Shown: piece after piece, positions 1-64,000 of the stretch | Position numbering within the stretch: the first letter of the stretch is position 1 | Layout: the number at the start of each line of letters is the position of its first letter | From: an uncultured Spirochaetota bacterium | Lineage (GTDB): Bacteria > Spirochaetota > Brevinematia > Brevinematales > JAOACQ01 | Assembly (NCBI GenBank): GCA_963783575.1 | Contig: CAWAOD010000014.1 | Location: 192,001 to 256,000 of the forward strand | Direction of reading: 5' to 3' | DNA length: 64,000 nt | Translations under genes and position numbers: made by a program | The notes under the pieces: generated by a model | What the model was told of the DNA's origin: nothing | The model's database searches: none | The model's input: the letters and a program-made list of their open reading frames with translations, nothing else

Positions 1-525
1 ATGCAGCAAGCAAAATATGATACCGATAATATAGGTCATTATGGCCTGGGTTTTGGTTTTTATACTCATTTTACCTCCCCGATAAGACGATACGCAGATT
101 TGATAGTACACCGGCTTATAAAAGATACTTTCTTAAAAAAAACAAGCGGAACGCATTATACTGAAGAACAGCTCGGTAAAATAGCCGACCATATTTCTTC
201 TATGGAAAGAGTTGCAATGGAAGCGGAAAGGGATTTTTACAAAATCAAAGCTATTCGCTTTATGGAAGGAAGGGAAGGAAAAAGTTATGACGGATTAATA
301 ACCGGAGTATCACCATTCGGGATATTCATCCAGATTAAAAAGTATGGTGTTGAGGGTCTTGTAAGATTTGCGGATATGGATGACGATTATTACATTTTTG
401 ATGAAAATAATTTCAGCGCTTATGGTAAGAGAAACAGGAAAAAATATACTATAGGTGATTCCGTCATGATCAAGGTAGTCAGGGTTAATATTGCAAGAGG
501 TTTTCTTGACCTGGCTTTTGTCTAA
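1..525 (+). CDS. rnr: Ribonuclease R, C-terminal part (5'-partial)
   Basis: RNB motif [19 protein letters not shown] followed by an S1 domain. Confidence 0.92.
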
Positions 526-536
526 CAAACATGCTG

Positions 537-1496
537 CTATCTGTAAGGATCATAATTAATGTTTTCAAGATCTTCGGGTTTTGTAATTTCCCATCGTGGT
601 GACAGTAGTGTAAACCATTGATCCGGATACTGCCGGATGTAGAATTCATATCTTTGATTGATCCATGTCATAATTGTTTCACAATCTTTATCAAAGTTGC
701 CCGTTGATTTAAATTCAGCCGGTTCTTCATATTTAAAAACATATCTGCCATTGCTCGCCCTGTAACTGACCGCAAACAGGATAGGGGCATGGAATTTCAG
801 ATGAAGCTTTGCCGGTCCATCGGCTGTGGCGCATGGAATGCCGAAAAAAGGAACAAAAATGGGTTTGAAATAGTAAGTCTGGTCTGCTACATTGGCAATA
901 ATCGTATTTTGTTTTAAACTTTTTATTATTTTGGTCAGATCGGTTATTTCGTTATAAAAGCAATGGATATTTCCCTTTTTTTCCCTTATATTTTTAAGCC
1001 ATTTATCGGTTAATGGGTTAGATTGGCGATTAATTATAGCATAGGCGGGCAATCCAAGTTTAGCAGGAATAGTTGCTAAATAATCCCAATTTCCAAGGTG
1101 GGCTGTAACAACAATCAGGCCCTTACCCATTGCCAAAGCTTTGTTTAGATTTTCAAAGCCTTCCAGGCTTCCAAAATTTCGATAATTATTAGCAGTTATT
1201 GACCCGATTTTAAGATATTCAATTATATAGGATGCAGTATGTATGTATAAATTTCTTATTATTTGATTTTTATTCTGTGCCGATAGAATATTTTCTTTAA
1301 AGATAATATCCAGATTTTTATTAGCCTGTTTTTTCCCTTTTGTATCAACAATGAAATATATTTTTCCAATCAATTCAGCCAGCCAGTATGCGATTCTCCA
1401 GGGAATTATCTCAATCAATAAGCCAAGAGGCACCACAACTATATATTCAAGAATTTGGGAAAGCTTAACACTTTGTTTATAATTGCTGGTACCCAG
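537..1496 (-). CDS. Lipid A lauroyl/lysophospholipid acyltransferase (HtrB/LpxL family)
   Basis: AHLGNWD and DQ..FVPFFG motifs. ORF track starts at GTG 1436; frame stays open to a CTG at 1496 preceded by AGGAG. Confidence 0.85.
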   Translation of the reverse strand: MGTSNYKQSVKLSQILEYIVVVPLGLLIEIIPWRIAYWLAELIGKIYFIVDTKGKKQANKNLDIIFKENILSAQNKNQIIRNLYIHTASYIIEYLKIGSITANNYRNFGSLEGFENLNKALAMGKGLIVVTAHLGNWDYLATIPAKLGLPAYAIINRQSNPLTDKWLKNIREKKGNIHCFYNEITDLTKIIKSLKQNTIIANVADQTYYFKPIFVPFFGIPCATADGPAKLHLKFHAPILFAVSYRASNGRYVFKYEEPAEFKSTGNFDKDCETIMTWINQRYEFYIRQYPDQWFTLLSPRWEITKPEDLENINYDPYR

Positions 1497-1505
1497 AAAC
1501 GTCTC

Positions 1506-1925
1506 CTATTTTTTCATTTTATTATTTATTTTTTCTCTCATTTGGGCGGCCAATAATTGGGGAGCTGTAACCTGAGTCTTTATTCTGATGACCTGTTCAA
1601 AGAGATCAACTGCGCCAATATAATCACCTTGCTGATATTTTATATAACCCAATTCATAAGTTGCCCAGGCTCTGGATTCATTGTTGGCATCGTTATCTTC
1701 GGGGAAAAGCACAATTATATTCGAATAATAGTAAGCAGCATCATTGTATAGATCATTCCCGTATTTTTCTGCGGCAAGTTCCAATATCTTTTTAGGCGTT
1801 AATGTTTTCAGCGTGTTTTCAGGTAAAACATTACCCGACCCAGAACAAGCTGTAAATTGTAATGATAATATTATCATAAGCAACATAATAACAATATTTT
1901 TTATCTTCAGAACATTCATTTCCAT
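1506..1925 (-). CDS. TPR lipoprotein (BamD/YfiO-like)
   Basis: Lipobox FTAC and TPR-like helices; GGAG RBS. Confidence 0.65.
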   Translation of the reverse strand: MEMNVLKIKNIVIMLLMIILSLQFTACSGSGNVLPENTLKTLTPKKILELAAEKYGNDLYNDAAYYYSNIIVLFPEDNDANNESRAWATYELGYIKYQQGDYIGAVDLFEQVIRIKTQVTAPQLLAAQMREKINNKMKK

Positions 1926-2226
1926 TAATGACTCCTTATAGTCAATATAAAATAATTTGAATATATTTTAAAACCAAAAATTAAATAAATCAAACTATCA
2001 TCTGCTGTTGTTCGGATTGTGCTTTACCCAAACTGAGCGATTTTTTAATAAATACCAAAAACAGGTTTATAAAAGCCAAAATTTATAAAAATTTGGATAT
2101 ATTTTTTTGTCACCGGTTAATTTGCCGAATTTATGCGTTTGAAAGCACTAAAATCATCAATCTCTGAGATATTTTCAATTTTTGGCGCAATACCCCCTTA
2201 TTAATCCATGAAAACAGAGCGCATCT

Positions 2227-2325
2227 TTAAATCGGGGTAACCGTTCCGCATTTCTCCCACAAATCTAACAATTTAAACCTGTCAACTACTTCTTCCCTGA
2301 ATTTTAAAATAGCCCGCCCGCCTGT
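2227..2325 (-). pseudogene. IS1380 transposase C-terminal 32 codons (TGGRAILKF...TPI*), cut off by the intron
   Basis: Joins in frame with 4342-5625 to give ...IAGKIVK|TGGRAILK..., a typical IS1380 C-terminus. Confidence 0.88.
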
Positions 2326-4341
<2,016 letters not shown>

Positions 4342-5625
4342 TTTAACAATCTTTCCCGCAATATCAATAAATATTCGCCTGACCGTATCCGGATAACTTT
4401 CCACTGGTATTTCCGGTATATCCATATCCGCCTGATAAGCCGACAGCAGATTATACGCTATTATCGATAAAAAATAATATACACCGTTTGATACAAAACT
4501 CTTAAACGGCAGTGTTTCATCCACGAATTCTTTTATTCCACGGTTCACCAGTTCATCTTTTGCCCTCAGATGATAGAGCCTCACTATTTCCTCTGCCGTC
4601 ATATATTTCACAAGCCCCTTTTCTTTCAATACTTCCGCTTCTTCAAGATTTGTATAAATAATATTTTCAGGCCTGTCGAACGCTAATCTGAAAACCCCGT
4701 CTTCACATTCATATTTGGTATAAATGGCACGGTATCCCTTTTCCCAGCTATCCCGTCTGTCCCGAAAGTCCAGGTATTCAATTACATCTCCTTTTTTCTC
4801 AAACCTTCTCCATTCTTCCGGCAATCGCTTCATCAAATCGAGTTTGATTGAATCCAGTATTCTCCCGCCGCATATAAAGAACAGTTTCAGGTCTTCCAGC
4901 TTCTTAAAATACTTTTGGTCAAAAAACCCGCTATCAGACACAACGATAATCGGCACCTCTTTGTCATAGCATTTCCGGATTTCCTTCACTGTTTCTTCCA
5001 GCATTGTAAACAGATCGTCACCGTGATTCGGGGATTCGCTTCCTTCGTGGAACGCCAGGTTCACGATAAAACCATTCCAATACATATGCAGCGGATGATA
5101 CCCGTTAACCTTTTTGTAGGTATAAGTCACGCCGTTTCGCTTTTTAGCGTCATCATTATTCAGTACCATCGTATCAAGTCCGAGAATAATAACTTTCGGG
5201 TTCTTTATCTTGAGACGCCAGACAAAAAGCTTAATTAGAATCTTTTGAAGCTCTTTAAACATTGTCTTTTTTACCACTGAAAAAAATCTCTTTATCACAT
5301 GGGATGAGCACATATTGTCTTTGCTGCATTCAATGGCCTTTCTGTGCCCGATATCATTTGCCAATTCATCAAACCGGGTCATGGTAAATTTGCTTCCATC
5401 TATGAAAAACAGCATCAATTGAGAAATAATTTTTTCTATATCTTTACCTTTGCGGCTCTTGCGAATTCCCTGAAATACTTCGCTGATCAGGGGAATAACT
5501 TTAATATTCTTGAGATATCTCAGGACAAACGTAAGCCCGCCGCGGCTGGTAAGACAATCTTTCGTTATGCCGATTTTTTGAATCTCATTTCCCTGAATTT
5601 TGCGATTTTTATTTTTTTCAGTCAT
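4342..5625 (-). pseudogene. IS1380-family DDE transposase, N-terminal 428 codons (interrupted)
   Basis: LTSRGGL, LDT..GYHPL, DSGFF and Y..R..E motifs; reads into intron antisense sequence and stops at 4333. Confidence 0.9.
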
Positions 5626-5757
5626 AATTTACCTGCTTTTGCACCCAATGGGTGTTATTCCGGGGTAAGGATGGCTGTAACCATTTCCTTACCCCATTTT
5701 ATTTTAGCATGGTTTTATTTTTATGGATAGTTAAGAATCGCTCAGTTTAGGCTTTAC

Positions 5758-6306
5758 TCATAAGAAATTTTGATTATCAATAAATATACCATAATCCCTT
5801 TCAGAATAAAATACAAGATAAACTTTTTCTATTAAAGTATTTTTATTATTTTGGAAATATTTTTTTAATGTATTGGAAACAATCTGAGCGGACCGATCAC
5901 CTGGAAATCCGTATATTCCAGTCGAAATGGCAGGAAAAGAAACGGATTTGCAAAATAAATTCTCTGTTTCTTTAAGTGAATTCAAATAAGCATCTTCCAA
6001 TACTTTATCTTCGTTAGAATTTCCATTATGCCAGACCGGTCCAACAGTATGGATAACATATTTTGCCGGGAGATTGCCTCCGCTTGTTGTTACAGCCTGG
6101 CCGGGCGGCAATCCTTGAGGGTATTTATTTTTACGGATTTCTTTGCACTCCTCAAGAATTTTTGGCCCACCAATAAAATGAATTGCTCCATCAACCCCTC
6201 CGCCGCCTAAAAGACTTGAATTGGCGGCATTGACAATAGCATCAGTTTTTTGTTTTGTAATATCCCCAACTATCACAATAACCTTATCATTTAAGTAACT
6301 CTGCAC
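5758..6306 (-). CDS. Macro-domain O-acetyl-ADP-ribose deacetylase (YmdB-like)
   Basis: GDIT, AIVNAAN, GGGVDGAIH, HTVGP, FPAISTGIYGFP. Confidence 0.93.
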   Translation of the reverse strand: MQSYLNDKVIVIVGDITKQKTDAIVNAANSSLLGGGGVDGAIHFIGGPKILEECKEIRKNKYPQGLPPGQAVTTSGGNLPAKYVIHTVGPVWHNGNSNEDKVLEDAYLNSLKETENLFCKSVSFPAISTGIYGFPGDRSAQIVSNTLKKYFQNNKNTLIEKVYLVFYSERDYGIFIDNQNFL

Positions 6307-6333
6307 TCCTTACCTCCTGATTTGTTTTTTAAA

Positions 6334-6375
6334 AAGCGTGATCCTTCGTTATACTCAGGGCATGCTTCTTGACCC
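6334..6375. repeat. REP-like dispersed repeat, copy 1
   Basis: aagcgtga...agggcatgcttcttgaccc; 32/42 identical to 60187-60228. Confidence 0.6.
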
Positions 6376-6695
6376 GATTTAGATTCCTTATGCAACAAAG
6401 TTGCGTATAGCTTTGTTTCAATCCTTTCCTTTAGAGTTTTTATGTAATACCGCACAGCTAGCTGTGTGGTTGTTTATTAAAATTTAACATATTAAATAAA
6501 TATACGCAATAATTTTGTTTTGTTACCAAATTTTTCAAAATATTAAAACTTTATAATTTTATGAAATAATATTTAAATCTTGATGTTAAATTCCTTGACT
6601 TGAAATATTTTTGTAATACAATATTGGAAGCTTAAATTAAATTTTTTATCTTGAAAATATTTATAGATATACTGTTTCTTGTATAAGGGGTTTTC

Positions 6696-9359
6696 ATGCC
6701 TAACGAAAGAATTCTAATAGTCGAGGATGAAATCATTGTTGCAAAAGATATACAAGGTATACTTATAAATCAAGGTTATGATGCGCCGGTAATCTGTATA
6801 TCCGGTAAAGATGCAATATATAAGGCAGAAATATTTAAACCTGATCTTGTTTTGATGGATGTTTTACTGAAAGATAAGGAAGATGGCATAGATGTGGCTC
6901 ACACTATACATTCAAGATTTGGAATACCGGTTATATTTCTAACCGCTTATAAGGACGAAAAAACTCTTTCACGGGCTATGAAGACAGAACCATACGGCTA
7001 TTTGTTAAAACCCTTTGCGGACAAAGAGTTGTATACAACGATTGAAATTGCTTTGTATAAATATAAAATGGAGCTTAAATTAAAAGAAAGTGAAGACCGG
7101 TATAGAAGCCTTGTTGAATTATCTCCCGATTCAATTTTTATTTGCATTAATAAGAGAATAGTATTTGTCAACGGTTCCTGTCTGAAATTATTGGGTGCCG
7201 AAAAAACGGATGACCTACTTGGCTTATCAATTAAGGATTTTATTAATCCGGATTATTGGGATATAAATAAAAGAAATCTGGAAAATCCCGATGAAATAGT
7301 AAACAATTTATGGATAGAAGAGATTTTTATCCGGCTTGATGGAAAATCCATTTATGTGGAAGCGGCTTCAAGTTTTTTTTCTTATCAGGGTAAAAAAGCT
7401 TTGCAAATTGTGGCAAAGGATATTACCGAAAGGAAACAAAATGAACAGGCTTTGAAAGAAAGTGAAGAAAAATTCCGCACATTGGCTGAAACAGTTCAAT
7501 CATCGATATTTATCCTTAAAAACAATCAATTTAGTTATGTAAATTCATCGGCGGAATCATTAACCGATTATGATAGAAGTGAATTGATCGGTATGATATT
7601 CTGGAAAATAATTCATCCCGATGATCAGGAAAGAATTCGAAAAAAAATTGCAATCCGGACAGGGTCAGATTATAAACCTTCAAAATTCGAGTTAAAGATA
7701 ATTACTAAAAGTCGTAAAGTTAAGTGGATATATGCTGCGGATGAATTGATCGTACTTGGCGGAAAAACAACCATACTAATCGCAGCATTTGAAATAACAA
7801 AAATAAAGGAAACAGAAGAAGCCCTTTTGGAAGAGAGAGAAAGGCTTTCCGTCACATTAAAATCAATAAGCGACGGTGTTATAGCCGTGAATATGGAAGG
7901 CAGGATAATTTTATTCAACCAGGCTTCTGAGAATATTACAGGATGGAATGAAAAAGAAGCATTAGGTTTATCATTATACAGGGTTTTTCATATTATTAAT
8001 GAAAAAACTCATGAAAAATCTAAGGATATTGTGGGTAATGTACTGACTAATGATGATATTGTTAATTTTGAAATGAATATTGTATTAATAACAAAACAGA
8101 ATAAAGAAATACTGATTCAGGAAACCGCTTCTCCGCTCAAAGACGGCTATGGTAATAAAATAGGGGCAGTTATTGTTTTCAGGGATATCAGTGAAAAACA
8201 GAAAAGAGAAGAAGAGATTAATAAGATACAGAAACTTGAGTCGCTAGGTTTATTAGCCGGTGGGATTGCTCATGATTTTAATAATTTATTGACAGCAATT
8301 CTTGGTAATCTTTCTCTTTCTCAATTAAAGACCAAAGATGATGAAGAAATATCTCTTTTATTAAAAGAAGCTGAAAATGCCTGCTGGAGAGCGAGAGAAC
8401 TCACACAGCAGCTTCTAACATTTGCTAAAGGAGGTATTTCTGTAAAAAAGATACAGGATATCAAGGAATTGATAAAAACCACCACATTATTTTCACTTCG
8501 CGGTTCAAATGTAATAGCAGATTTTCAATTTTCCAATACTCCGGTTTATCTTGAAATGGATGTCGGACAAATTAATCAGGTTATTCAGAATTTAATCATA
8601 AATGCGAGAGAAGCTATGCCTCTTGGTGGTTCAATAATAATTAATGTCGATTCAATAACTTTAAAGAAAGGGGAAGCTATTAAGGTTCTTAATGAAGGTG
8701 CGGATATGAAACCAGGTAATTACATCAGAATTAAAATAAAAGATGAAGGAATCGGAATAGAACCAAAATTTATACAAAAAATCTTTGACCCTTATTTTAC
8801 AACGAAGCAAAAGGGCAGCGGTCTTGGATTATCCATTGTTTATTCGGTAATAAAAAAGCATGGCGGTTACATAATTGTTGATTCAACAGTTGGGGTTGGA
8901 ACTGAGTTTATTATTTATCTTCCCACAGGTGCTGATCTGCCGAATACTACTGATAAAATTGATATAAAAATTCTTAAAGGTAAGGGCAGAATACTTGTAA
9001 TGGATGATGAAGAATCAATTTTGATGCTTATGGATAAGATTTTAAATGTACTTGGATATGAAAGGGATTTTGCAAAAGACGGTAAAGAAGTTATAGAAAA
9101 GTATAAATATTCAATAGAAAACGGGAGACCATTTGATTTAATAATCATGGATTTGACTGTACCTGGAAAAATGGGAGGGAAAGACGCTGCCGAAGAATTG
9201 TTTAAAATAAATCCGGAAATTAAGATCATTATTTCAAGCGGTTATTCAAATGAAGCTATAATCTCTGAATATCGTTCTTATGGATTTTCAGGTGTAATAA
9301 CAAAACCTTTTAATATAAAAGAATTGTCAGGCGAAATCGCAAGTGTAATGTCAAAATAA
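6696..9359 (+). CDS. Hybrid sensor histidine kinase (REC-PAS-PAS-PAS-HisKA-HATPase-REC)
   Basis: N- and C-terminal receiver domains, PAS DITE motifs, IAHDFNN H-box, GSGLGL. Confidence 0.93.
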   Translation: MPNERILIVEDEIIVAKDIQGILINQGYDAPVICISGKDAIYKAEIFKPDLVLMDVLLKDKEDGIDVAHTIHSRFGIPVIFLTAYKDEKTLSRAMKTEPYGYLLKPFADKELYTTIEIALYKYKMELKLKESEDRYRSLVELSPDSIFICINKRIVFVNGSCLKLLGAEKTDDLLGLSIKDFINPDYWDINKRNLENPDEIVNNLWIEEIFIRLDGKSIYVEAASSFFSYQGKKALQIVAKDITERKQNEQALKESEEKFRTLAETVQSSIFILKNNQFSYVNSSAESLTDYDRSELIGMIFWKIIHPDDQERIRKKIAIRTGSDYKPSKFELKIITKSRKVKWIYAADELIVLGGKTTILIAAFEITKIKETEEALLEERERLSVTLKSISDGVIAVNMEGRIILFNQASENITGWNEKEALGLSLYRVFHIINEKTHEKSKDIVGNVLTNDDIVNFEMNIVLITKQNKEILIQETASPLKDGYGNKIGAVIVFRDISEKQKREEEINKIQKLESLGLLAGGIAHDFNNLLTAILGNLSLSQLKTKDDEEISLLLKEAENACWRARELTQQLLTFAKGGISVKKIQDIKELIKTTTLFSLRGSNVIADFQFSNTPVYLEMDVGQINQVIQNLIINAREAMPLGGSIIINVDSITLKKGEAIKVLNEGADMKPGNYIRIKIKDEGIGIEPKFIQKIFDPYFTTKQKGSGLGLSIVYSVIKKHGGYIIVDSTVGVGTEFIIYLPTGADLPNTTDKIDIKILKGKGRILVMDDEESILMLMDKILNVLGYERDFAKDGKEVIEKYKYSIENGRPFDLIIMDLTVPGKMGGKDAAEELFKINPEIKIIISSGYSNEAIISEYRSYGFSGVITKPFNIKELSGEIASVMSK

Positions 9360-9386
9360 AATTTTTATTCTAAATTCTTAAATATT

Positions 9387-9460
9387 TGGGCGGTACTGGC
9401 CTCGAACCAGTGACCCCCTGCATGTCGAGCAGGTACTCTAACCAGCTGAGCTAACCGCCC
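9387..9460 (-). tRNA. tRNA-Val(GAC)
   Basis: Cloverleaf; anticodon arm cctgc-tcGACat-gcagg; CCA not encoded. Confidence 0.93.
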
Positions 9461-9474
9461 CGGTTTCAAAATAT

Positions 9475-9548
9475 TGGTCGGTACTGGACTCGAACCAGTG
9501 ACCTCTTGCATGTGAGGCAAGCGCTCTAACCAACTGAGCTAATCGACC
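9475..9548 (-). tRNA. tRNA-Val(CAC)
   Basis: Cloverleaf; anticodon arm cttgc-ctCACat-gcaag; A6-C67 mismatch in acceptor stem. Confidence 0.93.
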
Positions 9549-9783
9549 CAATATTGAAACTGACTGAAATATTTTAATATAAATCTGTTCTTTTATCAAA
9601 AATTCTATAAAAAAAATAAATATGGAATCTTATGTCTCAATTCTGATTATATAGATTAAGCCAATTAACGGATTTCAATTCTTTGGTATAAGTAGCTGAA
9701 TCATTATAATAAATAGAGTTAACAATATGGCAGGGCAGACAATAGCTTTTTACATATAAAAATCTAGAATATAGAAATAAAAA

Positions 9784-9856
<73 letters not shown>

Positions 9857-9945
9857 AAATCAAATCAAATTATATAATTTCATTTTTTTAAGGTTAAAAA
9901 TTTTAAAGTCAGCCGGGAAATTTGTCAAATTTTATAAATTGAGAT

Positions 9946-10599
9946 ATGATAAACCGAATTTTAAATTGGTTGTTAATTAATATTGTGAGCAATACATTTA
10001 TGAAATTTGTTTATTTTATAATGATTTTTCCGCTTCTATCATTATTATCATGTACCGTAAAAGATTTGAATATAAAAAATGAATCTTCGCATAATAATCA
10101 ATTCAGTGATATTAAAAAAGAGAAAATTCATAAACAACCAGTGTATAAATTCTCTTATTCTCCGTATGATTCTATAGAAGTTCAAAATAAAGAAGCTTAT
10201 AATTATGCATTTAATATTATACTGAATAAGCTCATTTATTTCATTGAAAAAACAATTCCGAACAATTCTATAAATGTCATTGCGGTTTTTGAACTTAAAC
10301 CGGCAACTAAAAACCCAACTTTTCAGGAAAGGATGAATGGTAAAGCGGTAAGGGGCTGGAATATTTATGATGAAAATATTATTCCGATCGCAGAGCGGGA
10401 TATTGAAGAAATGAGCGGGGGTTTTGTCAGGGAAGATATGAAAAATATTCCCAAAGCATTTTATTATATTGAAATAAATGGAAATATGGGTAACGTCTAT
10501 ATCCGATACTGGATTCTCCAGTTCAGAAATTTTGATTTTATCTATAATCTTGAAAAAAATGGAAAATGGAGAATTGTTAATTCCCAGCAATTAAATTAA
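9946..10599 (+). CDS. Hypothetical lipoprotein
   Basis: LLSC lipobox after a hydrophobic stretch; true start may be ATG 10000 (MKFVYF). Confidence 0.55.
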   Translation: MINRILNWLLINIVSNTFMKFVYFIMIFPLLSLLSCTVKDLNIKNESSHNNQFSDIKKEKIHKQPVYKFSYSPYDSIEVQNKEAYNYAFNIILNKLIYFIEKTIPNNSINVIAVFELKPATKNPTFQERMNGKAVRGWNIYDENIIPIAERDIEEMSGGFVREDMKNIPKAFYYIEINGNMGNVYIRYWILQFRNFDFIYNLEKNGKWRIVNSQQLN

Positions 10600-11137
10600 A
10601 AATTGTTAGTGTTTTATATGGATTTATTCCTTTTGTTTCAGGGCTTGAAAGATTCGATCTATGCAGAAAATTGTTAATAAAACAGATAAAGCCATAAGTA
10701 AAAAAGGAATTCTAAAACTCAGGTAATGTCCTAAAAGGATAATAAAAAATCCGGCGACAAGTGTTATTCCGAGGGTCCTTAAACGAATATACTGGCATAG
10801 CTCGGTATTCCGGGACGGTGAATTTTTTTTTCAACAATAAATCCATTGAAGTTATATCCTAGGAAGCCAGGGATGTCTCCGGCGCTGAAAAACATTGATA
10901 TTGACGGAACCCCAAAAAGTATTCCTTCCGCGGCAATCCCTTCCGATAAAATCAAACAAAAGGCGGGAAATTATTTCGGTGGCTTCGATATTTATTTCAA
11001 CTTCAATAAGGCTTAAAGGGTCACTGGCTATTGTACGGATATGAGACCAGCTAAAACTGCTGCGAAAGGCCTCGAATGTATATTTCAACCCGGTTTCCTC
11101 TCCGGGAAACTTATTCTATTTTATCTGGAATCTTATA

Positions 11138-11446
11138 ATGGTTGTTTTTATAGCAAAGTATCTCTTTACAGGAACTCTGCAGTTCTCTGCGGATGACATT
11201 CCTGAAGATATCATTCGTCATTTTGGTATAACACCCAGGGAAAAAGAAATCGTTGTCATGATCGCCATGGGTTTTACCAACAAAATGATGGCTTCCGCTC
11301 TGGGTATAGCCAAATTAACGGTCAGAAATCATGTTTATAATATCTATCAGAAAACAAAGGCTAAGAGTAAAATTGATTTAATCAATCTGTTAAATCATAA
11401 AAGACAAACGATTGAGCCTAAAATTACCGCGATATTTCCCAGATAA
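11138..11446 (+). pseudogene. LuxR-type HTH regulator, probably an N-terminally truncated remnant
   Basis: ITPREKEIV..GFTNK..TVRNHVYNIYQK; upstream in-frame NLFYFIWNLI looks like the end of a TM helix; in-frame stop at 11042; no clear RBS. Confidence 0.55.
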
Positions 11447-11456
11447 ATTGACATTT

Positions 11457-12653
11457 TCATCCAGTAAAGCCCTGATCTGTAATTTCTTTTATCGCTTTCG
11501 CCAGCCTCTTGATTCCCTCTTCGATCGTAGCCTCATTTTCGCATGAATAATTCAGCCTGAGTGTATTGACATTTTCCTCATCAACATAAAAGGGATCGCC
11601 TGGAACAAATGCGACGTTTTCACGAATCGCGATATCGAATAATTTCAATGAAGATATTCCCGCGGGCAAAGTAACCCAGATAAACATACCGCCTTCCGGC
11701 CTGGTAAACCCGACGCCCTTCGGAAAATATTTTTCAATGGATTCCACCATTTTATCCCGCTGTGCCTTATACATCAGCCTTACTTTTTCGATATGCTTAT
11801 CCAGAGGGTTATCCATAAGATGCTGATAAACCACCCTCTGGGAGAAGTAATTTGTATGAAGATCAGCGGCCTGCTTTGCAGTGATAAGCCTGTCCATTAT
11901 CTCACTGTCAGCGCAGATCCATCCCAACCGGAACGAAGGAGCAACAATCTTTGAAAAAGTGCCAAGAAGTATATTATTCTCTTCCTTATAAGTCTTTAAT
12001 GAAGCTTTATCTTTTCCCAGAAAGCGCAGTTCTCCGTATGGATCATCCTCAATAAAAATCACGGGATAATCTTTCAGAATACCGGCGACTTCCCTTCTTT
12101 TTTCTTCCGAATAACTTATGCCTGAGGGATTCTGGAAATTCGGCACCGAATAATATAGTTTTACAGGGTATTGGGAAAGTACCTTTTTAAGAGAAGCAGT
12201 GTCAATACCGTCATCATTCAATTCCACCGGATGAAATTCAGGTTCAAAGATGGACAGTGCCTGGATGGCCCCCAGATAACCCGGTTTCTCTATGATAATA
12301 TGATCTCCCTTGTTTATGAAAATTTTACCGATAAGGTCGAGTGCCTGCTGGGAACCGTTAGTGATGAGTATGTTATCCGCAGGGATCCTGATGTTTTTCC
12401 TTTTTAAATATCTTTCGGAGATATATTCCCGGAGTGGAAGATATCCCTCTGTTGTGCTGTACTGAAGCGTGTTCCTGCCGTCTTTTTCCAGAACTTCACT
12501 GGATGCCTTCCTGATCTCTTCTACAGGGAAGGATTCAGGATTTGGAAGCCCGCCCGCAAAGGAAATGATCCCTGGATTTTCAGTAACCTTCAATATTTCC
12601 CTGATAAATGATTTTTTAACCTGGTTCATTCTGTCTGCAAATAAATTGATCAT
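11457..12653 (-). CDS. PLP-dependent class I aminotransferase (LysN/2-aminoadipate transaminase-like)
   Basis: SFAGGLP, PNFQNPSG, EDDPYGEL, GTFSKIVAPSFRLGW. Confidence 0.9.
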   Translation of the reverse strand: MINLFADRMNQVKKSFIREILKVTENPGIISFAGGLPNPESFPVEEIRKASSEVLEKDGRNTLQYSTTEGYLPLREYISERYLKRKNIRIPADNILITNGSQQALDLIGKIFINKGDHIIIEKPGYLGAIQALSIFEPEFHPVELNDDGIDTASLKKVLSQYPVKLYYSVPNFQNPSGISYSEEKRREVAGILKDYPVIFIEDDPYGELRFLGKDKASLKTYKEENNILLGTFSKIVAPSFRLGWICADSEIMDRLITAKQAADLHTNYFSQRVVYQHLMDNPLDKHIEKVRLMYKAQRDKMVESIEKYFPKGVGFTRPEGGMFIWVTLPAGISSLKLFDIAIRENVAFVPGDPFYVDEENVNTLRLNYSCENEATIEEGIKRLAKAIKEITDQGFTG

Positions 12654-12664
12654 AATTCCTCCTG

Positions 12665-13297
12665 TTAAGATTTGTATTTCTTCGGATAGATATCCTGCAG
12701 GCCTTTCTCTTTGACCGACCGGATCAGCAGTTCAATAATCTTTTCACATTCTGCGGCAACATATTTTATAAAATGTTCTTCCTCTTTGAAAATACCCCTG
12801 CCGGAAATAAAGATCGTTACCTCGCCGTGAAGGAAGCAATGGACCGTATGGATGATATAATGCGCCTCATTCCTGTCTATCTGGTTTTTATATAAATCCC
12901 AGATGACATCCGTCAGGATATTCACTACACGGATCATTGCCGATAATGTTTTTTCCGGCCTTTTTCCATTCACCTGGTCAAACCAGATCAGGCGGAACCA
13001 GCCTTTATTATTAAGATAAAACTCAGTAAACCTTGTAAAAAGCCTTGATATTCTTTCCTGTTTACCGGAAATTTTATCAAGGTCAATCGTGACATAATCC
13101 AGCATTCTGGAAAGAGCCTCATCCATAGAAGCCCATAATACCGAGTTAAAACCCTCAAAATAATTGTAGATATTGGTATGGTGGCATTTCAAGATTCTGG
13201 CAATCTCCCTTAAATTAACATCCCTGGAACCGCCTTTTTTATTGATCAAATCAAGAGTTGTTTCAATAATCTGCCCGGACGTGATTTTATTATCCAT
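12665..13297 (-). CDS. TetR/AcrR family regulator
   Basis: HTH LREIARILKCHHTNIYNYF; ATG 13297 preceded by GGAG. Confidence 0.85.
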   Translation of the reverse strand: MDNKITSGQIIETTLDLINKKGGSRDVNLREIARILKCHHTNIYNYFEGFNSVLWASMDEALSRMLDYVTIDLDKISGKQERISRLFTRFTEFYLNNKGWFRLIWFDQVNGKRPEKTLSAMIRVVNILTDVIWDLYKNQIDRNEAHYIIHTVHCFLHGEVTIFISGRGIFKEEEHFIKYVAAECEKIIELLIRSVKEKGLQDIYPKKYKS

Positions 13298-13310
13298 ATA
13301 TCTCCACTTT

Positions 13311-13366
13311 ATAACCATCGGTTATAACCAGTGGTTATTATAAAATATTCATTATGTTTTTGTCAA
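13311..13366 (-). promoter_or_regulatory. Sigma70-type promoter with tandem palindromic operators
   Basis: Minus-strand TTGACA (13366-13361), 18 nt, TATAAT (13342-13337); ataaccatcggttat (13311-13325) and ataaccagtggttat (13324-13338). Confidence 0.7.
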
Positions 13367-13487
13367 TATATTCTTCAAGTTATTTAATTTTAGGTTTGAA
13401 CTTTCAAAGCATATTAACACACTATTTTGATTTATCCGAATATTTTAATTATAATAAATGCTTAAACATTTTGTGAGGTGTATCGAT

Positions 13488-16259
13488 ATGGAATACAGCC
13501 AGACTGTAAATCTTCCGAAAACTAATTTCTCGATGAAAGCCGGGCTTGTGCAAAAAGAGCCGGAATATCTTAAAAAATGGGAAGATATGGGGATTTACAA
13601 GAAACAGCTTGAGAAAAGAAAAAATTCACTGTCATTCATACTGCATGACGGTCCGCCGTATGCAAACGGCGAAATACATCTGGGTACAGCTTTAAATAAG
13701 ATCTTAAAGGACATAATCAACAAATATAAATTCTTCAGGGGATTCAAAACGCCATATGTTCCCGGATGGGATTGTCATGGGCTCCCTATCGAATTAAAAG
13801 TTGTGGAGAAACTAGGCGAAAAGGCAAATACAATCCCGCCGGTTGTTCTAAGGAACGAATGCAGGAAATACGCGGCGAAATTTGTTAAAATCCAGATGGA
13901 TAGTTTTAAAAGGATCGGGGTTTTCGGCGACTGGGATAATCCTTACCTTACTATGTCCGAAGAATACGAGGCCGCGATAATAGAGACTTTCGGGAAACTT
14001 GTTGACAGAGGTTATATTTACAGGGGTATGAGGCCTGTTCACTGGTGTATAAACTGTAAAACATCACTGGCTGAAGCCGAGATAGAATACCATGACCATA
14101 CTTCACCTTCAATTTTTGTTAAATTCCCGGTGGTCAAACACAATGTTGATAAATTACAGGGGAAGAAAGTTTTTGTCCTGATCTGGACGACAACACCCTG
14201 GACGCTTCCGGCAAATACAGGATTGTCTTTTCATCCTGAGGAAGCATATACTTCAGTTAAAATTGGGGATGAATACCTCATAATGGCTGAAAAACTTAAA
14301 AATAATGTTCTCGGTATAAAAGGTTTAAAATCAGGAGATGAAATCCCCTTAAGTAAAAAAGATTTAGAAACATTTACTGTAAACCATTGCTGGATCAACC
14401 GTGAATCTAAAATCGTATTCGGTATGCATGTAACAATGGATACAGGTACTGGCATTGTTCATACTGCTCCAGGGCATGGTATGGAAGATTACCAGGTAGG
14501 GATCGAGTATAAATTGCCTCAAATTTCACCGGTTGATGACGAAGGCAGGTTTACAAAAGAGGTTCCTGAATTCGAAGGTGTAAACGTCTTTGAAGCCAAT
14601 GAGAAAATTATAAAATTTCTTGAAGAAAAGGGCAGGCTGTATTTCAGGCAGAATATAACCCATAGCTATCCGCATTGCTGGCGATGCAAAAACCCGATAA
14701 TTTTCAGGTCAAAACCGCAGTGGTTCTTCAGGGTTTCGGACAGCAAACTGTCGAAAATCGCGCTGGATGAGCTTTCAAAGATTCGCTGGATACCGGAATG
14801 GGGCGAAATCCGTATAAAAAATATGCTGGAAGGCAGGCCCGACTGGTGCCTTTCCCGGCAGAGGTCCTGGGGTGTCCCCATACCGGCATTTTACTGTGAA
14901 AAGTGCGGAGAAGCTATATATAATAAAGAAATTATAAATCATATCTTCGAATTGGTGAAAAAAGAAGGAATAGACATATGGTACAAAAAAGAAGCAAAAG
15001 AACTGGTACCTAATGGTACAAAATGCCCTAATTGCGGTGGAACTGAGTTTAAAAAGGAAACTGATATCCTGGATGTATGGTTTGATTCCGGAGTAAGCAA
15101 TATAGCTGTACTGGATAAAAGGGAGGACCTACATAGCCCGGCTGACGTATATCTTGAGGGGAACGATCAGTACAGGGGATGGTTCCAGCACTCGTTATGG
15201 CCGTCTATTGCCATTAAAGAAGCCGCTCCTTATAAAACAGTAATAACACATGGATGGATGCTGGATGAACAGGGAAGGCAGATGCATAAAAGCCTTGGGA
15301 ACACCATATCTCCTAAAGAAATATACGACAAATTCGGGGCCGATGTGCTTCGCTTATGGGTTGTTACAGAGGATTACAGGGGGGATTTAAGAATCGGCGA
15401 GAATCTGATAAATAAAAGCGCCGAAAGCTATCGTAAAATAAGGAATACTTTCAAGTATCTTTTGGGCAATCTTGATGGATTTAAATCTGAAAGCATGGTA
15501 GATTATAACGATTTGTTCAGTATTGATAAATATGCCCTGTCCATTCTTTACCGCTTATGCGGCAATGTCGAAAAATTTAATGATGATTATGAATTCTACA
15601 AGGGATTCAGGGAAATCTATAATTTCTGCGCAGTTGATATGAGCTCATTTTATATGGATATTTTGAAAGACAGGCTTTATATTTATCCAAAAGATTCTAT
15701 AGAAAGGCAGTCAGCCCGGACGGCAATGTTTTATATTCTAAAATATCTGATGATAATGCTGGCACCTATATTGCCGTTTACAATGGAAGAGGTTTACCTG
15801 AATTTCTTTACTAACAGCACCGGAGAAAGTGTTCACCTTCAGGATTGGCTTGAACCGGAAGAAGAATGGCGGAATGATTCTATCTATAAGGAATTCACGG
15901 ATCTGATAAAAATCAGGGATGTTGTTTTGAAAGCAGTTGAGGTATTAAGGAACAATAAATCGGAAGAAGAACCCATCGGAAGTTCTCTCCAGGCAAGGGT
16001 TGTTGTTCAGCCTTTAAATAATTATCATAAAGATATTTTAATAAAATATCAAAAGGAACTGAGATATTTATTTATAGTTTCGGATGTTGAAATCTCAGAG
16101 AAATTAGAGTCCATAACAGCCCAGGATGATAATACTGCCGTCTATTCAGAAAAAGCCAGGGGGAATAAATGCGCCCGGTGCTGGAATTATTCGGAAAAAG
16201 TCGGCAGTTTTCCCGTACATTCGGATTTATGTGAGAGATGTATTAAGATTGTCAGTTAA
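13488..16259 (+). CDS. ileS: Isoleucine--tRNA ligase (bacterial type 1)
   Basis: HDGPPYANG, GWDCHGLP, WTTTPWT, DWCLSRQR, QMHKS, C-terminal Zn finger; ATG 13488 after GAGGTG. Confidence 0.97.
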   Translation: MEYSQTVNLPKTNFSMKAGLVQKEPEYLKKWEDMGIYKKQLEKRKNSLSFILHDGPPYANGEIHLGTALNKILKDIINKYKFFRGFKTPYVPGWDCHGLPIELKVVEKLGEKANTIPPVVLRNECRKYAAKFVKIQMDSFKRIGVFGDWDNPYLTMSEEYEAAIIETFGKLVDRGYIYRGMRPVHWCINCKTSLAEAEIEYHDHTSPSIFVKFPVVKHNVDKLQGKKVFVLIWTTTPWTLPANTGLSFHPEEAYTSVKIGDEYLIMAEKLKNNVLGIKGLKSGDEIPLSKKDLETFTVNHCWINRESKIVFGMHVTMDTGTGIVHTAPGHGMEDYQVGIEYKLPQISPVDDEGRFTKEVPEFEGVNVFEANEKIIKFLEEKGRLYFRQNITHSYPHCWRCKNPIIFRSKPQWFFRVSDSKLSKIALDELSKIRWIPEWGEIRIKNMLEGRPDWCLSRQRSWGVPIPAFYCEKCGEAIYNKEIINHIFELVKKEGIDIWYKKEAKELVPNGTKCPNCGGTEFKKETDILDVWFDSGVSNIAVLDKREDLHSPADVYLEGNDQYRGWFQHSLWPSIAIKEAAPYKTVITHGWMLDEQGRQMHKSLGNTISPKEIYDKFGADVLRLWVVTEDYRGDLRIGENLINKSAESYRKIRNTFKYLLGNLDGFKSESMVDYNDLFSIDKYALSILYRLCGNVEKFNDDYEFYKGFREIYNFCAVDMSSFYMDILKDRLYIYPKDSIERQSARTAMFYILKYLMIMLAPILPFTMEEVYLNFFTNSTGESVHLQDWLEPEEEWRNDSIYKEFTDLIKIRDVVLKAVEVLRNNKSEEEPIGSSLQARVVVQPLNNYHKDILIKYQKELRYLFIVSDVEISEKLESITAQDDNTAVYSEKARGNKCARCWNYSEKVGSFPVHSDLCERCIKIVS

Positions 16260-16318
16260 CAGGCTTGATTATAATAATCAACTTTTGAATTACCATAAAT
16301 TGAAATCATTTAAGGCAA

Positions 16319-16783
16319 TCATGTTATTAACTGTGCCTTTGTTAAATAAAATGGAACATCTTCTTTAGAGAATTCTTTAAAATTATCATCCAGCCAGTTT
16401 AATTTGATATTTAGTTTTTTAGATGTTTCAATATCTCTTATTATAAAGTAAATACGGCCGTTTTGATCCTGTGTTACAAGAAGATAATTATCCGGATGAA
16501 GACGATGCAACTGCAAACTCATCACATCAAAAAACCTGGTATTGACAAATTTAAAATAACCTGTATCTCTGTTATCATAAGGAATTTTAAGGTTATTATC
16601 GTGGATAATCGAATTAATAAAATCCCTTAACTGAATTTCTATTGTCCTTTTATTGCTTTTTGACGGATAGAAAAATCTTGTCCTTATTCTGCCATATTTT
16701 TTCTGCTCGTTTTTAACTTTTCTTATTACGGATCTCATTAAAAATTTTCCGGTTTCCGATAATTCCAGATCATCTATTTTCAT
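16319..16783 (-). CDS. Hypothetical protein
   Basis: 154-aa ORF with GGGAG RBS. Confidence 0.55.
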   Translation of the reverse strand: MKIDDLELSETGKFLMRSVIRKVKNEQKKYGRIRTRFFYPSKSNKRTIEIQLRDFINSIIHDNNLKIPYDNRDTGYFKFVNTRFFDVMSLQLHRLHPDNYLLVTQDQNGRIYFIIRDIETSKKLNIKLNWLDDNFKEFSKEDVPFYLTKAQLIT

Positions 16784-17041
16784 AAAACAACTCCCGATTT
16801 TTAGAATAAAAATTTTTATAACATAATGAAATGATAAAAATAAAATATTTGATCATCATAAAAATAAAACTTATACTAAATTGTATTGCATATTTTACAA
16901 GGAAAGTATAGTATTATATATAAAGAAATATTGTTCCAATAATTGTAATTTTGCATTATTAAATATATTTGGATTAACTGAAATTTGATAGTATATTATA
17001 ACAGTTAATTAATTAAATTTTCAATAATTATGGAGACTAAT

Positions 17042-18151
17042 ATGAAATATAAAATTCTATTTTATGGGTTTACCATATTTTTATGTTTAATTTTAGCTTC
17101 CTGTGGAGTTAATGTATTTTCTGCATTCAATCCTACAGATGTAAATTCTGAAAATAATGTTAATTCACTTGTAGGTATGGGAGATGATTATCTAAGAAAT
17201 CTCGATTATGATAATGCGTATAAGGCATATTCTAAGGCTTTGAAGCTTGACCCCAGAAATTCAAGAGCGATTGAGGGAGTCTGTACTTCATATTTATACT
17301 TAAAAATTCCTGTTGCAGATATGATCGGTTCGATTATATCATCATCTTATTCAAATATTAACAAAAACGATTTATATGATGCCAGTACTTTTTTAGCTGA
17401 CAATCTTTATAAAATTGTCAATAATGAAGCGGATGGTATAATTCCTTACAATGATGTAAATGTTAATTTTGACTTTTTTATCTTCAATACTTTATACGGT
17501 ATATGTTATCTGGTGGATTCGGATAATAATAATAATATACAGAATGACAACGGTGATATTATGAACATTGGAAATAATTTCATTCCGGTTATAAATCCCA
17601 TAGTTACTAATACGCTGGATAAAGCAACTAATACAAGCACACCGAATCCCCTTCTTTTTCCGAAATTTATGAGATTAATTTCTCCCATTAAGCCAAGATA
17701 CAATTATTTTACCAATAATATGCAAAAATCCTATTATAGTCTCAGCATCATACAGAATGTATTAAAGTCAGACCAGGCAAAACAACAACTGGAATCAATA
17801 AAAGAATCCTTAAATACAAGTATTACTCAATTGGGTGATTTAATTCAAAAGATGAATAATCCAGATACCAATACAAATAGTACATTAACAAATCTTCTAT
17901 CTTTTACCAATATTTTTGATGTAACAAATATGATATCAAATTATCAGGATCAATCATCTAATTATATTACCAATGATGCTGTAGTCACTAATATTCTTGT
18001 ACAGGCCGGATATCCACAAACACCGGCCGGTTATACTCAATTTACTAATGATATGAGTGCTTCCGGAGTCACAAATTTACAGGATTTGACAAATTTATCA
18101 CCGGGATTTTCAAACATTGATACCTTGGCATCTAATGTATATAATTTATAA
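17042..18151 (+). CDS. Lipoprotein with N-terminal TPR and Asn/Thr-rich C-terminus
   Basis: GGAG RBS; LASC lipobox; TPR GDDY..YDNAYKAYSKALKLDPRN. Confidence 0.7.
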   Translation: MKYKILFYGFTIFLCLILASCGVNVFSAFNPTDVNSENNVNSLVGMGDDYLRNLDYDNAYKAYSKALKLDPRNSRAIEGVCTSYLYLKIPVADMIGSIISSSYSNINKNDLYDASTFLADNLYKIVNNEADGIIPYNDVNVNFDFFIFNTLYGICYLVDSDNNNNIQNDNGDIMNIGNNFIPVINPIVTNTLDKATNTSTPNPLLFPKFMRLISPIKPRYNYFTNNMQKSYYSLSIIQNVLKSDQAKQQLESIKESLNTSITQLGDLIQKMNNPDTNTNSTLTNLLSFTNIFDVTNMISNYQDQSSNYITNDAVVTNILVQAGYPQTPAGYTQFTNDMSASGVTNLQDLTNLSPGFSNIDTLASNVYNL

Positions 18152-18177
18152 AATGTTTTTCATCAACGGAGTTTAAA

Positions 18178-19341
18178 ATGTTCTTGAAAGTAGAATTAAT
18201 AGTATTTATATGCTTTTTGATTCCATTTATAAGCTTTGCTTCATCTGAAGAAAGGAAAATAACGTATCCGGTCGATATCATGGCTACCGGTGGTGCTGGG
18301 ATAACAAGTTATGATAAATTCGGAATGATTTATATGAATCCGGCGGCTTTCGCACTTCCGGAGAATGCAAAAATATCGATTTTAAATTTAGGCGCTTCAT
18401 TGAATTATGATCTTTATAATTACTATTTATTATATAACAATCTTCAAGCTAATAATTTTGACCTTTCAAAGCTTCCATCACCGCTTTTAAAAGCGCTCTT
18501 GAATTTAAGCGCCAATGTCGGTGTCAGCGGGCCTCTTGCGGTGGGCTATATCTGGCAGGGGCTTGGTTTTTATATTTATGATAATTTTTTAACATCAGCA
18601 ATTGTACAACAGGGTCCGGGACTTCCTTATGTCAATTTCGGAAGTTATTTTGATTTAGGATTATTGATGGGATTTGGCTTTAAAATCCCGACCCCGGAAT
18701 TTTTAGATAGATTTACAACATTATACGCGGGTATTACAATTAAATATATTAACCGTTTAAAATATGAAAATCCAAGGATGAGTTTATTGGAAGCTTTTGA
18801 TACTTTTCAGGGAATATTGAATTTTAAAAATGGTTTTGAGTGGGGACAGGCGATCGGTTCAGACCTTGGCTTTTTAATGAAAGGAGACAATTGGGGTGCG
18901 GGTTTTGTCATCCGCGATTGGTTCACAACACAGTTTTCCTGGACAGAATATGATTATCATTTTAATCCTGTTCCTGCAGTAAATGGAGAAAGTATCCCTC
19001 CGACATATTATTATCCATCTTTTGATATAGGTTGCAGTTATACTTTGCAAAATCTCTTAAATTTCTATACTTTCAAAGGACCGACATTCTATTTTGATTT
19101 AGTTAATATTTTTGATTTTACAGAAAATTATTTTTTAAAAACACGGATTGGAGCCGAAGTCTCAGTGTTTACTATCCTTAAATTAAGAGCCGGTTTATAT
19201 AAAGGTTATCCGACCGCCGGTTTTGGAATAGTAATGCCTTTTATTACTATTAATGCAGCATATTTTACAGAGGAATTAGGCGCTTTTCCAGGGAGCGAAC
19301 CTCAACAGAACTATGTCATTGAATTTCATTTTATAATATAA
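18178..19341 (+). CDS. Putative outer-membrane beta-barrel protein (FadL/TraF-like)
   Basis: Signal peptide, MATGGAG..YMNPAA motif, amphipathic aromatic strands, LRAGLYKGY. Confidence 0.6.
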   Translation: MFLKVELIVFICFLIPFISFASSEERKITYPVDIMATGGAGITSYDKFGMIYMNPAAFALPENAKISILNLGASLNYDLYNYYLLYNNLQANNFDLSKLPSPLLKALLNLSANVGVSGPLAVGYIWQGLGFYIYDNFLTSAIVQQGPGLPYVNFGSYFDLGLLMGFGFKIPTPEFLDRFTTLYAGITIKYINRLKYENPRMSLLEAFDTFQGILNFKNGFEWGQAIGSDLGFLMKGDNWGAGFVIRDWFTTQFSWTEYDYHFNPVPAVNGESIPPTYYYPSFDIGCSYTLQNLLNFYTFKGPTFYFDLVNIFDFTENYFLKTRIGAEVSVFTILKLRAGLYKGYPTAGFGIVMPFITINAAYFTEELGAFPGSEPQQNYVIEFHFII

Positions 19342-19346
19342 TAAAT

Positions 19347-20726
19347 TTACTTAAGCGGAATTTTTTCAATCCTGTCTATTTTTGTAATAAGCCAGTATCC
19401 ATGTTTTTTTATCAGAAATAACTTATCATTTTCATTAAACCCATGATAATCTAACTCTATTTTTTTATTTTCACCAAAAACCGGTTCCCATTTTTGATAA
19501 TAGACGGAATATATTGCGTTGGAAGAATTTTCTATTTCATTTGAAATAATTAGGTCGGTAATTCCATAAATATAAAGTGGGGGCATTAGTTTATTTTTAC
19601 CATCGGCAGCCCATTTCTCAGCGGAAAAATAGTTTTTTTCACCGTAAGCAGCGCTTTGTTTTGTTATGACATATAATGTCGAGACTTCATCGATTTCTTT
19701 TTTCCCGGCATTGTTTATAACACAATCCTGCATTGCCGGACTGTCAAGATTATTCATGCTTTCATAAAATAATTCAACCACCTTGCTTGATATAAATCCT
19801 TTTGTGATTCTTATGTTAAAAATTATTTTTTTAAAAGAAAATACCAATAAGATTACAACCGCTAATACTATTGATATAATTATGATATTTAATCTGTTTT
19901 TTTCTAAAAAAACGCTTCTGCCATAAATATGGTCCAATCTTTTCCTATATTTCCCCTGCAGTTTCATCAGATCTTTTTCTTCAACATTATCAATCTTCCT
20001 GATTACACCTTCTTTTATATAATTGCCGATAATTTCAAACCATTCAGATATGGAAACCGATGTCCATTTTTTTTCCATAAAAAAAAATAACAGATTGTCC
20101 GAAATTTCATTGTTAAGATAAAAATTGTTTAAAACCGGTTGTAAAACATTACCGATTCTGATTTTTTTATTCAACTCTTCTTCCGTTTTTCCGGAAAAAG
20201 GAAATTCTCCCGAAAGTATGCGGTATAATATTACTCCTATACTGTATGAGTTTTGAATCCGGTCTTCGGTGATATACGGATGATTTACGATAAAATAATT
20301 TCCGATTTTATATTCTTCATCTAAAGATTCTCTCAATAATTCCATAACTTTGTAAGGCAAAAACAGTATGGAGCCGTCTTTAAGGAAGTATATTGCATCA
20401 AGCTGAATCGGTATTGCGACGCCTCTCTTATTTTCAAGTTCATTAAGAGCCGAGACAAGCCTGTAAATATAATTAAGCCCTTCTTCAGAATTAAGGCTGA
20501 TAACTTCTGATAAAGAGGTACCTTCAAAATGAGGACCATAAAGATAGAGATTTTCTTTATGCAGAATTCCTGTGAAACGCCATTCTTCGATAGAATCGTC
20601 TTTCAGGATATAACCCGGATATTTTTTTAATTCGAGTAAATTCCTGAATGATGCATCGTCAGCATTAAAATTGAGATTAAATCCGCAATAAAGATTTTTG
20701 TCTTCTTTAATTTCAACAGGTTGCAT
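19347..20726 (-). CDS. Membrane-anchored kinase-like (pseudokinase) protein
   Basis: YSIGVILYRILSGEFPF resembles kinase subdomain IX; single TM helix; no HRD or DFG. Confidence 0.5.
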   Translation of the reverse strand: MQPVEIKEDKNLYCGFNLNFNADDASFRNLLELKKYPGYILKDDSIEEWRFTGILHKENLYLYGPHFEGTSLSEVISLNSEEGLNYIYRLVSALNELENKRGVAIPIQLDAIYFLKDGSILFLPYKVMELLRESLDEEYKIGNYFIVNHPYITEDRIQNSYSIGVILYRILSGEFPFSGKTEEELNKKIRIGNVLQPVLNNFYLNNEISDNLLFFFMEKKWTSVSISEWFEIIGNYIKEGVIRKIDNVEEKDLMKLQGKYRKRLDHIYGRSVFLEKNRLNIIIISIVLAVVILLVFSFKKIIFNIRITKGFISSKVVELFYESMNNLDSPAMQDCVINNAGKKEIDEVSTLYVITKQSAAYGEKNYFSAEKWAADGKNKLMPPLYIYGITDLIISNEIENSSNAIYSVYYQKWEPVFGENKKIELDYHGFNENDKLFLIKKHGYWLITKIDRIEKIPLK

Positions 20727-20877
20727 AAATACCTTCTTAACTTATCATTATAAATTATGTTAATATTATTTTAGTAAGATTGAATCGTTTAAGTCAAGGA
20801 AATATTGAATAAAAACTCATTTATCCTTAAAATTATATTAATTTATTCTATTAGCAAATAATATATCAGGAGAAAAT

Positions 20878-22605
20878 TTGATGCTATATTCAAAAATGCT
20901 TATTCCGACACTTCGGGAAACTCCAAAAGATGCGGAGATCAATTCGCACATCCTTATGCTGCGAGCTGGATTTTTAAGGAAAATGGGGGCCGGCCTATAT
21001 ACATTTCTGCCTCTTGGTTTGAAAGTTATATTAAAAATAATCAGTATTGTCCGTGAGGAACTGAACCTTGCCGGCGCACAGGAATTGATGCAGCCTGTAC
21101 TTATTCCTAGTGAACTGTGGAAGGAAAGCGGGCGTTATGATGTATATGGAAAAGAAATGGCAAGGGTTATTGACAGGCATGATAATGAACTTGTAATAAG
21201 TCCAACAGCGGAAGAGGCATTTACAGCAATAGTCAGGGAGAATGTTCATTCTTACAGAGATTTGCCTCTTAATCTTTATCAGATCAATACAAAATTTCGT
21301 GATGAAATCAGACCGAGGTTCGGTATTATGCGATGCCGGGAATTTATTATGATGGATGCTTACTCATTCGATATTAATAATGCCGGTCTGGATAAAAATT
21401 ATGAGGCTATGAGGAGCGCTTACAGAAGGATATTTAAACGTTGCGGTCTGGATGTTGTACCGGTCCTCGCGGACGCAGGAGCTATGGGCGGATCGGTATC
21501 CGAGGAATTTATGGTTCCTTCAAAAATTGGCGAGGGAGAGATTGTAAAATGTCCTTCATGCGGTTATGTTGCAAATGTTGAAAGAGCGACTGCTTTTTAT
21601 GATTATAAAAAAGTTGGTGTTGAATTTAAGAGTATCAAAGAAATTGCAACACCAAACATAAAAACAATAGAGGAATTAACTTCATATTTTAATACTACAC
21701 CGGATAAATTTCTGAAATCAATAATTTACAAAGCCGATGGTAAACCAGTTATGGCTGTTATTAGAGGAGATTTAACAATAAATGAGACAAAATTGAAGAA
21801 TGCTTTAAAATGCAATGAGCTTGAATTGGCCGATGAAAATACAATTTATAAAGTTACCGGTGCTCCGGTTGGTTTTGCTTCACCTGTCGGACTTAAGGAT
21901 ATTTTTGTTATAGCTGATGTAAGCGTATCGTTTATTGAAAATGGGATTACAGGGGCCAATAAAAAGGATTTCCATATTGAAAATGTGAATATTAACCGCG
22001 ATTTTAAAGCAGATATAATAACAGACATCCGTAATGTAATTAGTGGAGATTTTTGCCCGGATTGTAAGAAAAGCCTTCTTGAAGTTTTCAGGGGAATCGA
22101 AGTAGGGCATGTTTTCAAACTCGAATATAAATACACCAAATCGATGGATGTAAAAATACTGGATCAGGATGGAAAGGAATTTTATCCGATTATGGGAACT
22201 TATGGTATCGGTGTTGGAAGGACAATGGCAAGTGTTATCGAGCAAAATCACGATTCGAACGGGATAATCTGGCCTCTCAGTATTGCGCCTTTCCAGATTC
22301 TCGTAGTTCCGGTAAACATTCAGGATGTTGAAATTATGGAAACAGCCCAAGATTTATATAATGAATTGAAAAAAGTTTATGAGGTATTAATTGATGACCG
22401 GGATGAAAGACCGGGAGTAAAATTCAAAGATGCTGATTTGATAGGAATACCTATACGTATTACAGTTGGAAAAAGTTTAAAAGAAGAGGGAAAGATCGAA
22501 ATTAAAGAAAGAAATAAAACAGATAAGGAATTAGTGGATTTGAAAAATATTTATCAAAGGATCAGGGAGATTTATGAAAATAAAATGGCGGATTTTATTA
22601 TTTAG
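20878..22605 (+). CDS. proS: Proline--tRNA ligase with INS editing domain
   Basis: KFRDEIRPRFG, GIEVGHVF, MGTYGIGVGR. Confidence 0.97.
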   Translation: MMLYSKMLIPTLRETPKDAEINSHILMLRAGFLRKMGAGLYTFLPLGLKVILKIISIVREELNLAGAQELMQPVLIPSELWKESGRYDVYGKEMARVIDRHDNELVISPTAEEAFTAIVRENVHSYRDLPLNLYQINTKFRDEIRPRFGIMRCREFIMMDAYSFDINNAGLDKNYEAMRSAYRRIFKRCGLDVVPVLADAGAMGGSVSEEFMVPSKIGEGEIVKCPSCGYVANVERATAFYDYKKVGVEFKSIKEIATPNIKTIEELTSYFNTTPDKFLKSIIYKADGKPVMAVIRGDLTINETKLKNALKCNELELADENTIYKVTGAPVGFASPVGLKDIFVIADVSVSFIENGITGANKKDFHIENVNINRDFKADIITDIRNVISGDFCPDCKKSLLEVFRGIEVGHVFKLEYKYTKSMDVKILDQDGKEFYPIMGTYGIGVGRTMASVIEQNHDSNGIIWPLSIAPFQILVVPVNIQDVEIMETAQDLYNELKKVYEVLIDDRDERPGVKFKDADLIGIPIRITVGKSLKEEGKIEIKERNKTDKELVDLKNIYQRIREIYENKMADFII

Positions 22606-23401
22606 TCTTGGAATTCTCATCATTCTTACATCCTGCGGTGTTGTGAAGAAAGCAATAATTCCAAGGTACAGATTTGAGATCGGTAAAACTTTGTATTATA
22701 AGCTGAAAAGTAATGCCGACTTTTCTGTTGATGCGGGATTTGTTAAGTATAACGGAAAAATTATTATAACAGCAGATGTTGAGTTGACTGCTTTAGGAAC
22801 GAATGAAAACGGATATAAAATTCGTATGGATATAAAAAACCCGGAAATAAAAGGGGCTAACAATCAGATTTCCGCCGCTTTTTATATAGGTTTAAATGCT
22901 ATCCGAAATTGGTATGCTGAATTTTATTTAACGGATAAAGGTAGAACAATCGTTATGATGCAGAGCACGCCTGTCCTTGCTTTAAGCTCATATTCAAGTC
23001 TTGTTTTTCCTGATTTTACAGATTTCGACGCAATCCTGAAGGGACAAACCGATAAAACAAATTTCTATGCAAAACTACAGGATCAGGAACTTACGGTTGT
23101 TTTCGACAGATTCTGCGGAGTAAATAAATCTGATAAAGAAAATCTTTGGATAGATAATCAGATAAAATTTACTTCCTATGCTAAAGATGAATTCTTGAAG
23201 ACTGTTGAACCTTTACCGATAGGATATATAAATTTTAATATGAGTGACGTTTTCAATTATATAAGAGGAAAACTAAATCAAAAAACCGGAAACTTTAATG
23301 TAAGTTATAATCTGCCAATTAAACAGGGTTTTTTGACTTATTCAATTAATGTTATAGGAAATGGTGACATTGAATTGAAGTTAACCGATTTGACTAATTA
23401 A
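22574..23401 (+). CDS. Hypothetical lipoprotein
   Basis: LTSC lipobox; overlaps the proS end. Confidence 0.6.
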   Translation: MKIKWRILLFSLGILIILTSCGVVKKAIIPRYRFEIGKTLYYKLKSNADFSVDAGFVKYNGKIIITADVELTALGTNENGYKIRMDIKNPEIKGANNQISAAFYIGLNAIRNWYAEFYLTDKGRTIVMMQSTPVLALSSYSSLVFPDFTDFDAILKGQTDKTNFYAKLQDQELTVVFDRFCGVNKSDKENLWIDNQIKFTSYAKDEFLKTVEPLPIGYINFNMSDVFNYIRGKLNQKTGNFNVSYNLPIKQGFLTYSINVIGNGDIELKLTDLTN

Positions 23402-23410
23402 GGAGTTTAT

Positions 23411-24127
23411 GTGGCTGTTTCTGCTGGAAAAGAGAAAATCGGCAGTAAGGTTATTTTAGAGGAACTGTCAAAAATAAACGCTTCGGATATAATGGTTCCC
23501 CGTTCGGGTGTAGTATTTATAAATAAAAACAGCTCATTTACGGATATAATCGATATTGTAATTAATGACGGGCATTCCAGGTTTCCGGTTTATTCGAATA
23601 AAATCGATAATATTATCGGTATATTGTATATCAAAGACCTGCTGAAGTTTTTTAAAACCATAGAGGTTGATTTTGATATAACAAGGATATTGCGAAAACC
23701 ACTTTTTATATCGGAAAATAAAAAAACAAGTGAATTGTTATCTGAATTCATTGACGAAAGAGTTCATATTGCAATTGTTGTTAATGAATACGGAACGGTT
23801 CTTGGAATAATTAGCCTGGAAGATATTCTGGAAGAGATTGTCGGCGATATAAGCGATGAATTTGATAAAGAGAAAAATGTTCAAAATTTCATTCAACTGA
23901 ATAAGGATGAATATAAAATATTTCCTAAAATGCCGCTTGTAGATTTTAATAATATGTTTAAAACCAGGATTAATTCTGATGATTACGAGACTATAGGCGG
24001 ATTCATTATAGACCGATTCGGCTATGTTCCCAAAGAAAATGAAACTTTAAAATACGGGAACCTCTATTTTCAGATCACTGTTGTTGAAGGCAGCAGGATT
24101 AAAGAAATATTTTTGAAAAAAACATAA
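23411..24127 (+). CDS. CBS-pair/CorC_HlyC transporter-associated protein (CorC-like)
   Basis: IMVPR, GHSRFPVY, LEDILEEIVG, ETIGG. Confidence 0.88.
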   Translation: MAVSAGKEKIGSKVILEELSKINASDIMVPRSGVVFINKNSSFTDIIDIVINDGHSRFPVYSNKIDNIIGILYIKDLLKFFKTIEVDFDITRILRKPLFISENKKTSELLSEFIDERVHIAIVVNEYGTVLGIISLEDILEEIVGDISDEFDKEKNVQNFIQLNKDEYKIFPKMPLVDFNNMFKTRINSDDYETIGGFIIDRFGYVPKENETLKYGNLYFQITVVEGSRIKEIFLKKT

Positions 24128-24141
24128 GGCGGTATAAAGCT

Positions 24142-24696
24142 TTGCGAACATTTATAGCTATTGAAATACCGGAAAATATAAGAATTAAAATTTTTCGGTT
24201 TTCAGAACAGTGTAGAAATATACAAAGTAAAAATATTAAATATGTTGAAAGAGATAATCTTCACATTACTTTAAAATTTTTAGGTGAAACCGGGGTTGAC
24301 ATTATTGATAAACTTTCATTGGATTTGAAGAAAATAAAGATTGAAAAATTTGATTTAAATATGAAAAATACCGGCGCATTTCCGAATATCATATTTCCTA
24401 AAGTAATATGGGCAGGTATAGGTAACTCTGATACGCTTAATAGATTGTTTACTGAAATAGAAAATACAGCGGTTAAGCAAAATTTTAAAAAAGAAGACAG
24501 AAATTTTAATCCGCATCTCACATTAGCCAGAGTAAAAGGCAATGCATCAAAAGAATTGATAGAATTTATTAAATCGAATGGTGATATTGAATTCGGAAAT
24601 TTTACTGTTCATGAATTTTGTCTTTTTGAAAGCAAATTAATGAGAGAAGGCCCGGTTTATTCAAAATACAGTACATTTCAGCTAATTGGAGCCTGA
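24142..24696 (+). CDS. thpR: RNA 2',3'-cyclic phosphodiesterase
   Basis: Two HxT motifs: HITLKFLG and PHLTLAR. Confidence 0.9.
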   Translation: MRTFIAIEIPENIRIKIFRFSEQCRNIQSKNIKYVERDNLHITLKFLGETGVDIIDKLSLDLKKIKIEKFDLNMKNTGAFPNIIFPKVIWAGIGNSDTLNRLFTEIENTAVKQNFKKEDRNFNPHLTLARVKGNASKELIEFIKSNGDIEFGNFTVHEFCLFESKLMREGPVYSKYSTFQLIGA

Positions 24697-24697
24697 T

Positions 24698-25484
24698 TTG
24701 AACATATTATTGACCAACGATGACGGATATTCCGCTCCCGGTATTCAAATATTAAAGAAAAAACTTTCCAGATGCCATAAGGTTTTTTTATGCGCACCGT
24801 TGAAGCAGATGAGCGCTTCCAGTCATGCCGATCACATTGTTTAAGCCTATGGAATTGATAAAAATAAATGAAAATGAATTCGCACTTGATGGAACACCCG
24901 CAGATTGCGTAAAAGTTTCGCTAATTCATCTTTTTAAAGATATAAATTTCGATATGGTTATTTCCGGAATAAACAACGGGCCGAATATGGGCGGTGATAT
25001 ATTTTATTCGGGTACCGTAGCTGGAGCTCGTGAAGGTACGATGAACCATATATTCTCAATTGCCGCATCTCTTGACGGCTGGTCTGAGAAAAAAAATTAC
25101 CAATTTTCATCAAACTTTATATTTGAGTTGACTAACTTGATTGATGTCAGTATACTTAAAGAAAATATTGTGTTAAATATCAATTTCCCGAACACTCAAA
25201 AACCGGCGGGAGTTAAAATTACACATATCGGCGAAAGAGTTTATAAGGATTTCATTAAATATGATGAAAGCGGCGGTAAATTTTTTGTTACGATTGCCGG
25301 TGATGATCCTGGGTTTCATGACAACAAGGGATCGGATTTAAATTCCGTTGCTGAAAATTATGTTTCCATTACGCCGCTTGTTAATGAGGTTTTTGATGAG
25401 AAATTTCGGGAGAGATTGAAATATCTTGAGAAGATAAAATGGAATGGATTGACATCAGAATTACGTAACTTTATATGGAGATAG
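24698..25484 (+). pseudogene. surE: 5'/3'-nucleotidase SurE, frameshifted near 24829
   Basis: TTG 24698 gives MNILLTNDDG...SASSHA; the +1 frame continues ITLF..GTPADCV..SGINNGPN..YSGTVAGA. Confidence 0.85.
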
Positions 25485-25488
25485 TTTT

Positions 25489-25887
25489 ATGGAAAAAGGA
25501 AATTGCCCTCCTTCCGGTAGTATTGAAAATCTTGATACAAGCTTTGTGGTGATGCCTAAGGACGCCAATCATTATGGAAATGTTCACGGCGGAGTGATAA
25601 TGCTTTCCGCGGATAATCTTGCATATGCCATAGCTTCGAAATACAGCAGAATGAATGTTGTAACAGCAAGAATCAGTGAAATGAATTTTTTAAAACCTGT
25701 AAAAGTTGGGGATATGGTCATTCTTGATGCAAATATTATCCGCGTCGGGAATTCATCGATGGATGTGAAGGTTTGTATTAAGGGTGAAAATCTAAGAGAA
25801 AATATAGTATTTGATGTTGCCGAAGCTCTTTTTACAATGGTCGCTGTTGATGATACAGGAAGGCCAAAAAAAATTATTCGTGAATAG
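25489..25887 (+). CDS. Acyl-CoA thioesterase (hotdog fold)
   Basis: DANHYGNVHGG, FLKPVKVGD, VGNSSM. Confidence 0.88.
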   Translation: MEKGNCPPSGSIENLDTSFVVMPKDANHYGNVHGGVIMLSADNLAYAIASKYSRMNVVTARISEMNFLKPVKVGDMVILDANIIRVGNSSMDVKVCIKGENLRENIVFDVAEALFTMVAVDDTGRPKKIIRE

Positions 25888-25888
25888 T

Positions 25889-28800
25889 TTATGAATTCCC
25901 ATCAATAATAGTTTCAAATAAGAATACCTGTTCTGCGATTATTTTTTCTCCGTCAATTTTACCCTTTATGAGATATATTATGTTGTTTTTCAATATCTGC
26001 AGAAATTTTAAGTAAACTTTTGGGAAAAATACGACTTCTGTCGAACCTGTTCTGTCACTGAATTGTGAAAAAGCCATAGTACTGCCGTTCCTGGTTTTGA
26101 CTGACCGTATTTTATACAAATATCCTATAAATGATCCATAGCTGAGCCTGTCAAGATTTTCAATCTTGTCGAATTGATGTTCTTTGAGGTAATCCAGATA
26201 ACGGTCCAACGGATGATGGCTGATAAACAGATCTGTCGCTTCAAATTCAAATCTGAATTTGTCTTCTTTTGAGTCATTAAAATTGTTTAAATTATTATCC
26301 CCGGTAGATTGAACTGCCAACCTGCGGTTTATTAAAGTTTTAATTTCGGGAATCGATGAATAATCGGTAAATAAAGAACCTTCCTCATTAGATTGTTTTT
26401 TTGAGAAAAAACTTGATATATCCGGGAGAATTGATAAAAGCAATTTACGTGAATATCCATATTTATCAAAAACGCCGGCTTTAATAAGAAATTCAATAGA
26501 TTTTAAATGTAAACCCCGATCTTTTAATCTAAAATAAAAATCAATAAAATCTTTGTATTCGCCATTCTTATTTCTTTCCCTGACAATTTCCCTGGACAAT
26601 TTTGTACCTACATATTTAACAAATGCCAGACCGCAACGGATATTTCCATTTTCTTTTGAACACAAAGTCTTACTGTAATTTATATCTATTGATAAAGTAT
26701 GAAATAAATAAATTTTATTATGAAATCTAAGATCCATAAGATAACGGTTTATTCTGTCTTCATTTCCATGATTATTATTAATTGATGAAATATAATATTC
26801 GAGAGGATGATGATTTTTTAAATAAGCGCATGTATATGCATAAAGCGCGTATACAGTTGAATGGGCTTTGTTTATGCTGAAACTTCCAAAATCTACCAGA
26901 ATAGCAAATAGCCGGTTTGCCTGTTCAAATTCAAGACCGTTTGAAACACAGCTCTGTATAATTTCATCTTTAAGTGTTATGATATGTGTGTTATTCTTAG
27001 TGAATAAAGATTTTTTTAGATTCTCAATTTTGTCCCAGTCCAGACCGGCTTTTTCATGCATCAGTCTTAATAATTGTTCCTGATAAATAAATAAACCATG
27101 AGTATCGGAAGCAATTGAATCAAGCTCATCAACTTTATTGAAATTTAATTTTTGATTTTTATGGTTTATATATTTTTCAGTCAACCCGGATTTGAAAGAA
27201 ACAGGCCGGCATAATGCGATTATATCCGAAATTTCATTTATTGACTGTGGTTTTAATTTTTTTAACAATTCTCTTGTTATATTACTTTCCAATTGAAAAA
27301 CGGCTGTTGTATTCCCTTCAGCCAATAAATCAAAAGTATTTTGATCATTATCGGGAATTATTTTAATCTCCGATCTGCGCATAGTTTCATTTATTACCGA
27401 TATGATATGCAATCCAAGGATATCAATTTTGAAAATACCTGTATCCTCAAGATCATCATTAGGTATTTGGGCAAAATTATTTCTTTTTAAAGTATATTCA
27501 AGAGATGAATATTTATTAATTCCTTCCGGAATAATAATTATGCTTCCAGAATGAATTGAGCTATGAGAAATTAACCCCTCGATTTTTATGATATAATCAA
27601 AAAAATCGTGTATATCCGGGTCATTGTCATAGAAATCCTTCATTCTTCTTTCTTCTTTAATAAGATGGTATAAAAATCTGTTATCAGACATCTTGTTTTC
27701 TAAAAAATAATTATAAACAGATGGAATTAAGGACTTAATTTTATTGATCTTATCATGGTTAAGCTTAAAATAATCGGAAAATTCATTAATCAGTGAACGT
27801 GCTGTCGAATGATGTATTGATGCAGAATATGAAACATTCTGCCTGCCGTATTTCGAACTCAGAAAAGAAAAAATCAGATTTCTTTTTTCCCAGGCGATTT
27901 CAATAATAATTTCTGGCAAATGTAATTTTCCCAAATTCAGGAATGATTCAAAGAGTAAGTTGTATTTAACAGGATCAACTTTTGTTATTCCCAGAAGGAA
28001 TAAAATTAATGAAGAACAGGCTGAACCATTTCCATAACCGTAAGGAATTTTCTTTTTCTTTAAAAAATGAACCGTATCAAAAATAATCAAGAAAATATCT
28101 GAAATTTTCATTTTATAAAGCATATCAAGTTCTGCATCCAATCGATTCCGATATTCTTCTCTATCACAAAAATTTTTTAGTCGGAGAGAACATATATGTT
28201 TTACTTTTTCGAATGAATTTTTGTATAATACCGGAATCTTGAAGCTTTTTACATTAAAATCAGTTTCAATTTTTTGAAATAATATTTCTGAATTATCAAT
28301 TAAATTAATATGGTTTTTAAATATTAGATAAAAATCTTCTTTATTTTTCAGTGAATAATCAAATTCCGTTGATAAATGTGAATTTATTTCCTTTATAAAT
28401 GGATTTTTATGGCTGCTGTTTATAAGAATATCAAAAGCCGGTTTGTCTTTTAAGAAATACCTGGCTTCGCAGGAAGCAATGGCATTTAGATTGTAACGGT
28501 CGATTACATTAAGTAAATCCTTTATTTCTTGAATTTTATGGCCACCGGTATAATTTACCTCTACATAAAAATTATTTTTAAAATGTTTTTGATAACATTC
28601 AATAGTTTCTTCTAAGATTTGAGATGAAATCATATTTTTTATTAATTCGGATTCGGCCAAAATAGCCAGGCCTTCTTTACAGTGTATAAGGTTTTCAAGA
28701 GATATTTCATAATGATTTTCATTGATATAATTTTGATGAATTAATGTATTTAGACGGAACAAATTCTCAAGGCCGGCATTGTTTAAAGCAATCAGATTGA

Positions 28801-29038
28801 TGTGATATTGATTCTTTCCGTTTATACCCTTAATAAATATTTCCAATCCATAAACCGGTCTAATTCCTTCAGAACGGCATAACCCGGTCAATTTAATAAA
28901 TCCGTATGTAGAAAATGTATCTGTTAATGCGCATCCTTTAAAGCTATGATAGACAGCAAAACTAACCAGATCTTCTACCTTCAAAAGCGAAGATAAAAAA
29001 GAATATTCGCTGTGATTATGAAAGTTGATGAATCCCAT
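25889..29038 (-). CDS. DNA polymerase III alpha (DnaE)-like protein with degenerate catalytic motifs
   Basis: PHP HNHSEYS, LGITKVDP, KIDILGL, VFQLES, IYQEQ, HhH, OB fold; PDIDxD replaced by PEIIIE. Confidence 0.85.
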   Translation of the reverse strand: MGFINFHNHSEYSFLSSLLKVEDLVSFAVYHSFKGCALTDTFSTYGFIKLTGLCRSEGIRPVYGLEIFIKGINGKNQYHINLIALNNAGLENLFRLNTLIHQNYINENHYEISLENLIHCKEGLAILAESELIKNMISSQILEETIECYQKHFKNNFYVEVNYTGGHKIQEIKDLLNVIDRYNLNAIASCEARYFLKDKPAFDILINSSHKNPFIKEINSHLSTEFDYSLKNKEDFYLIFKNHINLIDNSEILFQKIETDFNVKSFKIPVLYKNSFEKVKHICSLRLKNFCDREEYRNRLDAELDMLYKMKISDIFLIIFDTVHFLKKKKIPYGYGNGSACSSLILFLLGITKVDPVKYNLLFESFLNLGKLHLPEIIIEIAWEKRNLIFSFLSSKYGRQNVSYSASIHHSTARSLINEFSDYFKLNHDKINKIKSLIPSVYNYFLENKMSDNRFLYHLIKEERRMKDFYDNDPDIHDFFDYIIKIEGLISHSSIHSGSIIIIPEGINKYSSLEYTLKRNNFAQIPNDDLEDTGIFKIDILGLHIISVINETMRRSEIKIIPDNDQNTFDLLAEGNTTAVFQLESNITRELLKKLKPQSINEISDIIALCRPVSFKSGLTEKYINHKNQKLNFNKVDELDSIASDTHGLFIYQEQLLRLMHEKAGLDWDKIENLKKSLFTKNNTHIITLKDEIIQSCVSNGLEFEQANRLFAILVDFGSFSINKAHSTVYALYAYTCAYLKNHHPLEYYISSINNNHGNEDRINRYLMDLRFHNKIYLFHTLSIDINYSKTLCSKENGNIRCGLAFVKYVGTKLSREIVRERNKNGEYKDFIDFYFRLKDRGLHLKSIEFLIKAGVFDKYGYSRKLLLSILPDISSFFSKKQSNEEGSLFTDYSSIPEIKTLINRRLAVQSTGDNNLNNFNDSKEDKFRFEFEATDLFISHHPLDRYLDYLKEHQFDKIENLDRLSYGSFIGYLYKIRSVKTRNGSTMAFSQFSDRTGSTEVVFFPKVYLKFLQILKNNIIYLIKGKIDGEKIIAEQVFLFETIIDGNS

Positions 29039-29041
29039 TCA

Positions 29042-30502
29042 TCAATCAACCAATTTTTGAATCTGCTTACCCGCGGCTTTAATGAAGGAATCGAATACTC
29101 CGCTTGCAGATATAGATGTAGCGCTTATTTTGATATTCTTCGCCGAAAGAATTTCACCGCTTGAAGTATCCAGGAGCTGTGCTGAAACTGAATATACTCC
29201 GAGATATCTTTCCAATGTTTCATCATACTTTGGGGGTTCAAATGATGATACAAATAATACAAATGCCCTTTTAATGCCTATTACCGATAGTTTGTCCAAT
29301 GCGTTTTTTTTCGCTTGAGATATGTCGTCTAAAGAAACTGTATCAGAAAAATTTACAACTTTATACCCGCGGTCAATTAAAAAGGATTGGGCTTCGGAAG
29401 CGAGATTCGGAAGCTGTTTTAAGCCGTCATCCGATTTAAGTATCGCAATGACAACAATTGGTATGGTTCTATTCTGCTCGGATATAGTTTTAAACTCGCT
29501 ATAAACGGATATTTTACCGGCTTTTTCCTGAAGAGTGGATGAATATGTTTGATAATCTTTACCTAAATCGGAAATATCCTGAAAGTCAATATTTAATAGT
29601 GCATAGAGTCTATTCTCGTTATTGACTTCTTTTAATTTGTTTATCGTGCAGATAACAATACCGTTGTCATCTGATACGGCACTTCTTGAATAATCACCGT
29701 CGTTGTTCCTGAGTACAAATGATATTTTTAGACCCCCGGCAGGAATTTTTCCTTTTTCGGATGAGTAAAATACCCTGTATGAAAAAGAGCCTCCTTTTGC
29801 AGTATCAATTATGTTTGTATTGCTGTATGCTTCTATAAAAGTATTTTCCAGGACTTTACCCGCTTTGTTTATATAAATCGGAAATTCATCGGTCCTTTCT
29901 TTCACTCTTGTGGAGCTTATAGCTGCTGTAAGGTATGAATTGACAGCATCCGATATTTTTCCGGAATCCAATGCCTGATCTGCAACTTTGAGGCTGTTGT
30001 CAACCAATGCCAATTTTCTTTGAATCTCGGATAATATCCTGTTCCTCTCCCTTTCAAGATTTTTATTGGAAATCCTGGACAGAACCCATACTTTATAATA
30101 AACAAGTCCTGAGTCCTTGTTTTCTTCTTTATAAGTATCAATAAGTTCCACACCCGAAAGATTCACAGCGCTCTGGCTTTTAACATTTTCCTGATAACTT
30201 TTCCTTAATGTCTCATTATCGTTTAAACTGCCTGAAGTAGTAAATACCTTATCAACGGTAGTCTCTTCAAATATCGTATTGGCGATTTTCCCCTTGGCGT
30301 TTTGAAGAGCTTTATCCTTAATTTCCTCAAACGATCCAATATCCTCGGTATAGCCGACCACATATAAATATTCCTTATCATGATTCGGCTGTGTAATCCA
30401 GGTCGGTTCGCCGGAAATAACAGTATTTGTGGCTGTGTAAACAGTATTTATTATAAAATACAAACTTAAAAGAAAAATAATTAATTTCAATGAACTTTTC
30501 AT
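29042..30502 (-). CDS. Exported protein with LPP20-like N-terminal domain
   Basis: Signal peptide; P.WI..Y.VG..A.QNAK..IA pattern; GGAGG RBS. Confidence 0.55.
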   Translation of the reverse strand: MKSSLKLIIFLLSLYFIINTVYTATNTVISGEPTWITQPNHDKEYLYVVGYTEDIGSFEEIKDKALQNAKGKIANTIFEETTVDKVFTTSGSLNDNETLRKSYQENVKSQSAVNLSGVELIDTYKEENKDSGLVYYKVWVLSRISNKNLERERNRILSEIQRKLALVDNSLKVADQALDSGKISDAVNSYLTAAISSTRVKERTDEFPIYINKAGKVLENTFIEAYSNTNIIDTAKGGSFSYRVFYSSEKGKIPAGGLKISFVLRNNDGDYSRSAVSDDNGIVICTINKLKEVNNENRLYALLNIDFQDISDLGKDYQTYSSTLQEKAGKISVYSEFKTISEQNRTIPIVVIAILKSDDGLKQLPNLASEAQSFLIDRGYKVVNFSDTVSLDDISQAKKNALDKLSVIGIKRAFVLFVSSFEPPKYDETLERYLGVYSVSAQLLDTSSGEILSAKNIKISATSISASGVFDSFIKAAGKQIQKLVD

Positions 30503-30901
30503 TCAATCCTCCGCTTTTATTGATATTAAATTACTAAAAATATTTAGTTTTTTAGAACAGCCCTTAATATAATACTAACTCAAATCATTATAATCAACAA
30601 ATTATAATTTTTCAATCAAATATAATTATCAAATTTGATTTTATATTGATTATATCAAATACTGTGCCAATTAATTATTATAAAAAAATAATTATTTCTA
30701 TTGGCCAAGCATTCATCTTGAATACTTTATTAGATAAAAACTTAATTATAATGTAAGATTATTATGAAAAAGAGGAGATTTTGTATGAGAAATTCCCCCT
30801 TTAAAAGGGAGGCAGGAAAATATAATTTATCTGCGGTTTGAATCAATAACCGATTTTAATTAGAAATGATATATCTTAATCGATACAGTATAAAATAATA
30901 T

Positions 30902-31483
30902 TTATTTTATTTTATATGTTTCTCCATCGGTTTTAATACCGATAATCCCATTATCTTTAGCGAAGTAAATTGTGTAATTCTTTTCACCAAAATAGATATC
31001 AGCAACGACAATATTTTTATAAATCCTGTCATTGACCTTAATTGAGGGCATGCTTTTTAAATACTTTAAGCTAATATTATCACCAATTATAATAGGTATA
31101 TCATATTTAATTTTTTGAGGGAAAATAAGAGGCGGTGGTTCCAGATATCTTTGGAAAAGTCCGTCAGATATGTCGGTAAAATAAACATCTCCATTTGAGG
31201 TAACGCAAAATCTTAATGAATAATATAATTTTTGATTATCAACCGTTATTTTCAATATCCAGTTAAGATAAAAATTATCGGTATAATCTTCATCGTAAGG
31301 CATTTCTATTCTTGCATACATATCAATAGAATTATTTTTATCGGATATTAATGAAAATGAAAAACTCGGCATGAACGGGAAGAAGAACACTTCGGGAAAC
31401 TTCATTGAATAAGTAATATTAATAGCAAAAAAAAATAAAAGGAAATAAATTATAATTAAAAAGTCTTTTTGACTAGGACTCAT
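30902..31483 (-). CDS. Hypothetical exported protein
   Basis: N-terminal hydrophobic segment; YFAKDNGIIG C-terminus; overlaps upstream TPR gene; start uncertain. Confidence 0.5.
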   Translation of the reverse strand: MSPSQKDFLIIIYFLLFFFAINITYSMKFPEVFFFPFMPSFSFSLISDKNNSIDMYARIEMPYDEDYTDNFYLNWILKITVDNQKLYYSLRFCVTSNGDVYFTDISDGLFQRYLEPPPLIFPQKIKYDIPIIIGDNISLKYLKSMPSIKVNDRIYKNIVVADIYFGEKNYTIYFAKDNGIIGIKTDGETYKIK

Positions 31484-32618
31484 TATCGGTAAACTCTTCA
31501 ATATCATTCTGGAAACTTTCTATTGTTGATGAAGCCAATTTTGAAGTAAATTCTTTTTTATCATTGAAAACAGAGCTATATTTTTCATAAACTTCCATAG
31601 TTTTATCTTTTTGACCGGAATCATCATACAATTTTGCTAATATCAAAACAACACGCGAGTCATTCGGATATTTACTGAGATAATCATTGCACATTTCAAT
31701 TGATTTAGCCCAGTCTTTCCTTTCAATGTGAATCCTAATTAAGCCTATCATTCCATATTTATTCGAGCTGTTGGATAATACTTCAAGGTAAATTTTCTCT
31801 GCTTCATCAGGTTTACCGATTTTTATCAGACAGTCCCCCAATCTTGTTAATATCCTGTCATTATTTGGTTCCTTACTGAGTATTTTCTTCCAGTATTTTA
31901 TGGCATCACGGAATCTCTTTTTGCCCCGCAAGCAATCGGCAATGCCATACAAAGCATAAAAATTGTTCCTGTCTATCTCAAGGGCTTTCTGGTAGTAATC
32001 GATTGCCTTATCGTACTGTTTCCATGTCCTGTAGATATTGCCGACCATAGTTAGTATATTAATAAACTTAGGATTAATTTCCAGAAGATGTTTCCAGTAT
32101 TCCAATGCCCTGTTGAATTTTTTGTTTTTGTAGTAAAGGTCTCCCAAACCCATAAGTGCAAATTTATTCTTAGGATTCAATTCAAGGGATATCAGGTAAT
32201 ACTTCTCGGAATTGGTAAAATCCGATTTTTTTCTATAGGCATCCGCTATTCTAGTAGTTACAAGATAATCATTAGAATCAAGTTTTAAAAGCATAAACCA
32301 GTATTCAAGAGCTTTATCCCAATCTTTTAACCCCCTATAGCTGTCTGCGAGTCCTATCATTGCTTTTTTATTATCTTTGGACAGTTTAACAATATCCTCA
32401 TAGTATGGGATGGCTTCTTCAAAATAAAGTTGCTCTCTTAAACAGTCTCCAACCCCTTGAAGTGCTTCAATTTGTATTTCAAAATCAGGATTGGATTGAG
32501 ATTTTAATTCCTTTATTATTGAAGAGTAGATTTTTTCAGAGTCTTCATATTCCTGTTGTTTGTATAATTCTTTTGCTTGTTCTAATTGCTCTTTAATATC
32601 CATATTTTCATCCTCCAA
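31473..32618 (-). CDS. Tetratricopeptide repeat protein
   Basis: About ten consecutive TPR motifs. Confidence 0.9.
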   Translation of the reverse strand: MEDENMDIKEQLEQAKELYKQQEYEDSEKIYSSIIKELKSQSNPDFEIQIEALQGVGDCLREQLYFEEAIPYYEDIVKLSKDNKKAMIGLADSYRGLKDWDKALEYWFMLLKLDSNDYLVTTRIADAYRKKSDFTNSEKYYLISLELNPKNKFALMGLGDLYYKNKKFNRALEYWKHLLEINPKFINILTMVGNIYRTWKQYDKAIDYYQKALEIDRNNFYALYGIADCLRGKKRFRDAIKYWKKILSKEPNNDRILTRLGDCLIKIGKPDEAEKIYLEVLSNSSNKYGMIGLIRIHIERKDWAKSIEMCNDYLSKYPNDSRVVLILAKLYDDSGQKDKTMEVYEKYSSVFNDKKEFTSKLASSTIESFQNDIEEFTDNES

Positions 32619-33168
32619 AATTAATTAACTCTGCATACCTAAATTTCTAAGAATCAATATGCATTTTCAAAGAATAAACATTTATTTATAAAAACTCTAT
32701 ATTTACAATAAGTTTCGACAGAATGCACATTATTCTTAAAGAAAACAAATTTTAACAAAGGATAAATTAATAGACAAATTTTAAAAACGATTCTACTTGA
32801 AATATCAGCCTGATATTGAAAATCTGACATTGCCGGAATATATGATAGAGTGAAGTGAATGTTATTAATTTTTAATGAATATTTCATTTTATTCCTTATT
32901 TATAAATAATAAATACTTTTATAATTAATATATATTATTTTAAACTTGGATAATTATAAAGCTAATAAATTCAGATAGCAAGTTAAATTTTAATTACTTA
33001 TATAGCAAACAATAATTTGTTTTTTTATTATTGCTAGCTGTTTGATATATTTGCTTCTTTATAATAAAATATAATAGTTTTATTGTTAAAAGCATAATAA
33101 ATATTAAAATAATATTATTTAATTTTCAGACAAGAAATAATTTAATAAAGAATATCCGGAGGGTTATT

Positions 33169-34434
33169 TTGAATATAGACTTAGATAATGATAACGATAA
33201 ATATACACCTATAAATAAAAAATCATCAATAAAATATCCTTCAAAAAAAACTCAAAAACCAAGAGTAAAAGAAAATTCTGCTAATAACGGAAATGCGTTA
33301 AAAATTGCTTTAACTAAATTCAGGGAAAAAGGTTCGATTTTAAAATGTCATGAAATTATCGATTTACTTACTTCATATACTGTAGAGTTTCCGGAAAATA
33401 TACTTGCCTTTAAATTAATGGCGTTTTCACTTATTGAATTGGAAAATTTCAGCGATGCCGCTTATTATTTTCTAAAGATATTGTCGATGAACCGGAATGA
33501 TGTTGAAACATTAAATGCACTTGCTTTTCTAGGTTTGTATGAGAACAAGACCGAACAATCCATTAATTTTCTTCTTGATGCAATCTATATTAATAATAAT
33601 AATGAAAAATTGAAACAAAATCTTGAGAAACTGAGGAATATTAAAGATATTAAAGTTTTTTTAAGCATGAATAAACCTTCAGATTTTTTATTTTTTAATT
33701 ACCCTAAAGAAAGTTTGGTGGAAAAATTAGCCGGAATGACATCATATGTTGTTAAAATACCACAGATGAAATATATAACAATTGTTGTAATAATATTTGT
33801 AATAATATTTCTGATTTATCAGATTTATCCGCTAATTCTAAGCAGGGCTGAAGATTTCCGTTTTCTCAAAAGCCTGGGACATGGCAAAGTCGATCATTAT
33901 AGTATTCAGGATATAAATAAGTTAGTTGAAGAGAGGGCAAAATACAATATTAAATTGTCTGAAGAAGAAATAAAAAGTAAATTTTCCCTGATACAGGGAT
34001 ATCTAGAAGAAAAAAAGCATAATCGAGCGGTCATCCTGATTAATGAACTGTTGAATTCCAATTCAAGCGAATTGATTAAGGAGCGGGTCCGGTTTTTACA
34101 GCGTTTCCTGCCAGAGGTGAGTGTTCAGACAATAGATTTTACGCCACAGGTTCAGGAAGTAATTAAAATACCATTCATTTATCAGGATGTTTATGTGCGC
34201 TGGAGTGGAACTGTAGCAAATCTTGAACATAAAGCTGATAAAGAAACAGTATTCGACTTATTGATTAATTTTGTTGATAACGCTGTTGTTGAAGGTATTG
34301 CAGAAACGCATTTCGAAGGATCGCAGAATGTTTTAAGCGGAGAAAAAGCTGCGGTTTTCGGACAAATAACTGGTATTACCATTGACAATAAAATAATTAT
34401 CAAGGGAATTGAGATTCAGAAAATAGGCAAATAA
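33169..34434 (+). CDS. Membrane protein with TPR-like N-terminus and OB-like C-terminus
   Basis: TPR helices, one TM segment, YVRWSGTV OB-like region. Confidence 0.55.
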   Translation: MNIDLDNDNDKYTPINKKSSIKYPSKKTQKPRVKENSANNGNALKIALTKFREKGSILKCHEIIDLLTSYTVEFPENILAFKLMAFSLIELENFSDAAYYFLKILSMNRNDVETLNALAFLGLYENKTEQSINFLLDAIYINNNNEKLKQNLEKLRNIKDIKVFLSMNKPSDFLFFNYPKESLVEKLAGMTSYVVKIPQMKYITIVVIIFVIIFLIYQIYPLILSRAEDFRFLKSLGHGKVDHYSIQDINKLVEERAKYNIKLSEEEIKSKFSLIQGYLEEKKHNRAVILINELLNSNSSELIKERVRFLQRFLPEVSVQTIDFTPQVQEVIKIPFIYQDVYVRWSGTVANLEHKADKETVFDLLINFVDNAVVEGIAETHFEGSQNVLSGEKAAVFGQITGITIDNKIIIKGIEIQKIGK

Positions 34435-34446
34435 AGCGGAGAAATA

Positions 34447-35745
34447 ATGGTAAAATTTTATATAGAGAATTATGGTTGTCAAATGAATGTTTCCGAAAGC
34501 GATTCGTTAAGGAATTTGCTGAGGGAAAACGGACATACTGAAGCTAATAATCCAAGGGAATCGGATGTTGTGATTATTAATACTTGCAATGTAAGAAAGA
34601 CAGCGGAAGAAAGAATTGAAGGAAGGCTTGGGTATTATAGGTCGCTAATTACAAATGAAAAAATCAGATTAAAAGTTATACTTATGGGCTGTATGGCTCA
34701 GAATTCCGGAATTCAAATGAAGAAAAAATTCCCGGATGTGGTGGGATTGTTATGGGGAACATATAATAAAGACGGTATTCTGGAATATATGGATCGGTTA
34801 ACAAAAGCTGAAGATTATCTGAAGCTTTATGATTACCAATTTATGGAAGCTAAGTCCCAGACTAAATATTCATTTAAGAGTTTTGTGCCGATTTCTCATG
34901 GCTGTGATAATTTCTGCAGTTATTGCATCGTTCCGTTTGTCAGGGGTAGAGAGATCCACAGGAATCATCTTGATATAATTAACAATGTTAATAAATTGAT
35001 CAATACTGGAATTCAGGAAATTATCCTTTTAGGTCAGAATGTTAATTCTTATAATGACGGACATATGAATTTTCCTGAATTACTTAATGAAATTGCAGTG
35101 TTAACAGGGATTAATAGACTTGGCTTCATGACTTCCCATCCTAAGGACTTTTCTATTGATCTTGTAGAAGTGATAAAAGCCAATAAAAATATAATGAGAA
35201 ATATTCATCTGCCGCTACAGTCAGGAAATAACAGGATATTGAATCTTATGAATAGAAAATATTCTATAGATGAATACCTTGAGAAAATTAATATAGCAAG
35301 GGAAATTGATGATATTATTTTTACTACAGATATTTTGATAGGTTTTCCGGGAGAGACGGAACAAGAGTTTAATGAGACATTACAAGTGCTTGATAAAGTG
35401 ATGTTTTATGAGGCCTTCACTTATAAATATAACTCACGGCCGGGAACCAAAGCCGAATATATGCAAAATCAAATATCGGAAAATATAAAAAAAGACCGTT
35501 TGAGCCGGATGATAGAAAGACAAAAAATTAATACAGGCAAAGTATTGAGTAGCCGCATTGGGAAAAAACAAATTGCTATGCTGGATTCTGTTAGCAAAAA
35601 GAAAACAAATGAACTTTCAGGAAAAAGCCACAATGGTATTAATGTTTTTATCGAAGGAAGAAAAGAACTGATAGGAAGTATCTTTAAGATAGAATTTATT
35701 TCGATAAGCGGTAATGGATTGACTGCAAAAATTTTAAACAGGTAA
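34447..35745 (+). CDS. miaB: tRNA-i6A37 methylthiotransferase
   Basis: GCQMN, NTC.VR..AE, GCDNFCSYCIVP, TRAM domain. Confidence 0.93.
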   Translation: MVKFYIENYGCQMNVSESDSLRNLLRENGHTEANNPRESDVVIINTCNVRKTAEERIEGRLGYYRSLITNEKIRLKVILMGCMAQNSGIQMKKKFPDVVGLLWGTYNKDGILEYMDRLTKAEDYLKLYDYQFMEAKSQTKYSFKSFVPISHGCDNFCSYCIVPFVRGREIHRNHLDIINNVNKLINTGIQEIILLGQNVNSYNDGHMNFPELLNEIAVLTGINRLGFMTSHPKDFSIDLVEVIKANKNIMRNIHLPLQSGNNRILNLMNRKYSIDEYLEKINIAREIDDIIFTTDILIGFPGETEQEFNETLQVLDKVMFYEAFTYKYNSRPGTKAEYMQNQISENIKKDRLSRMIERQKINTGKVLSSRIGKKQIAMLDSVSKKKTNELSGKSHNGINVFIEGRKELIGSIFKIEFISISGNGLTAKILNR

Positions 35746-35805
35746 ATTTGACAAATTTGTTGTATTATGGGAAAATAAAGTAATATGAATTAATTAGGGG
35801 GACAT

Positions 35806-36219
35806 ATGCCTAAAGATGTTGCACTCCATATTGATGAAAGTATGATCGATACGGTTCTTGCTGAAGATATAAATTTTCAGGGAACTATGAAATTTTCTAA
35901 GTCGTTAATGATTAAAGGCAAATTTGAGGGACAGATTGATGCAACGGGGCATCTTATCATAGGTCCAAACGCAGTTACCAATGCAACTATCAAAGCAGGT
36001 GTTATTACTAATTATGGTCAGATTAATGGTAATGTTGAGGGGACTGAAAGAGTAGAGTTGTATAATAACGCTAAATTAACGGGTGATATTAAAACACCGG
36101 AATTAATCATTGAAAGTGGGTGTACTTTTAATGGAAATTGTGTGATGAGCGATAAGAAGCCGTCTGTTCAATCCCAGCCTGTTCATACACCAACCCCGCA
36201 ACAGAGTCCGAAGAAATAG
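35806..36219 (+). CDS. Bactofilin (polymer-forming cytoskeletal protein)
   Basis: Beta-helix pattern ending LIIESGCTFNGNC. Confidence 0.88.
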   Translation: MPKDVALHIDESMIDTVLAEDINFQGTMKFSKSLMIKGKFEGQIDATGHLIIGPNAVTNATIKAGVITNYGQINGNVEGTERVELYNNAKLTGDIKTPELIIESGCTFNGNCVMSDKKPSVQSQPVHTPTPQQSPKK

Positions 36220-36224
36220 TTTTA

Positions 36225-37067
36225 TTATTCCGCTTGTTTGGTGTTATATAAATTTAATTCATTTAATACATTTACAAAATCTTTTGGAAGTGGTGCCTTT
36301 ATTACGATAGTATTTTGAGTATACGGGCAAATATACGATATTTTATATGAATGAAGCATTTGTCTTTTGATCTTTTTAAATCTTTCGGATGTAATCGATT
36401 TCATTCCATAAACTTTATCGCCAAGAATTGGATGCCTTATTGAAGCCAGATGTAACCTGATCTGGTGTTTCCTTCCGGTTTCGATTTTTATTTCAAAGTA
36501 TGAACATTCAATGTTTTTGCTTAAAAGTTTAATATGTGATAAAGCTCTTTTGCCATCTAAATAATTATCTATTGTCAAACTTTGAAATTCCGCTTCATTT
36601 AATGATATAGCAAGATATTCCTTTATAACTTTTTTATCCTGCCAGATTTCTTTAAATTTTTCAAACACTTCGTGGCTTTTTGCAAAAATGACCGTTCCTG
36701 TTGTGTCTTTATCAAGCCTGTGAATGGCTTTAATATTATTATCTAATTTTACTTTCAATTGAGTTTCAAGGGAATTATTGCTGCCTGAAGTCAGAATACC
36801 TGACGGTTTATCAATGGCCAGAATATATTGATCTTCATATATTATCTTTAATTGAATATTCTTGCCTTTATCTTTAGGATAGTAATCCGGATGAATTTCA
36901 ACATAGTCATTTTTTTTTAACTTATATGCAGCAATCCATATTCTCCTGTTATTGACAAACACATTCCTAGAATCAATCAATTCTTTTGATTTATTTTTTG
37001 AAAGGTTTAACTTTTCAGATAAGAAATCTCTAAGAATATCTTCTTTTTTAACAATAAGTGTTTTCAT
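36225..37067 (-). CDS. RluA-family pseudouridine synthase with S4 domain
   Basis: KPSG, HRLDKDTTG, TGRKHQIR, HPILGD. Confidence 0.92.
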   Translation of the reverse strand: MKTLIVKKEDILRDFLSEKLNLSKNKSKELIDSRNVFVNNRRIWIAAYKLKKNDYVEIHPDYYPKDKGKNIQLKIIYEDQYILAIDKPSGILTSGSNNSLETQLKVKLDNNIKAIHRLDKDTTGTVIFAKSHEVFEKFKEIWQDKKVIKEYLAISLNEAEFQSLTIDNYLDGKRALSHIKLLSKNIECSYFEIKIETGRKHQIRLHLASIRHPILGDKVYGMKSITSERFKKIKRQMLHSYKISYICPYTQNTIVIKAPLPKDFVNVLNELNLYNTKQAE

Positions 37068-37085
37068 GACATTTAAATGATTTTT

Positions 37086-37295
37086 CTATTCAATCTGTTT
37101 TTTCTCTTCAAATCCCATTGAAAGGCCAAGTACAACTGTAATTAAACCGAGTACTGTAATTAAAATTGAAATAAATGCGTACATACCGTCATAATTTAAT
37201 GTTATAAAAGAAATAAGGAAAAAACCAAAATAAGCTACAAGTACCCCTAAAATAACTAGAATCCAATTTTGTTTTTTCATCAGACTTTTTTTCAT
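37086..37295 (-). CDS. Small two-TM membrane protein
   Basis: AGGAGG RBS; two hydrophobic helices. Confidence 0.6.
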   Translation of the reverse strand: MKKSLMKKQNWILVILGVLVAYFGFFLISFITLNYDGMYAFISILITVLGLITVVLGLSMGFEEKKQIE

Positions 37296-37579
37296 AAAGG
37301 GATTTCCTCCTAGGTATATATTTTAAATTATTATATCAAAAAAGTAAAATGAGAAGCCGTTCTAACAATCCAATAAAATTTTTTAATATAATCTTGCTGC
37401 TAATTATTCATATTATAACGAATTATTTATAATAGTCTAAAATTCCATAAATAAAAATCAGTTGAAATTTTTCTTTTTCCACGTTAAACTTTCATATGAA
37501 GCCTTTAAGATAATATTTAAATATATTGAATTTTGGCTTTTCTCGTACTGGTAAAAGTGTAATTATTGAGGAGGAATTT

Positions 37580-38212
37580 ATGGTTAAAAAGATATTATTG
37601 ATTTCTGGAATACTACTTATAATGGCAGTGTCCTCGTACAGTGAAAAAAGCAGGACCTTGTCAGGAAAGAATGAATTCAGCGGTGTTACACAGGAAACTA
37701 AATATTCCAAAGGAGATAAATATTATGACGAACTGGGATTGATAAATTCACTGGCTTTCTATGACGAAGCTTCTAAAATCAAGAAAGCAGAGTATAATTA
37801 TGAAGAAGACAAAACAGGGCAGCGTAATTTTGTTAAGAAAATTCAAATCTATGATACAAACCAGAAAGTTGTACAGGTGGAATATTATTTTCCCGACAAT
37901 ATTGCCGAGAAAAAAGGGTATTCAAGATATATAGAAACTTATGATGCTATTAATGGTAATCTGGCCGAAGCTGATTATTTCTATATGGATAAATTCGCTA
38001 AAAAAGAGGGATATAATAAATCCGTTTTTGTATATGTAAAAGGTTTCATAAGGCAGAAAGAGTATTATTTTATTGAAGAATTTGCTAAAAAGATAGGGTA
38101 TTATAAGAGGATTGATTATTTTGTATATGATACTTATGCAAATGAAAAATTGACTGAAAAAGCATATTTCGATAAAGATTATAAGGAAATAAAAAGAGAA
38201 ACTGAGCAATAG
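37580..38212 (+). CDS. Exported Tyr/Lys-rich repeat protein
   Basis: GAGGAGG RBS before ATG 37580; signal peptide; ~30-aa internal repeats. Confidence 0.65.
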   Translation: MVKKILLISGILLIMAVSSYSEKSRTLSGKNEFSGVTQETKYSKGDKYYDELGLINSLAFYDEASKIKKAEYNYEEDKTGQRNFVKKIQIYDTNQKVVQVEYYFPDNIAEKKGYSRYIETYDAINGNLAEADYFYMDKFAKKEGYNKSVFVYVKGFIRQKEYYFIEEFAKKIGYYKRIDYFVYDTYANEKLTEKAYFDKDYKEIKRETEQ

Positions 38213-38253
38213 TGTCCAAAATAAAAATTGTAAATTATTTAATTTTGTTTTAT

Positions 38254-38283
38254 AGGCGATGTGATTTCACATCGCCTTTATTA
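38254..38283 (+). terminator. Rho-independent terminator
   Basis: aggcgatgtg-attt-cacatcgcct followed by ttatta. Confidence 0.8.
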
Positions 38284-38284
38284 T

Positions 38285-38916
38285 TATGCCCCGGCAGGGC
38301 GTATGTTCTTGCGGGAGAAAGTTCCGTATACACCCGGTAAGGGGAAGTATTAGCCGGGCGGCAATGGTGTCCTGGGTTTATCACAAATCTAAAGGGAGCC
38401 GCAGGCAAAACGCTGGTCTAACAAACAGTTCAGTGCATAAAGGCGGTCGCACTGGGTGAGGTGGCAAATATCCCTAAAGCTCAGTACTTACACTGAAAAT
38501 GTGAACGTATATGCAACTGGTATAAGCGGGATAGTTCGGCAGGATCACCAACCAGCGAGTGCATTACCCGGGGAGTTCTGTCAGCCTGCTACGTATTAGC
38601 TATGCCGTCGAGAGAGGGGCTGGCAGAACTCAGCAGAGGCCATAGTAGTATAAAGACCATGTATAAAGGGCCAGATGGGTTATACTCGGCAATTGTGGAA
38701 GTTTCGGACGGAATCTGAAAGGTAAACAGTATGGTTGTAAGACACATAGGGATCATATAGTAGATTACCCTTGAAGCTTAAAGATGGGAGGCATGGTCTT
38801 AATAAAGCTGATGGTCAATGAGCGAATAGATAAAATAATATTGGAACCGCCGTATATGGAACCGTATGTATGGTTGTATGAGAGGACGGTGGGTGAAAAC
38901 CCGCCTCCTACTCAAT
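38285..38916 (+). mobile_element. ORF-less (internally deleted) class C group II intron
   Basis: 5' ~tatgccccggcagggcg..ttgcgggagaaagttccg; domain V gaaccgccgtatatggaaccgtatgtatggttg; domain VI gaggacggtgggtgaaaacccgcctcctactcaAT; just downstream of a terminator; 5' end approximate. Confidence 0.85.
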
Positions 38917-38957
38917 AAAGTGTGGTTAAATTAGTAATGCTTATATTTATTGATCAT

Positions 38958-38988
38958 TTGACAAAAGTCTATATGATTATTATCATAT
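38958..38988 (+). promoter_or_regulatory. queD-folE2 promoter with overlapping palindrome
   Basis: TTGACA 38958, 17 nt, TATCAT 38981; atatgatta/ttatcatat at 38971-38988. Confidence 0.55.
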
Positions 38989-39100
38989 TTTATTGGATGT
39001 AAAACAAAATTATTAAAAATATTTAATATAAAGAATCATTTAAACGGGATAATTTCCTTTTCTTTTTATTACAATTCTATATCAGATTTCAGGAGATTTC

Positions 39101-39460
39101 ATGTACATTTCCAGAGATTTTAAATTTGACTCCGCACATAATCTAATTTGTTATGAAGGTAAATGTGAAAATCTTCATGGGCATACATATCGCTTAAAAG
39201 TAACTCTATCGGGAAAACAGGATGAAACGACAGGTATGATTATTGATTTTAATCAATTGCAGAAAATTGTCGATGAAAAAGTAATAGAAAGACTTGATCA
39301 TAATTATCTTAATAAAATTATTGAGCAATCTACCGCCGAAAATATCATTCAATGGATCTGGAATGAACTGAAAACCCCATTGGCAGGAAAAAATTACAAA
39401 TTATTTGAATTAATCTTATGGGAAACGGAAAATAGTTCAGTTACAATCAGAAATGAATAA
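39101..39460 (+). CDS. queD: 6-carboxytetrahydropterin synthase
   Basis: FDSAH, CENLHGHTY, LDHNYLN, STAEN, WETE. Confidence 0.93.
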   Translation: MYISRDFKFDSAHNLICYEGKCENLHGHTYRLKVTLSGKQDETTGMIIDFNQLQKIVDEKVIERLDHNYLNKIIEQSTAENIIQWIWNELKTPLAGKNYKLFELILWETENSSVTIRNE

Positions 39461-39474
39461 TAGGGGAGTATTTT

Positions 39475-40245
39475 GTGCACGATGTTCAGAATGAAAAAGA
39501 TAATAGAAATATTCCGATTAATAAAGTCGGAATAAATAATTTAAGTTACCCGATAAGTGTTCTTGATAGAAATAATTACGCTCAGCATACTATCGCAACC
39601 ATCAATATGTATGTCGATCTTCCTCATCATTATAGAGGAACTCATATGAGCAGGTTTCTTGAGGTAGTCAGCCGTCATAATATTAATCTTGAATTGATTA
39701 GCCTTGATAAAATTTTAAAAGATATGAAAGATTCATTTGAAAGTGAAACTTCTCATCTTGAGATTGAGTTTCCTTATTTTATTTACAAAAAAGCCCCGGT
39801 ATCAAAAATTGAAAGCCCAATGGAATATTTCTGCAGGGTTGAAGCGAAAATGAACAATAACAATGTTCTTGAAATATGGATGGAAGTGAGGGTCCCAGTC
39901 CATAATCTCTGCCCATGCTCAAAAGAAATTAGCAGGCATGGCGCACATAATCAAAGGGGATTGGTTACAATTAAGGCCTTGATATCAAAATTAGTCTGGT
40001 TTGAAGAATTAATACAAATTGCTGAAAATTCATCATCCGCTCCTTTATATTCACTGCTTAAACGTGAAGATGAGAAATACATAACAGAACTGGCTTATAA
40101 AAACCCAAGGTTTGTTGAAGATACTGCCAGGGAAATTGCTTTGCAATTAAATGAGGAAGCAAGAATAAAGCTGTATTCAGTTGAAGTAAAGAATTTTGAA
40201 TCGATCCATAACCATAATGCATATGCTTGTATTGAGAAAAATTGA
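39475..40245 (+). CDS. folE2: GTP cyclohydrolase IB
   Basis: DVQ, RGTHMSRF, LCPCSKEIS, GAHNQRG, ESIHNHNA. Confidence 0.95.
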   Translation: MHDVQNEKDNRNIPINKVGINNLSYPISVLDRNNYAQHTIATINMYVDLPHHYRGTHMSRFLEVVSRHNINLELISLDKILKDMKDSFESETSHLEIEFPYFIYKKAPVSKIESPMEYFCRVEAKMNNNNVLEIWMEVRVPVHNLCPCSKEISRHGAHNQRGLVTIKALISKLVWFEELIQIAENSSSAPLYSLLKREDEKYITELAYKNPRFVEDTAREIALQLNEEARIKLYSVEVKNFESIHNHNAYACIEKN

Positions 40246-40299
40246 TAATGGACTTTTACAAAATTTTATTTGATATAATTATTTTTAAAGGATCAATAG

Positions 40300-40761
40300 A
40301 TGAGAATTGAAAACAGATCCATTAATTCCAGCAATAAATTTAAAAAAAGTAATTCACCGGAAAAATTAGGAGCAAATTTTTTACAAACACTCCAGGAATA
40401 TGAAAGCATACCTGAAATTGAATGGGATATAGATAACATATCATATGATGATTTAAAAAATCTAGCTGGGCTGATCGAGCAGGGAGGGGAAAGTCTGTCA
40501 AATAATCCCAATCCGGATAACTTTAACTCTTACAAAAAACATATCAAGCTGTTCATTTCAATTCTTAAGGATAATTATGAAGTTAAAGATACAATATCAA
40601 GAATAAGTTTTTCCAAGCAAAAACTATATAAAACTGTTGAAACAATTGATGAAAATCTCTCCAAATTGGCAGGTATGGTACTCTCAAATGAAAAAAACAG
40701 GCTGAACTACTTAAAATTGGTAAATAATATCAAGGGATTGATAATTGATTTGATTTTATAA
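40300..40761 (+). CDS. YaaR/DUF327 family protein
   Basis: C-terminal IKGLIIDLIL and YK..IK.F pattern. Confidence 0.7.
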   Translation: MRIENRSINSSNKFKKSNSPEKLGANFLQTLQEYESIPEIEWDIDNISYDDLKNLAGLIEQGGESLSNNPNPDNFNSYKKHIKLFISILKDNYEVKDTISRISFSKQKLYKTVETIDENLSKLAGMVLSNEKNRLNYLKLVNNIKGLIIDLIL

Positions 40762-40899
40762 TTTAGTAAATTTAAAAAGGATATTTAGTTTTAATAATGT
40801 GCTGTTTATTTATTAATGCTCTAATTCAGAAAACCGATAAATCACTGACCAAGTTTTTAGTCTTTTTTTTATGTTGAGTTTGATTTGAGGAAAAAAAGG

Positions 40900-42396
40900 A
40901 TGAAGAAGAAATTGAATATTTTAATGGCAGCGGCAGAATGCATTCCTTTTGCAAAAACCGGCGGATTAGCCGATGTAGTTGGATCATTGCCAATTGCTTT
41001 AAAAAAATTAGGGCATGATGTGAGAATTGTCATGCCTAAATACTCCTTTATTGATTGTGAAAAATTTAATATTCTGCCTTATATAAAGATTATGGGCGTA
41101 TGGATGGGTAATGCATTGGAGTGGTGTATTGTTCACAAGACAATAATAAATGATGACATACCTGTATATTTTATTGAATTCAATCTTTATTTTGAAAGAA
41201 GCGGTATATATCATGATGAGAATTTCAACGATTATCTTGATAATCCAAGGCGTTTCGGTTTTTTATCAAGAGCGGCTTTACAACTATGTCATGAAATAGA
41301 TTTCAAACCAGATATAGTACATTCGAATGATTGGCAAACCGCACTGATTCCTGCGTATTTAAAAATCTGGCATTGGAATGATCCGCTGCTGGGCAGTTCC
41401 GCAAGTGTTCTTACCATTCATAATATAGCCTACCAGGGTATATATCCGAAATCACATTATGAGTATCTTGGCTTGCGAGAAGAAAATTTTACTCAGGAAA
41501 AATTCGAGTGCTTTGGGGCAGTTAATTTTTTGAAAGGTGGAATTTACTATGCAGATGCATTAAATACAGTTAGCCCGACTTACGCAAGAGAGACAAAATC
41601 ACCGGATGGCGGGAATGGGCTTGCTCCCTATCTGAATAATCGCGGCAGTGATTACTGTGGGATACTTAATGGCGTGGATTATCTTAAATGGGATCCGGAA
41701 ATTGACCCATATACCTCAAAAAATTACTCAATAAACGATCTTTCCGGTAAAGCGATTTGTAAAAGAGAATTACAGAATGAAATGAAGCTGGAAGAAAATA
41801 CCGATATTCCAATATTCGGCGTTATCAGCCGTTTTGTTTTACAAAAAGGACTGCATTTGCTTGCTGAAAGTATTGTAAAGATTATTGAAAATATGGTTGT
41901 TCAGTTTGTAATCCTGGGAACCGGTGATAAAAATCTTGAAAAATTTTTCCGGGATATGGCAATAAGATATCCCGGTAATGTGGGTGTTTATATAGGCTAT
42001 AATAATGAATTAGCTCATCTTATCGAAGCTGGAAGCGATTTCTTTCTTATGCCGTCAATTTATGAGCCATGCGGCTTAAATCAGATTTATTCATTAAAGT
42101 ACGGCACTCTTCCGGTTGTCAGGGCGACCGGGGGACTTGAAGATACGGTTGATAATTATAACGAAGAAACAGGAGAGGGAACTGGCTTTAAGTTTTATGA
42201 GGCAAGCTCACATGCCGTTTATTATACTGTCGGATGGGCTGTAAGTACATATTATGACAGGAAAGAACATATGAAAAAAATGATTAAAAGCGCAATGAGC
42301 AGGCATTTTTCATGGAACGACAGCACTGCGGAGTATGTAAAGCTTTATTATAAAGCAATTAAAAACAAAAAAGAATATGATAATAAATTTAAATAA
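40900..42396 (+). CDS. glgA: Glycogen synthase
   Basis: KTGGLADV, HSNDWQ, TIHNIAYQG, EPCGLNQ; start uncertain (40885-40900). Confidence 0.95.
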   Translation: MKKKLNILMAAAECIPFAKTGGLADVVGSLPIALKKLGHDVRIVMPKYSFIDCEKFNILPYIKIMGVWMGNALEWCIVHKTIINDDIPVYFIEFNLYFERSGIYHDENFNDYLDNPRRFGFLSRAALQLCHEIDFKPDIVHSNDWQTALIPAYLKIWHWNDPLLGSSASVLTIHNIAYQGIYPKSHYEYLGLREENFTQEKFECFGAVNFLKGGIYYADALNTVSPTYARETKSPDGGNGLAPYLNNRGSDYCGILNGVDYLKWDPEIDPYTSKNYSINDLSGKAICKRELQNEMKLEENTDIPIFGVISRFVLQKGLHLLAESIVKIIENMVVQFVILGTGDKNLEKFFRDMAIRYPGNVGVYIGYNNELAHLIEAGSDFFLMPSIYEPCGLNQIYSLKYGTLPVVRATGGLEDTVDNYNEETGEGTGFKFYEASSHAVYYTVGWAVSTYYDRKEHMKKMIKSAMSRHFSWNDSTAEYVKLYYKAIKNKKEYDNKFK

Positions 42397-42646
42397 TTAA
42401 ATAAGCGCCGCCCTTCCGCTTCCCGAAATAGGTGATAGCTAACAGTAATCCGGAAAAAAATTAAATTTCAGCAAATCCTTTCATTTTTATTCCCAAAATT
42501 ATTCAGAAATTAAATAAAACAATTAATATAACATTCGATTAATAAATTTTCAAATCCGGTTTTGAATAATGAATTGTTTTGGTATGTATAAATTTACAAT
42601 TTTGCTAAAATAAGTTAAAATATTAATCTGTTTTCAGGGGAAATAG

Positions 42647-44077
42647 ATGATAAAAGAAGAATGCGGAATATTTGGAATATGGGGGATAAGCGAGGCTTCA
42701 AGATACGTATACCTGGGATTAAATTTTTTGCAGCACAGAGGCCAGGAATCCTGTGGAATTGTAAGTACTGAAGGAATTTCTTTATATAAACAGGTCGGAT
42801 TGGGGAAAGTATCGGATTTTTTCGATGAAGCAAAGATAAGTTATCTTGAAGGCTTCCGGGCAATAGGCCATGTCAGATATTCAACGACAGGTTCACCGAC
42901 TCTGGTTAATGCGCAGCCGATAACAGGATCAACCTCAAAAGGTGCGGTAGCGATAGCTCACAATGGTAATATCACAAATGCCGGAATTATCAGAGATAAT
43001 TTATTAAGAAAGGGCAAGAACTTTCATTCAACAAGCGACAGCGAGGTAATTCTTCAGCTTATAGCTGACGCGCCTTCAGACAATCTTGTCGATTCTGTAA
43101 AATGGGCTTTGTCTATCCTACAAGGCTCATTTGCCCTCCTGGTAATGACAAAAGATACAATGATTGCCGTTAGGGACCCGATGGGTTTCCGGCCTCTATC
43201 GATGGGTAAAATTGGAAATAATATCAGCGATATCGGAGATACTATTGTGTTTTCTTCGGAGGATAGCGGGTTTTCCATTGTTGAAGCAGTAAAAATCCGT
43301 GATATTAAACCGAATGAAATGGTTGTTGTGTCGGGAAGTGGGATTACATGTCTGGAGATTTTATCGGAAAAGCCGAAAACCAATCAATGTATTTTCGAGC
43401 TTATATATTTTTCCAAGCCTTCATCGGTTGTTTTTGGAAAGAGTGTTTATGATTACCGTTTTGAAGTCGGTAAAAGACTTGCGAAAGAGCACCCGGTTGA
43501 AGCTGATTTTGTTGTACCTGTTCCAGATTCCGGTATTGTATCTGCATTAGGTTATTCAAAGGAATCCGGGATTCCTATTGCGCTTGGATTAATCAGGAGC
43601 CATTATATCGGGAGAACATTTATAGAGCCTTCGCAAAAAATCCGTGATTTCGGAGTAAAAATGAAATTTATACCGGTTAAAGAAATAATTGAAGGTAAAA
43701 GAATTATCCTAATTGACGATTCTATTGTTAGAGGAACAACATCGAGGAAGATTGTAAAAATGGTAAGGGCTTGCGAACCCAAGGAAATTCACTTCCGTAT
43801 TTCTTCTCCGCCCGTTAAAAACCCCTGCTATTATGGAATAGATTTTTCGACAGCCGAAGAATTGCTTGCTAATAAATTGAATTCCATGCCGGATATAGCA
43901 AACTTTATCGGTGCCGATTCGGTGGGATATGTAAGCATTACGGGATTATTTGAAGAATCCGGTCTTGATATGAATAAATTTTGTAAGGCTTGTTTTGACG
44001 GCATATATCCGACGAAAATAAACAAGTTTACAAAAGGCGGATTTGAGAATGAAATCAAACAGCTCCATATTAAATAA
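42647..44077 (+). CDS. purF: Amidophosphoribosyltransferase
   Basis: EECGIFG, QHRGQES, GHVRYST, DDSIVRGTT. Confidence 0.97.
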   Translation: MIKEECGIFGIWGISEASRYVYLGLNFLQHRGQESCGIVSTEGISLYKQVGLGKVSDFFDEAKISYLEGFRAIGHVRYSTTGSPTLVNAQPITGSTSKGAVAIAHNGNITNAGIIRDNLLRKGKNFHSTSDSEVILQLIADAPSDNLVDSVKWALSILQGSFALLVMTKDTMIAVRDPMGFRPLSMGKIGNNISDIGDTIVFSSEDSGFSIVEAVKIRDIKPNEMVVVSGSGITCLEILSEKPKTNQCIFELIYFSKPSSVVFGKSVYDYRFEVGKRLAKEHPVEADFVVPVPDSGIVSALGYSKESGIPIALGLIRSHYIGRTFIEPSQKIRDFGVKMKFIPVKEIIEGKRIILIDDSIVRGTTSRKIVKMVRACEPKEIHFRISSPPVKNPCYYGIDFSTAEELLANKLNSMPDIANFIGADSVGYVSITGLFEESGLDMNKFCKACFDGIYPTKINKFTKGGFENEIKQLHIK

Positions 44078-44633
44078 CAAATTTCAATCGGAAAATACCA
44101 CAAAATTAATTGAAGAAACCATTGAAAGCAGATTAATATACGATAGTGGTAGTTATTCATTTTTTTCGGATAAGATTAAGCTTCCTGATGGCGGGGTTGT
44201 AGATAAAAATTATGTAAAATATCCCGAAGCGGTTGCTATCATCCCTTTTATTAATGAGAATGAGATTATTTTGGTTGAACAATACAGGTACCCGATTAAA
44301 CTTGTTACACTTGAAATCCCTGCAGGTAAAATTGATAATCCCAATGAAGCAAGACATGAAGCCGCTTTAAGAGAACTGCTTGAAGAAACAGGCTACAGGG
44401 CAGAAAGTCTTGAGTATCTTTTTTCTTACTTTCCATGTCCAGGGTATAGCACAGAAATTCTGCATATTCATACTGCTCATGGTTTAATTAAAGAAACACA
44501 ATGCCTTGATCGGGATGAGTTTATTTATGTAAAAATAAGTAAACTTGATGAAGTATTGAATATGATCCGGAAAGGGGAAATTGTAGATTCCAAGACGATT
44601 ATATCTATTTTATACCTGCAATTTAGAAAATAA
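44043..44633 (+). CDS. NUDIX hydrolase (ADP-ribose pyrophosphatase-like)
   Basis: EIPAG...AALRELLEETGY. Confidence 0.9.
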   Translation: MRMKSNSSILNNKFQSENTTKLIEETIESRLIYDSGSYSFFSDKIKLPDGGVVDKNYVKYPEAVAIIPFINENEIILVEQYRYPIKLVTLEIPAGKIDNPNEARHEAALRELLEETGYRAESLEYLFSYFPCPGYSTEILHIHTAHGLIKETQCLDRDEFIYVKISKLDEVLNMIRKGEIVDSKTIISILYLQFRK

Positions 44634-44653
44634 TAGTCAAAACGGCAAGCTTG

Positions 44654-45064
44654 TTAAATAAATAATATATATTTTTTCGCAAGAAAATTAATAACAAACA
44701 CAAACATTGTAGAAATTATTTTTGATTTTAAATAATAAATGTCGGCTTTTTCAGTTAAAAGCCAGATAAAAACTAAATTCAAGCCCAATGCGGCTGATTC
44801 TATCAAAGCAAAAACCGCAAGTTCGGAATAATAATTTTTAAACTTCCTCTTGCTAAAAACCCATTTAATGCTGAGAATATAAATTGTTATCAATCCTAAA
44901 AGATATGCAACGGCTACCGAAATTAGATAATGGATATGAAAAAATTCAGTAAGAATATATAAAAAAGAAAAATCAACAATAAAGGCCAATAATCCAGCCA
45001 TTATTGATCGAACTATCTGTATAATCCAATTATCCGGTTTTTTTTGAAGCAATTCTTTAAACAT
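44654..45064 (-). CDS. GtrA family membrane protein
   Basis: Four TM helices; WVF motif; NF..K end. Confidence 0.8.
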   Translation of the reverse strand: MFKELLQKKPDNWIIQIVRSIMAGLLAFIVDFSFLYILTEFFHIHYLISVAVAYLLGLITIYILSIKWVFSKRKFKNYYSELAVFALIESAALGLNLVFIWLLTEKADIYYLKSKIISTMFVFVINFLAKKYILFI

Positions 45065-45164
45065 AAAAAATGATTTTACTATCCTTATCCAGCTTATGAT
45101 TGACTATTATAATAACATCATTTTAAAGATTAGTAAAATATCGTATTGAAGAATAAGTTTCAAT

Positions 45165-46353
45165 TCATGGGGTTATCAATTTTGTGCCTTTACTTATTGG
45201 CAGGTATATTGTAAACTTACTCCCATTATCTTTTTCGCTTTCAACTTTAATGTCACCGCCATGCTCTTTTACTATTTTATAGACAATCGTTAATCCCAGT
45301 CCAGTTCCATATTCTTTTGTCGTATAATAAGGTTCAAATATTTTTTGTAATTTTTCATTTTCTATACCGATTCCACTGTCGATTATTGATATACCTATAG
45401 AATCGGTACCGATATCATAAAATGTTTTTATCTGTATTTTTTTAATGGTTTTTTTATTGTAATAAGGATAGTTCTTTGACTTAATAGCTTCTATGGCATT
45501 CTTTAGAAGATTCAATATTGCCTGCCTTAAATAATCTTTATCTATAAATATCTTTGGAATAGAGTCTCCATTCACAAATAAGATCAATAGAGTTTTCCTG
45601 AATCTCAGGCTTTATAAAAGCCAGTATTTCTTTAATGTATTCATTAATATCCTCAAAAGATAATTTGAGGTCTCTTTTCCTGGCGGCGGTTAAAAAATCA
45701 TTTACTATATCTATAAGTCTTTTTTGTTCGTCATCAATTATATGAATATAATTAATTACTTCTTCCGGTACTTCTATCATTTTCTTCTCAATCCCTTTTT
45801 TTATAATTTGTGTATGTAAATCTATTGCCGTTAATGGATTCTTAATCTCATGCGCTATTCCGGCGGCTAAATTATTCAATGCTGATATGGATTCCAGGTT
45901 CTTAAGCTGAAATTCCATCCTTTTATTATTTGTTATATCTTTTATTTTTATTATATAAAATTGTCCTTCGGTTGTAATCTTTTCGATAAAAAAATATTGA
46001 TTTCCATTATTTTTATTTATGAATTCCGTTTGATAATCTTCATCAAAAAGAGTTAAAATAATGAAATTCAGTAATTCTAAATTGAAAAAATGTTTCCAGG
46101 CATCTTCAATTGAAAGTGGGATTTTAGGATTTGAGGATTTAAGTACTCTTTGTGCTTCATTATTTAGAAAAACAATCTTATCTTTTTCAATAACAATAAG
46201 AGCATCATCAAGATTATCAAGAATTTGTTTGAATGTTCTTCTTTCATTTTCAACGGATTCAAGATATAATTTAATCTTGGACTCATCAAGCTGAGAAAGT
46301 TTTTCGATGAATTTCTCAAAAAATTTGTTTTTATTCATTGATATCCCTTTCAT
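45165..46353 (-). pseudogene. Two-component histidine kinase, frameshifted near 45572
   Basis: H-box AGIAHEIKNPL in 45538-46353; N/G boxes NLLKNA, DSGIG, GTGLGL in 45165-45587. Confidence 0.85.
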
Positions 46354-46434
46354 TTTGGAATATTATTTGCCGATAGACAAAATAATTATTCAGTATTATA
46401 ATATAATAATAAAAATTATGAAAGGGAATATATT

Positions 46435-47319
46435 ATGGCTTTAAAGCAGATACCAAAAGAAAAAAAGGACGCCTATAATTCCATTGTCAAAGATTTAAAA
46501 GAACAGCTTGAAATTGTCTTGAAAAAAGCTCAGAAATATGAGAGAGAGGGGCTGAGGGATTCACAACTGAACTCATTATATAAAAGAGTTGCTGCAAGTA
46601 ATATTTACCTGGATACAGTATTGCTTTACTGTAAAATGAATGAATACAGCCTGCAAATCATGGATATTAAAAATGATCTTTACCTGACAAATGCAAGAAA
46701 GAATATTTATCAATCAATAAAAATGATTGAATCGATTGTCGGTCATTTTGTAGACACATCATTAACTGATAATGCCGAAATTTTATTGAAACTTAATCTT
46801 TTAAGCCCTAAGAGAATTCTTCATCTGGCAAAAAAGATTGAATACAGTATCGCTTTGGTTGAATTATCCGAGGGTGAAAATTCTAAATGGAAGTGGAATT
46901 TTGTTGAAATGTACAGTAAATATGCGACATTGGTAAAAAATTTAATCAATTTCAAGGATTATGTAAACAAGATGTATGATCCAACCATTCCATATTATGA
47001 GGAGATCAATGAATTAATAAAGCTTGTCAAGCAGGCTATTGATTCAGCCGCACAGAAATACAGAACTAAGTACGAATTGAGCACAATGGATGTAGCGGAT
47101 ATGAATAAAGGAATCGAATTGTTAAATTTGTTAATTAGAATATTTATAATTTTTAATGAACAGCAATCTGCACAGGATACAAAAAAGACAGTTGAAAAAT
47201 GGAAGGATAAACTGGAATTGGATTTAAAGAAAAAAGAGGAAGAATTGAAGAAAACTCGTCAGGCTACTCAAAAAGCCGCAACAAGACCCGTCTTTTTCAG
47301 GCCAGCGCCTAAGAAATAA
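46435..47319 (+). CDS. Conserved hypothetical helical protein
   Basis: 294-aa ORF with RBS; YGE..KWKW.F-type motif recalled from spirochaete proteins (unverified). Confidence 0.6.
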   Translation: MALKQIPKEKKDAYNSIVKDLKEQLEIVLKKAQKYEREGLRDSQLNSLYKRVAASNIYLDTVLLYCKMNEYSLQIMDIKNDLYLTNARKNIYQSIKMIESIVGHFVDTSLTDNAEILLKLNLLSPKRILHLAKKIEYSIALVELSEGENSKWKWNFVEMYSKYATLVKNLINFKDYVNKMYDPTIPYYEEINELIKLVKQAIDSAAQKYRTKYELSTMDVADMNKGIELLNLLIRIFIIFNEQQSAQDTKKTVEKWKDKLELDLKKKEEELKKTRQATQKAATRPVFFRPAPKK

Positions 47320-47324
47320 CCTGT

Positions 47325-48185
47325 TTACATTCTTTCTTTGTAAATAAATTTATGTGCGTTTTTCTTAAATATACCTATTAAGTATCTTATTATAATAAGT
47401 AATATAATAAGCAATATCAAGAGTTTTTTATTGAAAATAAGTAATAATATTCCTAATATTGCAAAAACGGAATAAAAGACAATTGGAATATATTTATTTT
47501 TTTTTAATATTTTTTTTTTCAAAAACCCTATATTCTTGATATCCTGTTCTTTTAAAAGTTCTTTTTTGCTTTTTCCCTGGGAGCATTCTATTTTATAATA
47601 TAAATATTCATCATTATTAAAGCTAATTTTTATGATAAAACTTATCTTTTTTATACTAATAAGGATTGAATTATTAATATATTCAATACTTTCGATCTTA
47701 TCATTTATAATACTGCTTACGACAGTATTCAAAGAATTCAATAAGCTCTTTGTAAAACCGATTTTTATTACAAATAAAAGATAAAGAGTTATAAATAAAG
47801 ATAATTTATCATTATCGAGAACCAATCTTGCGGAATCCGTTTTACTTATAGAAAATAAGATTTCGAAATCATTTTTATAATCACCATTATCATTTAAATT
47901 TTCGACTATATATAATGTAAGATTATGTATACTATCATCAATAATAAAACCGATTGAATCATAAGGGAAAAAATATACAGAAGGCGTTATCTCTTTAAAC
48001 ATAATGCCTTCTTCATCCCAGGTTTCACTTGGAGCAAGTGTATTTCCGCCTTCATAGTTTTCAATAATATAATGCTTTAAATAAGGAGAGTCAACAAGAA
48101 ATTTCAATATATTCCATAGTGAAATCAAATTTTCGAATTCACATTCTGTTTTGCCGTTGTTTAAATAATTGATTTTTAAAGGCAT
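47325..48185 (-). CDS. Hypothetical membrane protein
   Basis: 286-aa ORF with C-terminal TM hairpin. Confidence 0.55.
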   Translation of the reverse strand: MPLKINYLNNGKTECEFENLISLWNILKFLVDSPYLKHYIIENYEGGNTLAPSETWDEEGIMFKEITPSVYFFPYDSIGFIIDDSIHNLTLYIVENLNDNGDYKNDFEILFSISKTDSARLVLDNDKLSLFITLYLLFVIKIGFTKSLLNSLNTVVSSIINDKIESIEYINNSILISIKKISFIIKISFNNDEYLYYKIECSQGKSKKELLKEQDIKNIGFLKKKILKKNKYIPIVFYSVFAILGILLLIFNKKLLILLIILLIIIRYLIGIFKKNAHKFIYKERM

Positions 48186-48397
48186 TTCATCCCCAAATTT
48201 ATTATATTTAATTACGAATATGATAAAATCTAATCACAATTTGTGCAAATTTTTATACTCATAACAACAGGAAAAGTTAGTTATTCCAGGTAAATAAATT
48301 ATTCACTTGTTCCAGGTCAAGATAAGTCTTAATTTGTAATTTTTGGTATTATCCTTTAAAATATATAGGATATAATTTATTGAGTGGAGGAAGTAAA

Positions 48398-51300
48398 ATG
48401 TCAAAATCAATGAAAACGATGGATGGAAATAACGCAGCGTCTTATGTGGCGTATGCTTTTACCGAAGTAGCGTCAATCTATCCCATCACACCGTCATCAA
48501 CCATGGCGGAATTTTGCGATGAATGGGCGGCTAATGGCAAGAAAAATATGTTCGGCGAAGTGCCTAGAATTGTTGAAATGCAATCTGAAGCCGGTGCTGC
48601 AGGAGCAGTTCATGGCTCTCTTCAGACAGGTGCTTTGACTACAACGTTCACAGCATCGCAGGGGTTGTTATTAATGATACCAAATATGTATAAAATCGCC
48701 GGGGAATTATTACCGGGTGTTTTTCATGTTAGCGCCAGAACTGTCGCTGCTCATGCATTATCAATTTTCGGAGATCATTCCGATGTTATGGCGACCAGGC
48801 AGACAGGTTTTGCACTGCTTGCCACAAGTTCCGTACAGGAAATACTGGATCTTTCTCCTGTGGCACATTTAGCGGCGATCAAATCAAGAATCCCGTTTCT
48901 GCATTTCTTCGACGGCTTCAGGACCTCGGCAGAAGTTCAAAAAGCAGAAGTTCTCGATACTGCTGATTTTACAAGTTTAGTAGACAAGGATGCATTGGAT
49001 GCATTCAGGAACCGTTCTCTGAATCCAGAAACTCCAGTAACCCGAGGAACGGCGCAGAATCCAGATGTTTTCTTTCAAGCGAGAGAAGCATGTAACAAAT
49101 TTTATGATGTTGTGCCTGATATTGTTGAAGAATATATGCAGAAAATGTCTAAATTAACAGGCAGGGAATATCATCCTTTTACATATTACGGCGCAAAAGA
49201 TGCGGAAAATATAATTATAGCTATGGGTTCAATATGCGACCTTTCTCATCCGGTTGTGGATTATCTTTTATCAAAGGGAGAAAAGGTAGGATTGATAACG
49301 GTTCATCTATACAGACCGTTTTCTGAAAAGTATCTTTTGAAGGTATTGCCAAAAACGGTTAAGAGAATCGCTGTTCTAGATAGGACAAAAGAGCCGGGCG
49401 CAGGCGGAGAACCGCTATACCTGGATGTAAAAAACATTTTTTATAATAAACCAGGCGCCCCACTGATAGTTGGAGGACGTTACGGTTTGAGCTCAAAGGA
49501 CACAACTCCCGAAGATGTTATAGCTGTTTATAAGAACCTCAAGTTAAAAGAGCCAAAGGATCATTTTACATTAACAATAGTGGATGATGTCACATTTACC
49601 TCTCTGCCTAAGGAATGCCAGTCGGATGGCTGTGTTGATGTATGTCCTGAAGGCACTTTTGAAGCGAAATTCTATGGATTCGGATCGGATGGAACAGTGG
49701 GGGCAAATAAAAACACAATAAAAATCATTGGGGACAGTACAGATTTTTATGTGCAGGCTTATTTTGCCTATGATTCTAAGAAATCAGGCGGTTTAACTGT
49801 ATCCAATCTTAGATTCGGGAAAAAACCTCTCAGGCTGCCATATTATGTAAACAATCCTGACTTTGTGGCATGCCATGCTCCGTCATACCTTGATAAATAC
49901 GATATGCTAAAGGGGCTGAAAAAAGGCGGGACTTTCCTGTTAAACAGTATCTGGGATGAAAATGAAGTTGTAAAACATCTTCCCGATCATATGAAGAAAT
50001 ATCTGGCCGAGAACAATATAAAGTTTTATATTATTGATGCGACAAAAATTGCAGAAGAGTTAGGGCTTGGCGGAAGGACAAACACTATCACTCAATCCTC
50101 ATTTTTTAAACTATCAGGCGTGATTCCTTACGAAAGCGCAATTAAGCAAATGAAAGACGCAATAAAAAAATCTTATGGTAAGAAAGGCGATAAAGTCGTT
50201 TCTATGAATAATGCTGCAGTCGATAAAGGTGGCGAAGTCATTGAAATTAAAGTGCCTTCGGATTGGAAGAATTTAAAAATTGAAAAGGAAAAATTTTCGG
50301 ATAAGCTCCCTGATATTATAAAAGACATTGTGATACCGGTTAACAGGATGAAAGGCGACGATCTTCCAGTCAGTGCATTTGTCGGAAGGGAAGACGGAAC
50401 GCTGCCGATGGGTACATCACAGTATGAAAAGAGAGGCATTGCAGTCAATGTACCTGAATGGGTGGATCAATACTGTATTCAATGCAACCAATGTTCTTTT
50501 GTATGCCCGCACGCCGTAATCAGACCTTTTTTAATTAATGATGAGGAAAAGAAAGCACTTCCGGCCGATATAAAAACACTTAAACCGATTGGGAAAGGAT
50601 TGGAGAATTTTCAGTACAGGCTTCAGGTTAGTGTCCTGGATTGTACTGGGTGTGGCAACTGCGCAGATGTCTGCCCGGGTAAGCAGGGAAATAAAGCCCT
50701 TGTTATGAAGCCTCTTGAATCACAGCTTGAAGAAGCAAAAAATTGGGATTTTATATCAAAGAATGTTACTTATAAAATAGAAGCCGCAGTTAATAAAAAT
50801 GCCGTAAAAGATACACAATTCCTTCAGCCGCTTTTTGAGTTTTCAGGTGCTTGCGGAGGCTGCGGTGAGACATCTTATATTAAAGTAATTACACAGCTTT
50901 TTGGTGAAAGGATGATGGTGGCAAATGCAACAGGCTGTTCGTCTATTTACGGGGGTTCTTTCCCGTCTACTCCATATTGTCTTAACAGTGACGGTAATGG
51001 ACCGGCCTGGGCAAACTCTTTGTTTGAGGATAATGCAGAATACGGCTTCGGTATGACTCTTGCGGATAAGACTATGAAAGAAAAAATAGAGCTTCTGATG
51101 AAAAAAGCAATTTCCGAGGGAGTTTCAGGAGAAATCAAAAACGCCTTTGAGGATTGGATGGCAAACCGTTTGAATGCCGAAAAATCAAAAACTACTTCGA
51201 AAAAGATTAAGGAATTGTTAAAAGGAAAACTGACTGATACCCTTGCAGAAATAGTCAAACTTGAAAAATACCTGGTAAAAAAATCCATATGGGTAATCGG

Positions 51301-51928
51301 CGGCGACGGCTGGGCTTATGATATAGGATATGGCGGATTGGATCATGTGCTTGCTTGTGGAGAGGATATAAATGTTCTTGTTCTTGATACGGAAGTATAT
51401 TCCAACACCGGCGGCCAGTCATCAAAGGCAACTCCTACAGCCGCTATTGCTAAGTTTGCAGCATCGGGAAAGAAAATTAGAAAGAAAGACCTGGGAATGA
51501 TGGCCATCAGTTATGGTTATGTATATGTAGCACAGGTGGCTATTGGTTCAAATAAGGTTCAATTCTTGAAAGCAATTAATGAAGCGGAAAGTTACCCTGG
51601 TCCTTCAATGATTATTGCCTATGCTCCCTGTATAAACCATGGGATATCCGCCGGTATGGGAAAAAGTCAGGAAGAGGAAAAACTCGCTGTTGATGCCGGG
51701 TACTGGCATTTATACAGATATAATCCTTTATTAATAAATGAAGGTAAAAACCCATTTATTCTGGACTCAAAAGAACCAACGGCAAACTTTAGGGAATTTT
51801 TACTTGGAGAAGTAAGGTATTCATCTTTGCTTAAGGCATTTCCGGATAAAGCTGAACAACTGCTGTCTGCTGCTGAACAGAATGCTAAAATCAGATATAA
51901 TAATTATAAGAGATTAGCAGGAATATAA
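48398..51928 (+). CDS. nifJ: Pyruvate:ferredoxin (flavodoxin) oxidoreductase
   Basis: YPITPSS, two CxxCxxCxxxCP motifs, GDGWAYDIG, YSNTGGQ; GGAGG RBS before ATG 48398. Confidence 0.97.
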   Translation: MSKSMKTMDGNNAASYVAYAFTEVASIYPITPSSTMAEFCDEWAANGKKNMFGEVPRIVEMQSEAGAAGAVHGSLQTGALTTTFTASQGLLLMIPNMYKIAGELLPGVFHVSARTVAAHALSIFGDHSDVMATRQTGFALLATSSVQEILDLSPVAHLAAIKSRIPFLHFFDGFRTSAEVQKAEVLDTADFTSLVDKDALDAFRNRSLNPETPVTRGTAQNPDVFFQAREACNKFYDVVPDIVEEYMQKMSKLTGREYHPFTYYGAKDAENIIIAMGSICDLSHPVVDYLLSKGEKVGLITVHLYRPFSEKYLLKVLPKTVKRIAVLDRTKEPGAGGEPLYLDVKNIFYNKPGAPLIVGGRYGLSSKDTTPEDVIAVYKNLKLKEPKDHFTLTIVDDVTFTSLPKECQSDGCVDVCPEGTFEAKFYGFGSDGTVGANKNTIKIIGDSTDFYVQAYFAYDSKKSGGLTVSNLRFGKKPLRLPYYVNNPDFVACHAPSYLDKYDMLKGLKKGGTFLLNSIWDENEVVKHLPDHMKKYLAENNIKFYIIDATKIAEELGLGGRTNTITQSSFFKLSGVIPYESAIKQMKDAIKKSYGKKGDKVVSMNNAAVDKGGEVIEIKVPSDWKNLKIEKEKFSDKLPDIIKDIVIPVNRMKGDDLPVSAFVGREDGTLPMGTSQYEKRGIAVNVPEWVDQYCIQCNQCSFVCPHAVIRPFLINDEEKKALPADIKTLKPIGKGLENFQYRLQVSVLDCTGCGNCADVCPGKQGNKALVMKPLESQLEEAKNWDFISKNVTYKIEAAVNKNAVKDTQFLQPLFEFSGACGGCGETSYIKVITQLFGERMMVANATGCSSIYGGSFPSTPYCLNSDGNGPAWANSLFEDNAEYGFGMTLADKTMKEKIELLMKKAISEGVSGEIKNAFEDWMANRLNAEKSKTTSKKIKELLKGKLTDTLAEIVKLEKYLVKKSIWVIGGDGWAYDIGYGGLDHVLACGEDINVLVLDTEVYSNTGGQSSKATPTAAIAKFAASGKKIRKKDLGMMAISYGYVYVAQVAIGSNKVQFLKAINEAESYPGPSMIIAYAPCINHGISAGMGKSQEEEKLAVDAGYWHLYRYNPLLINEGKNPFILDSKEPTANFREFLLGEVRYSSLLKAFPDKAEQLLSAAEQNAKIRYNNYKRLAGI

Positions 51929-51949
51929 ATAATTGGTTAGTAATTAATC

Positions 51950-52025
51950 GCGGCTGGCGCTTATCATTCTGCAATTTTAATAGCAATATGATGCAGTATA
52001 GTAAAGGGCCAGCCGCTTATTTATT
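51950..52025 (+). terminator. Long imperfect hairpin after nifJ, probable terminator
   Basis: gcggctggc...gccagccgc with inner ctgca/tgcag, followed by ttatttatt. Confidence 0.5.
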
Positions 52026-52193
52026 GAATTGATACTAATAATATATAATAATCATTATTGATTTATTAATAAAAAAATGTGAATTTAATATCATCTTATT
52101 TATGCCAGCATCTTTATTGATGCATTCATCTTGATATAATTATAATTCTATTTTAGAATAATTATATGTTTTAAACTGTTTAGAGGTCAGATA

Positions 52194-54821
52194 ATGAGAA
52201 TATTAACGGGTTATTTCTTAATAGCCCTGTCTGTAGTTCTCTTTCTTTCATTGATAAGTTTTAACCCGGCGGATTCTTCGTTGTTTGTATCCAATATCAG
52301 CGGAACTCCCGATAATATTGCCGGAAATATCGGTGTATGGCTTAGTTCGCCTGTAATTCTGCTTTATGGTAAATACGGAGGTTATTTATTGGATTTCGGA
52401 ATGCTCGTAATTGGTGTCAATATTATTATTAAAGCAAAAATAGGCAGGATATTGATAAAAACGACCCTTTTTTTTATCTCAACAATTTGCCTTTCGGTGA
52501 TTCTTTCGGGGATATTAAAAAATCCCACATTTAATGAAACTGGTCTTTTTGGAATATCAGTCTATAAATCATTGACTGAAATAATTAATCCATATGTTGT
52601 TTTAGTATTGTTTTCATTGATATTGATTTTATCATTGTCATCCACAATGAAGCTATTTCAGAAATTGACAATGCTTATGGCAAAAGCTTTCGGAGCGATT
52701 GTTTTAGCACCATTTGAGCTATTTGGCTTAATTGTTAATAAAAATGAATCTGTTTCTTTGGGCACTGCAGGTGTACAAAATTTACCTGAAGAATTCGAGG
52801 AGATTGAAAATATAAAACCTGCATTTTCTGAAACCGGTAATTTACATGATGATCAGTTTGAACAAGAGCGGAGACAATCTATCCAGGATAATCCGGTTCC
52901 TGATTTTTTGCAAACTGTATCTTCAAGGCAGACTGAAGATAGATCTGAAGATAAAATTAAAGAAGGTATAGGAAGGAATTTAAGTAATAAAGCTGTTGAA
53001 GGAGTTCCAGAATGGCTCAAGGATGAAAGAAGCAAACAGAATATTTTGGATCAGATAAAAAAACATTTTGATAAAGAAATTGAATTTAATAATAGTGTTC
53101 CAAATACTGATCAAATCCCGCATAATACAAATGAGGAGAAAAAAATAGAACCGGAATTGATTAATCCTATTGATAACCTTGATAAAACGAATTTTATATT
53201 ATCAGATAAAGAGAACATTACGGCAGCTGATCCCGATGAAGCGGCAGTGGAAGAAATAGTTGGGGAAGCAGATTATGCAGAAGAAGCGCTTCATAGAATT
53301 AAAACGGAGGATGAAGAAGAAATCTCGGGAGAACTTTTTCACGATGGGGCAGATTACAAATTTCCAGAAATGAATATCCTTGAACAAAGTTTTGATGAGT
53401 TTTCAAAAGCCGAAGAAAACCAGGAAACTGAAAAAGTATCTCAAATAATTGAAAATACATTTGCCAGTTTTAAAATAGATATTAAAGTGAGTGGACATTC
53501 AAGAGGCCCTGCGATAACAAGATATGAGATAATCCCTCCTTCAGGTTTAAAACTGAAGAATATTGTTAATTTAACAGATGATCTTGCTTTAAACCTTGGT
53601 ACCAGGAATATAAGGATTGTAGCTCCTATTGGAAATAAAAGCATAATCGGTGTTGAAGTTCCGAATAAGTTCAGAAGGAGCGTAGTCCTTAGGGATATTA
53701 TTGATAGCGAGGAATTTAAGAAAAATAAAGCCAGGCTGCCTTTAATACTTGGTAAGGATATTGCTGGTAATATTGTAATCGAAGATCTGACAGAAATGCC
53801 GCATTTACTTATAGCTGGAACCACAGGAAGCGGAAAGAGCGTTTATGTGAATTCACTCATAGGCGGTCTGGTTTACACAAAGTCTTCCAGCGAAGTCAGG
53901 TTTATCTTCATTGATCCAAAGATGGTTGAACTTGAACTTTATAACGGTATTCCGCATCTTCTTGCGCCTGTTATTACAAATCCTGAGGAGGCTATCGCTG
54001 TTCTCGAATGGGCATCGGCGGAAATGGACAGAAGATACAAAGAATTCAGCGAATACAGCGTCAGGAATATTGTTGACTATAATAAGGAGATCAAAAAAAT
54101 AAATCTTGCAAGGTCTAAGAATGAGGAAGCTTTATTTGATAATTTTCCATATATTGTTATAGTAATTGATGAATTTGCCAATTTAATGCTGCGACTTCCC
54201 AAGGAAACAGAAAAAATTATTTCCAGAATAGCTGCGATGGCCAGAGCTGTCGGGATACATCTTGTCGTTGCTACTCAAAGGCCAAGCGTGGATGTGGTTA
54301 CCGGTATCATCAAAGCGAATTTTCCTTCCAGAATTGCATTTAGGGTAAGTTCTCAAACCGATTCGCGTACCATTCTGGACAAAAACGGAGCTGAAAAATT
54401 ACTTGGAAGAGGCGATATGCTTTTTATGACGCCGAATTTTACCGATATGTTGAGAATTCAGTCTCCTTATGTTTCCAATATTGATGTTGAAAATATTGTT
54501 AAGGAGTTGAAAAGGAACGGCGCAGCTGAATATGAAATTGATGTTGAAACTTTGATGGTACCGCAGGCTGCCAGTAGTGAATCTGAATTCTCTGTTGATT
54601 ATAAACAGGATCCGGTTTTCGCTGATTCAATTAAAGCGGCTGTTGAAAACGGTGAAATATCAGCTTCGTATCTTCAAAGGCGCTTTCGAATAGGTTATAA
54701 CAGGGCTTCAAGAATAATTGAGGCAATGGATAGAATGAAGATTTTAGGACCTTCAACCGGAAACAGTAAGCCCAGAGAGGTTATTATCCGGCAGGAAGAT
54801 TTGGTTAATTATTTGAATTAG
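52194..54821 (+). CDS. ftsK: DNA translocase FtsK
   Basis: N-terminal TMs, PHLLIAGTTGSGKS, IDEFA, ATQRPSVDV, gamma domain LQRRFRIGYNRA; upstream TTGATA-17-TAGAAT (52131-52159). Confidence 0.96.
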   Translation: MRILTGYFLIALSVVLFLSLISFNPADSSLFVSNISGTPDNIAGNIGVWLSSPVILLYGKYGGYLLDFGMLVIGVNIIIKAKIGRILIKTTLFFISTICLSVILSGILKNPTFNETGLFGISVYKSLTEIINPYVVLVLFSLILILSLSSTMKLFQKLTMLMAKAFGAIVLAPFELFGLIVNKNESVSLGTAGVQNLPEEFEEIENIKPAFSETGNLHDDQFEQERRQSIQDNPVPDFLQTVSSRQTEDRSEDKIKEGIGRNLSNKAVEGVPEWLKDERSKQNILDQIKKHFDKEIEFNNSVPNTDQIPHNTNEEKKIEPELINPIDNLDKTNFILSDKENITAADPDEAAVEEIVGEADYAEEALHRIKTEDEEEISGELFHDGADYKFPEMNILEQSFDEFSKAEENQETEKVSQIIENTFASFKIDIKVSGHSRGPAITRYEIIPPSGLKLKNIVNLTDDLALNLGTRNIRIVAPIGNKSIIGVEVPNKFRRSVVLRDIIDSEEFKKNKARLPLILGKDIAGNIVIEDLTEMPHLLIAGTTGSGKSVYVNSLIGGLVYTKSSSEVRFIFIDPKMVELELYNGIPHLLAPVITNPEEAIAVLEWASAEMDRRYKEFSEYSVRNIVDYNKEIKKINLARSKNEEALFDNFPYIVIVIDEFANLMLRLPKETEKIISRIAAMARAVGIHLVVATQRPSVDVVTGIIKANFPSRIAFRVSSQTDSRTILDKNGAEKLLGRGDMLFMTPNFTDMLRIQSPYVSNIDVENIVKELKRNGAAEYEIDVETLMVPQAASSESEFSVDYKQDPVFADSIKAAVENGEISASYLQRRFRIGYNRASRIIEAMDRMKILGPSTGNSKPREVIIRQEDLVNYLN

Positions 54822-54830
54822 GAGGAATTC

Positions 54831-55502
54831 ATGAGATACAAAGTTATTTTTGGAATGATCTTTATTTTGATTATTGTTTGTCAGGCCGGTTTTGGCAAAA
54901 CTGCGGCACCGGTAAAGAAAAATGTCTCTACCGATGAAAAGGCGCTGCTGAAGGATTTTATAAATACTTATTATATCAGCACTAATGATAGTAAGGATTG
55001 GATTGTAAAAATCGAGAGCAATGTCATCGGCAAAGAAGAATTTGACAATGGTTTTCAGTATCTGTTGAGCCAGGTACCTGAAAATCAGAAAGCCACAGTG
55101 GATGAAAAAACAATGAAAAAGCAGTATCTAAACGGAGTTCTGATGCAGAATATTGTATTAATGCAGGCTATGGAGGATGATCTTTTCAGTTCAGATGACG
55201 CCAACATTGTGCTAAAATCTGCTCTGAGACAGACAATTTATCAAATTTATTTGAATAAGGCCCTTCCGAAAGACAAACAAAGATTTACACCTACCGATGA
55301 TGAAATCAATAAATATTATGAACAAAATAAAGAGCGGCTTCTTCAGATGGGTTTAAATGCCGATCAAATAAAACAATATGCATCACAGGAATTGTCACAG
55401 CAGAAAATACAGGTCTGGGTTCAGGAATATCTTGAAAAACTTAAAGAAAATTACCGTATAAAGCGCAATCAGGATGCAATGAAGAAAGAAGGTCTGGATT
55501 AA
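54831..55502 (+). CDS. Exported SurA/PrsA N-domain-like chaperone protein
   Basis: Signal peptide; PTDDEINKYYEQNK and YLEKLK patterns; no PPIase domain. Confidence 0.55.
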   Translation: MRYKVIFGMIFILIIVCQAGFGKTAAPVKKNVSTDEKALLKDFINTYYISTNDSKDWIVKIESNVIGKEEFDNGFQYLLSQVPENQKATVDEKTMKKQYLNGVLMQNIVLMQAMEDDLFSSDDANIVLKSALRQTIYQIYLNKALPKDKQRFTPTDDEINKYYEQNKERLLQMGLNADQIKQYASQELSQQKIQVWVQEYLEKLKENYRIKRNQDAMKKEGLD

Positions 55503-55503
55503 C

Positions 55504-55752
55504 AACAAGCGTACCCTGCGACATCGTGTCGCTTGCAGAACTAGCGTTCTGCACAGAAGTGTTCTCAAAGTAATGCTCTCATTACGCGTCAGTGCGCGTT
55601 GGTGAGCAGAGCCTGCACTGAGCTGGGTTTATGGTGAGCCTGCCGATAAGTGTCTAACCGTAGGGCAGGCTTCTTGACCCTTACAAGTTTGGCAGGTAGC
55701 AGATTGCCCTGCGCATGAAGAGGAACTAAAGGGTTACGATTGTCATGCTTTG
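55504..55752. repeat. Expanded REP-like multi-hairpin element, copy 2
   Basis: aacaagcgt at 55504; agggcaggcttcttgaccct at 55662-55681; several internal hairpins; GC-rich relative to flanks. Confidence 0.6.
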
Positions 55753-55768
55753 ATTGAGGGGAATGTAA

Positions 55769-58260
55769 GTGAAAGTTCATGCTGACGAAGTTTTTTCAGC
55801 TGAAGTAATTGAATTTTTAGCAAATGAAATTGAGAAAAACGAAGGCCAGGAAGTATCTTTTGTAGGTTATATAGATAGAAGCGGTTTAGTTTGCGAAACG
55901 GAAACCCTTGTTTACGGCAATGATAATTCGGCTCCTGTTGATCTTATGGAGACACTCCAGGGTGATGTATTGATACATAATCATCCCGGGTCAAACGGCA
56001 ATGATTCCCTTAGGGCTTCGGAAGCTGATATTGGGCTTGCTACGGAGCTTGTTAATAAGAAAATAGGGTTCTATATCATTGATAATCAATGTTCATTTGC
56101 CAATGTTATATTCAAACCGGAAGCCAGGATTTATTTAAAAAATGAAGAAATTAAAAGTATTTTTGAAGATGGCGGAATATTATCACAAGTAATTTCATCA
56201 TTCGAATCAAGAGAAGAACAGATAAACCTGGTTGAAGGTATTTTATCCGCAATAAATGATTCGAAAATTATAATTTCTGAGGCAGGAACCGGCACTGGAA
56301 AATCCTTGGCTTATTTGATCCCTTCGGCAATCTGGGCTATACAAAACAAAAAAAGGGTTGTCGTATCTACCCAGACGATAAATTTACAGCAGCAGATTGC
56401 CGGGAAAGATATGCTTATCGTTCAAAAGGTTCTCAATTCTTACATCAATCAGGATATTCATTATTCGGTTCTAATAGGAAAAGGAAATTATCTCTGCAGA
56501 AAAAAACTGTTTGAAATCATAAAAGATAGGGAAAAACAGAATTCACTTTTTAGCGAAGAAGATGATTTTAAGATTATTTTTGAAATTGAAGAATGGAGCA
56601 GGAATTGCGAAGAAGGGACTCATAGTGAATTCGGATCGTATGTTAAGGATGAAATCTGGGAAGAAGTTTGCTGTGATTCGTATAGCTGCACAAGAAGAAA
56701 ATGTATATATTACGGTGATTGCTTTTATTATAAAGCCAGACTTCAGGCTGAAAAATCAAATGTTATCATAGCCAACCATTCACTGACATTTAGTTCTATT
56801 GATGAAAAAAGCCATAAAAGCACCCTTCCTTTTTTTTCCGGAATTGTTTTTGACGAAGCCCATCATATTGAAGATGTGGCGTTAAAATCGCTTTCAAAAG
56901 AATTTTCCATTCAAAGTCTTTTATACAATATCAGAAAGCTTTATTCGGTTAAAGGCGACAAGTCATTCGGCTTTTTAATTTTATTGGAAAGAAAGGGAAA
57001 TTTCAAGGGCTATACTGATATACAGTATGATTTTGAAGAACTTCTGAAAATATTGAAAGGACTGATTAGGGATCTTACCGATTTTATTTTTGAAGGTGCT
57101 GAGGTATTAAAAAAATATATGAAGGAATCCAATTGTGTCGGTATTGATAATGATTTTACAAAAACCGGTGAATACAAATCAATTCATAACAGATTAACCT
57201 TTCTTTTTACCGAAATAAATCGCTTTACAGCCGGATTTGAATATTTTGCCTCAAGGGTTAAGGAAACATCGGTTCATAAAGAAGTAGTAGATATTATTAC
57301 AACTATTGGATACCGCCTACTTGGCTTGTCGGAAGCCAGGGATGTTTTTGAATTAATTTTTAATACGGAAAATACAATAAATTTTGTTAAATGGATTGAA
57401 GCAACAAAAAAAAATCTTAAATTTTATTATAGCCCTCTAGAAATTGAAGATTTTCTATCTAATTCATTATTTTCCAGGAAAGAATTTACCATCTTTACTT
57501 CAGCCACCCTGATGATTAATAATAGATTTGATTACTTCAACAACAGTATAGGTTTATCACTGGCATCCGGTAAGGATAAATTGGAAATTAGCCTTCCTTC
57601 ACCTTTTGACTACCAGAAACAGGCAGAAATATACATTCTTGAAGAATTTTTGGATCATGGCAGCGTTACAAAAGAAAAAACCGAACTGGTAAAAGAATTA
57701 TCATTGATTAATGAAGGAGGAGTCCTGATATTATTTACTTCATATTACAGGCTGAATGAAATGTATGGATTGCTGAGGGACGACTTAATAATCGAGGGTC
57801 TTATACCGTTAAAACAGGGTGAGTCATCCAGGGACAGCTCCTGGCAAAAATGGCTCTGAACAGTAATGTGGTATTGTTTGCTACATCAAGCTTTTGGGAA
57901 GGAATAGACATTCAGGGGGACAATCTACGATGTGTAATTATTGAAAAGCTCCCCTTCGATTCGCCGGCCGATCCTATTTATAAAGCTAAAGTGGAATTAT
58001 TGGAATCAAAGGGAATAAATACTTTTCTTTCATACAGCATACCCAGGGCAGTGCTTCGTTTAAAGCAGGGCATGGGCAGGCTTATCAGGAGCAAAAACGA
58101 TAAGGGTGTAATTGCAATTATGGATAACCGGATAAAAACAAAGCGTTATGGGCCGATCTTTCTAAATTCATTGCCGCCTGCAAAAATTATAACAGGCAGT
58201 GTAAGACAAATTATCAGAGAATCTGAGACCTTTTTTGTGAACCGTTTCGGCAAGCTTTAA
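55769..58260 (+). pseudogene. dinG: JAB/MPN-domain DinG-family helicase, frameshifted near 57833
   Basis: HNHP..S.AD N-domain; EAGTGTGKS; FeS cysteines; DEAH; FWEGID and QGMGRLIR in the second ORF. Confidence 0.88.
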
Positions 58261-58338
58261 ATTTAATTTATTATAAAATATTTGACAATACAAATGAAAA
58301 CTTTTTATAATTATATTCAATCATTAAAGAGGAAAAAT

Positions 58339-58677
58339 ATGAAAAAAGTTTCAATATTAATATTTGCATTATTCATTTTTGCTGCATTTACTGGTTGTAT
58401 GGATATTATAGTTAAGGCTCCGAAGGGAAAAAATATAAAAATTACTAGCGTTGAACCGAAAAAATACGATGCTCAAAAAATGGTGTTTTATATTCTCTGG
58501 GGATTGGTACCGGTAACTGATAATTCAACTGAAGACCTTTTTACAAGCATCCCCGACGGCAGTACAGTTGCTATTAAAACATCAATGTCTGCCCTGGATT
58601 GGCTTATTACGTTAGTTCTCAGTGAAATTTCGATTACTTCCCACACAGTTGATATATCGGTTATAGATGAAAAATAG
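58339..58677 (+). CDS. Bor/Iss-like small lipoprotein
   Basis: FTGC lipobox; FYILWGLVP motif; GAGG RBS. Confidence 0.6.
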   Translation: MKKVSILIFALFIFAAFTGCMDIIVKAPKGKNIKITSVEPKKYDAQKMVFYILWGLVPVTDNSTEDLFTSIPDGSTVAIKTSMSALDWLITLVLSEISITSHTVDISVIDEK

Positions 58678-58726
58678 AATTGTAGTTTATATTTTTCCGA
58701 TTTCTTAAAAATGACGGCGAGGCTTT

Positions 58727-59575
58727 ATGATTACTAATAAAAAAATTGTATTTATTATTGCTCTGTTTTTTCTGGCTAGCTGCTCAACATTAGTACATAT
58801 AGATACAAAGCCGGAAGGAGCAAAAACGAGAATAAACGGTAGAACCATAGATCAAACTCCTAGTCGTACTTCTTTAAGCGATTTTATATTTAATCAATAT
58901 GATATTGTTATAGAAAAGGATGGCTATTTTCCACTAAGAATAAATTTAGAGAAAGAGTTAAAATTTGGGCCGATTATATGGGGCTTTTTTCTTGGGTATT
59001 GGCCATGGCTCTGGGCTTACGGTCCAAAACCTTATTATTATTTTGAACTAGATGAAATTCAACCCGGAGTAACGCAGGTAAAAAGCGTTCCTGTAATAAT
59101 AGATAAAAATATGAATATTTCAAACTCCGCCAATACAAATCAAACTATAGGAATCTGGAAATCAGCCTCAAAATTAAAAGTGGTTGTATTTGACTTTGAT
59201 TCCTCATATTCGGAATCCGATGGTAAAACGATCGCTGAACTTTTCTCCGTTGAGCTGGTAGACCGCAGGGTTTTTATGGTACTTGACCGTTCTCAAATGA
59301 AAAAAATCATTGATGAACAGAAACTCCAGTTATCGGGGGTTACTGAAGAGGAAAAAAGCATTAAAGTAGGCCAGTTATTAGGTGCCAATAAAATTATAAC
59401 TGGTAGCATATTGAAAATCGGCGGTAATTACTTCATTACGGTTAAGGGTATTGATGTTAATTCAGGAAGCGTTGAAATCAGCGACAGGATAAATAATGAG
59501 ACCGTAAACGGACTGATAAACTCAATTCCGGCTTTAACAGACAGCTTCATCATTAAGGCTCTGGGCAGTAATTAA
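58727..59575 (+). CDS. Lipoprotein with PEGA-like and CsgG/HfaB-like domains
   Basis: LASC lipobox; TKPEGA...TP; VLDRSQM..I.DEQ.LQLSG..GQLLGA..IITGS. Confidence 0.7.
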   Translation: MITNKKIVFIIALFFLASCSTLVHIDTKPEGAKTRINGRTIDQTPSRTSLSDFIFNQYDIVIEKDGYFPLRINLEKELKFGPIIWGFFLGYWPWLWAYGPKPYYYFELDEIQPGVTQVKSVPVIIDKNMNISNSANTNQTIGIWKSASKLKVVVFDFDSSYSESDGKTIAELFSVELVDRRVFMVLDRSQMKKIIDEQKLQLSGVTEEEKSIKVGQLLGANKIITGSILKIGGNYFITVKGIDVNSGSVEISDRINNETVNGLINSIPALTDSFIIKALGSN

Positions 59576-61140
59576 TCGTTTCCCGCGATCAGCCAGCTCC
59601 TGTTCGATTGTATTATTTGTAAACCATTTTTTTCAAGGAAATTCCTTTCCATAGCGCTGTTTTTTAAAATCAGAATTTTATTATTACTCCCATTTAAAAA
59701 ATTTGTATAATTATTAATAACAGCAGGGATTAATCCCTTTTCAACTTCAGCAATGAAGATCTTTGACGGGGCCCATTCAAGAGCGTCAATCCCTCGAATT
59801 AAGCTTAATTTTTTACCGGGGAGATTTTTCAGAATATCCTCAAGATCAATTTCTTCTTTTAAAGCGGACAATGTTGATTTCTTATTCAACAAAAGGCCGG
59901 CTATTGGGGAGAAATTAACGATAATAATCGCAGTCTCAGCAATAATAATAAAACAAATTATAATTTTAATAAAATTTGTCTTTATCAGGTAAAACATATT
60001 CTTTTTGATAAAATCGGTTTTCAGCAAATCGGTTAGATGCCATCCGATAAAAATCGCTATCGGCGGATAGATGGGATCAAGGTACCATTCACATTTTGTC
60101 TTAATTACAAATACGGTTAATAATGGTATCACCATCCAGATAATAAACAGGTAATTTTTGTAAAATGGGTTGATCTGAAATTTAACAAGCGTGACATCTT
60201 TATATCCTCGGGGCAGGCTTCTTGACCCTGATACATCAGATGTTTCACTGCTGAATTTATTTTTATAGAACAAAAATAAAATCAATAATATCGACCAGGG
60301 CAAAAATTTCAATAACAATGGCTCAAGATAAGAAAAATTTGATGATGAATGACCCTCCAGGGCGTTTGTTCCGCGATTAATCAAATCATACGAAAACATT
60401 TTATTGAAAAATACCGCCCCATCCTGAAAATACCTGGCTATTGCCCAGGCGGCAACAGGTAAGATGAAAATTATCAAAGATATTATATATTGGTGAAGTT
60501 TGATTTTTTTAAATTCTTTATAAAACAAAAAATCCGCCAGAATAATGCCGATGATTATAATAAACGCGAAACTTTTAAGTAAAAAAGCCATAGATGCTAT
60601 AAGCAAGACAGGATAGATATATGAATTATTTATCTTCATTTTTTCAAGGAACAACACGGTAAGTAATATTAACAGGGTTAATTGTGCATCCATATCTCCG
60701 GTTCTGGCGGAATGCACTTCTAAAAAAACAAAAGATGTGGATAAGATCAAACCAGACAATACTGCAGTTTGTTTATCAAATTTCCTACCTGCAAGATAAA
60801 CGGTAAGCAGAATGCAGATCAAGGCTGATAGGGCGGATGGAAAACGCAGGGCGAATGAATTGAACCCGAATAATTTGTATGATAACCCGATCAGCCAGAT
60901 ACCAAGCGGCGGCTTTAAATTCCAGTAATCTGTGTTATTCTGATATGTTGTAAGAATCCAATTATTGCTTTTAACCATTTCATAAGCTGTAATTCCATGA
61001 CGGGCTTCATCCCAATCAAGCACAGGCTGGCTTCCAAGATTTATAAATAGGTTGAAAGAAGCAAGAAAAGCTATAATTAAAACATATATTTTGAAATGTT
61101 TTTCAATGTTCTGTAATATTTGATTCTGGTTTGAAATCAT
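59572..61140 (-). CDS. ArnT/PMT-like (GT-C) glycosyltransferase
   Basis: DWDEARH, KPPL, ALRFPSA, many TM helices. Confidence 0.85.
   Translation of the reverse strand: MISNQNQILQNIEKHFKIYVLIIAFLASFNLFINLGSQPVLDWDEARHGITAYEMVKSNNWILTTYQNNTDYWNLKPPLGIWLIGLSYKLFGFNSFALRFPSALSALICILLTVYLAGRKFDKQTAVLSGLILSTSFVFLEVHSARTGDMDAQLTLLILLTVLFLEKMKINNSYIYPVLLIASMAFLLKSFAFIIIIGIILADFLFYKEFKKIKLHQYIISLIIFILPVAAWAIARYFQDGAVFFNKMFSYDLINRGTNALEGHSSSNFSYLEPLLLKFLPWSILLILFLFYKNKFSSETSDVSGSRSLPRGYKDVTLVKFQINPFYKNYLFIIWMVIPLLTVFVIKTKCEWYLDPIYPPIAIFIGWHLTDLLKTDFIKKNMFYLIKTNFIKIIICFIIIAETAIIIVNFSPIAGLLLNKKSTLSALKEEIDLEDILKNLPGKKLSLIRGIDALEWAPSKIFIAEVEKGLIPAVINNYTNFLNGSNNKILILKNSAMERNFLEKNGLQIIQSNRSWLIAGND
60187..60228. 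repeat. REP-like dispersed repeat, copy 3, intragenic and in frame
   Basis: aagcgtgacatctttatatcctcggggcaggcttcttgaccc; minus strand reads GSRSLPRGYKDVTL. Confidence 0.6.
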
Positions 61141-61161
61141 ATTATTTTACCACCGGCGATT

Positions 61162-62103
61162 TTAAAAATTTATTTTTTTATCAATGATATACTCAGGCCT
61201 TTCTTTTACCTCATCAAAAATGCTGCCGATGTATTCTCCCAGAACTCCAATTGTCATCAGTTGAACACCCCCGAAAAAGACAACGCTAATTATTGTTGAT
61301 GCCCATCCAGGAACTGTTTTAATTAAATCTGTAAGCTTGGCAAAAAAGACATAAATCGTTAATCCGAGCCCAACAACAATGCTAATAAAACCAAGCGTCA
61401 TTGCCAATTTCAACGGTTTCTTTGTAAAATATAAAAGACTGCTTGTAGCAAATTTCAGCATTTTTGATAAGGGATATTTTGTTTCCCCGGCGGCTCTTTT
61501 ATCTCTCACATACTGGATTGGCAGTTGTTTGTAGCCGATCCAGCTTATAAGGCCGCGGATATATTTATTTTTTTCCTTCAAACTTTTAAAACTTTCTATT
61601 ACTTTTTTATCGATCAACCGGAAATCACCAGCATCTAGAGGGAGGTTTACTTCGGACAATGAATTTAACGTTCTGTAAAAAACTTTTGCCGTCAATATCT
61701 TGAAAAATCCTTCCCCCTTTCTTTCTTTTCTCACTCCGTAAACGACATTAGCTTGTTCTTCAATGTGCAGTTTTATCATATCCGGGAAAAGTTCGGGCGG
61801 GTCCTGAAGGTCCGCGTCGATTATGATGGCGATATCACCACCGCATGAGTTGATTCCCGCCGAAACTGCGGGCTGATGGCCGAAATTTCTTGAAAAGCTA
61901 ATAATTTTAACATTAATATCATTTCCCGCTATTTCCATTAAATATTCCAGAGTTTTATCCTTACTGCCGTCATTTATGAAGATGATTTCATAACATTTGT
62001 AAGAATTCTCATTAAGAACATTTTTAACCCTGGAGTATGTTTGTTTAATAACAGCCTCTTCATTATAGCAGGGTATTATTATCGATATAATCATATCATC
62101 CAT
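61162..62103 (-). CDS. GT2 polyprenol-phosphate glycosyltransferase (GtrB/YkoT-like)
   Basis: PCYNEE, NDGSKD, FSRNFGHQ, DADLQDPP, GDFRL, two C-terminal TMs. Confidence 0.92.
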   Translation of the reverse strand: MDDMIISIIIPCYNEEAVIKQTYSRVKNVLNENSYKCYEIIFINDGSKDKTLEYLMEIAGNDINVKIISFSRNFGHQPAVSAGINSCGGDIAIIIDADLQDPPELFPDMIKLHIEEQANVVYGVRKERKGEGFFKILTAKVFYRTLNSLSEVNLPLDAGDFRLIDKKVIESFKSLKEKNKYIRGLISWIGYKQLPIQYVRDKRAAGETKYPLSKMLKFATSSLLYFTKKPLKLAMTLGFISIVVGLGLTIYVFFAKLTDLIKTVPGWASTIISVVFFGGVQLMTIGVLGEYIGSIFDEVKERPEYIIDKKINF

Positions 62104-62105
62104 TA

Positions 62106-62621
62106 TTAAGCTCCTTTTCTGAAGGTTATGAATTTATTACCGAGAAAACTGATTGAAGTATAAAAAATCATTCCAAGAATCTGTGCGATGTTTACGTTAA
62201 TTTTCAGATTTTCTTTCAATAATATCAATACTGCAAGCTGAAGTATGTAACAAACCCCAAAAACCGCAATGAACAATATGCTTTCAATTTGAACCGGACC
62301 ATTGCTGTTAAATGTCCAAATTTTATTCCAGAAGAAGCTGTTGATAAAACCAAGAAGATATCCGGTAAAATTTGCAGCCTTATAATTGATATGCAGCAGG
62401 TTCTGCAAAATAAAAATTATTAACAATGTTATGCCTGTATTTAAAAGGCCAACCAATCCGAATTTTACTGCCTGCACCAGAAAATCCCGGCCGACGATTT
62501 TTTTTATAACAGATTTGATATTAAATTTCAGCATAAGATTCATTATTTTCCTTAATAAACTTAACGCTTGCCGGTAAGTGGCGAATATTCTTTTGTCTTT
62601 AACATGACTCCAATAAACCAT
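62106..62621 (-). CDS. GtrA family flippase
   Basis: KFGLVG..NT, SFFWNKIWTF, four TMs; true start probably downstream of 62621. Confidence 0.85.
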   Translation of the reverse strand: MVYWSHVKDKRIFATYRQALSLLRKIMNLMLKFNIKSVIKKIVGRDFLVQAVKFGLVGLLNTGITLLIIFILQNLLHINYKAANFTGYLLGFINSFFWNKIWTFNSNGPVQIESILFIAVFGVCYILQLAVLILLKENLKINVNIAQILGMIFYTSISFLGNKFITFRKGA

Positions 62622-62685
62622 TAATTTTAAAGAAAATAGGAAATTAAATCAATATTATAGTTTTAACGGGATAATACTTTAAAAT

Positions 62686-64000
62686 TTATTTATTCTTTGG
62701 CTGATAAAGGATTTTGTCAATAAAGTGTATCGAATAATCCACTTCGGTTCTGAAATATTCTTTCTTTTCCTGATTTAATAAATGCTTGCTGTACCTGCTT
62801 TCGTTAAAAATAGTGCCCATATCGTTCAAATTTTTTTCCAATTCCGGTATCTTAATGATTATTAAATCAAGGTATTCTTTCGGTCCATAATAATAGTAAT
62901 AAGGCTGGATTTTACGGCTGGCCGCTTCGATAAACCTGATGAATTCCCTGATTATCAATTGAATTTCCTCCATTTTTTCCTCAGATATCTTCTTATAAGA
63001 ACCAAAAAAAGATAAAAAATGTTTTTCAAGTTTTGATTTCTTTCTTTCTTTTTTATCTTTCTTATTTAATAGAATCATTAATATCAGTTCACGCAGGTTG
63101 ATATAAAACTCATTGCAGAAATCAAACAGCCATTTTAACCTGAAATACCGGTTAATAAAAAATTGGATAACCGGATTCTTTTTTTTATAATAGAATATTT
63201 TGAACAATATCCATCCGATGATTCCGAGAATCAGGTAGATAGAGCAGAAACAGGCCAAAATCAATAGAATATAGTAGAAATAAATAAATATGTTATGAAT
63301 CCATGGTAATGAGATGTTCTGCACAATTGAAGGGGGATTATTAATTATTGCCGGAAGCAGGTTTTCATTCTCCAGGGGAATATTCATACCTGAGAATAAT
63401 TTCCCTATCCGTTCAGATAAATATTTTAAATTAATGATTGTAAAATTCCAGGGTATTATGATTGGAATAATTGCGATGATTCCAATAAGTATAAAAATCA
63501 TGCGGTTCCAGTTGGCAAGTAAATTCTGCTTTATTAAAAGGCCGTTCATTCTCCATTTTATATATGAAATCAACTGGTATATTATAAGGTATATCCCGGT
63601 ACCGCTTATAAAGAAAAATATGAAATAAATCGACACAACCAATTTTGAAGAAGGGTTTTTTAAAATGGTAATAAATGACAATGAAAGTAAAAATATAGAA
63701 TAATTAAATAAAACACCTGTTATCCTTTTGATTTCGACTATTTTAGGGCTGTCTCCAACCTTAACAGCTAAATGATGTGAAATTTCATCATCGGAAGTAA
63801 AAATATTTTCTTTTTTCATTAAATTATATATGGAATTAAATTGGATACTCAAATCTTCTGCTATAAAAATCTGGACAGCGGCAATAATAAATGCCAAAAC
63901 TGCCAGGTATTTATCGGCAATTGTTTGAAAAGAACCTCCGCTTAGATTAATTGAAACATATTTAGCGGCAAAAATTATAACCTGCGGAAGAATTATTGAT
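62686..64000 (-). CDS. Polytopic membrane protein with DUF4129-like C-terminus (5'-partial)
   Basis: Frame open to the window end; P.EY..FNESRYS motif. Confidence 0.55.
   Translation of the reverse strand, partial: SIILPQVIIFAAKYVSINLSGGSFQTIADKYLAVLAFIIAAVQIFIAEDLSIQFNSIYNLMKKENIFTSDDEISHHLAVKVGDSPKIVEIKRITGVLFNYSIFLLSLSFITILKNPSSKLVVSIYFIFFFISGTGIYLIIYQLISYIKWRMNGLLIKQNLLANWNRMIFILIGIIAIIPIIIPWNFTIINLKYLSERIGKLFSGMNIPLENENLLPAIINNPPSIVQNISLPWIHNIFIYFYYILLILACFCSIYLILGIIGWILFKIFYYKKKNPVIQFFINRYFRLKWLFDFCNEFYINLRELILMILLNKKDKKERKKSKLEKHFLSFFGSYKKISEEKMEEIQLIIREFIRFIEAASRKIQPYYYYYGPKEYLDLIIIKIPELEKNLNDMGTIFNESRYSKHLLNQEKKEYFRTEVDYSIHFIDKILYQPKNK

Follow-up and report, generated by a model that had tools for sequence, protein, structure and literature searches.

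Within the window, the 64,000-nucleotide stretch of DNA that was analyzed, the reverse strand carries an open reading frame without interruption that encodes a DnaE-like protein, here called dnaE-B, directly behind an LPP20-like gene (Table 1). Pfam assigned PHP (residues 6-162), NTPase/palm (292-542), fingers (551-701), HhH (782-865), and OB (977-1029) domains to the product. The AF2 model was confident (pLDDT 92.3, pTM 0.90), and its top Foldseek matches were DnaE structures (TM-score by query 0.73-0.84). With the PHP-Pol3-(HhH)2 core, the C-terminal OB domain, and the DnaE fold all present, the protein is of the DnaE type by descent. It stops just after the OB domain, and the canonical copy of the same genome extends about 110 alignment columns further, so the tau-binding C-terminal domain (CTD) is absent. 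A first-pass annotation had described a full-length DnaE of 1049 uninterrupted codons, with a broken active site and no tau-binding part, and all of this was borne out by the reading frame, Pfam, the alignment to Escherichia coli DnaE, and AF2/Foldseek.

Table 1. Features of the dnaE-B locus (positions in the window)
Feature	Position	Strand	Remark
dnaE-B	25889..29038	-	DnaE paralogue, 1049 aa; polymerase site predicted inactivated; without tau-binding CTD
OB fold core, aa 977-1029	25952..26110	-	C-terminus of protein soon after
EGSLF, aa 886-890	26369..26383	-	aligned with internal beta-clamp motif position
(HhH)2 region, aa 782-865	26444..26695	-	constraint persists
KID	27422..27430	-	K553/D555 equivalents (K537, D539) kept
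PEIIIE	27899..27916	-	replaces PDxDxD (D401 to E376, D403 to I378, D405 to E380)
GNGS	28022..28033	-	replaces GRGS (E. coli R362 to N337)
PHP domain, aa 1-262	28253..29038	-	metal site degenerate clade-wide
LPP20-like gene	29042..30502	-	3 nt upstream of dnaE-B; signal-peptide-like N-terminus (by eye)
Sigma70-like promoter match, TTGAAA-17-TATAAT	30587..30615	-	11/12; 85 nt before LPP20-like start

Locus and genome context

The order LPP20-like gene then dnaE-B is conserved in 20 of 22 loci, where -1 to 6 nt separate the two. The promoter match is the best of 43 in the region, where the total number of matches is at chance level, and dnaE-B would be constitutively co-expressed behind the LPP20-like gene. 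One genome (G003) has dnaE-B without an LPP20-like neighbor, family f7 has LPP20-like genes without dnaE-B, and neither gene was found in 12 f6 genomes. We discarded hitch-hiking of dnaE-B on the LPP20-like gene, as G003 keeps the former without the latter. A Pfam scan of 11 proteins (this frame and 10 neighbors) revealed housekeeping or unassigned genes and, as had been claimed, no imuA or imuB.

The genome has only two C-family matches, with no PolC-like third: dnaE-B and, on contig C9, an intact canonical dnaE with 27-28% identity to it, so that dnaE-B is not the only dnaE. RecA is represented by a single gene and the Y family by two, one DinB-like and one UmuC-like, and the LexA domain PF01726 had no match in the genome (89.85% complete). 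An SOS cassette was rejected, with no LexA domain found and no linked PolY.

Catalytic and clamp-position residues

Numbered against E. coli DnaE (5fku), D401, D403, and D405 correspond to E376, I378, and E380, while D555 is kept as D539, so the D401/D403/D555 triad of active C-family polymerases reads E, I, and D, as the first-pass annotation had it. Its count of two lost catalytic aspartates stands in that both are changed, but D401 became Glu, and D403 alone was lost non-conservatively. Conserved arginines are replaced as well (R362 by N337, R390 by S365, R396 by K371, and R709 by K675). We chose 22 catalytic or substrate positions and compared them across 17 triad-intact orthologues and 10 canonical DnaEs; 21 were invariant and the remaining one was R/K. 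The window copy lost nine of the 22, and since 21 are otherwise invariant, its changes are more than chance drift. The active-site state across DnaE-B is bimodal, and the window copy is the least decayed of the copies with a broken triad (dead copies, below), retaining K537, D539, and H496 with Glu at the D401 and D405 positions. Two other changes had been read as signs of death, SCEARY for TNDxHY in PHP and the altered LRRAM motif. This did not hold: CEARY, CESRY, or CETRY and LRKAL also occur in catalytically intact orthologues and are therefore clade traits.

The nine-residue PHP metal site HHDHEH[C/H]DH is degenerate throughout the clade, with D, H, and H ligands replaced (HSEYSFLSS, TDTF, CEARY). 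Of 46 clade-invariant PHP residues, the window copy keeps 42, and across dead copies no other domain has as many clade-specific conserved residues (T44, P79, Y163, and H243). The K63-P equivalent is Lys in 85% and Pro in 95% of dead copies, and Arg-Pro in the window copy. We sought a partner for the PHP surface and found no standalone DnaQ in the genome. A scaffold for the proofreading (epsilon) subunit is not supported, as the only DnaQ-domain match in the genome lies in a RecJ-like frame of 768 codons, and f6, which is without dnaE-B, has a match of similar size as well.

EGSLF, noted earlier as resembling a clamp motif, does sit at the internal clamp motif position in the E. coli DnaE alignment. 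L889-F890 is invariant in 20/20 dead and 17/17 intact members. Compared with the clamp motif QL[S/D]LF, in which positions 1, 4, and 5 are the most important according to the available text of PMC3919608, LF is invariant and Gln is absent in dnaE-B, and Leu-Phe by itself makes a weak signature, one that aligner bias could place there.

Distribution and loss of the catalytic site

DnaE-B is a small second DnaE clade without CTD, present as one copy in 22 of 23 genomes from five families (f1-f5) of one Brevinematia order. Searches of 12 f6 and 8 f7 genomes did not detect it, suggesting that its job is dispensable in those families. The catalytic triad is kept in 10 of the 22 genomes and lost in 12; comparisons at the sequence level used 20 dead and 17 intact members. 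Judged by sequence, the window copy is an orthologue of this lineage-restricted second DnaE, and it shares with the copies from 11 further genomes both the loss of catalytic residues and purifying selection. In other dead lineages, catalytic strands or the thumb were removed by in-frame deletions and a DnaE-like fold remains, so one orthologue exists as an intact enzyme, a point-inactivated form, a thumb-less form, and a 780-aa form without catalytic strands. Annotation pipelines mask the change by giving relatives names such as "PHP domain protein" and "DNA polymerase III alpha." A metagenome scan with the window copy reduced 125 candidate stretches to a single locus, an unrelated intact DnaE.

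DnaE-B descends from a protein whose polymerase site was intact, whose PHP exonuclease site was dead, and which lacked the tau-binding CTD. A displaced ancestral replicase was rejected, as canonical copies from the order group with those from f7 in a single clade (support 99) with DnaE-B outside. The catalytic site was probably lost in three separate events (range 2-4). The host-gene tree requires three changes of state, and the tree of the adjacent LPP20-like gene rejects a single dead clade (p-AU 1.9e-6). The non-catalytic domains of DnaE-B did not reject a single origin of 11 dead copies, the window copy excluded (p-AU 0.09), and the full-length tree places 19 of 20 dead sequences together (support 96). 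All trees were quick LG+G4 trees, which long branches could mislead.

Selection and the shift of constraint

The earlier proposal would fall if dead orthologues decayed neutrally with stops, and this is not what we found. All 12 dead genome copies lack internal stops (one ends at a contig end), and dN/dS was 0.11-0.15 in the five dead pairs with estimable dS, dS being saturated in five further pairs; two intact pairs gave 0.10-0.11. Palm and thumb of dead pairs are relaxed and still constrained (0.15-0.21). In a neutral simulation, none of 200 runs was stop-free at 10% amino-acid change.

As read from residue retention and branch rates, constraint in the window copy now falls more on PHP, HhH, the clamp-position LF, and OB, and less on palm and thumb. 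Of the residues that do not vary among the 17 intact members, the 20 dead ones keep a fraction of 0.67 in PHP, 0.67 in HhH, and 0.78 in clamp/OB, but only 0.23-0.41 across palm, thumb, and fingers; the window copy keeps 74/82 on the PHP/HhH/clamp/OB side versus 82/117 on the palm/thumb/fingers side (Fisher p=0.0008). Relative to canonical DnaE, its branch rate is 1.74 in HhH+clamp+OB (intact lineages 1.35-1.82) and 5.1 in palm+thumb (intact 0.7-2.7). PHP is somewhat relaxed as well (2.65-3.96 versus 1.3-1.8). Overall, dead lineages evolve at 2.4-4.1 times the canonical DnaE rate and intact ones at 1.1-1.9 times, and GC3 of dnaE-B is low (0.255 versus 0.31-0.41 in four other genes).

Discussion

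On balance, we lean toward reading dnaE-B as a C-family pseudo-polymerase selected for a non-catalytic, clamp-docked job. The product would synthesize no DNA and, without tau interaction, would not enter the holoenzyme as replicase. Its LF motif and HhH region may hold it to the beta-clamp, with OB/HhH contacting DNA. On clamp-loaded DNA it would serve as a scaffold or accessory protein that fills clamps or uses its PHP surface to tether a partner. The non-catalytic job was probably already present in the active enzyme, with synthesis as the dispensable half, since independent losses kept the same modules. The original suggestion of a maintained non-catalytic protein is partly supported: the retention of LF, HhH, and OB under selection speaks for it, but it missed that the gene is catalytically intact in 10 of 22 genomes and lost its site several times. 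A role in gripping DNA in the polymerase groove is weakened, as several dead lineages have deleted the thumb.

The same thumb deletions speak against gripping duplex DNA and would suit a dead, selected protein exapted away from the fork, with a structural, sensing, or metabolite-binding role mainly of the PHP barrel, perhaps tied to an LPP20-like envelope function. The clade-specific conserved residues concentrated in PHP and the LPP20-like linkage, including the absence of both genes from the f6 genomes searched, point the same way. We consider this unlikely, as the best-kept parts are the clamp-position LF, HhH, and OB, the LPP20-like partner appears exported, either gene occurs without the other (G003, f7), and so short a gap is by itself enough to keep two selected genes linked.

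Retained docking parts and lost chemistry would also be expected of a brake or decoy, which competes with Pol III, DinB, or Pol V for the beta-clamp (an anti-mutator or replication brake) or absorbs phage proteins targeting DnaE or the clamp. A umuC-like gene is present in 7/12 dead genomes versus 1/10 intact ones, but related genomes are not independent, and the four g8 genomes have a dead DnaE-B and no Y-family match. A phage decoy should be fast-evolving or patchy, while dnaE-B is inherited vertically as a single copy and is held by purifying selection, and its Pfam-scanned neighbors are housekeeping or unassigned, making this explanation rather improbable. The idea that DnaE-B died because Pol V took its place, considered separately, fits the 7 of 12 dead genomes and was rejected because it does not fit g8 or G011.

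There is little probability that the window copy retains weak or altered nucleotidyl-transfer activity through E376, E380, and D539. These three acidic residues lie near the site, the palm folds confidently in AF2, K537 and H496 are kept, and there is a precedent in archaeal PolB2, once predicted inactive (PMC2527604, available text) and reported as an active error-prone extender (PMC12926913, available text). Yet D403 became Ile, four conserved arginines are replaced, and relatives without catalytic strands keep the gene under the same selection. Slow neutral decay of a pseudogene carried in an operon is very improbable and already largely refuted: the faster rate of dead lineages, the low GC3, and the lack of a close relative from which to estimate dN/dS on the window gene's own branch are countered by stop-free frames in all dead copies, low dN/dS, conservation that differs by domain, deletions that stay in frame, and the neutral simulation.

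Among known systems, DnaE1/Pol III alpha (E. coli 5fku/2hnh, Taq 3e0d, Mycobacterium tuberculosis 7pu7) shares the fold and the order PHP-palm-thumb-fingers-(HhH)2-clamp motif-OB. PRK05673 (DnaE1) is the best NCBIfam equivalog match of dnaE-B, at 592 bits under a cut-off of 1002 bits. Unlike DnaE1, dnaE-B has a broken triad and no tau-binding CTD, and it stands on a long separate branch that is not sister to the genome's own dnaE. DnaE2 (ImuC) of the ImuA-ImuB-DnaE2 and DnaE2B-PolY-RecA mutasomes is, in the available text of PMC3919608 and PMC12926913, an accessory second DnaE with a dead PHP and no CTD, like dnaE-B, and some DnaE2B have no known partner. However, DnaE2 is the active partner in mutasomes, whereas here the DnaE is the dead one. 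The C-terminal SRDF[H/R] motif of about 77% of DnaE2 is absent from DnaE-B C-termini, and dnaE-B has neither imu nor PolY neighbors nor a LexA domain found in its genome. The score to PRK05672 (DnaE2), 306, is below that to PRK05673, a placement by profile scores only and not by tree. DnaE3, as far as the available text goes, resembles dnaE-B in its dead PHP, weak LF-only clamp motif, and frequent lack of CTD, but is essential, active, and paired with PolC. DnaEX, a label for diverged extra DnaE copies, is not described as inactive in the portions available.

Outside the C family, ImuB is a dead Y-family polymerase kept as an organizing subunit with a clamp-binding region (PMC6511836, available text). 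It is comparable by analogy of function but belongs to an unrelated fold and family, and has a RecA-NT motif, an ImuB-C region, and known partners. The C-terminal module of Pol epsilon, PolB2, and poxvirus F12 are, in the accounts available, B-family folds kept without catalysis or with doubtful catalysis, none of them described there as having a locus that dead and intact orthologues share.

Among polymerase families, C is the one for which a survey, published in 2014, called the catalytic aspartates "absolutely conserved" (PMC3919608, available text). Our searches of titles and abstract openings, mostly in open-access journals, found no published natural dead DnaE, and the available part of the PMC12926913 supplement gave no Thermospira, Brevinema, or "inactive DnaE." We propose, tentatively, a recurrent and undescribed class of bacterial C-family pseudo-polymerases that do real work at the replisome or clamp, of which the Brevinematia clade would show the transition under way. 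If a dead DnaE is kept by selection, the Pol III alpha scaffold must have a non-catalytic function; if the proposal is right, that function is carried by PHP, HhH, the clamp motif, and OB, parallels in bacteria the dead module of Pol epsilon, and is testable in a cultured species. With intact and dead orthologues at one locus and repeated loss, DnaE-B is a natural experiment with built-in positive controls, and the comparison shows which modules carry the non-catalytic function. A member of the most reduced form (P0134) is recorded by its source as a protein of Thermospira aquatica, which is listed among cultured spirochaetes, making bench work possible.

The query gene and its family

The first-pass annotation had read the dnaE-like query gene as a full-length DnaE that has lost catalytic aspartates, and alignment to E. 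coli DnaE bore this out: D401, D403 and D405 correspond to E376, I378 and E380, D555 is retained as D539, and R362, R390, R396 and R709 are replaced by N, S, K and K. The uninterrupted frame that had been claimed was also found. It encodes PHP, palm, fingers, HhH and OB domains, has EGSLF aligned at the internal clamp motif position and terminates past the OB domain. An AF2 model (pLDDT 92.3, pTM 0.90) matched DnaE structures. The query genome, rated 89.85% complete, contains only two C-family matches, the query and a copy on contig C9; the latter, with intact motifs and the CTD, is the canonical dnaE that had been sought elsewhere in the genome.

Features located in the query genome (window coordinates unless a contig or locus is named)
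Feature	Position	Strand	Description
Query ORF	25889-29038	-	1049 codons, uninterrupted
LPP20-like gene	29042-30502	-	directly upstream of query
surE ORF	24825-25484	+	Pfam SurE match begins only at profile position 44
Membrane protein	19347-20726	-	459 aa
umuD-SRAP-umuC cassette	L078:3333-5738 (contig C14:325332-327734)
DnaQ/RNase_T-domain match	contig C4, around 9994-10473	-	inside 768-codon frame

A family survey of 41 genomes, together with a PHP-domain profile search of the whole class (43 genomes), placed the query in a lineage-restricted second DnaE clade (DnaE-B). Of the 23 genomes in families f1-f5, 22 carry a single copy, and the exception is only 57% complete; no DnaE-B was found in families f6 (12 genomes) or f7 (8 genomes). 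When 1.84 billion representatives were searched without an index, scores fell from at least 166 bits (21 clusters) to 140, so that the clade is small with clear bounds; one lower-scoring protein (P0140) was admitted by eye. A tree of 47 DnaEs, none of them a labelled DnaE2, set DnaE-B on a long branch away from the canonical copies, which grouped with those of f7.

The catalytic triad is kept in 10 of the 22 DnaE-B genomes (two of the ten genes are interrupted where the assembly has a gap or the contig stops) and lost in 12, namely the query and every member of genera g3 (5/5), g7 (2/2) and g8 (4/4); databases added eight more dead proteins and several intact ones. We compared full-length sequences (17 intact, 20 dead, 10 canonical) at 22 chosen catalytic or substrate positions. 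All but one of these positions were invariant across every intact and canonical sequence, and the query has lost nine of the 22, the remaining dead copies more. Because the dead and intact groups were defined by the triad, only non-triad positions count as independent evidence. L889-F890 is present in 20/20 dead and 17/17 intact members. The degraded PHP motif noted earlier is real in that the metal site is degenerate, but this is common to the whole DnaE-B clade, intact members included. The PHP metal site is also degenerate in the sole canonical DnaE of f6 (e.g., loci L026, L030, L031 and L065-L070), where TNDxHY reads TNPVKY or TNPILY; the f6 genomes also showed no standalone DnaQ.

Losses of the catalytic triad

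On a host tree of canonical DnaE and the adjacent gene (19 of 22 genomes scored), the triad has to change state three times, in query+g3, g7 and g8, and the adjacent LPP20-like gene alone rejected a single dead clade (p-AU 1.9e-6). When the PHP+HhH+OB columns of DnaE-B were used, joining all 12 dead copies in a single clade was rejected (p 0.008), but joining the 11 without the query was not (p 0.09). The full-length tree held 19 of 20 dead sequences together with support of 96, a grouping that long branches may drive, and placed the query among the intact ones. By our reading, the triad was lost two to four times within DnaE-B, most probably three. We infer that the direction was loss, since the triad is present in canonical DnaEs and deleted in some dead forms. 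The ancestor of the query was an accessory DnaE whose site was intact. Among dead copies, YQEQ at residue 653 has become YEEQ in g3, relative genome G013 and database protein P0129; most g8-type copies have YREE there. This change after inactivation is possibly convergent.

Selection and proposed role

Constraint is concentrated on PHP, HhH, the LF at the clamp position and OB. Dead copies retain 0.67, 0.67 and 0.78 of the intact-invariant residues in PHP, HhH and clamp/OB, and 0.36 and 0.28 in palm, 0.23 in thumb and 0.41 in fingers. On a fixed host tree, the query branch runs at 1.74 times the canonical DnaE rate in HhH+clamp+OB, similar to intact lineages; the corresponding figures are 5.1 for palm+thumb, 4.4 for fingers and 2.65 for PHP. 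Palm and thumb are relaxed, not free of constraint (dN/dS 0.15-0.21 in four dead pairs). The thumb is mostly deleted in four of five g3 copies and in P0129, and the g8 form, by alignment, lacks the GRGS loop, PDxDxD strand, thumb and KxD strand, its predicted fold being still DnaE-like (pLDDT 83.6; Z 25.7 against 4jom, rmsd 6.0 over 606 residues). As dead relatives have thumb deletions, gripping a primer-template would not be the point of the protein.

In DnaE, D401, D403 and D555 bind metal, an internal motif binds the clamp and the CTD binds tau, as described in PMC3919608, which calls the three aspartates absolutely conserved. By this biology, the query protein would synthesise no DNA and could not be held by tau; its sequence suggests that it could sit on the beta-clamp as a scaffold or occupant, with HhH and OB making contact with DNA. 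We lean somewhat towards a role docked on the clamp. Exaptation through PHP is unlikely. A brake or decoy function seems improbable. Residual activity of the query, which keeps D539, is very improbable, with the caution that PolB2, predicted inactive in PMC2527604, was active by a later report.

Stops or neutral decay among orthologues would count against a maintained gene, and all 12 dead copies from the genomes (one truncated at a contig end) are free of internal stops. Pairwise dN/dS, a rough counting estimate at high dS, was 0.11-0.15 in the five of ten dead pairs with estimable dS and 0.10-0.11 in intact pairs; dS was saturated in the other five, including the query against relative genome G011 (dN 0.56). 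Neutral simulation left stop-free runs in 0/200 cases after 10% residue change, and neutral decay has next to no probability. The query has lost catalytic residues and selection on it has continued; that it is both dead and selected is very probable. The earlier proposal of a maintained non-catalytic protein is partly supported: the dead state is not family-wide, since ten genomes keep the gene intact.

By descent the query is a DnaE. Its catalytic residues do not fit an active polymerase, and on the criteria examined it qualifies neither as a DnaE1 replicase nor as a DnaE3 nor as a member of the mutasome-linked DnaE2 groups. Its presumed working is most similar, by analogy only, to ImuB (PMC6511836) and to the dead Pol epsilon module. 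PMC12926913 covers PHP domains that are dead and Y-family groups that are inactive, and its sections 14, 20 and 24 contain no polymerase-dead C-family group; 10.1101/2025.07.04.663154 was a further source for comparison. Literature searches found no naturally dead DnaE. The query is judged to be a genuine, selected C-family pseudo-polymerase, an example of a known theme. Because intact orthologues occupy the same locus and the loss was repeated, the case is unusually informative.

Genomic setting

DnaE-B starts -1 to 6 nt from the stop of the LPP20-like gene in 20 of 22 loci; the other two are a locus truncated at a contig end and that of relative genome G003, which has no such neighbour and seems to have lost the orthologue. 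The best sigma70-like match in the region stands 85 nt ahead of the LPP20-like gene, suggesting a constitutive operon of two genes. The LPP20-like protein is uncharacterised and apparently exported, conserved across the order except f6 (0/12), with distant homologues in f7 and a weaker paralogue in many relatives.

The query genome has one RecA and one DnaN, and a search of it for the LexA DNA-binding domain gave no match. Elsewhere on the query's contig are a DinB-like gene and the umuD-SRAP-umuC cassette; SRAP adjoins umuC in all eight loci and umuD in six of the eight. No standalone DnaQ was found in the query genome. The frame around its sole DnaQ/RNase_T-domain match has a RecJ-like start (DHH motif region, by eye) and is possibly a RecJ with an embedded 3'-5' exonuclease; across the order, most genomes have such a match, in a frame of ~570-830 codons, and 0/8 f7 genomes do.

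In the window, the true start of surE may lie upstream, or its N-terminus may be absent. The membrane protein is a possible pseudokinase: it matches protein kinases only very weakly (E 0.0009), and catalytic motifs are not obvious in it. Contigs C7 and C17 of the query genome have GC contents of 52% and 49%, against 33-39% in the others, and are possibly contamination or mobile DNA.
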